Shown in pieces: positions 1 through 64,000 of a DNA stretch of 64,000 nt. The notes under the pieces were generated by a model that did no database searches, was not told the DNA's origin, and saw nothing but the letters and a program-made list of their open reading frames with translations. The DNA is taken from NCBI GenBank assembly GCA_020891255.1, contig BQFW01000007.1:2418001-2482000 (forward strand). The letters are read 5' to 3'. The position numbers and the translations under genes were made by a program. The DNA comes from Entomortierella parvispora E1425 (Eukaryota > Fungi > Mortierellomycota). Numbering within the stretch: the stretch's first letter is position 1; the number at the start of each line of letters is the position of its first letter.

Positions 1-2158
1 ATCGTCTGGGTCACATCCTTTGCTCTCCTCCTTTTCCTTCTTCTTTTTGAGCTTTTGATGTCCATCTGAGTTCAAGTTATTGACCAAGGCAGACGTGTCT
101 GACTTTGAGCCCGACGCCGCTTTACGTGCTTTTTCCTCCAAAGTGTATTCGATCTTCTTCATGATGGCCTCGGGGGAGACATTAGACATGTCCTTTGTGG
201 GTGATGTTTGTTGAATGGCAATTGTAAGGGTCTCCAGAATCTTTTTCAATTGTCCCTCAAAAGTTGCAGAAAGACCTAAAAAAAAAGTTGCCATCGTGCG
301 TCAGTATTACGACCTGTATTCTCGAGACAGCTATACCGTATCTGAATTCATACACTCTTACCCGCCTTCTGTCCAGTTGTGGCAGTGATCGCCATGTCCA
401 TAAGATTGTTGAGTGTGCTCATGAATTGGAACAATGGAATGTATCCGACTTGCTTGGCCAAGATGCTCAGGAGTTCTCCCTCACTTCTTGCATTCGCTAG
501 CTCATCACATCGAATGAAAACCTTATGGGTCTTCTCCTTGATCGCGTACTCAACCATGTCTGTTTTTCCAGCTCCACGGGGTCCTTGAACAATGGCGAAG
601 GTCTCTGGTGGGTTTCGCAACCAGACTCGAAGTTTCTCTTCATCCTCCTCTCTTTCTCTCCAACCTGTTGCCTGGAGTGAATCCTGGTTGGACCGAGTGA
701 GTCGACCCACTGTCTCTTTACGGAGCCATTTCAGGATAGGATACTCATTTACGTTGAAGAGTTGTGTGATCTTGGCATGCATACTAAAGATGCGTACTGG
801 ATCAAAGATCATAAGCGAGATACCGGCGAGAACAAAACCACCCAAGGGAACACTCAGTCGAGGATGATTCGAGAGCCAGTCCCAGATCACGTTGGTCTTC
901 AGTGTCCGTTCAAAGTTGACGCTGAGTGTGACTCCGTTAACTTCTGCTCCATGAAGACAATTTTTAGCGCTGGTGGATGCTCTCATGAAGGTGTATTGAA
1001 TAATCGCCTGTTTGGGCATGTCCTTCACTGGAGGGACCTGAACAATATCCACAATTTTGCCGTATTTGCGGAAGAGTGCGTAAAGTCCTTCCACTCCAAG
1101 ATCGCCAGTGTATTCGATGCGGATCCTCTTGTTAGGATATCGGCTGGCCATGTCTTCCAGGAAAGGTGATCCTTTAACCAAGAAAGCGCGAACTTTTTGA
1201 AAGTTGAACCACATGTAGTGTCCGTGGCTCATCAGGTGTTGTTCGCATCTGCTCTCGATTTCCTTAAGTGCTTCTTTGGTCGTGTAAGAGCTCGGATGGA
1301 CGTATGAAAAGTGTACAAACATGCCACCGTCTTTGAGCCTAACAAAGGTTGTAGAGTCATGGGGGTTATTTTTCGTCATCCAATGGAATGGCTCTCGACC
1401 GTCAAGAGTGAACAACTGTGAAAGCGAAGAGTCTTGGAACAATGTTTACCTTGGCTCGATGCCTCCGATCTTGAAATGAAAGGGCATGCCGTTCTCTGGG
1501 GGTACGAGTTCGTTCTTAGCTTTACGCTCCAATGACTTCCATCCTGGTCTGAGCAATGAGTACCGAACATCCCACCAGCCCACCTTGAGCGGATAGGCAT
1601 TGTCGAAGTAGAGCATGCCATATTTCAGAGGCAGCTAGACAACAAAGAATGAAGTCGATTAGAGTTAAGGTGACGACCAAATGTCGTAATCGTGTCCGTT
1701 CATTCCCAGCTGGGCGAATACAGCGTAGTCATGACGACAGAAGGGGTTCCCAAATGGTCTGTGGGCTGGCTGGCATCCTCGGATTGGATGGGTGTTAGTG
1801 GACAACAACAGAACTTTTTGCCTACCTCTTCTTCCGTGATGGTTGTCTCTGCCTCTGAGGTGAATCGTCTACGAATGTTGGCTCCATGGACCCTCCTGGT
1901 ACGCGCAAATGCTATGGGGCGCGTCGACAGACTGGGAAGATCAGGGGTATGATAGGAACGATGCTGAAGTAGAGGGATCGATCGGATCGATTGTGCGGCG
2001 GCAGCAGCTGCTGCTGTGGATCTGGTGCTGTACAGTCGCAAGCGCGAGGTTGGGTTCGATGTGGACGCGCTCGTCAAACGCGTCAACGCTGTGGCGGTGG
2101 TGGTGCCGGTGTAAAAGCGTCGGAGGTAAGCCTCAGAAGAGGCGGCAACACGATACAT
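1..2158 (-). CDS. YME2: Mitochondrial escape protein 2 (YME2/RNA12), multi-exon, 3' end outside the window
   Basis: ATG at 2158 gives a basic presequence (MYRVAASS...). Spliced exons read YFDNAYPLKVGWWD, EPR|LKDGG, an RRM, a TM segment, and the RNA12-type P-loop region WLRNPPETFAIVQGPRGAGKT. The frame is still open at base 1. Confidence 0.9.
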
Positions 2159-2377
2159 TTGCTCCCAAGTAGTCAAGTTTGTGGAATGAGGAATGAAAGA
2201 ATGAGGAGATGTCGACGGTGCGTCAGTATGTGTTTGTTTGTGCAGGGGGTGCGAGGGAGAAGAGAGTGGGAAGAAACAAAAGGACCGCTGTTTGACGCAG
2301 AGACAGTCACCAGTGTCAAACGATGCCTCTCCATGTCGCAGGAGACAGAGGAATGCATTCCTTAAATTCAACCCACC

Positions 2378-3211
2378 ATGTCGCTGCTTCTTGCCAAACA
2401 GGTCCTCAGAGGGTCAGTTATTGCCAAGTCCCTCCGCCCTGTGCCTTCTGTGTTGCTCAGATATAAGCACTCAGATCCCACCTCAACCCCCAACTCGAAC
2501 CCCACCTCAACCCTCAACTCGAACTCAGCCTCAGCCCCCAACTCGAACTCATCCTCAACCCCCAACTCAACCTCTGTCACGGAAACACACGGGCACACCG
2601 CTCTACAGGCAGAGATCATCAGTGGTGCTCCAGGTATGGCTGACAGACCGTGGAAGAGGCTATTAGTATACTTTGACTGCTGGGCTGGAACCAAGTTTAA
2701 AGTTTCTGATACTATTTGATAGAGGAGGTACGCTTGCACCCCTGTCGCATCTACAAGCAATCCAGGTCCGCAACTCAGTCGGGAATTGTCAACACGGGCG
2801 TCTGGAGAGTCGATTTCGATACAGAGCTGAATGCTGGTCAATTTGAGAACGAATTGATCGGCTGGGCAAGCAGGTATGTGTATAAAAGGAGAAGGAGCCG
2901 CGAAGTTCTGCTCTTAACAATCTGTGTGTGGCGTGTCTTTTAGCTCCGACTATATGCATGGCCTCCAGGTGAAATTCAACACCAAGGAAGAGGCGATCGC
3001 CTTTGCTGATAAGCAAGGTAAATAAGAAACAAAGTCGAAGTCAAGAGCCTTGCATTGCTTCCAACGCTATTTTATCTGACGTATGTCCTTCACTTTTATA
3101 GGTTGGGACTTTACTGTCGAGGAACCCAATCAGAAGATCTTCAAGAAGAAGGTCTATGCCGACAGCTTCAAGTATTCTCCCACCAAGCTTCGTTTCGTCA
3201 GCACCAAGTAG
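2378..3211 (+). CDS. NDUFS4: NADH:ubiquinone oxidoreductase subunit NDUFS4 (18/21 kDa), 4 exons
   Basis: Spliced product reads EIISGAP|EEVRLHPCRIYKQ..ATQSG..WRVDFD..ENELIGWASS|SDYM..KFNTKEEAIAFADKQG|WDF..EP..YADSFKYSPTKLRFVSTK*, with GT-AG introns. Confidence 0.93.
2477..2572 (+). repeat. Four degenerate 24-nt tandem units encoding PTSTPNSN-like repeats
   Basis: cccacctcaacccccaactcgaac and three variants, read directly. Confidence 0.9.
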
Positions 3212-3245
3212 GGAGTATCAGGATTATCGTTTTTGGCAGGGCATT

Positions 3246-3281
3246 CGTGTGTGGGACCCGTGTGTGGGACCCGTGTGTGGG
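3246..3281 (+). repeat. 13-nt tandem repeat (cgtgtgtgggacc) x2.8 downstream of the NDUFS4 stop
   Basis: Read directly. Confidence 0.9.
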
Positions 3282-3510
3282 TGAGAGGATCACGCGGGTG
3301 AGCAACCGCGTCGAAATGCAATAAAAGGAGACCTATTCGTCTTTAAAAATTTCAGCAAAGCCACCTTGGATCTTCAGTCGCGCTCTCAAAAAAGTTCCGC
3401 GTGAGGCCCTGCATGAAGATTCCTGTCATTTGTCACTGCTGTTCCATCGCCAACCTACAGCATCTACACTTGTCGACTCGGACCATCGACCAGCATTACA
3501 GGAACCGATA

Positions 3511-6500
3511 ATGGTACAGAGCAGGACACCCTTCGCTAGTCGACATGCGATGCATTGCTTTCATTTGCATCGCGTTTTACATTCTAATCTTGGTGGCGCA
3601 TGATCCCTTCTGTCCTATTCTTCAATCGTAGATTCGCTTCACAGTGCTGAATGAAGATGAGCAGGCAAAGTCAAAGGAAGAAGAGTCTGAGGAGATCCAA
3701 GTACTTCAACTGGAGGATAATATCAAGTGTTGCATGCTGCAGACGACCATCGGCCTGATCTAATCAATTTTTTTCTTTTCTTTTTTTACCAAAGGCCGAG
3801 AAGTTCCTGGGGGTTTACCAGAGTGCGATTAGACTAGTACAAAAGGGACAACTCAATGAGGCTCGCAGGATGCTCAAAAACTTGATCGAGTCGGATCTCA
3901 TGCAGAAAATCGATAATGATGTGCGTATTGCGATCGAAATGAGTCGACCTTATTGCAGCAACTGTTTATTTCGAGTGAGAGTGTTTTAACTGACCAGCGA
4001 AGGATCTACGCCTTTTATCTTTTACCTCCAATACAGACCGACATGGCCGCCAGAGGAACACCATTGAGACTGCTGCAATATCTTGTGTACACCAACTACG
4101 CCTCAATTCTTGAGCAGTGTCCAGACGAGTCTAGCGAATCAGTTCTCAAGTATTATCTCAAAGTATGCTGACATTGGACAGTGGTGACTTTATGTTTGTG
4201 AGGATAGAGCTACATGCTAGAAAACTCTTCTAATGCCTTGGCGTGTTTTAGGCCGTGACTTTTGACAGCTCTGATAATGCATTATGGGTTAAAATCGGGA
4301 AACTTGCAGCCACCGCACGAAAATACAAGTTGGCTAGATATGCTCTCGAATGTGGATTGCAACAGTCGAATCCTGAAGCTGGGGATGCAGAAGCAGCTGG
4401 ACATGTTGTAACAAGACTATCAGCTGACTACGACCTGACACCTTCCCAATGGACATGCCTGGAGGCACTCTGTGAGGTATCAGAAATGTTCGACCGAAGG
4501 TGTTTGCTCACAGGAAATCATCGCAGTCCGCTAACTTGATTGATTATCGATTTAGGTTCTCTATAAAATTGGCGATTTGGTCTCTTGTCAGGAGTATGTT
4601 CAAAAGGCTCTTCGATTGTCGCCGTACTTTGAACGTGGACTCGAGCTCCAACAACTTGTTCGTCGCAGACTGGAGAAAATTCAATCACCCGTCCCCGAGG
4701 ATCAGATTCAAACGGACGATACCAACATTCCGGATCAGAAGTCGGAGCTACCAAAAGAGTTGGTCTTGGACGACCTGTCATGGAAAGGGCTTGGCGAGCT
4801 TCTGCTTGAAGAATACAAGGTGTTGCTTAAAGCACCGGAAATGTCGTTTTACAATCGACGGCTAATTGTCGTGTCATCAGGGCCTCACAGTGAGGATGTA
4901 GATATGTCTGAGGAAACTGACATGGCTGAAGTTGAGCCTGAGGAAGAGCAGCCTGAGGGGAACGGCGATACGACAGGGAAACTGGATCCGGAGTCGCCAT
5001 CAGCTGAGCCTGTTGATATTGCCATGGATGCGCTCCCCGCCGACGAAGCGGCTACTCAAGCCGACAGAGAATCGACAGAGGCTGACCAAGGTGCAGCGCT
5101 AAAGCGCAAGAGGAAAGAGGTCGAAGAGAGATCTGGACTAAGGTAACACAGGATAAGCAATATGTATCTCTTCAGGATGTTTGCTAATCGTTGATTGCTC
5201 TCCAGGACATCAAAACGAGTTAGGGACAAACTGGACCAGTACGAAGTTACCAAGAAAAAGCGGGAAGAGGAGGAGCAGGAGACTCTGGCAAAATACAGGA
5301 TTGTTCTCTCAAAGTTTGGCATGGACCTCGAGAATGGATATTACGGAAACTCGTCAGAAGAATGTTTACAGCCGGACGAAATATTTCCTGGCGGTATATC
5401 TGGGGTCATTAGTATCTTCAACAAGCACTTGGAGAGGCCGAACGCCATAGTCCAGGCATCCACGATGGAGCATGTTCAGCAGTAAGTTCATCCCCCCGGA
5501 ATATATTTTTTAGTTATTTTTCGACATTCTAACTTTCTTATTTTAATCAATTGAAGGCAAAAAACCAACCACTTTGCTGTTTTCACTGATGATAAAACCC
5601 CAAGTACAACTGAGCCATTATTCGAGAGCAACTCTACTCTTTTGAATTTTGTTAAAGTCGCCAACGAGCAGAATTCTGGAGTGGTTGAGTACCTCTGCTT
5701 GTATATTCTGATGCTTATGTCAGGTACACCTCTCGAGGAATCAAAACTGAGTTGGAAGCTACGGTGGCCAAGTGGTGTGCGACCTGTCGTGAGCGAAATC
5801 GTGACACTCTTGGAGGATCGATTGTTGGAGTTTCTGCATAAGGAAGGCGAAGAGGAGGCTGCAACATTCTCAGAAGACCAGATGTCACGGTTAGAGGTAT
5901 GGATACAGTATTTTCAATCAATCAAAACGCGATTGTAGTAGTACCAACCAGACGCCCATCTAACAGTCTGAGGATTTTCAAACCTTTAGCTTTACCTCTC
6001 CATAGGAGAGCTATACCTTGATGAGATGGTATATACCGTTCTTCGACCATTCACGTTTGTTTCCAGGAGGAGCAGAGGAGCCAAAAAAATGGACGCAGAA
6101 GGGTTCGCAAAGTTGGAATGTTTGTTCCAGCGCTGGCTCGTACGTGCCGGGCAGAGCCTTCAATCTTTTGTGGCGGATGAAATTAGCAATTCAAATCAGG
6201 ACCCGAAGACAGCATCTGCATCGCTCAGGTACATTTTTTTAATCTTCTTGATCAGCAATTGCAATGCTTCGGAAAACTAATAGTCGCTTCTTTTAATAAT
6301 TAGGATTAATTGGATGATGGGGAGGTACTGCCAGAGTATAGGAGATGCAGAGGGGGCCATTGCTCGATTCGAATATTGTCAATGGATTGTTCAAGGCGAT
6401 TCTAATATACAGGTGACATTGCCGAACTGGTAAGTGAGGCTTCCGTAGATCTGGTAGCTACTTTTTCACCACAGCTCCCCTAACAATGTTTGAATACTGG

Positions 6501-7567
6501 ACACGGACATAGTAAATATGATACGACCGTAGACTCAGGAACTGTGCAAGACAGACTAGGAAAGCTCAAGACCCATCAATATGTACTGGATGCTGAACGA
6601 CTATTCAGCGAGGACGACTATCAAGCTGTCCTGACTCGACTAGAGCCAATCTTTCTTACTAAGGAGTCCTCTGATCCCACTTCGACTGCAACTGTCTTGG
6701 ATGAAGCCCAACCTGACGCCAATGATTTTAATACAATCGGAGGCTCCTTGTCTGAAAGAATCGAACTAATGGGCTTACTATATAAGGTACAATGCAAGCA
6801 AACGGCCTGATTCTGTTATATATAGCCGCGACGCTCACCATCCTAACATATGTTTTTGAAGTCTTGCGATGCACTGAAGGATAGGAAGAAACAATTCGAG
6901 TGTATCTCGGAAATGTTGGTTCGGGTGGTGACTGCATTAATCAATACGACAACCGAGCGAAGCGAGGCTACAGAGACGTGGTTTCTCTTCAGCCAAACGA
7001 ATCAACTGCTGTTGCTAATGAGGGAAACAATCCAGGCTTCAGATCTGGCTGAGCTTCTAGGATCTCTGAGGAGTAATCAACTTCAGAAGTTAATATGCTG
7101 CGTACTAGCAGTGGCGCGACTCGGATTTGTGAATGTATTGCACCAGGACCGACTTGTAGACGATGACATCAAGATTTCATACTCTGATCTCTTGAAGAAT
7201 CGGCCACATCTGGAGCAGTTCAACCTCGTTCTAGTTAGATCGTGGATTGTCCTCCTTCTTCTCTTGCCAGGGTGGGTTCCGGGCAAACTCGCTGATACTT
7301 CGTCAATCTCAGAACAGGATACAGCAGTCAAACCTCAGTTCGTGGCCATTCCTTTGGATATCACCGCCTCAGACCTGGATGCAGAGACAGTCCGTCGTGT
7401 TACTTCACAACCGCTGACCACAAACTCTTCCACTCCTGTGGCTTTATATCCGGGTCCTTCAACCGAACTGTACATGGAACTTATTGCTCTTGTGCATGAC
7501 GATTTTGGTGTTCGTGAAATCTGTGGTCTGGACAATAGTAAGTTGTGGATGCAGTTGAAGTCAGCAG

Positions 7568-7601
<34 letters not shown>

Positions 7602-10600
7602 CTAGACCTTTCTAATCATCATACATTATGAACTTTAGACAAACTCATCGAGCTGGCTCTGAAAGTGAGCTCACCGATGGAGGGCGTCTTCTATCGAAAA
7701 GAGGAAAATCAATGCTACTACTGTTTTTACGGGATATCGCTTAGTGTAAGTATGGTTATTCTCCTTGAGCAGTTCTGCCGTAAAGAGAATGCTAACATTT
7801 AACGCCTCTCTTTTTCTCTCAGGTCGATGGACAATATCCGATTGAGCACTCCTCGGAACCTGTTGACTTTGATAGAAAGGCTGCAACGGAGTTTTTCCCT
7901 CTGCTTGAACGATCCTTATCGGACCGTGCACTGAGAGGGCAAATACGAGGCGACCTCAAGGACGCAGTGGATCGAGTAGAGGAGGCTTTGGGTTCTCCCC
8001 CCTATGAGAGCAGTTCTATCTTGTCCATGAATCGCCATATCATCGATAGCTATCTGGCATCTGAGATCAACTTTGCAGAAGCTATCCAAGTCAACGCAAT
8101 TAGTCGATTGCCGACCATGGAGCAGGCACCATCCAGCAAATTGGCATCTGTTTATCGCAGTATCTACGCTATCCAAGGGAAGGTGTTCCTATCTCAATTT
8201 CGCAACAAGGCCAAGAACAACCAGTTTAAGCCGCTTGAAGATTTGCAACACGCGATTGATCAGTTTGGTACCGATCTCCATGTGAACCCCTACTGCTGGG
8301 ATTCATGGTATTCATTGGCGCTTTGCTACACTTTCCTTGCGGATGAGAACCTTGTCTTCAGCGCCTCCGATATTAGGAACAACTTCTCAAAGATCAAGGA
8401 CCTTCAGAGACGTGCTTTCCTATGCTTTTCGCAGGCTGCTCGACTTTCGCCAAAGAGAGGAAACAAGGTCGACCACGAGAGAAGTCAGTCTACATTTGGA
8501 GAAGGCGAACCAGAGGCGGAGGCATCTTGGGCAAGCGCCAGCCAAGAAGGCGAAGTGTCCGAACGGCCTGTACCTGAAGACTGCGAGCCAAAAGTTCCAT
8601 CGGGTCAGGAGACAAAGACAGCTAGCAGTGAAGATCAGGAGTGGCGCCATTCGCAGGCTGCATTCTGGTTCGACTTTGGAAATCTTGTACATGGAATCAT
8701 GTCTAAGCCTGTGCGGATGGAGGCTATGCACCGAACTGAGGGCCTGGAAGCTCTATCAGATACTGGCGACATTACCTCTATTTACATTCCAGAGCCAACG
8801 CCAGAGCAAGTGTACAAATTTGCTGCCTTTTGCTTCAAGCGATCTTTGTCTCTCAATGACCAGAACTGGCGAGCTCCTTTCATGCTTGGAAAGTGCGTCG
8901 AGAAGCTGAATGGAAAGCCTAGCCAAGTGCTTTCACTCTACAGACTGGCGGTGGACAAAGTACCAAGGCGGTCAGGCCAGCCTGGAAATGAGAGGATCTT
9001 TGAGCCTGCGTACAAGCTCATATCGACACTGACGAAATATCTGAACTCTGATAAAGTCAAGGTAAGGATGCGAGCAATGTACTACCCATTTGTTTTGAAG
9101 AGTAACTTGAGTTAAGCTGATAGAGCTGACATATCTTTGATACTCTAGCCGTCTGTGGTGGAAGCACAAATGACCAAGTCGTTGGTTCGATCGAAGCTAA
9201 GCACAGCTGAGGGTGATTCCTTTATATTTGAACCGCCAACAGAGTACCTCCAGACGATCGAGTCTCAGGAAGCGGACGAGCACAAGAACGGAAAGATGCA
9301 AGCATATCGCTTACTCTGTGAAGGCCTGGCACGGATACGACACGTAGATAAGCGGCACTGGCACCATCGTCCTGCATTTAGGGTACAATAGCGAAGTGAC
9401 TTTGGCTAAGCTTTGTTCTGATGGTTCAAATGGGCTAACAATCTTCATTCTGATTGTACAAATAGCAATCTTGGATTCTCTACCATATATACCACGATGT
9501 CGAGCGTGCCAAAGCGGAAATGCTTAGCTTATTCCAGATGAAAAGCAATCTGAAAACTTTGGTGAGCGCAGTGTGGAAGCCCGAGTTTGAGCGAAGCGGA
9601 AAGCACTTTGTGTATGTGGGCGAGTATACAAAGTTTCTGATTGTGCTCGCCAAGGAATCAAAGGACGTGGAAACTCTGAACAGTCTGGCCAAGAAGATAC
9701 GACGTGCCAATGCTCTACTGCTGGATCTTAAGGAAGTCTGGGAACTGTTGTATGACTCGTATCTCTCAGTGCTGGGCGAATTAGTTGGACCTGAGCCTGC
9801 TTTGGCCGTGGCGGAGGTGATCCCAAGAATGGAATTTCGGGAGAAGGCCGCCATCTACGAGGCAAAAATGTTTGAACAGGATCCAAGACCGGCTGGACTC
9901 ACCGTTCTCATGCGATTGTGTGAATTGAAGAAGCTGAATGACAAACTGGCACCTGAGGGACAGATGGGTCATTATTTGGCAGTTTGTTACAGCAAACTCT
10001 TTATTGAGGTTGGCGGTGCGGAACTGTATCCCAAGGAGCTGCTCCGCCAACTCTCTAATCCCTCTGAACCAGCAGCGGACACAACGATGGTTGTTGACGG
10101 AGAAACTTCAGCGATGGATGTCGACGGTGGATCCGAGTCCACACCAGTGGGTACCGACTCTACAAGGAACTCGGAGGGCGACGGCGAGGAAGACGATCAC
10201 AAAAATATGCGGACGAAAATGGAGCGACTGACTACCGAGGTTCCAATGGCATCGGATGATTCTGAAGTGAAGGCCATGGAGACTGAGGAAAACGTGGCCA
10301 CAAATGTGAGTGTCGACATCAACCCAGCCAGTAATACCGCGGATGCCTCGGGCGTAGACACCCCAGCCAAGGATGGAGAGACCACTGCAAACGACGGAGT
10401 AGCAGCCATTGAGGACTGGAAGAGTCGCAAGAAGATCAGCGCGACAGAGCTCGCGTCGAGAGCCACGATTATTTTCAAGGCACCTCCACCATCACTCAAA
10501 GCGCCGCAGAGTTTACAAAGTAAGCTTGCTGGGCCGCCCTTGGAGGAAAACGTGAATTCAAACGCGGCAAATAACGATTCTGTGCCAGAGGAGTCTACGG

Positions 10601-10794
10601 TCCCCGAAGATGGTCCTAGTATGGATGGAGAGGCAGAATCCAATGAAGTGGCGCCGCCAGAGTCGACTTTGGTAGAAGGGGAGGAGGAGGCCACGGCAGA
10701 GCCTGGAGATGGTCCAGCAGTGGCCGAGGACCAAAGGCAACAGAGTCCAGTCAGGCGCACCAGCAGCAGACGGAATTCTCGTGTGGACGAATGA
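3511..10794 (+). CDS. HIR3: HIR complex subunit HIR3/CABIN1-like TPR protein, many exons
   Basis: Predicted ATG micro-exon at 3511, then IRFTVLNEDEQ and AEKFLGVYQSAIRL. Later motifs include LWVKIGKLA..ARYALECGL..WTCLEALCEV, WDSWYSLALCY, KRHWHHRPAFR and VWKPEFERSGKHFVY, followed by an acidic tail. The start codon is inferred. Confidence 0.82.
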
Positions 10795-11112
10795 CTCTAG
10801 AAAGAAAAGACTCGCCAAACAATTAAAGACTAGGAAAACACGTTGACAAAAAGATTCGTCTGTGTCGCCTAGAGCCATGCAGCTCGACACCGAGTTGAAC
10901 TAAAAAAAAAAAAAAGGGCACGTGACGGTGACTGCGATGATAGAAGATCCAAGCCACCGTCCTCCTCTTCCCCGCCAGTCCGTTTTTTTGTTGAGCCCCA
11001 AACGAAGGGAAGAAAAAAAAAAAAAAAAAAAGATGTTTTGATATAAGGCCTCACGGCCAGCGGGTTCTCTTGTTCCTCCTCTTCCTCCTTTTCCTCATTC
11101 CCATCCATAACC

Positions 11113-13595
11113 ATGTCTGAAGTCACTGATCTTGCCATCGGTATCGATCTCGGGTAGGTGCCATCTCTTGTTCTCTTTTCCTCTCTTCTTCCTTCCTCTC
11201 TGTCTCGGATTGACATTGGCACCACCTACTGTCGCTGGACCGCTTCTTTCGTCGGATTCAACGTCCAGCATGCAAACAGGCGCCAGATCAGCGCCTCCCC
11301 ATACTCGACTCGCGACATAGAGAGAAGAGACCGTCTTATCTTCCACCGCCCTTCTCTGCTTTGCTACGAGAAGGCTCCATAGTCAACATTGATGCCTTTG
11401 TTTATGTCAAGGTGACTGAGAGTCGACGGGGCCGGGGTGATATCTGGACCCTTGGGAGCAGCCTTCAACAGCCACCATCCAGGACCGCCAGGCGTCGCAC
11501 GCAGAAGTGGAGAGCAAAGCGGGATCTATGCCATGGAAAGGGAGAGGTGGCTTTAGTGTCTTCAACACCAATTGCCTCTTCTCCTGTCTCTCTTTTCTGC
11601 CTCTCCTCCCCTTGAACAGCAGTGGTTCGCCACACCCACGCGATGCGAGTCTCTCTTTCTGATCCTTTGTTGATGTCTCTGTTTTGCCCTCTCTTAGTAC
11701 CACCTACTCCTGCGTTGCCGTCTGGGAGTCTGAGCGTGTTGAGATCATCGCCAACGAGCAGGGTAACCGTACCACCCCTTCGTACGTCGCCTTCTCTGAT
11801 GCTGAGCGTCTCATCGGTGATGCCGCCAAGAACCAGGCTGCCATGAACGCCACCAACACCGTCTTCGATGCCAAGCGTCTTATCGGTCGCCGTTTCGATG
11901 ACCCCGAGGTCAAGGCTGATATGAAGCACTGGCCTTTCACCGTCATTGACAAGGACACCGCTCCCTTCATCCAGGTCGAGTACCAGGGTGAGAAGAAGGA
12001 GTTCTCCCCCCAGGAGATCTCTGCCATGGTCCTCGTCAAGATGAAGGAGATCGCTGAGGCCAAGCTCGGAAAGACCGTCACCAAGGCTGTCATCACCGTC
12101 CCCGCCTACTTCAACGATGCTCAGCGTCACGCCACCAAGGATGCTGGTGCCATTGCTGGTCTCGATGTTCTCCGTAAGTCTACGTTCTATATTTTTTCAT
12201 GCCTCTCTAGTGGCAAGGCTGGCCATCATCACAATCCTAACAATGAATTGATCTACTCTTTTAGGTATCATCAACGAGCCCACCGCTGCCGCCATCGCCT
12301 ACGGTTTGGACTCCAAGGAGACCAAGGAGAAGAACGTTCTCATCTTCGATTTGGGTGGTGGAACCTTCGATGTTTCCCTCCTTACCATTACCGGAGGTGT
12401 CTTCGCCGTCAAGGCCACCGCTGGTGACACTCACTTGGGAGGTGAGGATTTCGACAACACCCTCTTGGAGCACTTCAAGGAGGAGTTCAAGCGCAAGCAC
12501 AAGAAGGACATCACCGGTGACAACCGTGCCATCCGTCGTCTTCGTACCGCTTGCGAGCGTGCCAAGCGCACCTTGTCCTCTTTGGCCCAGACCACCATCG
12601 AGGTTGACTCTCTCTTCGAGGGTGTTGACTTCCAGGCCAACATCACCCGTGCCCGTTTCGAGGAGATCAACTCTGTCCACTTCAACAACACCATCGAGCC
12701 CGTCAAGAAGGTCCTCAAGGATGCCAAGTTCACCAAGAAGGAGGTCGATGAGGTCGTCTTGGTCGGTGGTTCCACCCGTATCCCCAAGATCCAGGCTCTT
12801 TTGACCGAGTTCTTTGACGGAAAGGAGTTGAACAAGTCCATCAACCCCGATGAGGCTGTTGCCTACGGTGCTGCCGTCCAGGCCGCTGTCTTGACCAACC
12901 AGGCCGGTAACGCCAAGACCCAGGATCTTTTGCTCTTGGATGTCGTCCCTCTCTCCCTCGGAGTTGAGATGCAGGGTGGTGTCATGGCCGTCGTTGTTCC
13001 CCGTAACACTGCCATCCCCACCATCAAGAAGAAGACCTTCACCACCACCGAGGATGGTCAGACCACCGTCCAGTTCCCCGTCTACGAGGGTGAGCGTCCC
13101 ATGACCCGTGACAACAACTTGCTCGGCAAGTTCGAGCTCTCTGGCATTGCCCCCATGCCTCGCGGCACCCCCGAGCTCGAGTGTACCTTCGAGTTGAACG
13201 CCGATGGTATCCTCAAGGTCACCGCCATGGACAAGGCCACCGGTCGCAAGGCCAACATCACCATCTCCAACGGTGCCGGTCGTCTCTCTGCTGCCGATAT
13301 CGAGCGCATGGTCTCTGAGGCCGAGAAGTTCAAGGATGAGGATCGCAAGAACGAGGAGATTGTCCAGTCCAAGCAGGAGCTCGAGTCGTACATCTACCAG
13401 ATCCAGGGTACCCTCAACGAGCCCAACGTCTCCATGAAGCTCAAGCGTAACGACAAGCGCGACATTGAGAACGCTTTGGAGGAGGCCATGGCCGCTCTCC
13501 AGATCGAGGAGCTCGCCGAGAAGGATACCTTCGTCCTCGCCCAGCGCAAGCTCAAGCGCACAGTCACCAAGGGCTTTGCTTCCCTCTCCCGTTAA
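11113..13595 (+). CDS. SSB1: Hsp70, ribosome-associated SSB type; introns 11154-11697 and 12174-12264
   Basis: AIGIDLG|[51 protein letters not shown]. The C-terminus [15 protein letters not shown] has no EEVD, as in SSB. Strong codon bias. Confidence 0.92.
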
Positions 13596-13952
13596 AGGGA
13601 TTGTGAGAATCAAAACACCCCCAACCCCCCCTCATCCTCGCACTCATTAGTTTTGTATTATTTCCCCCCCTTCTCTTGTTCATTCATTCATCATCACCCT
13701 CTTCAATAAAACGAAGTTTGTATCCAAGATCAAAAAAAATGACCCTTGACCAAAGTACCAAAGTTGCTTTGTTTTCCATGCAGCCTGTTCGTTCCTCTGT
13801 TCTCTCTATTCTCATCACCTGCACTTCCAAGAGGAAATGGAATCCATTGTCGTTTTTTTTTTTTTTATTTACTTTGACTATTAAGTGCCTCATAGTTGTT
13901 GAATACGAGATCAATCCTGGACCGCGGACAAAATTACTTCTTCCTTCATTGT

Positions 13953-16900
13953 TCAAGCCCTTGTGACGAGCGAGTCTTGAAGCTGGTCCAGCATCTTGGT
14001 CAGCATCTCGTTCTCGCCCTTCAGCCTATCGTTGTTGGTCTGGAGAAAAGATGAATAGAATGGTTAGGCCTGTGTTTTTGCCAGTAAACCTAGGCCCGAT
14101 TTCCGATCTGAATATTTGATTGTTTTTCTCTTACCTTGAACTCCTCAACCTCCTTGTTCAGGCGCTGAACCTCCTCTTCAATAGCCTTGGTATCTTGAGC
14201 TTTGGATGACACCACCTCGAGCTCCTTGACCTTGGTCTCCAAGCTCGAGACACGTTCTTGGTGCTCCTTGTCCTTGGTCTGAAGCTCAGTCTCGTAATGG
14301 CTCTTCAATCCGGAGAGCTCCTCCTCGTGTGACTTCATCACACCAGCCAAGCGGCCCTCGTGGTCTTGACCGTGCTGCTCATGCATCTTGGTCATGTTCT
14401 CCATGTTGGCCCTAGTCAGCTCCTTGAGTTCGTCCAACTGCTCCTTGTGGTTGGCCGCAAGGGATTCCAGGGCCTGGGTATGTTCCTCCTTCCACTGAGC
14501 CTCCTTAGTCTCGACTGAGTTCAAGGCCTCGTCGCGTTCTTGCTGCATCTTGGTCAAGTTGGCGCGAATCGTCTCCAATTCCTTCTCCAACTCCTTTTGA
14601 GCCACAGACAGCGTCTCCTCCTTGTGGGCAAGGGCCTCGCTCAAAGACCTCTCATGCTCGACGCGAAGGTCTTCCAGCTCCTGAATATGAGCCGCAGATC
14701 TGGACTCTGTATCGTTCAAGTTGGCAGCCTCATGTGTGGCAATCAAGTCTTGGAGCTCAGCCTTGGCAGCGTGGATCTGCTGATCAGCCTCATCCTTGGC
14801 ACTCTGGAGCTCGCCCTCGAGTCTAGCCTTGATCTGCTCTGCATTTTCAAGCGCTTCCTTGGCAGCCTGCTCAGCCTTGGCCAGCTGTTCCTCAAGATCC
14901 TTGACGGCCGAGGCATGCAACGAGCGGAGGTCCTCGATCTCCTTTTGGCGGGAGGCCTCCAACTCCTTGCGGTCGCCCTCGAACGTGCTCTCGACCTGCT
15001 CCACAGCCTTTTGAACCTGCTCGTTGGCTTCCGTTTGGAGCTCCTTGACTCGGTTCTCGTGCTCGACAATCAGCTCCGCGATACGGTCCTCATAGCTGGT
15101 CTGAAGCTTCTTCAACTCCGATGCCTGTGAGCCATTGACTTCCTGCACCAACTCGGAGAACTTTGCCTGCACCGCATCCAGCTCCAACTGCATCTTGCCC
15201 TAAAATTTTAAGAAGGACATCGATCGTGTTAATGAAAATGCATTGAAGTATGAAGTATGTTTGGCACATCGGAGCACATTAAATTTACCTTTGTGGTGTT
15301 CTCCAGTGTCTGGAGCTCCTCAGCATGCGAGGCCTTCAATGCTTCAAGCTCGGCCTCGTGGGCGGCCTTGAGAGAGTCAGCGCCGGCTTCAACGTTGGAT
15401 CGGAGAACAGAGATCTCCGCCTCGTACTTCTCCTGCACCGACTTAAGCTCGGTTTCAAGCTCAGAGACGCGCGTTGAGTGCGTCTCCTGAAGACTCGAGA
15501 CTTCAGACTGGTGGGTACCACGGAGAGTCTCAAGGTATTCTTTGTTCTCCTGATCAATTTTCTCCTTGAGGTCTGCCAACGCCTTGGAATGTGTCTCTTG
15601 CAGTGCCTCAATTGCACCAGACTCAGCGCCAGCACGATCATTCAACGCAGCAGTGTGGGCGGCAAGGATCTCGTTCAGCTCCTTGGTGTGACGTTCGCGC
15701 AATTCAGACTACAGTAAAAAAAAAGAGACATCACATTAGCGAAGGCGCTTAAGCTCCAATGTCCCGGGAGTAGAAGTAGGTTGAAACTACAAGAAAACAT
15801 ACCTCGGCCTGATCTCTTGCTTCGTCAATCTTTTCTTCATACATCTTTCTGAGAGCCTCGACTTCTTCGCCGTGCTCGACCAATTGCTGTGCAAGCTCAA
15901 CCTGATGGGCCAGGCGAAGCTCCTCGAGATCCATTCCGTACTTGTCCTTGATATCATCCTCGGCTCCAAGACGCTCCTGTCTAGCAGCCTGAAGTTCAAT
16001 CTCGAGACTCTGAAGCTTGTCCTCATGAATACGATTCAGCTCCTCCAAAGAGGAAGAGTGCAGAGCCTGCGACTCTTCAAGCTTTTGGCGGTACCCAGCA
16101 ACCTCCTCATACCTCTTGGCGTAGTCGGACAACTCTTGGTGAAGCGAAGTCAACTCAGCCTCCTGCTCTGCAGTCTTTTCGGACTGTCTGTCAATAAGCT
16201 CCTGGATCTTTTTCTCGTTCTCAAGTCGCAGAGACTAGTGGTTTGGATTCGTGAGGTGGACAGACGAACGAAGGAGTCAGATGATGTCCCTGTGTTTCCA
16301 TATTTTTCACTCGGCTGATTTTTTTTCGAATAGCCCCAGATGTGTCCGCTTACCTCAACAAGTCCGCTCAAGCTCTCAATCTCGCTCTTGAGACTGGCAA
16401 TTTCTTGCTCCTTGGCAGCAATCGCCTCCGCAACAAAAGCTTGACTCTATCAATAAGTACAGAGGTGTGGCGGTGGATAAAACACAAAAAATTAGTATGA
16501 AGGCAACTGTATCATGAGTCTGAATGGCCTGTGGCCTGGTGCTTGTCCGCCTGTTCCAGCGCGTGCACTTTTGTACAACAAGCCTGCCCAAATCAGTCCC
16601 GCATCCACGCAAAATATTCACATGGATGTCTCCTGCCCTGTAAGCTTACTTTCCCGCTCATGTCATCCCCCGACCTCGCGCACCAACAATACGCGCGCTC
16701 TCCCACCACCTCAAAAACTTAAAACATCCAGGGCGCTCCCATGTTGGTCGTTGTTGGACAAGGTCAACAAAGTAACAGAGAACAAACTGAAATCAAGATG
16801 AGATCCTGCCTCTTTCTCCTCTGTAACCGTATTTCCTGAGCTCGTGGCGTATTGTTGTTGCACTTGTCTTTTCTTCTCCTTTTTTCGGTGGACATTATCT

Positions 16901-18128
16901 GCCGAGCGCTACTTTACCTGTGCCTCAATCTTGGAGAGATCAATCTCTGGGACCACAGTCTCTCCGCCATCACTCGAGACGGTATCAGCGATAGCATCCG
17001 CCTGTGAACTGGAAGCATGCTCCAATTGACCCCGTAGGACCGACAACTCTTCTTCCTTGACCTTGAGCTGCGACGCTGCGTCCTCGTACTACACAATAGA
17101 TAAAAAAAGCCTCATTGACAATTAGAGAACATTCCTCGTAAAGGTTATGAACACCGTACTGCCCTGTTCCAATGATTTACCTTTTGGCGCACCATGACCA
17201 GCTCCTTCTTCAGCTCCAAAGCTTCGGAGCCTGTGGCAGTACCTGCAGAACGGACTGAACGCACGCTTCCTGGAGGCGAAACTCCTCCAGAAGTAGAAGT
17301 TTTAGAGGCGACTCCAGCCCTGGGCGACGCAGATCCAGTCGAAGAAGCGACAGAGATTCGCTTGGCTGCAGGCGAGGTTGTGGTGGTTGAAGTGACAGGC
17401 TTGGTAGCCGCGCGCGCAGGTGTGGGACTGATAGGCTGTCTTGCGGCGCGAGCAGCAGGAGTGGTCGCAGTCGTGGTGGCTGCTCTTGCAGCACCTGGAC
17501 TGACAGCTGGCCTCGTCGTCGTGCGAGTAGGAGTTGTGGCAGTCCTGGCAGCAGATGTGGTTGTGGTGGGCTTGGTCACGGTACGAGCCACTGTTGGGCT
17601 TACTTTAGTACCTGTAGCGCTCGCAGTACCAGTGGCCGTAGTCCTCTTCAGAACTGGAGTTGTGGCACCAGGTGCGACTGGCTTCTTCACCGTGGACGAG
17701 GCTCCGACTGCAGGGCGTACGGTGGTCGCGGTTCTAGCCGTGGTTGTGGTCGCTCCAGCGGGTCTGACTGGGGTTGTTGCCCTGGCCTTGCTGGCTGCCA
17801 AGTTGGCAGCACCGGCGGCACGACGAGCTGCGACCGAGGAAGCCGCTGTAGGACTCTTGCCTGGGCTGGTGGGGGTCCTGGCTCTGGCGATAGGGCTGGC
17901 AGGGGTCGAGAGAGCAGCGGACTCGCTCCTGCTGACACTGGGACTGGCAGGCACGCTGCCAGTGGCCTCAGAGGCGGACGCGTCGTGCTGGCTGGGGGTA
18001 CCAGGGACGCTCTCCTCGGCGGCAGAGTGCTCGCTGTGGGGCACAGAGCTTGCAGGCTCATCCTTCACCTGGGATGCATCTACAGGACTGGCAGGGGCGA
18101 ATTCAGGGGCGTTCTCGACATCGGCCAT
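13953..18128 (-). CDS. Uncharacterised long coiled-coil protein with an N-terminal Ser/Thr/Pro/Ala/Arg-rich disordered region, multi-exon
   Basis: ATG at 18128 (MADVENAPEF). ORFs 17145-18200, 15749-16153, 15229-15702 and 14090-15193 are joined by GT-AG introns. The last exon TNNDRLKGENEMLTKMLDQLQDSLVTRA* ends at 13953. Confidence 0.8.
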
Positions 18129-19064
18129 GGTTGGGATGATTTGCAGATGAGAGCGAATTGAGGGAGAAAGAGAAAAAGTGAGCGAGTGCGGGTAGGACAC
18201 GGGTCTGATTCACAAAGAAAACACGACTCGCACGCGTCAATGAGGCAGGTGGATGGGATGGAGAATGAAAGAGAAGAGGATGAAGGATGCGCGGGAAATA
18301 AAAAAGAAAAGAAAGAAGAAGAGGATCAAGAGGACGATTGGATGGGGATGGACAACGGAAGAAGGGGGAGAGAGAGCGAGAGAGGAAGGAAGGAAGGGGG
18401 AGAGGGAAAGAGAGTAGGAGGAGGACCAGGCTCTCGTCTCTTTTTTTTTTCTTTGTCTTTTTTTCAGTTCTCGATGCTCTCTTCTTCTTCTCTCTTTTTC
18501 CCTCCGGATCACCGTCACCTGGACAGCCAGGCCAGGACAGGGATGGCAGAGAGCGTCAATGCAAGATGGTCTGATGTGGGAAGGACCACAGTGAAGGGAA
18601 GGGCTAGCATGGATCATTGGCCGTGTGCTGTCGTGGGACCATGCCTCGTCCATCCAGGAGAGGCGGAGGAAACGGCTCCTTTTTATCTCTCTCCCTTACC
18701 AAAGTGGGCGTGTCATGCTGAGCAACTTTCCTCTTTCCCATTCTCTCTTCCCCTCGCAGCAACATTCTTTATTTGTATTCGTCTCAGGTGGGGTTCTCCC
18801 AACGGTACGTCTGCATGCTGCTCTTGCTCTTTGTCCAGTGCAACGGCCTCTTTTTTGTGTTTTTTTTATACATATTTTTATTTCCCTCTTTTCCCGCCAC
18901 CGCGTGGGTCAGCATGGTTCCAGAGTGCATCGATTCGTTCTTGTCATTCTCTGTGGCCATTCCGCTGGTGCCTGAACTTGAAAATACAAGAAACCACGAC
19001 GAGCTGCCTCCTCCTTCCAAAACTTTCCCCACCCCTTTCATTTTTCAACGGGGGATCATCCCAT

Positions 19065-20343
19065 CTACGGCTCAGATGTTGGGGTTCTCTTTCGGAGCAC
19101 CACTTCGACACCATTGCGCGAGAACAGCACAATATCCCCAAACGGGTCCGCCTTAAATCCAGGCGCTGCCTTAATTTCATATCGCTGCAGCAGACGCGTC
19201 AACGTCAAGTGAGCAGTGGTGTATGCCAAGTTTTGGCCCAGACAAATGCGGGGCCCGGCATGGAAGGGCACAAACATGAAGGGCTTAATCGAGCTCACTC
19301 TGTCCGGTCCCCAGCGATCCGGATCGAACTCAAGAGCATCCTCGCCCCAGTATTCTGTCATTCGATGTGTCGTGTAAGCACTATAGCAGACTGGTGTTTT
19401 GGGCGGAATGTAGTATCCATTGGGCAAAACATCCTCCTCCACGCTCTGTCTGTTCAATTTCATAACACGAAAAGTAAATCGCATTAGTACGTGGGATTAC
19501 ATCCGCTGCGATGCTCCTTTCATGAACTCAGCGGCGTACCTCATGTTAAACGGCACCGGGGGACAAAGGCGGAGAACCTCGTTCAAAACTTGCCGCTGAT
19601 ACCTGTTTGAACAGAAAGACGATTAGATCCAGATTCAAAACTTGATTGACCACTTGCTGTCTGTCGGGGTCATATCAAGAATTCACTCACTTTAGCTTCT
19701 TGACGTCGTCGTACTCAGGCTCTCTGTCCAGTCCAACCACCTGTTCGACTTCATGATGCAATCTCTCAAGGACCTTGGGGTGCTGCGTGATATGCAACAT
19801 AGTGAAGGACAAAAGCGAGGCCGTCTAATTCACGTTACAAAGAGCACCACGAGTTAGGTCTACCAAATCATCAAGAGGAGATACGGCACTTCACCTGATC
19901 CCACTTACGGTATCTCTACCAGCAATCAAAAAGTTGAGCAACATGTCGCGAAGATACGTCTTGGAGAGGACCTCGTTCTCTTTCTGATAACTCAAAAAGT
20001 GATCCAATAAAGTAGCGTGCTTTTCTTCCCCATCTTCATTATCCTCTCCTGAGGCTTTCTCCGCGAGACGCTCTTCCTTTCTTGCGATCGCATTGTCAAT
20101 GATCTTGTAAACAAAGTTGTCCAAGACCTTGATCTCGCGCAGGAATCTCCTCTTGGGTACTAAAAGACGCCAGATTGGGACTCTAAAACGCCAAGCTGTG
20201 ATCGTTTGGGCATAGTTAAAGGCCCTGGAGAACTCAGAGTGCTCCTTCTCGAGCGCATTCACGGTCTCACCAAACAAAAACTCGGAGGCTTCATCCAATG
20301 TAAACCTGCAAAAAATGTTCTACAAAGATTCAGGTGTTGCCAC

Positions 20344-20384
<41 letters not shown>

Positions 20385-21117
20385 TTATATGTAGCTTCTA
20401 TGCCTGCCTGACAGAGAGAAATGAGATGTGGTCCAAATCCCTCAGTCATACCTGAATATTCAGCGGGGTATCGGGGGACGTGTCAATATGTCTGTCAAGG
20501 ACTTTGATGAGCTGGTTCACATGTTTGTTGATTAGAGCTGCGTCCTTGAACTCGGATGTTTGAAAGTGGGGTCTAGGTGGTCACGAAGTACATGCAGCGC
20601 TTTAGAATCCACTGGCAACACAAAGACAGACAACCTCTCTCCCTTTCCGTGAGAAAAGTAAGGAAACGATCGCCCATTACCTTGCCAATTGACGCTGTGT
20701 TTTCCAAGTATCTCCGTCCGCGTTAAAGATACCGGACCCCAAGAACTCGTGAAAGATGGCATTAAACTCGGGACCCTTCTCGTAGTTGGGTTGATGCTTG
20801 GCCAAGATGTGCTGGATGCTCGAGGGCTCGGTGACAATGATAAAGTCTTGATTGAGTCCCCTCAAGTTGACCGTATTCCCCAACTCTAATGCTATCTTTC
20901 GCAGAACCTCAAGCTCGTCTGCTCCGGCCAGAGTGGAGAGAACGTATATGAGGGCCGCGTCGATCTGAAAAGGGAGGTACGTGCGAGGAACGGGGATCGG
21001 GATGGAGTTTTTCTCCAGCTCGGTCTTTGGCTTTCGGGTCGACTGCTTGAAAGCATAGGCCAGTGTGGTCGCGGCGATCGTCGAAGCGAGGAAAGTGGCT
21101 GGGCTAAGGGAGGGCAT
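19065..21117 (-). CDS. Cytochrome P450, CYP52-like (alkane/fatty-acid omega-hydroxylase clan), multi-exon
   Basis: N-terminal anchor, LGSGIFNADGDTWKTQR, NIQ|NIFCRFTLD, I-helix LNFLIAGRDT, K-helix EVLR, FDPDRW and heme motif FHAGPRICLG. Confidence 0.93.
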
Positions 21118-21851
21118 GTCTCCAGATTACGAGCCGATTCGCGTTGTGAATGGAATGAGAGAATGGAAAGATGAAGAGCTGAAAATGGAAGCAAGAAATG
21201 AGGAACAATGGAGAAATGGAGGACAGAATAAAAAGAGAGGAAGAGGGCGGTGGGCTCGCACGCGACATCTGTCTGTCGAGATTGGCTGCAGTCCAAGGAA
21301 GCAACTCGGAGGACCGTCCGCGCAGAGGGCACGATCGCCAAGGAAGACCTCTGCCAGCCAAGTTTGGGAAATGATTGCTAATTGCCCGGGTCGTTGCGAG
21401 CCGACGAGAAGGAAGGACGACGCAACGATGAGGATGGACGCGGAAAATGGGACAAGGGCTCTGCCAAAAGGGGCATGCGTGCTTTGTTGCCACGCGTTCC
21501 GGAAGATTTATCGCAAAGCGACAATTGAAGCAGCCGACCGATCAAAGAAAAACTAAACCGCAACAGAGTCCAAAGTATGAACCTGGTGGCTGTGGATGCC
21601 AGCCCAGGTGGTTGCCGGATCCTCCCTGCGGGGGGTTTGTTGAAAATCCTATCCAGGGTTCTTCCCTAAAACATTCCCACGTCTGCGACCATGGCTATGA
21701 CGATCATGGTGTCTTGCGCACCTCTCAAAACTAAATTTTCGTTTTCGAGAAGTCGGCGATCCTCGCTTCCTTATAAGTCTTCACCCCTCTTTGACCTCCA
21801 ATGTTCCCTACCCATTCGCCCGAAATCAGAAGACCATCCTTCATTCTTTCA

Positions 21852-22504
21852 ATGCTCCACAAGAACAGCCACTCTTCGATTGTGTTGACCATCCTGGTCC
21901 TCATTGCTGCAGCCTCTTCAGTCACAACCACCGCGTCCGCGGCCGCAGCTCCCCGTTACCTACGTCAGCGACATCTCGTCAGATTGGTGCAGTGTATTCA
22001 GCACCAACTGTAAACAACTCCAGAAGGAGCAATTTGATCCTTTAGGCAAATCCTACCACTGGTACTCCTGCTCCTCAATCTTCTCGGGTCCAGCAACGTC
22101 TACTCTTACGTTAATGGTCAATGCACATGTACGGTCGAAAAAGACAGTAATAACAGGACTCGAGTCGAGTGGTGGACAATGGCAAGGAAGCCCTTCGTCG
22201 AACAGTTGCATGTAATTAGAGTGGCCGCAAAAGGATAACAGGGCACAAAGACGTTTGCCGATGCTAAGTTTCTTTTTCGGAAACCGAAACTTTGAATGAC
22301 TTAGCCACGAAAGAATGTGGAGGCAAGAATGGAACGTCAACAACGTCTCCTTCAGTCACCACAAGCCTGATTCCTACTACCACCTCCGACGCCATTACCG
22401 TCCCCACTTCTACACCCACACCCACTGGTGCTGCGTCCTCCTTCAGTACATCGATCTTGGGCATGGTGCCACTATCCTTGGCCATTCTGTGCCTAACTGT
22501 CTAA
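21852..22504 (+). pseudogene. Small secreted Cys-containing, Ser/Thr-rich GPI-anchor-like protein with apparent frameshift(s): pseudogene or sequencing error
   Basis: The signal peptide (ATG 21852) is in one frame and stops at 22013. The Cys segment VTYVSDISSDWCSVFSTNC is in the +1 frame. The last exon has a T/S-rich stalk and hydrophobic tail (SILGMVPLSLAILCLTV*). Confidence 0.55.
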
Positions 22505-22737
22505 TGCCTCCTACCTCTTCGAACATATTAAAAAAAAGACATGATATTTATTGTACCATTGGTGTGGGTATGCTTGTTTGATTGCTGTTTTGCTTTGCTT
22601 TGCTTTTAAAGTACATAACTATGAATGGGAAAACAGAAGGTTTTTTTTGTCGTCCCTTACCAACAAAACAGGGACGTGAAATGAAGAGTCGACGGTGTTA
22701 TGGTAAAGTATGGTAAAGAGATGTTTCATAAATTCAT

Positions 22738-25265
22738 TCATGGCTCGCGCGTCAAGAGTGACCCCCAGCGAACAATCTTGTTGCTGGCGCGCTTCAATGC
22801 CTTACTCGCCGAGTTGTGGGCAATTCGATACTGCAACTTTTTTTGATTGTGGCCAAGGGCATGACTGGCACCGCTTTCGATATTGCTTTTGCTGCCGCCT
22901 TGGAGGATCCTGTTTGCCTTGTTGCCATATGGATAAGGAACCATAATGGATTTGGCCTTGGTTCCAGCAGCGTTGTAAGGACGCACAGGGAGATGACCGC
23001 CAGTGCCGCCTGGCACAACCCCATCATCATCTTCATCCGTCAGATCCGAATGGTCGTCGGATGAGATCATCTCACATTGAGCTAGAAAATCCGTTTCAAG
23101 GTTCAAGGATTGACTCCGACGAAGAAACCGTGCGTCTTCTTGGTGCTGTCCTCTCCAGTACGGCAGTTCCTCGTCCTCAAACTCCCCAAATTGCTCCTCC
23201 AAAAGATTGTCTTCGCTTGTGAGCATAGCCAAACCGTACGCGCTCAGGGGTCTCGACAAAGACACTCGAGTCGTTGGTGGAAACTGCATGGAGCGCCTGG
23301 CCTCTCGCGACGACTGAGGAGCACCTGTACACTCGAATTGGTTTGGAGAGAGGGGTTGATCGCGGTGCATGGAGAGACGGCGAGCAGCGTCAAAGGCTAA
23401 GCGCCTTGGGTTCGGCATCGTCCCCATGACACTGTGTCGTCGCGTCGATTGGTCTTGTTGTGGCTGCTCTTCTTTGGGCTCTTGCTCTCTTGGGGAGGGA
23501 GTGACTTTAGTTGTGGAGAGGTTGTCGTGCTGTTTGTAGACGCGTCGTGTAATGAGGGATTCCTTTGAGTTCAGACTCTCATATCGCTGTGGGATAGGCT
23601 TGGAGATCGCGGCAGAAGCTGAATCTGGAACTGAAGGTGGGACTGTAGAGGCGATCAGAGTGGGAACTGGACTCTCCTCGCGCCTCAGGCTTTGAATCCT
23701 CTGAGGAGGTGTCGGAAATGGGTTTGTAAGAGAAAGGAGCGAGGAGAGTTGTGGTGTTGGCGGTGATGGAGGCATGGGGGATTCCGAGAGAGGATCTTGC
23801 TGCTGCTCTCGTTCTGACTGCTGCTGTTGTGATTGTTGCTTTGGATGTTCATCCAAGATCAGGGCCCGGAGTTGTGATTGCGGGGATGTACCTGGACGTT
23901 CATCGTTGGCATAGATTGAATTTGGTTCCTGGCGCATCATGGCCTGTGTGAGCTCCACGAAGACTTTCATTTTTGGAGTTTTGGCCATTCGTTTCAAGAC
24001 GCTCATATATCGTAGGAGAACCATGTCGGAGATCTGATAGTGTAATACCACCCTGGCTGCAAGACCGCTGCCTGACATCTTGATCCCTTCTTTAGCTAGC
24101 TCGGCAATGAGCTCGTCAACGGTAAAGCCAGCGTCCGTGGTATCGATCCAAACCATGTTTGTTTCAACGGGATGTGTCACTTGGCAACCAACCTGCAAAA
24201 ACGCTCTTGCAAGCCAACGTGCCTGACGATGAGTTTCTACCATGCTCTCCCAGTTGGTCTTGAGACACCAGAGCGCTGCCTCCGCCAGGAACCCAGCTTG
24301 CCGCCATCCGCCGCCAAACAACAGACGGAAGTGACGAGCCTTCTTGATTGTCCGATCGCTTCCGACCAAGATAGAGCCGATGGGGGCCCCAATACCCTTG
24401 GACAGACAGAGAGAGACAGTGTCGAAATATGAACAGTATTCTTCCATGGAGATGCCCGTTGTGACACTTGCATGCCAGAGGCGTGCACCATCCAAATGGA
24501 GTTTGATGCCATGTTCCAGGGTCAAAGCCCGAATACGGGCAATCTCAGTTAGAGGCATGATGGTTCCGTTCAGCGTGTTCTCAAGCGAAATGACACGCGT
24601 GGGTGCGTAGTGGACATCAACATCGAGAATCAACCGCGAAGCCACATCCTCGGCCGTTATGTATTCACCATTCGAGGGCATCACGGGATAGACCGCTGCT
24701 TGAGAATGAAAAGAGATCCCACCGGCTTCATAGTTGAAGACGTGAGAGCGAATGTCAACCATGGCGGATTGTGGTGGGTCGCAAAGGTGAACGCGAAGAG
24801 CCAATTGGTTTGTCTAATAATAAAGGAGCCATGGACGAAAAGAGGGGAGAGGAAGCACAGTCTGTTAGCTCTCAATAAGAGACCCTCTTTGTCGAAAAGT
24901 CAGCACAGGAAGTAGAGAATTCACCATTGTCCCTGATGAGCAAAAGAGAGCTGCATCGTGCCCACAGAGATCGGCTACTTGTCGTTCGAGTCGCTTGACT
25001 GAATCATCCTCGTTATAGACATCATCTCCAAGGGAGGATTTCATCATCTCGGCAAACATCTCTGGCGTTGGTGCCGTTGCTAAGAACAGGCGCGTATTCG
25101 TAATAAGTTGTACTCGTAAGTTGTGGTGATATCTAAAGATGCAGGGCTGCAGGGACGCTGCAGAGAGTGAGGTACTTCAACATTTACGTGAGTTGCAGTA
25201 CCTGTGTCGCTTCTGAAATCTGCGTAGGGCAGGGGATTGACTGCTACTCTTGTTGGCTTTGACAT
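22738..25265 (-). CDS. GLY1: Low-specificity L-threonine aldolase with a ~330-aa low-complexity C-terminal extension, 3 exons
   Basis: DFRSDT|VTAPT, GDDVY, LFCSSGTM|TNQLAL, SLENT, LHLDGARLW, PLP-lysine motif CLSKGIGAP and GGGWRQAG. Confidence 0.9.
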
Positions 25266-27151
25266 TGAGGTGTGAAAGTGTGAGTTGACGAGGGTGAGGA
25301 GAGAGGGAAGAAAAGGGAAAACAGAATGAGTAGGAGGAAGGGGGAGGAGAGAGGGAAGGGAAGGGGTGAAAGAAAAAAGAGGGATGCGCGATGGGGTTGA
25401 TGCAGAGATAGTGCGAGAGAATGAAAGAAGAAAGAGAGAGAGAAAAGAGGAACGAGAAGACAGCAAAGAAGTAGGAAAACACGGCCTCGAGAATCGAGAG
25501 GCGTGGCAGAGAAATTAAGGGAGAAAGGGGTGCGATGGGGATTTCATTAACCGCAATGCGTCCGAATGAACCTCCGGACGGGGATCAAGGGGTTCAAGGG
25601 TGTCCGTGGCTGTAAGAATAGGCCCTGGTCCAGTCTGCTGGCCACATTACACATTCAAGGAGGCTCCAAACAAATAGACCGCCAACTGTCCACTGATCCT
25701 TTCTACTTGTCTTGATCTTGGACAGAACGCGTGGGGGGCGTGGGCCAGAGCACAACGTTTTTTTTCTTTCTTTGCTTTGCAATGTTGCCAAAATCCGCGG
25801 TGAAATAAACTCGGAACCAGATCAAACGAAATGAGGGTTGTGTTGTCAAGATGTGGTGCCAGCAGAAGAGTACAAGAAAAGGTGGCACCCAAGGACCGAG
25901 GGCAAGCATGTTCCAAGAACAAACATGATGTAGGGGCATTTCCTGTGGCCACATTGCTAATTGCTGTCTGCCTTTTTCTGCTCATTCTCACACTTACTCC
26001 CCTCCTTTTGCTGTCCATGCATCCAAGCAAATGCACGCTCAGACGCAAAGAGGCAAGAGCAAGTCATTCCATGATCTGTGCCCAACCGTGCCCCAATGGC
26101 TCAGAGTCAAAGAGCAACCACACCATGCCAGCTCCCCGATCAAAGGGTAAAAATGTAATTGCCCCAGATCGGCTGTGCTCAACTGAAGCATCTCCTACTG
26201 TCTCCCCCTCCTTCTTCCTCCTCAATAGCTTGTGTCAATCGAATATGAAAATAACCTTCGCCTTCTTCGATTTGTTCGATTTGTTCGATTTGTTCAGCAA
26301 ATGGCCCAAAAAAAGACAACAAGGGGAACAAACAGCCAAGCAGTCAGGCTGGGCTACAGAAATTGCAAAACAAATGCGAGGGAGGGAAGGGGGGTCATTC
26401 GTGCTTTTGGTGTTTGAGGCGCTCGGTTGCATTACGTGACACAAACCTCAGGGCCAATGCCCTAGAAAAACGACACTTCCTGCCCACCCAAGTCGCTTCC
26501 CCCTATTGCAATCTTTAGAGAGAGAGGGAGCCCGATCAGTCAGACCATAGTTCAATGGTGATATCTAGAGACCCTATCCTGTCGTACCTGCTCACTCTTT
26601 GACTTCGTCATAGGGTTCAGTCCTGCATTTTATTTTTTACTTTTTTAAGGCTGACCATATCAGTCGCGACCGGATCTGGATCTCTGAGGAACAAATAGCA
26701 CCAGTAGCGGATCAAGCACCCCTACCTAAAAACTGCGATCTGGACCTGTCATTTTGCCATCATCTCGGGCCAACTTTTTGCAGCCACTGACTCCCGACCT
26801 GGGCCTGTTTTCAGCCTCCATCTACAACTTGTCCCAAGCTGCGGATTCTCGATCTTTTCTAATTCTGGGCTCAGCATCAAGTTGAGCCAGACGTGGGTCC
26901 AATTGAGCCCTGAGTGTCGGCCCAGAGCACCAGCACCAGCACCAGAGCACCAGAGCACTCCAAAAGAACTCGGTTAACTCTCAAAGCGCATGCTTCAGAG
27001 AAGCCAGAGCGGCTGGCCAGGGGCGTGCTATCTTCCGCAGACGCGCTCCTCAGTGGACGATAATGCGCAGTCACGAATCTTGATTCCACGATTCCATGAT
27101 CAGTCAATTTAAATGAGATCTCCGCTTTCCTTACTCACATCACTCAGCATC

Positions 27152-27848
27152 ATGAACGGCCTCCGTCTACTTACTCGCAACGTCAACAACATTGCCCGCA
27201 CAGGCGCCCAAGGCATGTCTCCAGAACGACCAAAAGTCAGGAGGCTGAACAAATGGAGACTAATCAAAGAACAATTCGCGCATTGAACTTGGTTTTCACT
27301 AGTCCGCGCTTTCCAAAGCTCGTCCTTGGTTTTCACAGGAAAGACGCACGATGCCACCGATGATACCTTCAAGACCTTGGTGTCTTCCAAGGAACCTATC
27401 CTTGTTGACTTCCACGCTGAGTAAGAACCTCTTGGACAGGGAGAAGGGAGCACACAGGGACTCGGATTCAAGCTATGGGGCTGTTTTATTGACTTGGGCG
27501 TTTATTCTCATTGATTACTTTCTAGTTGGTGCCGACCCTGCCATATGTTGGATCCCATCATTCGCAAGGCTGTTGCCGATTCTGGTGCCGTGACTTTGCT
27601 CCGTGTCGATGTGGATGAGTGCCCTCAGGTTGCCTCCAAGTTCCAGGTATGGAATCTGAAGAGTCACTATGGAAAACGATGAATGACATACATCCCTTTG
27701 TCACTCACAAAAGAGCGTACTACAATAGATTGCCAGTATCCCTTGTGTCATGGCTTTCAAGGACGGCGAGCCTGTTGAAAAGTTTGTTGGAGCTCTTCCC
27801 AAGAATGCTGTTGTTGACTTTGTTACCAAGCACGCTGGACGCGCCTAA
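27152..27848 (+). CDS. Mitochondrial thioredoxin, 4 exons, active site WCRPC
   Basis: Presequence MNGLRLLTRNV. Spliced product reads LVDFHAD|WCRPCHMLDP..LRVDVDE..KFQ|IASIPCVMAFKDGEPVEKFVGA. The first intron appears to be GC-AG. Confidence 0.88.
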
Positions 27849-28169
27849 AGCATGCGACGGTGCCCTTCGGAGCTGTTCGAACTACAGTATGGACGACAAA
27901 GATATCAACATAATGAATAAAGCAGAGATAGAAATAACAGGATGTCCATGGTAGTCTATCATCCAAAAGCCCTGTAGGACGAGAGAGCACAGCGCGGTGC
28001 GTTGCCACCAAGTCCAACAGGGCGATTGAAATGATCGATAGGGCGCACAGGAACAGTCACCGATTTCTGGGGTCGTGGATCATGGACCAGATGGATGTTC
28101 ACTTGACCCTGTTCACCTTCATCTGAGCCTTCTCTCATTCAATCGCTTTTCACCCCCATCCTCACCCTC

Positions 28170-28796
28170 ATGTCCATCAAGAACCTCATCTTTGACCTCG
28201 GCAACGTGATCCTGCGTCTCGACCAGGCCGCAACCGCCAACGCCTTCAAAGCTCTTGGCGCCACTCAGTTCCCCCACCTCTCCCAGCACGCCTCCTCCAA
28301 GACCATCGTCGATTACGAGACCGGAAAGATCTCGGCTGAGGATTTCCGTCTTCAGGTCCGCTCTGCGATCGGCCTGCCAGAGTCTGTGACCGATGCAGAG
28401 TTTGATAAAGCCTGGAATGCGATGTTGTTGGACTTCCCCAAAGGACGACTGGAGTTGATGCGGATACTCAAGAAGGATTTTGGTTACAATGTCTATCTTT
28501 TGAGCAACACAAATGCTATTCACATTGAGTATATAGATCGGGTCTGTTTGAAGGACTTTAAGGAGGAGACCCTGTATCCCTTCTTTGACCAGGTGTACTA
28601 TTCACACGACATTGGACATCGGAAACCATCCAAGGAGGCCTTTGAACACATCCTGAAGGATCAGGGGTTGAAAGCGAATGAGACCCTGTTCTTGGATGAC
28701 ATGCTCGAGAATGTGGAGGCGGCCAAAAAGTGTGGTCTGCAGGCCGCTCAGGTCGATGCAGAGACCGACTTGGGGTTCCTGCAACTTCGTTTTTAG
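28170..28796 (+). CDS. Intronless HAD-superfamily phosphatase, YihX/bacterial type
   Basis: Motif I IFDLGNV, motif II LSNTN, motif III GHRKP, motif IV LFLDD; single 208-aa ORF. Confidence 0.92.
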   Translation: MSIKNLIFDLGNVILRLDQAATANAFKALGATQFPHLSQHASSKTIVDYETGKISAEDFRLQVRSAIGLPESVTDAEFDKAWNAMLLDFPKGRLELMRILKKDFGYNVYLLSNTNAIHIEYIDRVCLKDFKEETLYPFFDQVYYSHDIGHRKPSKEAFEHILKDQGLKANETLFLDDMLENVEAAKKCGLQAAQVDAETDLGFLQLRF

Positions 28797-29340
28797 ATCC
28801 TGGCAAACGGATTGCCCCATGCAACAGTTCCCGAGATGGGCTGTTTTAGTTTACATATTCACTCCTAAAAATAAAGTCGATACCACAATAGACGCTTAAC
28901 CGAGAACATCTAGCAGTGTTGGGACAGATGATGGGTTTCGATGGTGAGTCGTGGAACCATTCCATAAATGGCTTGAAGAGGCAAGGGACACGAGTCAAGT
29001 CCAGGGTCCAGCTCTTGAGAAGAGCTAACGGGGCAAAGGAAGGTCAAAGCATCAGATGAAATGGCGTAACGATGAGCATGAATGAACAACGATAAAACTG
29101 ACGGACACAAATTCAATCAGCCGCACAGTGGGAAGAACCTCCCTCAAGAACGTCCAGCACTGGAAAGCATCTCTCCAGCAGCAGATGGTGCACAACGAAG
29201 GGCGGGGGCACCGATGGACGTCTGTGCGCGATCGGTCCTTGGGCAAATATTGCATTATTTTTCCTTCACATTTTTCTTTTTCCTTGCATGATTATTGACT
29301 TCACTCTTCTTTGCTCCCTCACTCCTGCTCACTTCACCAA

Positions 29341-32300
29341 CATTCCTCAGTCCTGACCTTCCTCCAAGGATTACGTCGAAGATCGTTCCTCTCCTTCGTT
29401 GTTCCACAGTTCCAACTCCTCGACATCCTCCCGTGATACTCACTGTTGCAACCTTCACGATCAGCCTTTCCAACTGTTGTGTTTCTTTCTCTCTGAAAGT
29501 TCCCAGGTAAAGAAATAGCACTCGAACATCATTCTTCTGTCCACCTCTTTATTCATTCACTCTCACGACCACATCCTTCCTTCTGCTCATCCTTGTCGTC
29601 GTACACAACGGATTTTTTTTTTTTTTTTTTTTTTTTTGATTTTGAACCTCAAAAGGGTGGCTGGCAAACAGAAAAAAAAGCCTTGCGACACAAGGGCTCT
29701 GAAAGGTCTTCTTAGGCATTCTGTTGTTCCCCTTTCCTCAACAACCCCCTCTTGCACCGAAGCGGGCCACAACAACGGCAACACCAGTCTCCAACATTCC
29801 TCGTCTTGGGATGGGTGGGCTCTGTTTCGTCCTTGTTTCTTTTTTGTCTTTTGGTCATTTTTTTTTTTTTTGGACCGCTTGGTCCCAGGGACACAAACCA
29901 GAGTAGGAATCATCTTTGTTTTCGTGTGTGGTACATTCCTGCTCTTCCACTCGGCTGAGCTGTCGTTACTTTGGAGCTTGAATAATTTCAGCCTCCAGGT
30001 GAAGGTGAGAAATGAGCGCGCGCGCCAGAGAGAGGGAGAGAGAGCTGGAAAGGGGAAGGTGGAAATCGAAAGGGGAACATACCGAAAGGAGAAACACTTG
30101 GTTCGGGCTAGAAGGGATAAAAAGGTCTTTGACATGTTTACCACTCCGCGCCCCAACGGTTGTCCGTGTGGCCCTGCAGAGAAGAATCGATCACCATTCC
30201 AAAGGGTCAGAAGGGCGTAATCTTCATGTTTTTTTTACTTCGAATTTTGAACAGAGGTCATATGGTGCGCCGCGCCCACAGACCCCAGATTCTTTTGTTG
30301 TTTCTCTACTTCTCTGCCTCATACTTCACTATGCCCCTCTGCACTCCCTCCTCGTGGAAGAAGGGGCATGCGCGGTCCACAAGGGCCAATGCAACAAACA
30401 TTGCTGACAGATGACTGTCCGTAGGAAAGAGACGAAAAAGGGGTGGAGTGGGGTGGGCAGCTGAGTGCAGCAAAACAAATGAACCAATGCAAGATTCAGG
30501 TGTGTTCATCTCCCACGTCTTCCTCTCTCCCCCGATAAGTGTAATCGCAACCACAAATAAGAAGAGAAGGACGTCTTTGGTTCCTTTCTCTGTTGGCATC
30601 CAAACATAGACATCTGAAAGGAGGGCACAGAGAGAAAGAGAGAGAGATAGAGAGGAAACAGTCTTTGGATCAATAGCTTTTTCAATGTGGCCGAGAAGCG
30701 CATTCAGTAGATGGCATTCAGTAGATGTGAACGCATTGATACAGGACCGTTCTTCATCACGCCCTCGACAGTCGTTCCCCTCTTCTCCCTTCATTGAGGC
30801 AGAAGGCAAAAAGGGGCACTCGAAACACCCTTGCGCATCTTTTCCAATCGTTCTCTCATTTGTTCGTTTACTTCGTTTGCTCAAGGAGGCGTACTGTCGC
30901 GACTTTTAATCATAAAACCATTATGCGGACGCCTTGGGGGTGGACACAGGGGAGGCGCCATCTTTGTTCATAACCTCACAGTGGACGGACTTGTAGGAAA
31001 AAAACAAGTGACTGAAGAGGAACCAGATCAGGCGAAAAAGGGGTGAAGGCAAACTGAAAACGACCAGGCAAAAAAGGAGACGAGGCTGGACCGCGAAAGG
31101 AGATCGTGTTTGTGAAAAAAAGCGGCCGTTGGGTGCAGGGCCATGGTCTGTGTTCCATTCGGGTTGGGAGGATGCTAGTTCCATCCCTCAAGGTGGCGAT
31201 GACGATGACGATGACGACGATTCTGGACTTGGGACTGGCTGGAAAAGAGGGAGGGAAGGAGGAAAGAAGGAAAGGAAGGAGGCAGGAAAGGGCGGGAGCG
31301 GGATCGTTGGGCAGAATGGAGAGCCCGACAGGAAGAAACAGCTTTTTGGGGAAGGGAAGTCGCGTTGGTGGTGAAGGTCCTTCCCAGTCCGACACAGGGA
31401 CGGTCAAAGGTTCCTCCCAAGTACCGGCACTGCTGTGCACTCTCCCCCCCCCTCATCCCATCCTGCCAGGCATGCCCTGTCCCCTGTTTGCTCGCGCTAG
31501 ATCCTGAGCGGGTATTCTGTCCCATTCCAAGGAAGGCAACATTTCCCGCACTCCAGAGGCAGAGAGAGAAGAGAGGATCGATGGATGACATTACGCCTCT
31601 CACTTCGTCTGGGCACCAGCTGCCGACGGAGCCAGGAAAAATTGAAAAATGAGGGGATGATGGACATCCTTGCTTACTTCCCGGGCCACCTTCGGTCATT
31701 GCTCTCAGACTTGCATCTCCGTATTCTTTCTTTCCTTCCTCCTTTTGCTTGGTTGTCTGTGTACGACCGGCCTGTCCGGAGATCATATTAAAACAACAAG
31801 GACGTCGTCTACTTTCCCCACTCTCTTTCCTCTCTTTCTTTTCTTCTTTGTCACCCTTCCTCCAAGGAAAAAAACGCCCACATCGATCGTCCAACCAAAC
31901 CACATCCGACGACCCTTGCATCCACATTCGCTCCCACATCCTCACCTTCCGTTCATCCTCCCCTTCAGAGCTTGGACTATCACGCGCACCCACCATTGTT
32001 GATATTGACGCTTTTCTTCTCTCCTCTCCTGGAAATTCTATCTGTCATCGCATCACATCCCACCTGCAGATATTAAAAAAAATCATCGCCGACATACATA
32101 TTCATTCATCCTTCCGACCATCATTCCACCCATGACCGCCTTCTCGAGCACGTCGAAGCAATCGACCTTTATCCAAACACCTCTTCCTTCTTTCACTTCC
32201 AACGACTCTGCACCATTAGCATCCACTACAACTGTGCCTTCCCCCGTACAACCCATCCTTGCCTACCCTGCCTCTACATCTTCACTCTCACCAACATCCT

Positions 32301-34426
32301 CAACCTCCTCCATCACATCCCTCTCCATTTCCCGAGCACCTTTACCTCACTCATCCTCCGCGTCTCGGCCTCCACCACCCATTATGACCAACAGCAGCAA
32401 AAGGAGCAAAGAAGAGGTAAATTGTTAGACAAGAACAGACGACCGAACCAACAAGCACTTTTGCCCCTTGGAGTCGATTCATGTCCCGACGACCAAACGC
32501 TCCTTTTTTTTATGGTTCCTTGATTTCTTTCGTCTTCTTCTTCCCCTCACGCGAGTTTGGGCGCAGGACTCAGACAAGGAGATCAGGAGCTGACATGTCA
32601 TCTTGACTCTGCGCCCGCCGCTGCCGTGGGATCAATGGGCAGAAACTTGAGGAGTCAACAAAAAAAAACACAAGACATATTTTGAGTGTCAGCAACAATC
32701 AATAAGGTGTCGTCCGAAGTAAACGGACACGCCAAAGAGGACGAAACCAAATCACAAGAACAAAGCACCAAGTGAGGATGCACCAAACAACCAAAGCATC
32801 AACAACAATTGCGATGCTTACACATTCAGGAAACGAGGCGAGGCAGGGGGAACAGCCCAGGGGGGACTCATTTTGTGATACTTTGGACTTGCATATTGCA
32901 CTTTATGAACACACATATCTTTGTGCAGGCACACGTACCATCTTCATTTCATTCCTCCGCACTCTATCTCCATATCCTCATGTCATACATTGTATCGCCC
33001 ATCCATCGATCTTCTCCATCTGTCCCACAGTCATTGTAATTTCCTCTTCGCTTAAATCAAAACCAACACGGAGTTGTAGCCAAGTGGACGAGAGCTCTTA
33101 CCGTCTCAATTACAAGCGCGTCCCCTCGCGTCGAATTCTTTTTTTCGTTCTATTCTTCCTGCTTGTTGTTCATATTCAAACTTGTAATTGCAATTGGGTT
33201 TTTCGCATACCTTTGTCTCCGTGTAGATTCTGTGTGAATTAGTGGCAAACTTCTATGAAGTTGTATTGTGTAGACGCTAACACATCCCTTTCTTTTTTCT
33301 CTCCATGATTCAGGTCTGGCCCGACAACGTTGAGCAGGCGTTTATGGAAGGTAAGATACTCACATCCAAGCCCCCTGCTCCTCAATAGCCGACGGTACCC
33401 TGCATTTTTTTTTTTCAGTGTTCCTGGCTCTTGTAACGTTTCTCGCGCCCAACCTTATTCTCCGCATTCCTTCGCGCTGGAAGCACAACATGGAGAAAGT
33501 GTAATGTGGGATGATGTTTGGTTGTGTCGCACAAAGAATGAGCCATGGCGACGTTCTGGGCGAAGGAAAGAGTTGAATTTAGGCCGACCATGCCGTGCTG
33601 AGACCGTTTGAGCAGAGAGGGCTCTCTCCTTGAGTGTGAAATGAGAAAATTTTCAGGTGTCTGTTGTTTTTTTGCTGTTGTCGCTGTTGTTTTCCCTCTT
33701 TTGCTTTCTGTTTGGAAACACGGTGATTGTACTCTGTAAAGAAGAAAATCTTCTACGTTTTGTTTGTTCTTCTCCACGGTCTAAGTGTTCTGTGAGGCGT
33801 TAAAGAGAATGTCACTCTGTGTTGTCATTAGTACCGTTGAGTTGTTGATGTGGCCAGGAACTCCGTTCAAGTAGAATCGGGTAGTTGCGCGCGTGCATGT
33901 CGTTGATTGCAATTAGCGCGAAATTAATTTCCGTTGAACAATCGATCCATCTATCAGGATGAAGTGAATATAATTTATTGGAGACGCGTGGGTACCTCCT
34001 TCGATGTTCCTGGACCCTCTCTCTCCTTGGGGGTCTTGTCTGTGCATGGGTTACCCTGACCTCCCCGCCCGGGCCGCAATATCAACATTCCTGACATCCC
34101 TGTTGTTTGCAGCTGCTCAGATATCAATCGGGATGAATAATGACTATCTCATTCTTCCCCCCTCTCGCGTGCAGTTGACTAACCTCGAAAGTCTAACTTT
34201 GTCCTCTGTTTCCCCATTCACCCTCGCCCCCTGCCTACGGCTCACGCTCCACGTTGGTTTCCAATTGCTTTTCCGCTCCACTGCGGTATGGATCATGTCA
34301 ACAGCTCTCGTAAAAATCCCAAAGCTCGGACGGAGAAAAGTTGTCGTGGACACCAAGCCTTGTGGTACGTAAAGACGATGATTGTATGGAGTAGAAAAGA
34401 CTATATGACAAATATATATGCATTCT
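29341..34426 (+). promoter_or_regulatory. Cluster of CATTCY (TEA/AbaA-type binding) hexamers upstream of and within the TEA gene
   Basis: 13 plus-strand copies read by eye at 29341, 29530, 29717, 29795, 29934, 30195, 31523, 32122, 32950, 33465, 34086, 34150 and 34421. Function is inferred. Confidence 0.35.
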
Positions 34427-35973
34427 GTACTTTGTGGGCCAGATACCCCGAGATACCTGTTTTAGCGTTTAATTGGTGTACGGTAATCATGTTCCATCCG
34501 GGTACCCCAGCTGGCTCTAATATATTTCATTTTCCGGTATTAGGTCGAAACGAGCTGATTGCTGCCTACATTCACAAACAAACCGGTCGATGGAGAACAC
34601 GGAAACAAGTGTCCTCACATATTCAAGTTCTCAAGAATACGCGAAAGGATGACCAGCGGTGTAAGTGTGCCGAGACCATGAAGGTAGTTGCACGTCAGCC
34701 TGCAAAGGACACGCTCTAACGCTAACTCTACATAGTGATGGATCTCCTGTCGGATGCATCGGTGGATGAGGGCGATGATGCGGCCATGCTGTTGGCTGCA
34801 CTTGGGACGAGCAGTATTATGTACGGGGAGAGCAGTAGCCCGCAAATATCACCAGTCTCGCCTACGGGGAGTGTTACTGCGCGTTTCGAGCGATTGGACA
34901 ATTCTTCTTCCCCCGAGATTGAGGATGAGAGGAAGCCGACCCACCATCGTCAACTTTCCATTGCCTCCATTCTCAATCCGGATATGGAGACAGAGTCGCA
35001 GCAGCTACAACAACAACAACCGCAACAACAACATTTCCACCAGCAGTTCCAACAACTACCACCGTCTCATCGTCACCATTTTCGTTCCCATTCTCAACAC
35101 TATCAGCGACCTCGTCGAAACACTTCCTCTGTGGAGATGTATTCATATTCGACGCGCGACAATATCTACGAGGAGGCTTCGTTCGAGCAAACAGCACATG
35201 GCGCACCGCATCCAACACAGTTGCCATCGATGGAAAGAGCAGGCTCAGGCAAGAGACGTCCGAGTCAGGAAGGGTATGATCCAGCGCGATCCTATTTCAG
35301 CGAAAGGTTTTCCTACTGGCCTTGTCAGTTCAAGCTCACTCAAGAGGAGCGGAGGCCACCACACGCCGAGGTACATTTCGAATGGCAATAGTTTGATCTA
35401 TCACATCTCGTTATGAAAAAACTTGCTCACGATGTCTATGACTCTCTTAGAATGCATTGCCCAGGGAGATCTTGTTGTCCGGTAGCGATGCTCCTTTTCA
35501 GGACAACATGGAGTGTGTGCCAATCAGCGCTTTGAGCGACTCTCAATTTCCACACATCAAGGAAGCATTCCAGAGAAAAAAAGCCCTTCATCTGAACTAT
35601 AAGGTGAGCTTCGTTCAGTCCATGCCGATGTCTTAGTGTACTGGATAGTACTAACGTGGCGTCGATACCATAGGTTGGATTGAACCTCGGGAGCTCAGTA
35701 AACACCACGAGGGTTTTGACAAGGAATCTTTTTCAGTCGACTGAACGATACACAGTAATGTGCACTACAAGAGTGTTTTCCTTTGGCAATCAGGTCGTGG
35801 AGAGTCAAGAGACACAGCAGGCGGCTTTCTATGGCGGTCGATACGTGTATTCCTTCAAGATGGTCAATGAGTGGTTTTACACCTTCCTACAGACCTTGAA
35901 TGACGGCCGATCTTTGGATGAGGCTCAAGCATCGCTGCGAAATATCACTATTCTGCAGGTAAGCTTGCGGCCT

Positions 35974-36008
<35 letters not shown>

Positions 36009-36795
36009 GCATTCTTTCGAATTATGGTCGAGTGTTATGAATCTCAGTGTCGGCGTTCTCAATCCCGTCCTTTTTTTTTAATAGGAATTTGACCGTCTAT
36101 CAGCTGGCCCTGCCCTCCCAGAGTGGGATTCAGAAGCAGAGTGCCTGCTTGTGGTTGCGTACCAATTCAATGCTTCGAATCAGGGAGGCATGACAGGCTA
36201 CCGATTGACAGACGACGCAGCACCTCTGTCCAAGGTTTCAACCTTTGCCCGGACTCGCGCCAATACGTGGGATAACTCTAGCATGGCTTTTAGCAGGAAC
36301 TTCGGCAGCGGCGGTGCAGGCCCAGGCATTCGAAGGCCAATACAATCTCCAGATCAGAGTCAGCTCTTTGGCTCCCCGGGTGGCTCATCCGCCAGATATG
36401 GTTCACCACTTTACCACGACGACCCATGGGCACGTCATCACCCTCCAACACCATACCAGCATCAACTTCAGAATCAACTTCAGCATCACCCTTTGACAGA
36501 AACTGTCCACAGATCACCCGTGATGTTCCAAGAATATACCCCTGCACCGCTGGAGCCTAGGTTACGATGCAGCAAACGCAGTTCCATGGACATGCGGGAT
36601 GGAGACCGACGCGATCAGTACTATCAAGCGCAGCAGGACGAATACGAGCGACCTCCACAGCGTCCAATGCACTCGGTGTCTCCATTACCTCCTTCGGGTC
36701 AATATATTGCTCATGGAGCCTCTAGTCCAGGATTACCAGAGCCCAAAAAGTTCTGCGTCTATCCCAGAAAAGGAATCAGATCCACATTTTCATAG
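32132..36795 (+). CDS. TEA/ATTS-domain transcription factor with a TEAD-like C-terminal (YAP-binding-type) domain, multi-exon
   Basis: Spliced TEA domain [12 protein letters not shown]|[14 protein letters not shown]|[30 protein letters not shown]. The C-terminal region reads [38 protein letters not shown]. Confidence 0.9.
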
Positions 36796-36907
36796 TCCAC
36801 TTTGCTTTATCTTCATCCTCATAACCATTAAAACCATTAAAAACTGTCATTCCAATCAAATCTCGTTTATTTCAATTCAAAACGTAACATCATCTATCTC
36901 GGTCATT

Positions 36908-39561
36908 TTATGGACGATGAGCTGCCTGCTCTGCACGTTCAGCCTTCAATTGGGCCTCTTGAGCCAAACGCTCCGCCTCCAGTTTGGCCATCTTGGCCTT
37001 CTCGAGCTCAGCCTCTCTCTTGGCCAACTCATGCAACCGCTTCTTGGCCTCATCAGCCTCCTTCTTTGCCTGGGCGGCCGCGACCTTTGCTTGCTGGTCT
37101 TGTTGCTTCTTCAGCTTGTCTGCCGCAGCCTTCTCTACAGCAGCCTTCTTTGCTTGGGCAGCCTTCTCTTCAGCAATGATCTTGTCCTGGGCAGCCTTGA
37201 CTGCTGCCTCATGCTTCTTGTTCTCTGCTTCCAATCGAGCTGTGTGGGCCTTGGCCTCGGCCTCCAATTTGGCCTCCAAAGCGGCTTTCTTCGCGGCTGC
37301 CTCCTTTTCGATCGCGGCCTGCTCGAGATTGCGCTTCTTCTTGGAGGCCACCTCCAACTTTGCAGCCTTAACCTCAGCAGCTTTTTGTTCAGCCTCGCGA
37401 CGCGCAGCCTCTCTTTTCTCCAAAGCAACGCGCTCCTTCTCACGCTTGATGGCATCCGCTTCCTCCTTGGCGCGAGCTGCTTTCTCGGCGGCCAAACGTT
37501 TGGCCTCTTCCTTGGCGTGGCGCTTCTGTTCTTCGACCAAGCGGGCTTGCTCAGCCTTCTCGGCCGCCTTGCGGTCAGCCTCTTCCTTGTCCTGGCGCTT
37601 CTTGAGGGCAGCGGCGGCCTTGGCTTGTTCAACCTTCTCGGCTGCGAGTCTCTTTTGTTCCGCCTTCTCCTGTTCCTTCTTCTCTGCAGCCTGCTTTGCC
37701 AACAGGGCTTTCTCGGCCGCCTTGCGATCGGCCTCCTCCTTCTCCTGCTGCTTCTTTTCAACTGCGAGACGCACCTGCTCTGCCTTCTCGGCGGCCTTCT
37801 GGGCAGCCAGCTCTTCATCCTGACGCTTCTTCAATGAAGCCGCCGCCTTGGCCTCGGCTGCTTTCTCATAAGCGATTCTGGCGGCCTGATCAATCTCGGC
37901 CTGCTTCTTGAGGTGTTCCTTCTCGACTTGCTCGGCCCTCTTGTGGAGCTCCTCCTTGTCATGTTGCTCTTTCTCATAGACCTCTACCTTCAGCTTCTCG
38001 GCCTTGTTGGCAGCGTCCTTGGCCTCGTCTTCGAGTGCGCGCTTCTTGTGCTCAGATTCCTTCTGAGCCGACTGGATCTTGACCTGATCCGCCTTGTTGG
38101 ACTCCTTGAGCTTCTGATCCACGTACTTTTGGGCATCTTGGGCCTTTTGGTCAGCGAGCTTCTTGGCAGCATCGACCGCCTTTAGAGCATCCTTTTGTTT
38201 CTGCTCTGCCAACTTTTGGGCCTCCTGGGTCTTCTGATCCAACAGCTTGGAGGCATCCTTCAGGTGCTGTTCTTGGGCGTCGTGATAAGAGTCGACCTTG
38301 TCCTGGACAAACTTTTGAGCATTGTTGAGGGCCTGCTGAGACTGTTTCTTGGCATCGCTCAGGGCCTGTTGGGATTGCTTCAGGGTCTCCTCGGTGGCGT
38401 GGTGGACAGAGTCCAAGAGATCATCGGTGGAAGCGTGCAGCTGATCCAATTGACGCTTGGCCTTCTTGGTCAAGTCCTCCTGTGACTCATGGAGGGCATG
38501 AGAGGCCGAGCTGGCCGCTTGGATGACAGCTTCCTTGGCACCGTGGATCGAATCTGCGGCCTCTTCGGCCAAGCTTCGCTTCTCCTTGGCTCCCCACCAC
38601 CATCGTTTTTGTTTTTGGGGGTGAAGGGTGTGATCGACCTTGTCTTGGACGGTATGGGCAGCTTGGGCGAAATCCTTCTTGAGCTGATCGACTTGGGCTC
38701 CAGCGACCTTGGACGCCTCATGAAGGACCGAGGCAGCAGCTCCGGCAGGGCCTGCCTCCGCCTTCTTTTTTTCCTTGTCATGATCAAACTCCCAGATCTC
38801 GACCTTTTCCTGGACAGCTCTCTTCAACTTGTCCAAGACGGGCAAAATCCTGAATGTGGCCTCTTCATCCTGTTCCTTCTTGTTATCAGGAGAGTGTCCC
38901 ACAGGACGGTCATTCTCCTCATCCTCGACCACGGCCTCATCGCCGCGACGGGCGTAAAAGTACCCGCCCGCCTTTTCAGCATTGGCCTCATCTTTCAGAT
39001 GAGCTTGGTGGATGGATTCTTTGACGTCATTGACCTTTTGTTGGATCTGATCCACGATGCCGAATTTGAAATAGGGCTCATCTCCATGACCGGATCCGGC
39101 CGTGTGGACCATGGTCGCCAAAGTCCTCTTGGCGTTTCCGGCAGTAGCGGTGGCATGATCAGAATCGGTCTGGAAGGCGTAGGTGCCATGACCGATCGAA
39201 GTGGTGTGGTGTTGGTGTTGGTGGTGATGTTGGTCGTGAGGGTGGTGATGGGCTTCATTGTTGCCACAGGACTTTGAACCCTCCAGATGTGCCGGGCAAG
39301 CCTCAGAGAGGGGAAGATCATGTCCGTCTGCCAGGACAACCTCTTGAGGTTGATTGGAATGGCCGAACCATTTGGCGTCGACCGAACAAGAAGAGGTGGC
39401 CATGACCAAGGCCACAGCAGCGGCTAATAGCGTAGGAAAGAAGAAGGGTTTAGCCACATCCTGAGCACAAATGGATAGATTCATAATCAGATGGTGAAAA
39501 GAGGGCCAAAGTAGGACTTGTAACATCAAGGCGTACCGATGGATGTAACGTGGATCTTCAT
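36908..39561 (-). CDS. Secreted protein with a His-rich segment, dibasic sites, LEA-like helices and a long Lys/Ala/Glu charged helix, 2 exons
   Basis: ATG 39561 plus one intron gives the signal peptide MKIHVTSIAAAVALVMATSSCSVDA-KWF. The remainder is one long ORF to 36908. Confidence 0.8.
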
Positions 39562-40716
39562 TGTAAAAGCTGAAAGCGAGATATATATACAAGAGTCGTT
39601 TGTTTCGAGATGAGATTGTTTGTTCGAGCTATGGACAGTGGTTGAGTAAAGTCCAGGCGGAGTAAGGGGAAAGATAAGATGGGGTTTATACAAGTCAAGG
39701 ATGTGTGTGCAAGGTGAACAAAAAAAGTATGAAGATTTTCTTGGGCGTGGAAGTAAAGAAATAACAATCAAATAAAGATGCGAAAGAGAGAAAAAAAAGA
39801 TGGGTAGGGGCAAGAGGGGCTATGAGTCGCCAGGTTTTTTTTAATGCAGAAAGTATAGGCGTTGGATGTTGTTAGGAGGAGGATGATTGCATTATTATGA
39901 GGCAATGAAGGACTGAACTGGCGCCGAATCACAGCCTAAGAAGAGGAAGAGGGGCGAAACCCAGGAGAACGCGTCGTGCGGTGTCTCAACGCGAGGGGCA
40001 GGAAAATGTTTTTTTTTTTTTTATTTGGTTGGTGGCGGTGGAGGTTGGGCGTAGCTTTGTGTGTCTGAAGGTGACAGGTGAGAAGGTGAGAAGGTGAGAA
40101 GGTACGCAAAGCGAGCATCTCTTCTTTTTATCGGCCACGCGTCTGTAGTCGTGTTGATTCGTCTACGGAAGAACATTAGAACAGCACACGATCGATCAGG
40201 TTGCAGCACCGGCATCGGACGAGAAAGGCAAAGGCGGCAAGAGAACACAAGAGATCGGCACGTGAACGCGGCGCGCTGATTGGCCAGCACGGACTGCTCA
40301 CCTCTCTGGTGCCATCCAGCCCTCCAGCGGGCAGCAGTTCTTGGGTGTTCTGTGCCACTTATAAGGTGCCTGCCTCTTTGCACGGGCAGAGAAAGAACCC
40401 ACCCACCCACCTACCTACACCTACCTAAACTGACACCTGTGCTGACTTGACTTGACTCTCTTCTTCTCCACACATTCATCGCATTGCGCACTTGCATTGC
40501 GTCTTTCACTTTCCTTCTCTCTTCTCGCTTCTGTCTTCTCGCTTCATTTGTCTCTTTGTCTCTTTGTCTCTTTGTTCCTCGTCATTCTTCCCTTCAACCT
40601 ACACCGTCGCTACTTCAACACACCTTCATTCCTTTTCCGTGTCTCGCTCGCTCGTCTACCTACATTCTAAAACCTACGCAGCTGGCCTCTCTTTCCTTCG
40701 TCCCTATTCATTCAAC

Positions 40717-43700
40717 ATGATTCGCTCCAGTCCTTCCATCCCCATCCCGCGGACAGTTCCCGTCCTGCCCTTGCACGACAAGGTCCTCCTGCCTGGAGTC
40801 GTCACTCGTCTGCAAATCTCCCGCCGGGAATCTATCCCCCTCTTTGAGAAGATCCTCCGCACCTACGACTCAAAGGAGCTGAGCAAGTGCATCATCGCGG
40901 TCTTTCCTGTCCGTGGTTCTCCCTCCACCTCCCCGTCTGCCTCTTCTCCATCCTCCTCCCCCGCGTTTACCTCAACCTCTTCCTCTTCCGAGGATGACGG
41001 CTCTGCTGTCTCCAAGGCCGTCATCAAGAGACGTCAAGGAGTTACCAACAATCGCTCACAAGGTCCGGGCGACGACGAGGACTCGATCGTGATCGGGAGC
41101 AGCGCCGGACAAGTTGTCCCCATGCGGCCGGGCAGTGGAAACTCGAGTTCGTTTGCCCTGACCCCTGCACATCTCTTTGGCATTGGATGTGCGGCTCGGC
41201 TGGTCAGATTGGAGAGAGCTGTAGGTGGATTCACGGTGGTGCTCGAGGGTAAGTCACTTTTATCCTTTGCCATTTACTTTTCTGACAGATACAACAAAAA
41301 GGTGGTTGGAGCATGCATGACGATGATGAAAGAGAGAGAAAGAGAGAGAGCGACATTCTCAAGGTGGAACTGGAACCCGACATCGTTTAGTGCTCGAGCA
41401 CCTAACACAGCCAGATGGACTGGGCTTAGTTCCTTGGCCCGCACTCTCGATGTTGCGCGCCCTTGTTTTCCTGTCTGGATCAGAGATACACAATAGAAGG
41501 AATGAAGCATCGACCCTGCATCTTGTCGATCGCCTACACGGTCGGATTTACACTGGTGCCCGATTACGCACACTCACATAGAACAGGCAGATATATTCCT
41601 CTGTCCTACCGTCGGCCTGATGAGCCGAAGCATCCGTCGGGCACAGGGGGCAATCGCGTGACCGTACCGGTAAAGTTTCCGTATCTTAACCTTACTAACA
41701 AACCTCTCATCCTGGGGACTTGTAGGCATCGTGCGACTGCGTCTGAACAAGATCATTGCGCACACTCCATTCTTCGAGGCCGATGTCTCGCCCATGCCAG
41801 ACAAGGCCGTTGACAAGAATGATCAAGACCTGCAGGATCATATTGTCGCCCTGCGCTCCACCTCAAAAGAGTTTGTCTCTTTGCTCCAGACCCTCAAGTT
41901 GCCCGCCCCAGTTCTAACCCAGCTCCAAAAGTTTCTCGAGAATGTGGGGCTGATCCCCGGTCAGGTCGTGGATCTGCTCATTAGCACCATCGAGAGTACT
42001 CTGGAAGAAAAGATCATGATCCTGGACGCTGTCGACTTGAAGGAGCGTATCCCCAAGGCCGTTGAACTTCTTACGCGTCAAATCCACGTACGTCCTGAAC
42101 ATACTGCTTGCCCCTTTTCAAGCATGTCGAAAATCAAAAGCCGCATGCTAACAAGTCTTGCTGCAAAAATAGGTCTTGAAAATCTCACAAAAGGTCCATG
42201 ATAATGTCGAAGGCAAACTGAACAAGAAACAACGCGAATTCTACCTTCGTCAGCAGATGGCGGCGATCAAGGAAGAGTTGGGCGAGAAGGATGCTGGCGA
42301 GGAAGATGAGATGACGACAATCGAAAATAGACTCAACGCTGCCAACTTGCCGGCCGAAGTCCAGAAGGCGGCCGACCGGGAGATGAAACGGCTGAGAAAG
42401 ATGCAACCAGCATCCTCAGAATACTCTGTGATCCGAAACTATTTGGACTGGCTGGGTGATTTGCCCTGGACCAAATCCAGCGAAGATATCTTGGATGTGG
42501 AGAAGGCTCGCAAACAGTTGAACGATGATCATCATGGACTGGAGAAAGTCAAGCGCAGAATCCTGGAGTACCTTGCCGTCACGAAGCTGCAACAGATGAA
42601 GGGAGATGTCAAGGGACCTATCTTGTGTCTTGTCGGACCTCCAGGAGTAAGTCGCAGTGATTCTCAATTTTTTAAAAAAGAGTTGTTTGTTGTCGATACT
42701 AACCTGACCTCACAATACTGCCTTTTAGGTTGGAAAGACTTCTTTGGGACGGTCAATTGCAACTGCCATGGGCAGAAAGTTTCATCGAATCTCCCTAGGA
42801 GGCGTCTGGGACGAGTCAGAGATCCGAGGTCATCGTCGTACCTATGTGGGTGCACTCCCTGGCCTGATCATTCATGGCCTTAAAAAGTGCGAGGTTAACA
42901 ACCCGGTCTTCTTGCTTGGTAAATCTGCATCCTGTCCAGAGGCATTGTGTGTTACATTTTATACTACCGTTGACTTACACAATTGACTTGAATCATATAG
43001 ACGAGATTGACAAGGTTGGCTCAAGAGGTCACCACGGCGACCCCTCCGCCGCGTTCCTTGAAGTCTTGGACCCAGAGCAAAACAATACCTTTGTAAGCCA
43101 TTTATGAGGGATATAGGGCAGTGAAGGGTAATTTTGAAAAAGACGCCATGGTTGTTAACTCATTTTTCCCCCCATTCTGTTACAAGACCGATCACTACCT
43201 CAACGTACCGTTCGACCTCTCCAAGATTCTTTTCATTGCAACCGCAAACTCTGTAGATACTATCCCTGCGCCATTGCTGGACCGTATGGAGCTCATCACG
43301 ATCCCTGGATACACCTATGCCGAGAAATTGGCCATCGCTACCAACCACTTGTTGCCCAAGCAGATCCGCCAACATGGGCTGAGCGAGGATGATGTCAAGG
43401 TGACACAGCCAGCGTTGCTCAAGGTCGCTACAGGATATACCCGAGAGAGCGGTGTTCGTCATTTGGAGCGGGAGATTGGATCTCTGGTGAGAGCCAAGGC
43501 TGTGGAGTTTGCCGAAGCCCAGGAGCGGAAACTGTCCAATGTGCCAGTGATGGAGCACGCCGGCAAAGAACACAAAGAATACCAGCCCCTTGTGACTCTG
43601 GAGGACGTGGAGGAGATTCTGGGCCAAGAAAAGTATGTGAACGAAGTGACAGAGCGGACACCTACACCCGGAGTTGTGACAGGAATGGCGTACAATGGCG

Positions 43701-44384
43701 TTGGAGGCGGGATCTTGTTTATTGAGGTCTCTCAGATGCCTGGCAAGGGTCTTTTGCAATTGACAGGCAGTCTTGGAGATGTAATCAAGGAAAGTGCACA
43801 GATTGCACTGAGCTGGGTCAAATCGCATGGATACGAGATTGGATTGACCAACAGTCGCGGACAAAATATCATGGAGAAGGCAGATGTACACATTCACATG
43901 CCCAGCGGAGGCACACCCAAGGTAAAAACCGAGTGACTTGATGAGATATTGTATAGTGCACATATGGATTCTAGGGACGCGATCTAACCGCCGGTCCATT
44001 TTTTTTTAATCATTTCTATAATAGGATGGTCCATCGGCTGGTATTGCGATGGTGTGCGCATTGGTGTCAATGTTTTCCAACCAGACTGTTCCAGCTACGA
44101 CAGCAATGACGGGCGAGTTTACACTGCGCGGCTTAGTGATGCCCGTAGGTGGCATCAAGGAGAAGGTGATTGCGGCGCACAGAGCTGGTGTCCGCAAGAT
44201 CATCATGCCGTTGCGTAACCAAAAGGACGTGACCGCGGATGTACCTGCGAACGTACGGGAAGAGATTGAGTTCTTTTACGCGTCGACGGTCTGGGAGGTT
44301 CTCCGAGAGGCGTTTGAAGGCCGTGTGGTTGTGCGAACAGGCCTTGCAGGCGCGGCAGCTGGAGCGTTAGACAGCCGCATGTAA
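40717..44384 (+). CDS. LONP2: Peroxisomal Lon protease, multi-exon
   Basis: [12 protein letters not shown], Walker A LVGPPG|[20 protein letters not shown], catalytic PK|DGPSAG and [14 protein letters not shown]. The C-terminal SRM* is PTS1-like and there is no mitochondrial presequence. Confidence 0.93.
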
Positions 44385-44978
44385 AAAAGAGAAAGGTTTT
44401 TTTTTGATATCCAGAAAGAATAAAAAGAACCAAGAATATCCCGTTATTCAGTTTAAGGCGATGATGTGGGTGGAGGAAGGGAGGAAGAGCAGTGGAAAGG
44501 AAGGATCTTGTCGCGTCTATCAAGAAAAAAAAAAATGAAAAAAAGAAATGAAAAAATCTCTCGAGTGAAGGGTGGCTTTGCAGGAGAGGAAGGGGCATCC
44601 ATCTCTCCTTCCAGTTCGACCTGGCGCGCGCACTGCACTGGGGTCTGTTGGTCGGTCCAGTTCGGTCGGGCCCCTTGTGGCTGTCGGGGTGCGGTGCATT
44701 GCATTGGATGAGAGCAGACGCGTTCTTTTTTCCTCTTTGCCTTCTCCCCTGCCTGTCCCTGCTTGTCTGTCCAACAACAACAACAACAAACAAATCCTTC
44801 GCTTTGTTCATTCCACCTGCACACACTGGATCCATCCTTGCCTTCTCTCCCTCGCTTTCTTCTCTTTTCTTCTCGCGTCATCCCTCCTTGTTCAAATCTC
44901 ATTCCCCTCTCGCTGCTTCCCTTCATTCCCTCGTGCGCCAAAGCAACATTGAAATCATTCAGAAGACAAGTCTAGCCA

Positions 44979-47900
44979 ATGGACCATGGAAAGTGGACCG
45001 CATCGCCCGACCAGTCGTCCCTGCTGATGGTCCAATCTGCAGGGGCCACCGCGCACCAGGGCGGCTTTGGTCTCGAGTATGAGGACGAGGACGGAGAAGA
45101 GTCTCGCCTGGACTTTAACTTTGAAGCCATTGACGCCGATATCGACCTGGACGACTCTATGCAGAGCAGTCTCCCCAACAGCACCAACCCACGGATGCTG
45201 GCCTCTTTGAACGGTGGTCATGCCAGCTCTCTTGGCGGCGCCATGACCGACTCTGGCGAGTTGGTCGGGGGAGGAACAGGAACAGCGCCAGGCATGGGTG
45301 TTCCCAGGAGTCAAAAAACGATCGATCGTTGGAGTGCAGGGTCCGGAAAGCCTGCGACCATGACTTTGAAGGAGCAGGAAAAGGTAACACCCTACTTTAC
45401 GCTTTGTTTTCTTTGCTTTCATTGTTTTCACTTGTGCCCAAAAAAAAAAAAAAAAAAAAAAAAAAAACTGACCTTGTCGTTGGCAATGCCTTCATTTTTT
45501 TTTTTTTTTTTTTTTTTCAGGTGATTGATGAACTCAAGAAAGAGAGCTTCAGTTTGAAACTCAAGATTTATTTCCTAGAGGAGCGTCTGGCAAAGATCTC
45601 ACCCGAGCATGTAGACCAGGCCCTGCAGGAGGCATGTCTTTTAATATCACCTGTTCATTTGACGGGTATTTTTCCGTATTATTATTAGGAAATCATTTTT
45701 TCCTGATCAAAGACTTTTTTTCCTCCCTTGCTCACAGAATATTGACATGAAGGTCAAGCTGCAGACGATGAATTCGGAACTCAAGCAGTACAAGCGACTC
45801 CTCTTGGAAGCCCAGGCCGTCATAGATTCTCTTCAACAGCAACTCTCCCAGAAATCAAACTGTGACCTCCAACATGGGATGACGGCCGAACAGGAGCAGG
45901 ATTACAAAAAGGCAATGGCCGAGAGGCTGGAACTCCGGTCTTTACTGGAGAAACTGGATGATCAGGTCCAGGCCCTGCAAGGGAAATTGGCCGACAAGGA
46001 GCAGGAGCTGGATCAGATGCAGTCCAACCATGCGATGGCGAACGAGTATGAGGCACAGTTGGATGAGCTCCGGAACCAGTTGCTGGAATATCAAAAGAAC
46101 GAGACACGGCTGCTGGAACAATCCAAGATGGACGAGCAATGGGAGATTCGGTGTCGAGAACTGGAAAGGGAGCTAGGTGCATCCTTGGATATTCGATCCG
46201 AGTTGGAGCAGGTAAGTACTCTTATGTATGAGAACCGGCTTTTCCAATGAGTTGCAAAAAAAGGCTAATATTGAAAGGTAATTGTTTCTTCTGGATGCTG
46301 TTGTAGGAACTTTTACTGGTCAGATCTGAAAAGGAAGAGAACGAGGATGAACTTGGTCGCCAACTCGAACAGCTGCGGGATGAACTCTCCAAAGCCAAAA
46401 TTGACAATGCAGATATTGCTCATGATCTCGAAGAGTCTCGCGAACAATTACGCCATATCCAGGAAGTTCATGCCAACGATATGAACGCACTCTCGGAACG
46501 TTGGACTTTGGACCGACAAGAGTTTGCAGCCCAGACAGCAGAGATTGCAGCTGAAAATGAAGAACTGAGAAAGTCAAATGAGCAACTAGAGGCCCAGGCA
46601 GAAGACTTGATGGCATGGCGAAACGAGGATGCAGAGAGACATGACCAGGAACTCGAGGATTTGGTGGGCGAGTTGCAAGATAAAGTGAATGAGTTGGAAG
46701 CTCTCTCGCAAGAGACGAGAGAGCTCCGACAGTCCGTTCAACCCAAGGATGACAAGATTGCAGAGCTGCAAGAGTTGGTGGAGCAGTTGCAGTATGCCCA
46801 ACGAGAATCAGACGCCATTCACGACGAAGTCATAGCCAGGATGAAATCGGTAATGGAAAGGTCCTCCTGAATGACAAGGAGACAAAAGGGACAAAGATGA
46901 GATACAAGGAATCAAAGTACTAACATCTCTGCTTTGACTGTATTTATAGAAAATGCACTCTGGACAGGGATCTCTCGAGGCGAACGGTGTTTCTTTGCAA
47001 GACTTCCAACTAATGAGCGAGGAGCTGGTTCTAATCGAGGAACAAAACCGGAAGTTGCAGACACAGCTTCGTGCCGAAATTGATCACAGGATCGCCTTTG
47101 AGAATGGCGCAAATAATGACCGGGAAATGTACGGAGTCAACAATAATAGGCAGTGGCAGGAAGAACGACATCGTCTACAGAGCGAATATACCGCACAGAT
47201 TAATGAGTTGCAAGAGGTAAAAAAAACAATGGGATTGAAATTGGTGGGGATCCCGAGTGACCGAAAAAGACACTGCTGGATTTGTTTAATTGACGAAAAT
47301 CGGTACTATCTTGTTTTTTTTCTTTCTTAGAAATACGCAGAGGCATCGGACCAAATTATAGCGTTGATGAATGATCTGTCAGATCGCGACGCTCAGTTGC
47401 GAGACTATGAGGAACAACTGGACTTTGCCTCCAAGCACTCCAAGGAAATTGAGGAACGATATGACGATATGGAGCTCAAGCTGAGCTCAGACTTGAAGGC
47501 AACCACAGACGAATTGATGGAGATCCGACAAGAATTTGAGCAGATCAAGGCATCCAGGGTCGAAAAGGGGGATTTGCTTCACTCTCGGACAAATGAAGTG
47601 GATCGATTGGTATGTTGTGAGAATCGAAAGAAAGCATTCTGGAAAAGCAAAATGCCTGATGCCGGATTCCATCTTTTATTAACCAACGTTACCTTCACAT
47701 GTTTTTTTTTGTTTTTGTTTAGAATATCAAGACCAGGAAACTGAATTCGACCATGGTTACACTAGAGACTGAAAAAGAGCAATTGGAGACCGCCCTCAAG
47801 GATCGCGCTATGACCATTGCCATGTTGAGATCACGTTTGTCTGAGCTTGAGTTCCAAGTGACCCAAAAGCAGCGGGATGAAGATTCATCAGACGAAACGT

Positions 47901-49290
47901 CCAAAAGCGATCTGGTTGAACGCAATTCATTATTGCTGACCGTTCTACAGCATCTGGAGAGCATTCTTGGAGGCGACAGTCGATTGGATGGCAATATGTT
48001 GCCAAAACCCTCTGCCAATTTCATCTACTTTTCAAATCACTTGATCTCGAGACTAAAGTCCTTGAGCAAGCTGTTTGTTCTGTTTGAAAAGAAGGGCAAA
48101 GAACTGGAGGACAAGTCTACAGGACAGCTGATGTAGGTTTGAAAGCATCCAGGGACAGCTTTATATTTCGAATGACCCCGGTACTTATATTTGGTTTCGA
48201 CGTTCCTCCCTCTAGTCAACTGAAGAAGCAATTGGATTTGAAGCTGAAGCAACTGGATCGGTTTGAAACCATTGTCCGCAGTGCTGCCGATCGACAAAAG
48301 AAATGGCGCGAGCAGCTCGTCAAGAAGCAAGCCGAGAACGAAGATCTTCAGGTAAGCGGGAAGGAGTGGGACAAATCCCCCCCTGTTTTCTATATTTTTT
48401 TCCTCTTCCCCTTTCCCTTTTCTACCCCCCACGAAGATGCTGGGAACGGACGAAAAGTACTCCTGAAAATGGAGGCGAGTAGTTTGGACCTGGCGCAGTG
48501 ACCCATATTCCCGTTAGAAATGGATGGATTACAGGATAACCTTCGAAGATCAATACCAGTGTTTTTCTCTCCCGCTGCCTTTTTTCAAAGATCCACGCCT
48601 TCTGTTGCGTAGAGATTGATGAGACATGCAAAGGGGGGGAAGGATGTTTTCAAGATCATTTGAAAAGAGTTGTTGCTCAGATTTTTTGAGCAAACCTCGA
48701 GCCATTTGACCTACATTTTTTTTTTCCTTCTCTTGGTTTTTCATATTTGTCTTGTTTTTGTGGTGCTAACAATGGGTGCTCTTGTACTCTCTGGATGATC
48801 AACCAACCCTACAATGTGAAAAAAACATAGGCCAAGCATGCCCAGTTTGCAAGGACCATCGCGGATCTGAAGGCACGTCAGGGATCAAGCGAACGGTCGC
48901 AGGATTATGAGGTGCGCTGCAAACACGCCGAGCGAAAACTGCAGCTTGAGAAATCGCGCTCTGTCGATGCAGAAGAACGATGGAACGCTCGTTTGCGCGA
49001 GTTGGAAAAACGGACCAAAGATGCTGAAGAGCGTGTCCAACGCGAACGACAGGGAGCAAAAGAAAAAGTTGCTGGACTCTTGGATGAGAACAAGTAGGAT
49101 GATTTTCTTTTGATTTTGCTTTGTTCTCTCTATTCCTTTTTCCTTTTTTCTTTTTTTTTCTTTGGATACTGACTTTAAGTGTTCTTCTTTTCGCTCTTGG
49201 CTGTATAGAATCGCTCAAAGGAATCTGGAAACGTTACAGAGAAAGAACGAGCAACTCCAAGATCTGGTGGACAACTATCGACGGCACTGA
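44979..49290 (+). CDS. Centrosomin motif-1 (CM1) coiled-coil protein, Mto1/ApsB-like gamma-tubulin complex recruiter, multi-exon
   Basis: CM1 motif MTLKEQEK|VIDELKKESFSLKLKIYFLEERL, a long coiled coil, and a C-terminal WNARLRELEKRTKDAEERVQRERQGAKE segment resembling the Mto1 C-terminal domain. Confidence 0.85.
45440..45517 (+). repeat. A28 and T23 homopolymers flanking the branch site of one intron
   Basis: A 45440-45467, ctgac 45468-45472, T 45495-45517, cag 45518-45520. Confidence 0.9.
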
Positions 49291-49559
49291 AGGAAAACAA
49301 GAAAGTCAACACTCTGTACCATTAATATATCTCGTGTGATCTTTTTTTTTAATGTTTTTATTCGAATCCCCTTTCGCTTTCGGTTGTATTATTGGTATGG
49401 TACAATGTGAGTTCTACGCGCATTGAAAAAAAAATCTAGTTTACGACATTTGGAAAGCGAGAGCAAATGCGAAAGAATGAGAGAAAGTGAGCAGTGCAAG
49501 AAAGGGAAGGAGAAGCAAAGCTACAAAATGAAGAAAAGAGGTAGTAAATGTACATTGGC

Positions 49560-52508
49560 CTAGTACAGCATCTTTGCTCGAGCTCGAGCCTCGAGCAACT
49601 TTTCGACCTCGTGGCTAGCTGGATGCAGGCCATCATCCCTGGCAGCCTTGACTGTGTAATGTCTCAGGAGAGCATCGCGTCGTACGAAAGGTCGGTGACA
49701 GAAATCGCATGGCCAGGTCATCTCCTTGTGTTTCGAAGTCTGGTGCCGTTTCAAGTCATGAATCCGTCCAAACGACTCAAACGGGCAGAGCTCACATTTG
49801 AATGTCATGGATTCCGTCTGTGGATTGAAGACCATGATTGCACCTTCTGCCTTGTTCTTGATGACGTGAAGTGACGAAGAAGAGGAAGCAAACGCAGGCG
49901 ATGACTGGTGGAGGGAACGATGGACAACGGAATTGTGGCTACGGTGGTCATTGCCCCGATATTCCACGGAAGGTGGTCTCTGTCCTGGGTGGCGCTGTTG
50001 CTGAATATGATGGTTTTGGTGATTTTGTTGATGAGGATTGACTGCAATCGTGGATTGTTGATCAGACGATGAGGATCGATAGCCAGGTAGGCTCCAGGGC
50101 TGGGCAACATGAGTCGATTGCGGTTGCTTTGATGCAGAATGATGCTCAAACGAAATATGACTCTGCTCCGGCTGTTGATGTTGGGAAGGAGGATACGGGT
50201 CTCGATACATCGAATGCTGCTGCTGTGGAGCTTGCGCATGTCTGTGGATGTTGGGCTGAACTACAGAGCTGGAGCGGTTAGAAGGGTAGGGTGGAGGAAG
50301 GTACGTGCTGGGTGGATATGTTGGAGAGATGGATGACTCTGCCGAGAAGGAATGGTTCGAGGATTCACTGGAGGACGATGAAGAACTATAGAGCGGAGGT
50401 TCTATGAGTCCATGCGGACGACAGAAGTCATCCGTTGGTGGCGCTTTGATGCGAGGCAGTAGCTTCGTGAATCGATGGCGATGTGGATGATCATGGTGCT
50501 GCTCCTGTTGTTGTTGTGGCTGTTGGCTATCATACCAACTATGATGATCCTCTTCCTGTCCAAGCTCATCCTGTTCATCTCCCTGCAGGTAACCGTCCTT
50601 GCTAATCGGCGGTAATCGATGTTGCATGGGCGTCTGTGCGTTGCCATGCACGTAGTTTGACTCTTGGACGCTTTCCACTTTGGGCGATCTCAGCGACTGT
50701 GGCGAGAGGGAGAGCAAAGATCTTTGTGCGCCTAACTGTGGAGCACCTGTAGACAATCCAGGAGGGGAGAAGGGAGGGCTCGGTGATGGCGGATGTCGCT
50801 CGTACAGCGTCCTTTGAGCTTCGCTCATGTATCCAAAGCTTGGTGCTCGACGCATGGAGGGCGAAGGCGTGGGCGAAGACTGTCGTCTCTTGAGCAGGTT
50901 CGTTCCAGGGAGAGATCTAGGGTAGGGTGCCATCGGCAGATGTGGGCTGTCTGTCCTGGGTGCCGCGACTGCCATGGCTGCGTCTGGATCGGAGGGCGAG
51001 GTCAAGGGTGAGGCAGACAGAGGGCGAGAAGAAAGAGGGGAATGAGCATGGGGTTGCGCCACCAAAGGCCAGGAATGATGCTTACGATCTCGCTGGATTG
51101 TATGATCGGGACCGATAAGAACCGTGGATTTGTTTGCGACCCTTGCTGCTCCTGGCGTTGCGCCCAGGGTCGCGGCGGTGGCCATGGCCCCCCTGGCGCG
51201 CGGGAACGGATCCGTCCTGGCCACCCGCGCATGCTTTTTCTGTCGGTGGCTCTCCAGGGCCAAACCTCCTTCCTCGTCCTCGGCAAAGTCTGGACGGTAC
51301 ATCAAACGATGCTCAGATTGGGATCGACCCAGGGCTCGAAGAGATAGAGCCCTTGACTGCCCCTTTCCTTCTTCTTGGCGTCCATCGTTGTATTCGTACT
51401 CGTATCCATGTCTATCTGACCTCTTGGGTCGATCCTGGTCCCCCCTCCAACACATTTCCTCATCTCGACGGTAGTGTGGTTCGTCTTTACTGTGCCCGCC
51501 GTAAGAGTGTCGTTTCATGATTCTAGCCGGAACCATCGAACTTGGAGAAAGCGAGCTAGAGTGCTGAGACGAAGGAGATGAGGAAGGAGACCAACCGCGC
51601 TGCGGCTCACATTGATCCATGGCGCTGCTTGACTCTGATTTCAGCAGCTCAATCCGTTCTTGCTCTCCTCCCTCTTCCACTGGCTGTTGTCGTCCTCCTT
51701 GTTGCGTAGTCATCTCATCGATGTCCATGTCTGTCGCTGTGATAGGGGTTCTTTTTGGCAAAGATAAAGAAAAAGATGAGGATGATGACGAGGATGGGAT
51801 GACTTGCGAGTCAGAGACCGTGTCAGAGATGGGGGCTGGAGTGGGCGGTGCAGCTATTGTTGGCCCGACTGGTGGTGATTGTCGACCGTGCAGGACAGGG
51901 AAAGAGAGCGGGAGCGGCGAAGGCGGCGGATGGCTGTGGAGTGAATAATGTCTCTGTGGCACAAACGGGGATGGTGGCAAAGGCAACGGAGGGGACCCCG
52001 TGCGACCGTCGAATCCACTGCTGTTGTTATTGTTGTTGTTGTTGTTATTCTTGTTCTTATGGTGTAAGAATGGTGGCAAAGCGTGCTGATCTCGGCGGGG
52101 TCGCTGGAGATGAGCCTGTCTTTGGGACTGATTATATGAATATAAGGAAGAGGAAGGCGAGAAGGTCGAAGTCAAGGACAAAGACGATGAAGAAGGCTGG
52201 ATGATGAGACCAGGGCTACTGCTCTTGCTGCTGTTGTGTGGTACAGATGCTGAATCCCTTGACTGTTCGAATGCACAGTATCCCTCCTGGTACTGTTGGT
52301 GTTGGTGTTGATGATGATGATGATGATCATGATGTTGCTGTTGCTGTTGTTCGTGACAGTGGCTGCGAGAAAGGTGAGACTGGTGTGGAAGAGAGAAACG
52401 GTGGTGATGTGGATGAAGGTGATGGTGATGAGGAAGATGTTGGGAACTATGGTCTGCACGGGCGACCGCTGTGTCATTGCCTCCGATCTTACTGTTGTTG
52501 GCGAGCAT
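49560..52508 (-). CDS. Intronless C2H2 zinc-finger transcription factor with a long His/Gln/Ser/Pro-rich N-terminus
   Basis: C-terminal CELCPFESFGRIHDLKRHQTSKH and CDFCHRPFVRRDALLRH. The start is uncertain: ATG 52508 is preferred, but an in-frame ATG exists at 52895. Confidence 0.85.
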   Translation of the reverse strand: MLANNSKIGGNDTAVARADHSSQHLPHHHHLHPHHHRFSLPHQSHLSRSHCHEQQQQQHHDHHHHHQHQHQQYQEGYCAFEQSRDSASVPHNSSKSSSPGLIIQPSSSSLSLTSTFSPSSSLYSYNQSQRQAHLQRPRRDQHALPPFLHHKNKNNNNNNNNNSSGFDGRTGSPPLPLPPSPFVPQRHYSLHSHPPPSPLPLSFPVLHGRQSPPVGPTIAAPPTPAPISDTVSDSQVIPSSSSSSSFSLSLPKRTPITATDMDIDEMTTQQGGRQQPVEEGGEQERIELLKSESSSAMDQCEPQRGWSPSSSPSSQHSSSLSPSSMVPARIMKRHSYGGHSKDEPHYRRDEEMCWRGDQDRPKRSDRHGYEYEYNDGRQEEGKGQSRALSLRALGRSQSEHRLMYRPDFAEDEEGGLALESHRQKKHARVARTDPFPRARGAMATAATLGATPGAARVANKSTVLIGPDHTIQRDRKHHSWPLVAQPHAHSPLSSRPLSASPLTSPSDPDAAMAVAAPRTDSPHLPMAPYPRSLPGTNLLKRRQSSPTPSPSMRRAPSFGYMSEAQRTLYERHPPSPSPPFSPPGLSTGAPQLGAQRSLLSLSPQSLRSPKVESVQESNYVHGNAQTPMQHRLPPISKDGYLQGDEQDELGQEEDHHSWYDSQQPQQQQEQHHDHPHRHRFTKLLPRIKAPPTDDFCRPHGLIEPPLYSSSSSSSESSNHSFSAESSISPTYPPSTYLPPPYPSNRSSSVVQPNIHRHAQAPQQQHSMYRDPYPPSQHQQPEQSHISFEHHSASKQPQSTHVAQPWSLPGYRSSSSDQQSTIAVNPHQQNHQNHHIQQQRHPGQRPPSVEYRGNDHRSHNSVVHRSLHQSSPAFASSSSSLHVIKNKAEGAIMVFNPQTESMTFKCELCPFESFGRIHDLKRHQTSKHKEMTWPCDFCHRPFVRRDALLRHYTVKAARDDGLHPASHEVEKLLEARARAKMLY

Positions 52509-54024
52509 GAGGTTCGTTGGCTGCTGTGAGGAGGAGAAGGGAAGGGAAGGAAAGGGGGCCGAACGGGCGAGGGTAAGGGTGAGGGTGAAGGTGAGGGTAG
52601 GAAAGAGAAAGAAAGAGAGAGGGTGACGACGGAGAGTGAGATGCAAAGAGATTGACGAGAGGAAAGAAGAGAGTACAAAAACGGACGCGTCGCGTTTGAA
52701 GGGATCAACGAAAGGGACAGAGATGGGTGGAATGTGCGGGTGGTGGGTGCAGGAAGGGAACAGAGCAAGACAAAGGGAGAGTATAGATCGGCAGGACCAG
52801 AGGAAAAAACTCAGGTGGTGGTGGTGGTCGTGGTCGTGGTGGGGCGGTGGCTGAAGATCCTGCGTGTCCGGGGTCACCGTGCCGTGATGTGGCACAGATG
52901 GGCTATTTTTTCCTCTTTGTTTCCTTGGTCTATGGGTTCTACCAGTGTGTCTGCAAAGAAGAAAAGGCGAAAGAGAAGCAAAGACGGCGACCCCTTTGTC
53001 CCTGTTGTGGTTCCTGAAGGCTGACGGCGGAAAGGAGGATCAGGATTGGAATGTAGAAAGGAGGGATGGGGTGCAGAGAAAATGAGATGGGACGAGGGTG
53101 GTGCCCTGATGGCGATAGGATGTGGGCCAGGTGGTTATGCAATGCAGCCAAGCAGAGAAAGAGAGAAATAGAAAATGACAAAGGATAAAGAAACAAGATA
53201 CAATCAAGGGCCCCGTCATCAATGGGCCCAGGCGGCGGTGGTGGTGGTGGGGAAGAGTTGATCTTGGGAGACAAGAGGCAAAGATAGGACTGAACACAAA
53301 GGGAAAAAAGCAAAAAAGAGCCAGGGACACACGCACGGGCGAGCGGGTGAAGTGATGATGCAGGGGATCCGAACGAGGGGGAGGGGGAGTGGACAGGCAA
53401 TCCAGATACAATGGGCAGACGGCGAAAGAGGGACAGAGACCGAGACTAATGGCAGCTGGCAGAGAGAGAACACGAGAGGGATCAAGAAAAAAAGGAGGCC
53501 CCAATCCTTTTATACCGCCGTCTGGCTTTTGCCACCAATCGCCATGTTTGCTTTTGCTTTTGCTTCGCCACCAAAATGGTGCATGCAAGCATGCATGCAT
53601 TGCATTGCATCCTTTGCCATGGGCGCAGGGGCAATGGCATGTCAGGCAAGCATTGGGACTCGGCAATGGTGGTTCCCGTAGTGGTGGGAGTGGGGATGGG
53701 TGGATGGGTGAGGATGCACGCTTCTTCCCTCGACACTCTGTCGCCCACTGGGCATGCATCGGAGCGAGCAGACGAGACCGGAATCGGTCCTTTGATCTAA
53801 CATTCCTCCGTCTGCTACTCCTTCGGTCGACACTTCTCAAGTTCAAACAGGACAGTGCCACTGCAATGGAACAAAGGAGGTTCATGATCTGTCCACCCAT
53901 GCCAACTTCCTCCTTTCTTTCGTGTGACAAACATAATCATCCCAGTGGCCAAAGTGTATTTTTATTTGAAAGTAGCTGCCCCAATATCCACACCCGCAGC
54001 GCAGCGTTCTTGATCTTCGACTCA

Positions 54025-57000
54025 TCACTCCAAGTCGATCGAATACGGAAGCAACCTCAATGCCGCGCGCGCAAGATACGCAAACGTGCCCTCTTTTCCT
54101 TCCTGCGGCAAGTCATAGAACATTCTTCTTGCCAAGCTCTCGTGGTGCTCGAACCCAACCTCGATCTTGGGAGCAACAACAGCGGTCGCGGCACCTTTGA
54201 TCGATGACGCAGATGACGCCGAAAAGGACGCGGCTCCAAGAGCTGATCCGGGGGCACCACCAGGAACACTATGTCCACGACCACCTGGTCCATTCACGAC
54301 CCACTTTGTCCAAAACTTGCTCATGGCCTCTCTCATAATCAAAGGCAAATCGATCACCTCTGGTTGAACCTCCATTCCTGGATTTCGGTCCTCAATCTTG
54401 GCAATGACCATCAACGTCTCGACTGCAATCTGTCTCTCAGCTGGGTCTAGGATCACCCCCAAGAAGTTCTCTACCGCCAACGCAAAATTGAATTCTTCCG
54501 GCGTCTTTTCGGAGACGATTGGATCCCGCGGCAATACGTGAGTTTCCACTTTGAATCCAGCAGATCGGGACAGGATGCGCCAGACTCGAGGATAAAACTT
54601 GTCAGGAACACGGTTCAACGACCCATCGTTCTTACGACGTCGCAACCAACGGCCCGACGAATTTGGTACAAAGGCTGCAATGGCGGAGGGGGAAGGGAAC
54701 GCCTCTTCGACATCGGCTTTGGCCTTGTATTTGTTCAGGTCTATGGTTCTCTCGATTACAGGTGTAGGACCATCCTTGAATCCTTTGTGAGCCTCGACCG
54801 CCTTGCCCGGTTCTCCTCCTGTGAAGACCAAATCAAAGTTAGATACTGGAAAAGACATTCATTTCGACCACATAGCATAGGTTCAATTGCTCCACTTACC
54901 CTTTTCGCCGATCATGCACCAAGAGTCGCGGTATTTGAGCAAGCCAAGACTTTCACTGCCGAGCTGCTTCAAGGCCAATCGGGCAGCGCTACTCAGGTGC
55001 TCATAGCAATCGTCCTTCGCGCTGCAGACGACAATCATACCCGGTTGCAACCAGTCCACGAGACGCGCCAAGTCATCACTCTCATCTTCCGAGATATGGG
55101 TATCAAACGACACGGATTCGATCAAAACGCCTTGAACGGGATCAATAACCACCATGTTAATACCACGCGAGGATACAGACATGGTGCTCTCGTTGATTAA
55201 AATCTTTGAAAAGTTGCCAGAATGGTATCCGCCTGATTGGACCTTAATCGTCACCTCAGTTGACCCCTGACCGAGATTGGGGATTGGAACTGCACCCAAA
55301 GAGACCGAAGTGCCTGACGATGCAATATTCTTGGATACGTTACCGTCTCCAACTCCTTCGCCAGGAAGAGATGTCAAGGGACGACGGCCGGACATGGTAG
55401 GACTCAACCTTCCAGACGATTGGTTTCTCAGCAGAGTGTTTGTGGCATTGGCACTCAAAGTTGGACCGGACAGAACCGTTCCCAAGAGGGACTTGAGCTC
55501 AAATGGCGACAACTGCATCAAGTGTTCCACAGCTTCGGCTTCGTCACAACTATTGAGGCGAGAGATCTCTTCCCGCAACGCAATGATCAAGAAGTGTGTC
55601 CTCAGCCGCATGATTCCCTCAAACATCTCTGGGTCCGCTCTAATGAATGATCCGAGATAGATCAGAACCTCCTGGACCACAGGCCCCTCACGAACATCGT
55701 CAAAGTTTCCATCGTCGTAGATCATACGACTGAGGACATCTGGCCCCAGAGGACTATTGATAAAGTGCTCCGAGGGTGCTGATCCGATCGTCACCTGTTT
55801 CTGACGAATTACAAGATCTGTAATGTTGATGGTCAGCGAGTTGACAACCTTGGTGAGCAATCCTGCAGCTTGTCGGACGATCGACCACAGCTTCAGTTGC
55901 AAGGACTTGAAGTACACTTCTTCCAAAAGCGTCTGAACAGTAGCATCAAGAGCATTGACGAAATAGTCAGCTCCTTGACAGGACAGCAAGTACTGCAATA
56001 AATCTATAGAGGGAGTGATGTCAGTCAAAGATGGGTCCAACATTGCCATTTTCCTTGTAAGCAGAGGCTTTTGATTTTAACCTTACCAACTTGATCATAA
56101 AGGTTAACTGAGATAGACAGCATGTTCTGAGCAGCCTTCATGTTGGATGGGTCACCCAGGGTCAACCCCAAGCTGTCCATGCTGCCATCAGGAGAGCCAT
56201 CCTCAAAGTCGTCGTCGTCGCCTAATGGGAACGCACTTTCCAGCGCATGGATGGAAGGCCCCTCCGAAATCTCGAGGTTGACAAGGTCCGGAGTCAAAAT
56301 ACCCGACTGGAGAGCTGGATTGCTTCCCTTTCGAGTAACGCGTTGCTCCTCATGATCCTTGAGCTTAAAGGCCTTGGCTTGACCACCTTTCTTGGAACGC
56401 CTCGATGTTATATAAGGCTCTGAAGGCTCTGCAGCCTGGGCATGAGGTGACATTGACGTAAAGGCGTGGACAGTGACCTCAGAAGCCGTACGAGAATGGG
56501 ATCCAAAGTAATAGTCACCCTCCAACTCATTGTTGACAGCTGGCATAACAAGCGATGCGAAGGAATAAATTGAGCCAGCCACAGAGGGCTGGCGACGCAT
56601 AGACCAGCGATGGTTGCCAGGTGTTCTGCTACCGGATGCTCCAGGGGTGGCAGCCTGGGTCTGTCGCTCGTTGAGTCCCAGTTTTCTGGCATTGCGACTC
56701 TTGCGGCGGTCGGCCGCTCCTCGAAGGATGCCCAACCAGTCAATATCCTTCTTGGTGACCAAAAAGTCAAGCGACTCGATGCAGGAGGTATTGACCATCT
56801 CACTCAATCGACCGAGTCGGACACGGACATTGTTGCAAACACCGCTCCGGAGGGTCATGAAGAAATTGAGTAGGTTCCGCTTATTGTCTTTTTGAGGATT
56901 GGATCCGAGAGAGGTCTTTCGCCAGGTAGTCAGACGTTGAGCCTCGGCATCTGTCTGAGATGCAAACGTGCGCGATTTTGACAAACCACCCAGCATGGCA

Positions 57001-59514
57001 TGGGTGAGCAAAACAACCATTGTTGGACGTCCTGGGTATTCCCAATATTGACGTACAAACGCCAACTCTTGTTCAAAGATGGAGATCAAATAGTCGTTGT
57101 CGCTTGTCAGGTAGAACTCCTCGTTGTCCATGAAATGAGGCGTGAACGCGTAGAGGTGACCCTGGACTCGGTAAAGACGCGATGTCCCAAGAGATCCAAC
57201 GGGGCGTTTAGGTCGACCCGAAAGACCCAACTTTGAGTTCCTGCCTAACGCTCCATAGACCTCCTTGAGACCCTGTGGATGACTGACGGTGATGGGGTGG
57301 ACCTGATCCATGGTCTGAGTTTCAAGACCATACATGTTGAGCATGCTTTGAAGATTGGCATCTTCGGCCAAGAGAACGACTTGAACAACTGTGTCGTTTG
57401 ACTGGGTCTTGCGAGCATTGAATCGACGGCCCAAAGGATCAATCTCGGCAACACTGAGAAGATTCTCATAAATGAGATTTCCAAGGGTGTGAAGAGAGTT
57501 TGCCCAGACCAGAGGCAGGTTGTCGTTGGCCACGCGCGCCTGAGAGTGGTTGTTTTTCTTCTCGGCATCCACCAAGTGATTGGGCACATAGTAGAGCTCG
57601 GGGATAAGTGGAATATGCTCTGGAAGTTTTCCCTCGCTGTTACTAGCAGGCGTGGCGAATCCAGGGGAGGTTGGTGTCTTTGGGCTGCGTCCACCATCGC
57701 TCTCAGACATATTGTCGGCAATGTACTGACCAAAATCAATCAGCGTGGCCGAATCGATGATCAAGGGTTCCAATTTGGCTCTGTATTCCTCCACCTGGTC
57801 TTCGTTCTCGCTGAAAAGTCCATCGAGAATAAAGTACGTGAAGAACAATGGCCACTCGCACTCGATGTTTTCAAAGATCTTGAGTTCCTGCGCATCATAA
57901 TGAAGGCGCGAGGTGTCTATTTCGAATGGAAACATCAGAGTTAGAATTACTGATTAAAGCAGATCATTCCATAGCAGCATCCTGTATGGGGCGTGGTTTC
58001 TTACTCTCGAGTACAGTCTGGTGGCCGTCTCGAAGGAATCGCTTGCATCCATATTTGCCACCAAGCTTTTCCACAATCTCGTCCCGAGTACGCTTGACTA
58101 GCTTGGCATCTCCGACTGCAAAGGCAGGGAATCCAATCACAGAAAGAAGAGCGGCATCAATCTCCTTCGAATTGGACTCTCTTGGAAGCGCTGAATGGAG
58201 GGTGGTGTAGTTGCGGGTGATTTCGTCGGGTAAGACGTGGATGACCTACAAGAAGAAGTCAAAGTTAGAAACCGTCCAACCATGATGAAACTTTGATACC
58301 TGTTCATGGGCCTTTGGCAGCTTACTGAGCTTGCGCCACCTCTGGATCCAAAGAGATTAATGCCGTTGATGGCCTGCAACGCGGCAACAGCCATTCCAAT
58401 GGAGGAAGAGTTCAACTCTGGTTCACCGTGATTGATTTTGTTGCCTCTCTCCCAGATACCGTAGTCCGGAGTGCGGTACGCCCGTTCAATGTAAAAGACC
58501 AAGTTTTGAATAAAGTCAACCTCATCGGTTGTGTAGACGATTAGCATCCCAGAGGCCGTCATCTGAGCCAAGGCCAACAAAAAGATCGACGTTGCGTCGA
58601 TCTGCAGATGACCCCACTCCGAATCACCCACGACTGTGTCACCAGTCGCGGTATTGTATTTCGCATGAAGACAATCGTTTAGCCCCTGCGTGCGCTTGAA
58701 CTGTTCAATCTTTGGAGCCTGACGCATCATGCAAAAAAGCAATCCTCGCATCAGCTTGACCACAGCATGCTCGAGCTCGTCTATTTTTTTTTTTTTTTTT
58801 GAAAAAGAAGAACGTCAGTGTTTGCGCCATACCCGTCGGACGCGTCGTTGTGCCCGCAATCGCTGCCCTACACAAGGCTCACGGCGCACAAAGGTGGAAA
58901 TGACGACAAGGTTTTTTTTTTTTTTTCACCAATGTTGGGGCAGCGAAAAGGTGGTCGATGCACGTTTTCGCGCAGGGGCACAATGGTGGCCTTATCGCCG
59001 ATCCACTCAGAGGCTGATAAGAAATATATGAAATGCCCTCCGTACAACCCGTCATGACACCATGGGTCATTCCCTCATTCCCACAGAGTGTGTTCACACA
59101 GGCCAAAACTCACCCATGATTAACCTCATCCTACGGTCCACCTATTCCCCCCCCCCCCCACCACCACCACCACCACTAATAGTCGTACTTACAAGAGCGG
59201 CCTTCATCATCATCGACGCGACGGTACGCAAGAGCAAGGCCAAAGACAGCCATGATCGAGTACACATTATCTCTAGGAACCACCGAGTGAATAAATATGA
59301 GCACATGTGTTCGAGGCGTAGGCTCTGCATTTGACAAAGATCCTTGATCTTCTTACCGAACCCAGGCATCTCGATAGTCTCCGTGAGTGGTCACAGCGAC
59401 CGAGGCGGGGATCAAGCCGGTGGTTGGATTCTGGCGGTTGAGGATAACCGCATTGACCGAGCGATAGTAGAAATCGAGTCTCTTTCTCACGCTAGCCTGA
59501 GAATGGTACTGCAT
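54025..59514 (-). CDS. Phosphorylase kinase regulatory subunit alpha-like protein (GH15-like fold) with an inserted ILEI/PANDER-like domain, multi-exon
   Basis: [88 protein letters not shown], and the C-terminal [15 protein letters not shown] all match recalled PHKA motifs in order. Confidence 0.9.
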
Positions 59515-60262
59515 CGAGTCGAGTCGAGTGGATAGAATGGTGGACGAGTAATGGGTCAGTGAATGGGCAAACGAGTGAATGAGAATGAACGGACCCCGGA
59601 ATGAAACGAATGTGAATCGGTCAAGACGAGGCGAGAAGTGGAAGGAGAGAGACAAAGACAAAGAGAAAGAGAAACAAAGAGACAAGGAAACAAAGGGAGA
59701 GGGGAAAGAAAAGGAAAAGCAGGGCAGCGAAGGGGACGAGATCGCAATGCGCACGCGCCTTCTGCTCTGTGCGGTGGTTGCAGCGTCACGGACTGGCCGT
59801 GTCCCTGCGATGCACTCCAGTGAAAATGTGAAAATGGCACTGATCGAAGCTAAAAAGAAAAAAGACGTTTCTCCAGGGTCGACTCTCCTCAGTCGCGTCC
59901 TGGTCGCGTGGGTTTCGTTCGGCCTTGGTAGCGTCATGGAGGCTCACTCCTCCTGCCCTTGCGTCCCCTTCCCTCCCCTTCCCTGGCGCGTTTTTACGAT
60001 CGCAACAACACCTGCCTGTCACAATGCGACTACCACCCTGCCCTCGATTCCTCAAGTGTCTTACTTTTCAAGCCCGGATTGGAATGGATCTGATCGGGTG
60101 TCGCAGCGACGCGTTCCTCCTTTTTTTCCCTAAATTACTTTTGCCTCCCTCTCCCTCCGCCGCCAACTTCTTTCTCAACAGGTCATTCTTCCCTCACATC
60201 TGTCTTACCATACCTTCCCTTCCCTCCCTCCTTCTTAATAAATTCATCGCCACCCGAACCAA

Positions 60263-62338
60263 ATGAGGCTCTTCAAAGCCCTGGCCGCCATGGCGCTGCT
60301 GCTTCCAGCAGTTGTCCGAGCTCAACGGCTTATTGGATACTATGGCAAGGTATATCCGAAAATCGCTTCAGATCTCGATGGCATCTTTAAAACATCTTCC
60401 AATCCTAACTCTTCTCTCCACCTCTTTTTTGAATGAAAACGAAAACAATTCGATGCCATTATATCAATAGACGGTGGGAGAGTGCTCCGACCGCCCAACC
60501 TTCCAACCGAAAGACCTCCCCATAGACTTGTACACACATCTGAACTTCGCGTTCGCTTTGATCAACAACCAAGGAGTCATTTCCATCCAAGCCGATAAGG
60601 ATCTACCACTTTACAGGGAGTTGAATGACCTGAAGAAGAAAAAGCCAAGTCTTCGCACAGCTGTCACGGTTGGTAAGGATCTCTCTTTTTGACCCCCCCG
60701 CGTGTCAGTCAAAATTTTACGAATGTGTTCACCGGGGACGTGGTATTTATATTTGACAAATACATAAATGCACGTTGTCTGTTGGAATGAATAGGTGGAT
60801 GGGATATGGACATGGCCCACTATTCAAAGATGGTCTCCACTCCTGATAACCGTGCAAAGTTCATCAACTCCGCCATTGCGTTTGTGCGCTATCATGGATT
60901 CGATGGCCTCGATTTTGATTGGGAATAGTATGTTCTCATCAATGCTGTGTTCAAGTCTTCCTCTCATCAGTGGGACGGAAAAAAAAAAAGAAAGGTATCC
61001 TGTAAGGCTGACGCTTGACATCGTGACTACTTGACCCATAGCCCATCAGACAAGCTTAGAGGAGGACATGACAATGATCCTCAGAACTTTGTCACTTTTA
61101 TGAAGGAGATGCGCGCGGCTGCAAACTCGGAACAACTCAAGGATGGTCACGAGCGATTGATCTTGAGTATTGCCTTGCCTGGAGGACCCTTCCATGGTGA
61201 TTACTTTTTGGTTCCCAAGTTAGCAGAGTATGGTAAGAATGAATACAATTCGCTGATGCAGCCCCAGGACAAAGCTTTTTGCTGCCAAGTTTCCTAACTA
61301 CGCGGTATTTTTTTTTTTTTTTCAGTCGATTGGTTCAACATCATGGCATATAATTTGCACGGGTAAGACTGACAAGAATCATCGCATCCACCATCCATAC
61401 CCCCACGTCTACCAGAAACCTACATTCATTTATCAGGTATTTACAACTCTTTACTAAACTTACGATTTCTTTTTTTCTTTTTCCACAGGTTTTGGGAAAA
61501 GATGGTTTTTTGTGCCGCTCCCTTGAACGACCCTGCTCTCAACACTGAGTACAAAGGCTACTCTCTCGTAGACGCTGTCACATCCATGGCACCCAAATCC
61601 GTTAATCCCAAAAAGTTCAACCTTGGTCTTTCCCTCTCGGGTGTTACCTTCACCCTCAAGGACAAGAAGAAGACCGCTCCAGGCTCGCCCGCCAACGGTC
61701 CCGGAAAGGAAGGATGTCAAGAAAAGGGAGCCATGGCTTACTTTGAGGTCAAAGAGCTGACCAACAATTTGCAAATTTCAGACGTCAAGGACCGCGCTCC
61801 CGATGCCTTTCATCGTGTCGTCACACAAGCCCCCAAGATGGATGAGCTCTCGAAATGCATGTACATGGTCATCAACAATGATCAATGGATCGGCTATGAT
61901 ACACCTGAGACCTTCGCTTATAAGGTTGATTATCTCAAGAACTACGGATTCGGAGGCGTGAGTATCTGGTCTATGGACAGTGACACTTCCAATCACGAAC
62001 TCACAAACTCGATCCACGACTCTCTGCACAAGGGACACGTACAGGATGCGCCTAAGGATGAGAAAAAGGTGCCAGCGGCGCCCCCCAAAGATGCCCAGCC
62101 CAAGGCGCCAGTGGTTGATACAAATACACCAAAGGCACCTGTTCAGACTGTCAAGCCAGTTGAGAAGCCAGTTGAGAAGCCAGTTGAGAAGCCTGTTGAG
62201 AAGCCTGTTGAGAAGCCTGTTGAGAAGCCTGCTGAGAAGCCAAAGGAAACGCCTGCCAGCTCAGCTTCGCGATTTACTCACGATGACTTCTCCCTGTTGG
62301 CATTGGCCATTGTGAGTCTCAGAATCTTGATTGTATAG
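60263..62338 (+). CDS. GH18 chitinase with signal peptide, Lys/Pro-rich stalk and hydrophobic GPI-type tail, multi-exon
   Basis: MRLFKALAAMALLLPAVVRA, THLNFAFA, TVG|GW, intact catalytic FDGLDFDWEY, MAYNLHG, WIGYDTPE, GGVSIWSMDSD. Confidence 0.92.
62153..62242 (+). repeat. 12-nt tandem repeat x7 encoding (KPVE)6-KPAE
   Basis: aagccagttgag x3, aagcctgttgag x3, aagcctgctgag x1. Confidence 0.95.
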
Positions 62339-62541
62339 TCCCACTCCCTCCTTGTTTTCAGTAATATAGAGTACCTAACTTTACAGATCTAATTTTGCAG
62401 TATACAACGCTCTCCTAGTTTATTGACCCAATGATATTTGCCCAGAGTAAAAAAAAAAGGCGATGGCAAAAAGAAAGAAAGAAAGGGAAAAAAAAAAAAA
62501 AAAAAAAAAAAGGCGGCAGCGGATATTCTGTGGCTAATAAT

Positions 62542-63965
62542 TTAGACCGCAACTTCGACCATGTCGTCGTCTTCTTCATCAAACTCCTCATCGTCGTCGT
62601 CGAGAGCTTCCTGAAGATCAGGATCTTCTCCATCTGCTACACCCACGGCCGCACGGTTATATGTCGTCTCCAGCTCTGCGCTAACCACAGCTCCAGACCG
62701 AGATGCGCCTCCAGACGATGAGCCACTTGCTGAACTAGCCGCTGCTACAGCAGCCCTACCCGCCGCACCAGCAGCCCCTGCGAATTCAGGCTTGAGCTGG
62801 TACTTTGAGGTGTAAGGTCCTTTCTTGATAAAGTCGCAAATCTCGCTCAAAACTTCAGCCAAGTAAGATGCAGGCTGCTTGCAATATTCGACCAGACCCT
62901 TTCTGGACCAGTAAGGAAATTGCTCGAAGGCTGCAAAAAGCAAATCCATGAGCTCGTTCTTGGGCATACGTGTCGTCTTTTGATCCATTTGTACTTTGAC
63001 CTTCTTTTGCTGTTGTCCGGTCGACAATGTATAACAGGTTAGATTCTCGATCACTTCGATAGCACATGGTTGGATGACACTTGTCGCCAAACCCACAAAC
63101 AAAAAAGTAGAGGACTTACAATAAATCCATTACGGATACCAACACCGGGCAAGAACATGCCTCCTCGTCCTCCTGCAGGATCAGCCAAATTGTCGTCTCC
63201 CAAGATCTGGACTGAACGTCCACCCTTCTTGGCAGCCTCAATGTTTCGGCTCTTCATGATCTCTCTGTACTCGGCACTACCAGACTGTGGTGTTGCTGCG
63301 CACTCGTGCTTGATAGTTGCCATGATCGACGTTGCCTTTCCTGTTGGATATCCTGGTGCATGGGGTGGCTTAGGGTGAGGTCCTGTAGGTTCAGTAAAGA
63401 CAAATGTGTTGGTAACCATGTGGTTATCGCCCATGTTGAGGGTATACATCTTGGGGAGGTCGACCGTTAGATTGTCTGTTGGAAGAATGAGCTGATACTG
63501 TGGGAAGTTGGGATCCGGTCTATCAGAAAAGTCGATCGTGGTTATGAAGGGTTAATATTGACATGGTAAAAAAGAGAGAGAGGTCGATAAATAGATGCCC
63601 AGGCTCTTCGATTACTTGTCAAAAATCCTGACTTTTCCGAGGTTCACACCATCCTTGTTGACGCTCGACCACCGATCAGCCAAAAACTTTGGAATCTAAT
63701 ATTGAACAAGGTCCACGAGAAGAGAGGTCAGAGATACGATGACATGAAGACTTGCCAGCCTAGGCAAGACAAATCACGTCGTCAGTACCTTCACCAGCCA
63801 CGCCTGGGTGTTGGCCTGGGCCAGGTCCAAGTCTCCGGCAACATTGCCGTCCTCATCGACATCGTCTTCGGACTCTAAGCCTCCTTTGATATCACCATCC
63901 TCTTCAAAGAGCGCCTCAAACTCTGCTGGGCGCTTTCTTGGGTTCTTGGACTCTGAGTCGGACAT
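62542..63965 (-). CDS. TFG2: Transcription initiation factor IIF beta subunit (RAP30), multi-exon
   Basis: LDLAQANTQAWLVK|IPKFLADRW, IKHECAATP, and the winged helix RMPKNELMDLLFAAFEQFPYWSRKGL..QPASYLAEVLSEI..KYQLKPEF. Confidence 0.92.
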
Positions 63966-64000
63966 GTGAGAGGGAGGAAAGGGAAAGGAAGAAGCCCACG

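Follow-up and report, generated by a model that had tools for sequence, protein, structure and literature searches.

Within the genome of the fungus Entomortierella parvispora E1425 (Mortierellomycota), a gene for a TEA-type transcription factor raises the question of what a YAP-binding domain (YBD) does in fungi, from which, to our knowledge, YAP or Yorkie has not been reported. Here, this gene was analyzed within a window of 64,000 nucleotides (contig BQFW01000007.1, positions 2,418,001 to 2,482,000). A sequence-only reading of the window had proposed that an animal TEAD-like YBD is retained, that a co-activator binds to it and that this represents an ancestral output module of Hippo-type signaling. 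We favor, with a probability of roughly 0.6 for the explanation as a whole, a TEAD-type factor whose vertically inherited YBD serves as a non-lipid docking platform for a cofactor other than YAP.

The presence of a YBD in this protein is by itself ordinary and is already found in the public annotation of the same E. parvispora protein; the sequence-only reading had suspected such an annotation for early-diverging fungi. What is added here is a residue-level picture, in which neither the Cys nor the Lys that accepts the acyl group is present, the pocket for YAP appears unconserved and the helix groove conserved, the correction that a cryptic YBD is retained in several Dikarya relatives, the presence of conserved kinase-type motifs and a verified gene model of eight exons. 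Should a conserved partner of the TEAD fold exist in fungi, its identification would reveal the role of the TEAD platform before YAP/Yorkie, which is relevant to the assembly of the Hippo output. Furthermore, such a partner would give a handle on the TEA proteins that regulate growth form and virulence in the order Mucorales, in which Tec1 and Tec2 of Mucor lusitanicus are reported to be hyphal-growth and virulence factors (PMC13576993).

Gene structure and identity of the domain

The gene is located on the forward strand at positions 32132..36795 and consists of eight exons encoding 760 amino acids, the stop codon being included in this span. The spliced translation is identical over 760/760 residues to P0157, deposited in GenBank as 'transcriptional enhancer factor [Entomortierella parvispora]', and all seven introns have GT..AG borders; expression and splicing are taken from the public annotation and the colinearity of the orthologs. 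Exon 1 (32132..32416, aa 1-95) encodes a Ser/Thr/Pro-rich N-terminus up to KEE, directly 5' of the TEA domain, and ends at the donor GTAAAT. In a tblastn search, aa 1-96 of P0157 matched 32132-32419 with 100% identity, and due to this exact match the upstream exon belongs to the gene. The first helix of the TEA domain is encoded by the 12 codons of exon 2 (33314..33350, aa 96-107), which lies between introns of 897 and 954 nt, the latter with an open reading frame at 33504-33611, and whose acceptor CAG at 33311-33313 also follows from the exact match to P0157. This match overruled a start at the in-frame ATG at 33305, 9 nt 5' of exon 2, which would give a model of 668 amino acids. Exon 3 (34305..34364, aa 108-127) contributes 20 residues with a following G, and exon 4 (34544..34660, aa 128-166), including a stretch of 31 residues, the half of the TEA domain that recognizes DNA.

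The TEA domain is of the fungal type (IPKLGRRK and a further segment of 25 residues) and was recognized by Pfam in the whole protein at aa 93-160 over the full length of the profile (PF01285, positions 1-68, 2.5e-29, 101.8 bits versus a cut-off of 25.1); exon 4 alone already gave 2.3e-16. In this region, the protein is 71-85% identical to TEA proteins of Mucoromycota and Dikarya.

The YBD homolog comprises aa 360-567, from YWPCQFKL to GYRLTD, and is encoded on the forward strand at 35314..36213 by exons 5-8. In exon 5 (34736..35370, aa 167-378), an acidic stretch and a linker rich in Gln and His precede the first YBD strand, and exon 6 (35451..35603, aa 379-429) follows. The best-conserved core of the domain, C459..F466 and a helix of 12 residues, is found in exon 7 (35674..35958, aa 430-524). 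Exon 8 (36085..36795, aa 525-760) encodes the last two strands up to Y563-R-L and subsequently a tail of 193 amino acids. All peptides quoted in the sequence-only reading are present in frame on the forward strand: a segment of 39 residues and LRNITILQ in exon 7, a segment of 12 residues and GYRLTD in exon 8. The interval 35451-36213 given there is a part of the gene that starts at the first base of exon 6 and correctly ends at the last base of GYRLTD (36213), while the domain actually begins around 140 bases earlier in exon 5 (YWPCQFKL, 35314). The domain is also not C-terminal in this protein, since 193 residues come after GYRLTD.

Pfam assigned aa 396-558 of the whole protein to the YBD (PF17725, 4.3e-9, 36.9 bits versus a cut-off of 23), and with exon 7 alone an E value of 3e-8 (34.1 bits, same cut-off) was obtained. 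Exon 7 matched the TEAD1 chains in the PDB with 3e-9, and the TEAD string given in the sequence-only reading is reproduced in this alignment; using phmmer, the PDB matches were TEAD1-4 and Scalloped only. When 45 YBDs, 42 of them fungal and three animal, were combined in a profile, this aligned with TEAD4 chains from end to end, the identity of the fungal domain to animal YBDs being 22-27%. From the ESM Atlas, a search by features using exon 7 yielded bacterial DUF6642 clusters alone with scores below 0.9, which were discarded as chance matches. The fold was predicted using AlphaFold2 for the YBD of the closest ortholog, that of Gryganskiella (P0001:216-448), which is 73% identical within the YBD to that of E. 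parvispora and was folded in its place; the model reached a pLDDT of 91 and a pTM of 0.88. The top 50 Foldseek matches of this model are all TEAD YBDs (TEAD1-4; E value 1.2e-17, TM 0.72/0.80). The profile, the sequences of solved structures and the predicted fold confirm that this domain is a true homolog of the TEAD YBD, so that the central claim of the sequence-only reading, for which a missing profile or structural match had been named as the refuting outcome, stands.

The two-domain order is identical to that of metazoan TEAD1-4 and Drosophila Scalloped (PF01285 and PF17725), with which the protein has the YBD fold, the collinear alignment over the whole domain and the core motifs C..SFG.QVVE, GRYVY, N.TILQ and LL..AY.F. 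in common. In contrast, the animal proteins end at the YBD, where the E. parvispora protein continues with its tail.

Distribution in fungi and the Dikarya relatives

The distribution of the domain was taken from a search of 1.84 billion protein representatives together with TEA-anchored searches, a word-index search with the YBD being too insensitive (four proteins). Among the representatives, 133 were matched; the named ones among 30 looked up belong to Mortierellaceae, Mucorales, Bifiguratus, Neocallimastix, Quaeritorhiza and Polychytrium, and further matches are animal TEADs, as judged by their sequence. Most of the listed TEA proteins of Mucoromycota (Mortierellomycotina and Mucoromycotina) carry the precomputed pair PF01285 and PF17725. 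The same architecture and automatic annotation are found in other early-diverging fungi: the Tec1/Tec2 family of M. lusitanicus, Mortierellaceae paralogs ending in ...DGSDMLE.LVC and a 'YAP binding domain-containing protein' of Neocallimastix. TEA proteins of Mucoromycota and of chytrid-grade fungi normally combine the TEA domain with a YBD. An explicit description of the YBD in fungal TEA proteins was not found in our literature search.

In the tree, the fungal YBDs are monophyletic versus those of animals with a support of 100/100, and the E. parvispora gene is placed in a separate, longer-branched clade of ten Mortierellaceae members. Colinear orthologs are present in more than ten Mortierellaceae genera. 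In the favored explanation, the YBD was inherited vertically from the ancestor shared by fungi and animals. In the literature, Sd/TEAD is traced to the unikont ancestor and the origin of Yorkie is placed within holozoans (summarized in PMC4761220; PMC13366479). An artefact of annotation or assembly, or a fragment of an animal TEAD acquired horizontally, which only the striking similarity to animal TEAD brings to mind, can be virtually dismissed: the introns are of fungal type, the orthologs are colinear, the fungal YBDs form one clade apart from the animals and the identity to animal YBDs is just 22-27%. Distribution and tree together rule this explanation out.

For yeast Tec1 and Aspergillus AbaA, the sequence-only reading had stated that the domain is lacking, a premise that appears partly right: among TEA proteins of Dikarya it holds at the sensitivity of Pfam, whose YBD model misses the domain, and is weakened by profile comparison. 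Using hhalign, a profile of Dikarya TEA proteins matched the YBD profile with a probability of 99.4%; this profile covered 'AbaA' of Taphrina and 'Tec1p' of Trichomonascus and Sugiyamaella, with Tec1 of S. cerevisiae and AbaA of A. nidulans lying outside it. A diverged YBD was found in these three as well as in Pneumocystis, Saitoella and Jaminaea, and the region of Taphrina 'AbaA' is also predicted to fold as a TEAD YBD. No YBD signal was present in the proteins of Lipomyces, Dipodascopsis and Cystobasidium. As judged from these profiles, Dikarya proteins named AbaA or Tec1p by homology keep a diverged YBD beyond Pfam detection. They have a nearly identical TEA domain (IPKLGRRK...CGRNELIA.YI.... 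and a further 16 residues), yet a homologous YBD that is strongly diverged, whereas that of E. parvispora is detected.

Acylation site, omega-loop pocket and helix groove

The residues were numbered according to the TEAD4 chain and their roles were taken from a published study (PMC5400505). At the position of the acyl-acceptor Cys (C367 in TEAD4, C359 in TEAD1), E. parvispora contains N494, which lies in the helix of 12 residues encoded by exon 7. Asn is found here in 15/15 Mucoromycotina and, among Mortierellaceae, in 16/16 members of the other clade, while the clade of the E. parvispora gene has either Asn or Asp. Apart from one chytrid sequence with Gly, every fungal YBD examined carries one of these two residues. 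The alternative Lys (K344) is Ser or Ala in fungal YBDs and Ser in E. parvispora. Since both acceptors are replaced, the fungal YBD would lack a lipid anchor. Asn at this Cys, together with Tyr/Phe at C335 and Phe/Trp at Y369, forms a signature common to the TEA+YBD proteins of early-diverging fungi.

Within the omega-loop pocket, interface 3 of the contact with YAP/TAZ, five of the 11 positions examined are kept in E. parvispora. These are E399, V401, D408 and K429, encoded by exon 6 and equivalent to E263, V265, D272 and K297 of TEAD4, with the equivalence of D408 and D272 hinging on a one-residue gap in the alignment, as well as Y563, which corresponds to Y429, the terminal Tyr of the YBD, and was correctly pointed out in the sequence-only reading. 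In contrast to TEAD1-4 and Scalloped, Q269, K273, L295, W299, V414 and H427 are altered. Except for K297 and Y429, the kept positions vary among close orthologs: in the nine closest ones, E263 is Q/E/P/G, V265 is R/E/Q/K and D272 is E/D/S/T. These nine orthologs also have Gly at W299, Glu or Gln at V414, and Arg or Asn at L295; in fungal YBDs overall, W299 is Lys/Gly, V414 is Glu/Asp, and D272 and Y429 are variable. The terminal Tyr is retained in 8/9 orthologs and is replaced by S/F/A/T in Mucoromycotina. In the alignment, the omega-loop (YAP) pocket lacks conservation across fungal YBDs, even among the close orthologs of this gene, and due to this the conserved Tyr says little in favor of a contact of the YAP type.

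In animal TEADs, the alpha-helix groove, interface 2, accommodates helices from YAP, TAZ and Vgll. At three of its positions, all fungal sequences carry an aromatic residue: F337 is Phe except for two Tyr, F373 is Phe except for three Tyr, and Y369 is Phe, with Trp in the clade of the E. parvispora gene. Outside this clade, the positions of L380 and V389 are invariant. The groove (F337, Y369, F373, L377, L380, V389) hence appears nearly invariant in most fungal clades and altered in the clade of this gene. E. parvispora retains F337, F373 and L377 and has Trp at Y369; different from the animal proteins, K376 is changed to T503, L380 to G507 and V389 to S516, and the corresponding changes in the clade are K376 to T/S, L380 to G and V389 to S. 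This conservation may be partly structural in origin, Y369A and L377A being known to destabilize TEAD4 (PMC5400505).

Partner and control of the factor

In the favored reading, the protein would be composed of a TEA/ATTS domain (aa 93-160), which probably binds CATTCC-type sites, a disordered linker, an immunoglobulin-like YBD of the TEAD fold (aa ~360-567) and the tail of 193 residues. The YBD would be a docking platform for a cofactor other than YAP, with the helix groove as the surface that most fungal YBDs hold nearly invariant and an omega-loop pocket, the source of the affinity for YAP, that is not under conservation. The clade of the E. parvispora gene is fast-evolving and Mortierellaceae-specific, with a groove partly remodeled (T503, G507, S516). 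Compared with other early-diverging fungi, the post-YBD tail, the remodeled groove and an HxRxxS motif in the linker distinguish it.

This linker motif of 13 residues (aa 236-248, 34942..34980, forward strand) is the sole block of the linker of around 190 amino acids to be shared by all orthologs of the clade, with the consensus [RK]P.H.RQ[LVI]SIAS[IM]LNP. HxRxxS is the known consensus of NDR/LATS-family kinases, which makes H236-x-R238-x-x-S241 a candidate site for such a kinase. After the YBD, RTRANTWD (RxRxxT; aa 580-587, 36250..36273, forward strand), conserved as R[AT]R[SA][HN]TWD in the alignment of orthologs, is a further candidate phospho-site. The clade has gained a tail and conserved motifs of the basophilic-kinase type, and therefore control may act directly on the TEAD-like factor.

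The proposal that the YBD binds an unrecognized fungal YAP/Yorkie-like co-activator via omega-loop and helix, the gene being the output of an ancestral Hippo-type pathway, draws on the five kept pocket positions, including the hot-spot Asp D408, K429, E399 and Y563, on the terminal Tyr in 8/9 orthologs and on the complete Hippo/Warts/Mats kinase cascade reported in chytrid-grade fungi (PMC7035326). However, the positions E263, V265 and D272 vary in the nine closest orthologs, W299, V414 and L295 are replaced, the terminal Tyr is absent in Mucoromycotina and the literature places the origin of Yorkie within holozoans (PMC4761220, PMC13366479). This part of the sequence-only reading is in part contradicted by the unconserved pocket, and we consider it quite improbable. 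A YAP-type partner of the E. parvispora factor appears unlikely, although omega-loop-type binding could still occur in this one protein, because E399, V401, D408, K429 and Y563 are kept.

Control could also be exerted within the molecule. In the clade of this gene, the YBD might be mainly intramolecular or structural, with the tail or the linker motif folding back and phosphorylation releasing it, and the interfaces known from animals would then have no dedicated co-activator. Residues after the YBD, 70-300 in number, are found in this clade alone (around 25 or fewer follow in most other fungal and animal YBDs), short motifs are strictly conserved in an otherwise unconserved tail and linker, and the groove is remodeled precisely here. 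Sites for a kinase, 14-3-3 or importin would, however, explain such motifs equally well, and we regard folding back as unlikely. A similarly doubtful further reading is a TEAD fold used throughout fungi, lipid-free and lacking an omega-loop partner, which would survive in the AbaA/Tec1-type regulators of Dikarya, a family with roles in morphogenesis or conidiation, rather than as an early-diverging relic only. Ste12 binding maps to the C-terminus of Tec1. Ste12 would be the obvious candidate for a fungal cofactor in the groove, as it heterodimerizes with Tec1 in yeast (PMC4619828), and in the Mortierellaceae clade a kinase of the NDR/LATS type might act directly via the conserved HxRxxS site, a Hippo-like control bypassing YAP.

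Two further stretches of the tail are conserved toward the C-terminus (36574..36792, forward strand): KRSS[ML]D at aa 688-693, and a basic block of 19 residues at aa 742-760 that is possibly a nuclear localization signal. Shorter orthologs end in related blocks (KRPSLEFEQEWPPQPKKxRR).

Gene model and identification of the YAP-binding domain

The TEA gene, a TEAD-type transcription factor gene, lies in a eukaryotic, intron-containing region of the plus strand with exons bounded by GT..AG. An initial model with 7 exons and 668 aa was colinear with the ortholog P0001 from Gryganskiella cystojenkinii (68% identity). It was superseded, since the ortholog alignment showed the product to be identical to P0157, the 760-aa 'transcriptional enhancer factor [Entomortierella parvispora]' of GenBank and UniRef, which places the window in E. 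parvispora or a strain identical to it, and tblastn mapped the first 95 residues of P0157 to 32132-32416, adding a 5' exon. The final model translates exactly to P0157 and comprises eight exons (32132-32416, 33314-33350, 34305-34364, 34544-34660, 34736-35370, 35451-35603, 35674-35958 and 36085-36795, all +).

Within this gene, the sequence-only reading had proposed a TEAD-like YAP-binding domain (YBD) at 35451-36213, that is, from the first base of exon 6 to the last base of GYRLTD, and all peptides quoted there were found in the gene region. Exon 7 alone matched the Pfam YBD PF17725 with an E-value of 3e-8 and 34.1 bits (cut-off 23 bits), and among PDB sequences solely TEAD1-4 and Scalloped (best 3e-9); the alignment with these reproduced the TEAD string quoted in that reading. 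The whole protein contains the DNA-binding TEA domain PF01285 at aa 93-160 (2.5e-29), followed by the YBD at aa 396-558 (4.3e-9, 36.9 bits). A profile combining 42 fungal and 3 animal YBDs (45 in all) can be aligned with TEAD4 chains over its full length; the three animal sequences inflate the E-value. Structurally, an AlphaFold2 model of the ortholog domain P0001:216-448, which is 73% identical to the domain studied here, reached a pLDDT of 91 and a pTM of 0.88, and its best 50 Foldseek matches in the PDB were all TEAD YAP-binding domains (E 1.2e-17, TM 0.72/0.80). The Pfam score, the PDB sequence matches and the fold of the ortholog confirm the proposed domain, and the similarity to the TEAD YBD is real. 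Its extent is aa ~360-567, starting upstream of the proposed boundary at YWPCQFKL (35314, exon 5).

Distribution in early-diverging fungi and Dikarya

With exon 7 as query, phmmer yielded 133 hits among 1.84 billion protein representatives, and 30 of these were looked up. These 30 included Mortierellaceae with several paralogs per genome, the Mucorales Mycotypha, Blakeslea, Pilobolus, Cokeromyces, Spinellus, Absidia, Zychaea, Hesseltinella and Dichotomocladium, Bifiguratus, the chytrids Quaeritorhiza and Polychytrium, as well as Neocallimastix, whose UniRef name is 'YAP binding domain-containing protein'; one (P0061) was nameless in every source. Further hits are animal TEADs, as judged from sequence. 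In TEA-anchored searches, precomputed PF01285 and PF17725 occur together on most TEA proteins of Mortierellomycotina and Mucoromycotina, among them P0157 itself and its paralog P0211. The domain is already present in public annotation, as had been guessed for early-diverging fungi. According to the summary of Sebe-Pedros et al. 2012 in PMC4761220, Sd/TEAD dates back to the unikont ancestor and Yorkie arose in holozoans; Yorkie has also been placed at the filozoan ancestor (PMC13366479). Together with the annotated distribution, this published origin means that the YBD of the TEA gene is neither new nor unexpected.

In a maximum-likelihood tree of 46 YBDs, the fungal group is monophyletic and apart from animals (100/100). 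The TEA gene falls within a 10-member, long-branched Mortierellaceae clade, and a separate clade joins Mucoromycotina with the other Mortierellaceae paralogs. A second Mortierellaceae TEA+YBD clade (P0038, P0045, P0046, P0014 and others) displays a C-terminal motif F.IADGSDMLE[ST]L[VM]C just past the last YBD strand, which is missing from animal TEADs and from the TEA gene. One of its members, P0045 from Gryganskiella, has an HxRRxS site (SHPRRLSLSS) in the linker.

The Dikarya entries of the same searches carry precomputed PF01285 only, and the Pfam YBD gave no match in the Dikarya TEA proteins examined. The premise that AbaA and Tec1 lack the domain therefore holds at the level of Pfam. However, a profile built from fungal YBDs only matches several Dikarya TEA proteins, namely those of Trichomonascus ciferrii (40 bits), Jaminaea rosea (31.6 bits), the Taphrina deformans 'Transcription factor AbaA' (26 bits, aa 232-457, profile positions 12-205) and the Trichomonascus vanleenenianus 'Tec1p' (24 bits); the set comprised Dikarya proteins other than the AbaA of A. 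nidulans and the Tec1 of S. cerevisiae. Saitoella and Protomyces reached 19 bits each and Pneumocystis 8-11 bits; Lipomyces, Dipodascopsis and Cystobasidium had no score with this profile. A profile of 16 segments (12 from named Dikarya, 4 from unnamed metagenomic proteins) aligned with the YBD profile in hhalign over 189 columns (99.4% probability, E 7e-22), and its sole match in the PDB was full-length TEAD4, which was not significant (E 0.2). The AlphaFold2 model of aa 216-480 of the Taphrina 'AbaA' (P0264) has a pLDDT of 86, and its top Foldseek matches are all TEAD YBDs, including TEAD2 (E 9e-12, TM 0.58/0.72); its input alignment included true YBDs, a possible bias of which the hhalign result is independent. 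From the profile scores, the hhalign match and the Taphrina fold it follows that at least Taphrinomycotina, Trichomonascaceae-type yeasts and one ustilaginomycete have not lost the YBD but keep it in diverged form. P0276, P0292, P0281 and P0210 are, like P0264, Dikarya TEA proteins with a diverged TEAD-fold domain.

Candidate interaction surfaces and regulatory segments

Residues were numbered by the TEAD4 chain in the profile alignment, checked against residues named in PMC5400505. In the omega-loop pocket, E263 (E399 here), V265 (V401), D272 (D408, an equivalence resting on a one-residue gap), K297 (K429) and Y429 (Y563) are kept, and Q269A, K273Q, L295N, W299G, V414Q and H427T are changed. 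The helix groove keeps F337 (F466), F373 (F500) and L377 (L504) and carries Y369W, K376T, L380G and V389S. No lipid site is kept (C367N, K344S, C335F); the acyl-cysteine position is Asn in 15/15 Mucoromycotina rows and 16/16 rows of the other Mortierellaceae clade, and Asn or Asp in the clade of the TEA gene.

The sequence-only reading had envisaged a fungal co-activator that binds this domain and pointed to the terminal tyrosine that contacts YAP. This tyrosine is indeed present (Y563), but it is a weak argument, as the surrounding pocket appears, from the alignment, to be free of YAP-type constraint across fungi. In the fungal rows, W299 is replaced by Lys or Gly, V414 by Glu or Asp, D272 is variable and the Y429 position is S/F/A/T in Mucoromycotina; free variation at the E263, V265 and D272 positions is seen even within the group of the nine closest orthologs. 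Binding of a YAP-type partner seems improbable. Of the two surfaces, the helix groove is more likely to be a site of interaction that fungi conserve. Every fungal row has an aromatic residue at its F337 (Phe, with two Tyr), F373 (Phe, with three Tyr) and Y369 (Phe; Trp in the clade of the TEA gene) positions. Outside that clade, no variation occurs at L380 or at the V389 position (Ala), nearly all rows have Ile or Val at the L377 position, and Gly replaces K376 in every row but one, from a chytrid. Part of the groove has a structural role, as the substitutions Y369A and L377A destabilise TEAD4 (PMC5400505).

Most fungal and animal YBD proteins end within ~25 residues of the domain, and the clade of the TEA gene has 70-300 residues beyond it. 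Every ortholog contains the linker motif [RK]P.H.RQ[LVI]SIAS[IM]LNP, the rest of the linker being unconserved; in the TEA gene product it reads H236-H-R-Q-L-S241 and matches HxRxxS, the consensus of NDR/LATS kinases. Past the YBD, the orthologs share R[AT]R[SA][HN]TWD (here R580..T585, RxRxxT), followed by KR.S and basic P.PKK blocks. These motifs may be phospho-sites or nuclear localisation signals. That the tail itself acts as a cis-regulator is unlikely. We favor, with a probability of about 0.6, a factor that would bind DNA via its TEA domain and dock a non-YAP cofactor, without lipid, on its TEAD-fold domain. The conserved surface in fungi generally would be the helix groove, which is remodelled in the clade of the TEA gene, where the tail and the conserved basophilic sites may mediate control. 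The original observation was correct and its interpretation is partly supported; the interest of the gene is modest and lies in finding the fungal partner of the YBD.

Further features of the locus

Two introns, 32417-33313 (897 nt) and 33351-34304 (954 nt), are unusually long, the other five measuring 70-179 nt, and the 37-nt micro-exon between them encodes helix 1 of the TEA domain. Within intron 2, an ATG-initiated ORF at 33504-33611 (+) resembles the N-terminal half of the TEA domain (VW ... GRRK-x6-PC), with a GT immediately after PC(C), and shares WRRxGRRK with the N-terminus annotated for P0006 (MLGEAWRRQGRRKV...), the ortholog from Entomortierella beljakovae. Possible explanations are a decayed duplicate exon, an alternative first exon or chance. 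Intron 7, between two YBD exons, contains an unbroken run of ~34 T (35975-36008). The convergent neighbour at 36908-39592 (-) is an 894-aa ORF whose end lies ~110 nt from the TEA gene stop. Its N-terminus is hydrophobic, and it contains a stretch rich in His as well as Lys/Ala/Glu-rich repeats (AAEKAEQ..., KKRQDKEEADRKAAEKAEQ) that extend over several hundred residues, which suggests a long charged coiled-coil protein.

Follow-up and report, generated by a model that had tools for sequence, protein, structure and literature searches.

On the minus strand of the window (the 64,000-nucleotide stretch of Entomortierella parvispora E1425 DNA analysed here) lies a gene that extends from 59514 to 54028 and, as assembled from frame analysis and splice sites, consists of seven exons (59514-59357, 59272-59193, 58780-58326, 58245-58005, 57916-56087, 56003-54900, and 54818-54028, the last including the stop codon) encoding 1552 amino acids. 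All six introns read GTAAG..YAG, with lengths of 80-88 nt in five cases. The three 3' introns are confirmed by a spliced contig (run X10), which comes not from strain E1425 but from a relative that carries the same species label and is ~86% identical (~14% divergent). (A start of exon 6 at 56049 was considered and replaced by 56003 in a search for frame-consistent GT-AG pairs, in agreement with the X10 joint.)

The encoded protein has a GH15 glucoamylase-like N-terminal domain, recognised by Pfam PF00723 matches on the exon pieces (E 4e-86 in the full-length Umbelopsis orthologue), and a match to KPBB_C (PF19292, E 6.3e-23). It aligns collinearly with human PHKA1 (E 1.6e-24 and 1e-17) and with human PHKB (E 1.9e-22 and 2e-26). 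By homology, the product of 59514-54028 is thus shown to be a phosphorylase kinase (PhK) α/β-type regulatory subunit, predicted to be of the cytosolic type. No signal peptide, membrane segment, or hydrophobic N-terminal stretch was found in the window protein; its highest 19-residue Kyte-Doolittle window, at 1.76, lies within a conserved N-terminal region that has its homologue in the animal PhK subunits, and in the orthologues the N-terminus is aligned with residue 3-10 of human PHKA1, a cytosolic protein. The C-terminus, which reads ...LLPYSIDLE, lacks a CaaX farnesylation motif. A helical region at 55453..56003 aligns with PHKA1 788-968 and PHKB 744-914, and a C-terminal block at 54031..54654, which holds the rest of KPBB_C, aligns with PHKA1 1053-1139 and PHKB 915-1035. 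Because the text that sets out the D1-D5 nomenclature of PhK regulatory subunits (PMC10978961) gives no domain boundaries, we can only infer that these two regions are D4 and D5, respectively.

Between them the KPBB_C profile is interrupted, with positions 4-35 matched before and 68-188 after the break. The first-pass annotation of this DNA had proposed an ILEI/PANDER domain here, and the peptide blocks it quoted are indeed found in the minus-strand frame where it placed them. A profile search bears the proposal out: Pfam ILEI (PF15711; cut-off 27 bits) is matched with 82.6 bits at E 3e-23, and 89 of the 90 profile positions (1-89) are covered by residues 295-384 of ORF window:54883-56049:-. 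When the ILEI stretch is compared with PDB sequences by phmmer, the matches are the POMGnT1 stem (4e-11), FAM3A, TMEM2, FAM3B, and FAM3C. Structure prediction agrees, in that the AF2 model of window:54901-55263:- has a pLDDT of 94.8 and a pTM of 0.88, and all 21 of its Foldseek matches in the PDB at E<=0.001 are FAM3A/B/C, the POMGnT1 stem, or TMEM2, with TM by query of 0.70-0.89; the next match stands at E 0.8. The model and these matches indicate a FAM3-type beta-beta-alpha layered fold. On all four lines of evidence, the main part of the domain (amino acids 1171-1289 and the first base of the codon for Gly1290) is placed at 54900..55257, in an exon that it shares with the PhK helical region before it. 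The Gly1290 codon is split by an intron, its other two bases being 54818-54817, and the last two strands of the fold, as placed by the model of the Umbelopsis orthologue, follow at 54736..54818 (completion of Gly1290, then amino acids 1291-1317, ending VIERTIDL). This AlphaFold model has a pLDDT of 94-96 through the equivalent C-terminal strands (E210-214 and E224-229), and when the two strands are included, TM by target for the POMGnT1 stem increases from 0.64-0.68 to 0.77-0.82. The fold therefore runs ~30 residues past the intron, and the domain spans 55257-54900 plus 54818-54736. Taken together, the modelling shows the insert to be a complete and, as predicted, well-folded ILEI/PANDER domain of ~147 amino acids, of the FAM3 / POMGnT1-stem type. 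To our knowledge, all characterised ILEI/FAM3 members are secretory, luminal, or extracellular, a location that the window protein does not share. The three cysteines of its ILEI domain are not conserved among the fungal copies, which fits a cytosolic location.

The intron within the fold had been placed at 54846-54899 (54 nt), which is incorrect. The X10 contig and the orthologue alignment put it at 54819..54899, right after ...MIGEK, as an 81-nt intron of the form GTAAGT..CACAG: the X10 joint (54817>54899) omits 81 nt, ending CT..AC, and all orthologues as well as the ...GxKG motif of the ILEI family favour the same choice. A 54-nt intron would disagree with this joint and would add nine residues that have no equivalent in the orthologue alignment. 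The spliced contig also provides the cDNA-type continuity that the first-pass annotation had called for, since it lacks the three GT-AG introns and retains 54899-56001, including the ILEI exon. The ILEI domain is part of the mature PhK mRNA.

The insert occupies the site that had been claimed for it, the multiphosphorylation region of animal α subunits. Human α aligns up to residue 968 and restarts near 1037-1053, so that PHKA1 residues ~969-1050 are replaced; in PHKB there is no loop at this site and the alignment is continuous. In animal α, the multiphosphorylation segment comprises 80 amino acids and is flexible and invisible in cryo-EM (PMC11950179). A disordered multiphosphorylation segment of this type, with conserved PKA sites, is not found in the fungal protein, where the site is filled by ILEI. 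The domain is preceded by linker 1 (amino acids 1106-1170, 55258..55452), 65% of which is S/T/G/N/P/A. The RLSP and RRPLTS motifs that had been noted just before the domain are present in this linker, at amino acids 1119-1133, but they are not conserved among the orthologues, nor were any other conserved phosphorylation motifs found among the orthologues' linkers; consequently, the analogy with the phosphorylated loop rests on position only. Linker 1 varies from ~16 to 125 amino acids among the orthologues, with neither length nor sequence conserved, and its equivalent in the Umbelopsis model has a pLDDT <50 and is predicted to be disordered. Linker 2 (amino acids 1318-1344, 54655..54735) likewise varies in length and sequence.

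The first-pass annotation had not recognised this architecture as described. No paper on the fusion was found in the literature on ILEI, FAM3, or GG-type lectins with phosphorylase kinase or fungi, and to that extent the statement holds; the architecture is not rare, however, since PF15711, PF00723, and PF19292 are together annotated automatically on >60 public fungal proteins. Carriers include Rozella, Blastocladiella, about 12 chytrids, Kickxellales, Syncephalis, Basidiobolus, Calcarisporiella, Mortierella, Umbelopsis, and about 30 Mucorales, and the fusion is present in most early-diverging fungi. Synchytrium has lost the domain, and the animal and ichthyosporean PhK proteins examined are without it. 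Other ILEI proteins recovered in the searches carry an alpha-amylase catalytic domain (P0074) or polysaccharide-type acyltransferase-3 domains, or are secreted C25 peptidases, and tandem-ILEI proteins are found in bacteria. Gene models from Phycomyces (P0035) and Batrachochytrium (P0025) splice the domain out, and the Mortierella models AD010/AD011 clip it. At both of the seemingly ILEI-less loci, those of Phycomyces and Batrachochytrium, the ILEI coding sequence is intact between the flanking exons, and these two models are annotation errors. Because gene predictors drop the domain in such annotations, domain-architecture surveys under-count the fusion.

In the gene tree, the fungal copies form one clade (SH-aLRT 100) with lineage-specific duplications. 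Across fungal phyla the ILEI domain is 33-56% identical to the window copy, and it has survived several gene duplications that arose independently. The interpretation that best fits the tree is that the insertion was gained once, on the fungal stem, and has been kept since. An orthology between the fungal paralogues and animal α and β was considered and rejected: one chytrid paralogue scores 760 bits against human α and 701 against β, the other 773 and 717, both thus being ~57 bits closer to α, and since they score alike and the fungal copies form one clade, there is no α/β correspondence.

The residues through which a relative of this domain contacts sugar are known. In POMGnT1, Arg129, Asp179, and Arg207 contact GlcNAc directly; sugar binding is seen in FAM3C, FAM3A, and a nematode domain, all of which keep this triad, but not in a domain that lacks two of the three residues (PMC9802357). 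Sequence alignment to 5ggj_A (made with HMMER) finds all three in the window domain, as Arg1201 in RGIN (55165..55167; R in 43 of 45 fungal copies), Asp1252 in KDD (55012..55014; D in 44 of 45), and Arg1280 in YRDSW (54928..54930; R in 44 of 45). The triad is characteristic of the family as a whole, and its retention therefore says nothing about which ligand would be bound. The ligands we know of for relatives of the domain are GlcNAc, mannose, and similar sugars, and not alpha-1,4-glucan.

These findings make it most likely, in our judgement with somewhat better than even confidence, that the ILEI domain acts as a tethered, lectin-like carbohydrate-binding module within the PhK regulatory subunit. 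The interpretation given in the first-pass annotation, a cytosolic carbohydrate-sensing or glycogen-targeting regulator, is partly supported: the identity and position of the domain, the lack of a signal peptide or membrane segment, and the retained triad agree with it. That the module would be tethered is suggested by linker 1, with its low pLDDT and lack of conservation. That it would bind carbohydrate is suggested by the near-invariance of the triad in the fungal copies, together with the sugar binding of the triad-bearing FAM3C, FAM3A, and nematode relatives, and the context fits: ILEI occurs elsewhere beside alpha-amylase and acyltransferase-3 domains, and the host PhK regulatory protein is itself built from glycoside-hydrolase-like domains (PMC10978961). 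The spread of the fusion over fungal lineages in a single, fully supported clade argues for functional constraint; that Synchytrium manages without the domain counts against this reading, as do the family-wide occurrence of the triad and the lack of alpha-1,4-glucan among the relatives' known ligands. Most plausibly the ligand would be glycogen chains or another sugar, and the domain would serve either to anchor the kinase complex to its substrate, itself bound to glycogen, or to inform the catalytic subunit of carbohydrate status. On this view, the loop that receives hormonal (PKA) input in animals would in early fungi be given over to input from carbohydrate binding.

Other explanations are less probable. 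The most serious of them, although we consider it unlikely, is that ILEI is a protein-protein contact or oligomerisation module, which might bring regulatory subunits together as dimers or provide a docking site for glycogen phosphorylase or for the catalytic subunit. A protein-contact role is made possible by the domain-swapped dimers of the mouse FAM3C ILEI domain, which are the top Foldseek matches. In addition, the insert adjoins the region aligned with a domain that binds γ in α and dimerises in β, and in human PhK farnesyl groups stabilise β D5 dimers and the α-γ contact (PMC10978961), so that ILEI might make up, in the CaaX-less window protein, for the missing farnesyl 'glue' of the animal subunits. 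Yet the near-invariant residues of the domain are those of the sugar pocket, and its long, unconserved, partly disordered linkers fit a module that reaches out better than one held at a fixed interface. The same floppy linkers, which offer no obvious allosteric path, count against a second and somewhat less probable explanation, that ILEI senses glucose, GlcNAc, UDP-GlcNAc, or a similar small and soluble sugar or sugar nucleotide and modulates kinase activity allosterically, with no tethering of the complex to glycogen; its place at a regulatory loop position would suit such a sensor, as would the binding of monosaccharides on resins by its relatives and the water-filled cavity described for the family (PMC9802357). 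It is very improbable that ILEI is a passenger without a function today, tolerated because the surface loop is permissive: the loss in Synchytrium could be taken in this way, but the domain has been kept across fungal phyla and through repeated duplication at the identities given above, with pocket residues almost unchanged. Finally, the models that drop or clip the domain might suggest that the stretch does not belong to the PhK protein and is intronic, comes from another gene, or reflects a join in the assembly, but this has next to no likelihood given a frame that continues from the upstream PhK helices into the domain without a stop or shift, its retention in the relative's spliced contig, the same order in >60 proteins from independent assemblies, and the intact coding sequence at both loci whose models omit it.

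A broader form of the carbohydrate-binding reading, which we hold only tentatively and regard as rather doubtful, is that early-diverging fungi control glycogen breakdown via a cytosolic lectin, with the PhK ILEI domain sensing what state the glycogen particle or a sugar metabolite is in and gating the kinase. If so, this would be the first cytosolic member of the FAM3/ILEI fold with an assigned function, the FAM3 'cytokines', themselves poorly understood, would have had carbohydrate binding as their ancestral activity, and the same loop would later have been put under PKA control in animals. PhK is a classic model of kinase regulation, in which glycogen targeting and the role of the glycosidase-like regulatory domains are still open (PMC10978961). 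A lectin-type domain in the phospho-regulatory loop of α, as seen in non-Dikarya fungi, amounts to a natural experiment on these questions, and the fungal ILEI offers a soluble, disulfide-independent member of the fold for ligand studies.

Among known systems, the closest to the insert is the stem of POMGnT1 (PDB 5GGJ/5GGL/5GGN). POMGnT1 is a Golgi glycosyltransferase, and its stem is a carbohydrate-binding domain. The stem is the best PDB sequence match to the window domain (~25% identity) and the top structural match for the full Umbelopsis domain, and it shares with the fungal domain the two-strand C-terminal extension after GxKG and all equivalents of the triad. However, it is luminal, precedes a catalytic domain in the chain, and recognises the beta-GlcNAc of O-mannosyl glycans, whereas the fungal ILEI is held mid-chain on linkers in a protein that has neither a signal peptide nor a membrane segment. 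FAM3A/B/C (PANDER, ILEI) agree with the fungal domain in fold (rmsd 1.6-1.8 A at a TM by query of 0.85-0.89), Pfam family, and triad, and in vitro sugar binding is documented for FAM3C and FAM3A (PMC9802357); they are stand-alone, secreted signalling proteins, in contrast to a domain embedded in a cytosolic-type protein.

Of the animal PhK subunits, PHKA1 (PDB 8JFK) is homologous over its whole length and has the insert's topological position at ~969-1050, but there the loop is an 80-residue Gly/Pro-rich disordered PKA target rather than a folded domain of 147 residues. PHKB is also homologous throughout, but without a loop at this site and with its phosphorylation sites at the N-terminus. The C-terminal block of the window protein is closer to β (96 bits) than to α (67.5 bits), and the fungal copies as a whole, in a clade of their own and with no CaaX in the window protein, are about equally distant from animal α and β.

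A phosphorylase kinase (PhK) regulatory subunit in the window carries a fold known, outside such subunits, only from proteins that are secreted or luminal. Six-frame reading with splice-site assembly yields an intron-bearing gene on the minus strand, with seven exons (59514-59357, 59272-59193, 58780-58326, 58245-58005, 57916-56087, 56003-54900 and 54818-54028) and a product of 1552 aa. All six introns are of the form GTAAG..YAG and five of them span 80-88 nt; intron 2 (58781-59192), at 412 nt, is five times as long as the others and contains a (GGT)n/poly-G run at ~59150-59175 and poly-A runs at ~58785-58800 and ~58910-58925. The protein begins directly in the region conserved with animal PhK alpha/beta subunits, its exon pieces match the GH15-like and KPBB_C families of Pfam, and no CaaX motif, signal peptide or membrane segment was found in it. 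(The neighboring genes are one at 49560-52895, minus strand, for a long His/Gln/Ser-rich protein with C2H2 zinc fingers at its end, and a multi-exon ORF set at 60474-62338, plus strand, which by reading is putatively chitinase-like and has a C-terminal (KPVE)n repeat.)

Within KPBB_C, Pfam finds ILEI (PF15711) at E 3e-23; the score is 82.6 bits (cut-off 27), and positions 1-89 of the 90 in the profile are covered. The KPBB_C match is divided, with its positions 4-35 upstream of the domain and 68-188 downstream. The peptide blocks quoted in the first-pass annotation are all present in the protein, and the ILEI/PANDER identity that it proposed is borne out by this full-length match, by an AlphaFold2 model and by Foldseek matches. 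The model (54901-55263, minus strand; 61-row alignment) has a mean pLDDT of 94.8 and a pTM of 0.88. Against the PDB it gives 21 matches at E<=0.001 (TM by query 0.70-0.89, rmsd 0.9-2.3 A), every one of which is FAM3A, FAM3B, FAM3C, the POMGnT1 stem or TMEM2; the next match has E 0.8. In a second model, which covers the domain and both linkers in the orthologue from Umbelopsis ramanniana, two extra strands past the GxKG motif belong to the fold (pLDDT 94-96), their inclusion raises the TM by target (POMGnT1 stem) to 0.77-0.82, and the upstream linker falls below pLDDT 50. Since the Umbelopsis fold runs past GxKG, the window domain is taken to be 55257-54900 plus 54818-54736 (aa 1171-1317), and it thus straddles an intron.

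The domain shares its exon with the PhK helical region ahead of it, and the reading frame stays open and unchanged from one to the other. Continuity across the intron was assessed by comparing Logan contigs from four sequencing runs bearing the same species label with 53900-58300 (threshold 80% likeness). A contig of 7022 nt from run X10, ~86% identical to the window and so from a relative, covers 58242-58013, 57916-56087, 56001-54899 and 54817-54035, and omits three stretches, all with GT-AG ends. Because contigs from runs X5 and X9 retain divergent sequence where these stretches are skipped, the X10 contig is transcript-derived; it keeps the ILEI exon and joins it to the 3' exon. Its last joint (54817 to 54899) skips 81 nt, with ends CT..AC on the plus strand, and the intron is therefore 54819-54899 rather than the 54846-54899 originally assigned. 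The 81-nt intron yields ...MIGEK/GGEPGKAVE... (slash at the joint), in agreement with every orthologue and with the family GxKG motif, whereas the earlier acceptor adds nine residues absent from all relatives. An artefact, in which ILEI is not part of the PhK protein, is effectively excluded.

The fusion is clade-wide and not peculiar to the Entomortierella genome. Searched exhaustively with HMMER, 1.84 billion cluster representatives yielded 1293 hits, and ~40 of the best 150 have the order PhK helices, ILEI, KPBB_C. From named members and further searches, the fusion occurs in Mortierella (whose copy is 79% identical to that of the window, itself from a Mortierella-like fungus, over 900 tree-alignment columns), Umbelopsis, ~30 genera of Mucorales, Calcarisporiella, Basidiobolus, Syncephalis, Kickxellomycotina (Linderina, Spiromyces, Ramicandelaber), Gonapodya, about a dozen chytrids, Blastocladiella and Rozella; no Dikarya were among the named hits. 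Three fungal proteins without ILEI were each examined at the DNA level. By tblastn, the coding sequence is intact between flanking exons in Phycomyces blakesleeanus (KV440975.1; 6896-7249 of the extracted locus) and Batrachochytrium dendrobatidis (GL882880.1; 5442-5813), and its absence from their public proteins (P0035 and P0025) is an annotation error, the predictors having spliced a coding domain out as an intron. In Synchytrium microbalum (QEAO01000020.1; 7648-7748) only ~100 bp, with no ILEI match, separate the pre- and post-insert blocks, which makes this a true secondary loss inside the chytrid clade. ILEI is absent from PhK proteins of animals, Corallochytrium and Ichthyophonus, both protists being judged on gene models. 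Among other public models, those of Mortierella sp. AD010/AD011 (P0151, P0001) have 21 residues clipped from the domain, and that of Rozella allomycis (EPZ31984.1), with a complete PRP3 splicing-factor domain at residues 23-219, ahead of the PhK subunit, is probably two merged genes.

In a maximum-likelihood tree of 43 proteins, built by a quick method with the ILEI columns included, all fungal copies form one clade (SH-aLRT 100), the gene tree broadly tracks the species tree, and Synchytrium is nested among chytrids carrying ILEI. Sister to all fungal copies (SH-aLRT 100) is P0135, an intronless protein of 1089 aa from an ENA metagenome scaffold (locus L004, 3001-6270) with GH15 and KPBB_C and without ILEI; its gene adjoins those for a squalene/phytoene synthase and a phytoene-desaturase-like amine oxidase. 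The paralogue pairs of Chytridium, Dinochytrium, Chytriomyces, Rhizopus and Chlamydoabsidia originate within their own lineages, and both chytrid paralogues score similarly to human alpha and beta. On this tree, the simplest history has the domain gained once on the fungal stem and kept through duplications, with one observed loss. This species group, too, seems to have a second PhK regulatory gene, a more divergent one: a divergent contig set matches 54275-54534, 55024-55248, 55421-55705 and 57041-57919, and one of its members (X9 record 13) aligns to a portion of the ILEI region, which would fit a second paralogue. Chytrids and Mucorales likewise have two ILEI-bearing paralogues. The first-pass annotation did not recognize this architecture as described; a full-text literature search found no paper that mentions it, but precomputed Pfam annotation already holds it in >60 public proteins, and the AlphaFold DB shows it under the name 'Phosphorylase kinase alphabeta'.

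In POMGnT1, Arg129, Asp179 and Arg207 directly contact GlcNAc; FAM3C, FAM3A and one nematode domain, which keep this triad, bind sugars, and a domain without two of the residues does not (PMC9802357). By HMMER alignment to 5ggj_A, the window equivalents are R1201 (RGIN), D1252 (KDD) and R1280 (YRDSW), kept in 43, 44 and 44, respectively, of 45 fungal PhK copies. The surrounding linkers lack conservation, and orthologues do not share the RLSP/RRPLTS motifs. The best reading is that ILEI may be a lectin-like module, tethered in a regulatory loop of a kinase complex that associates with glycogen; by binding glycogen or some other sugar there, it would serve targeting or sensing. Because the triad is the signature of the whole family, it cannot identify the ligand; sugar binding, the ligand and an effect on kinase activity are points that we infer. 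ILEI might instead be a protein-contact or dimerization module, given that FAM3C swaps domains and that the CaaX glue is missing from the window protein; alternatively, it might be a small-sugar allosteric sensor. Lastly, it could be a neutral passenger. The searches also retrieved other ILEI proteins, which are extracytoplasmic and related to glycans. In one, an alpha-amylase catalytic domain is accompanied by 3 ILEI copies; acyltransferase-3 membrane proteins bear 3-6 in tandem, and in C25 peptidases 2 copies occur together with CARDB and a type IX secretion tail. The repeats of five (P0074, P0012, P0137, P0062 and P0127) share 28-43% identity with the fungal domain. Such proteins may hint at the donor lineage and at roles connected with glycans.

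Comparison with human PhK locates the insert. Upstream sequence aligns to PHKA1 (alpha) 788-968 and PHKB (beta) 744-914, and downstream sequence to PHKA1 from ~1037-1053 and PHKB from 915. With a fungal insert of ~240 aa (linkers of 65 aa before and 27 aa after the 147-aa domain), these flanks indicate that it replaces alpha residues ~969-1050, an 80-aa Gly/Pro-rich multiphosphorylation segment that is invisible in cryo-EM (PMC11950179), in keeping with the placement first proposed; PHKB, in contrast, has no loop at this site. The last two domains of the human subunits, D4 and D5, are mutually homologous, and D5 of alpha binds gamma while that of beta dimerizes (PMC10978961); the fungal insert would lie at the D4-D5 junction.
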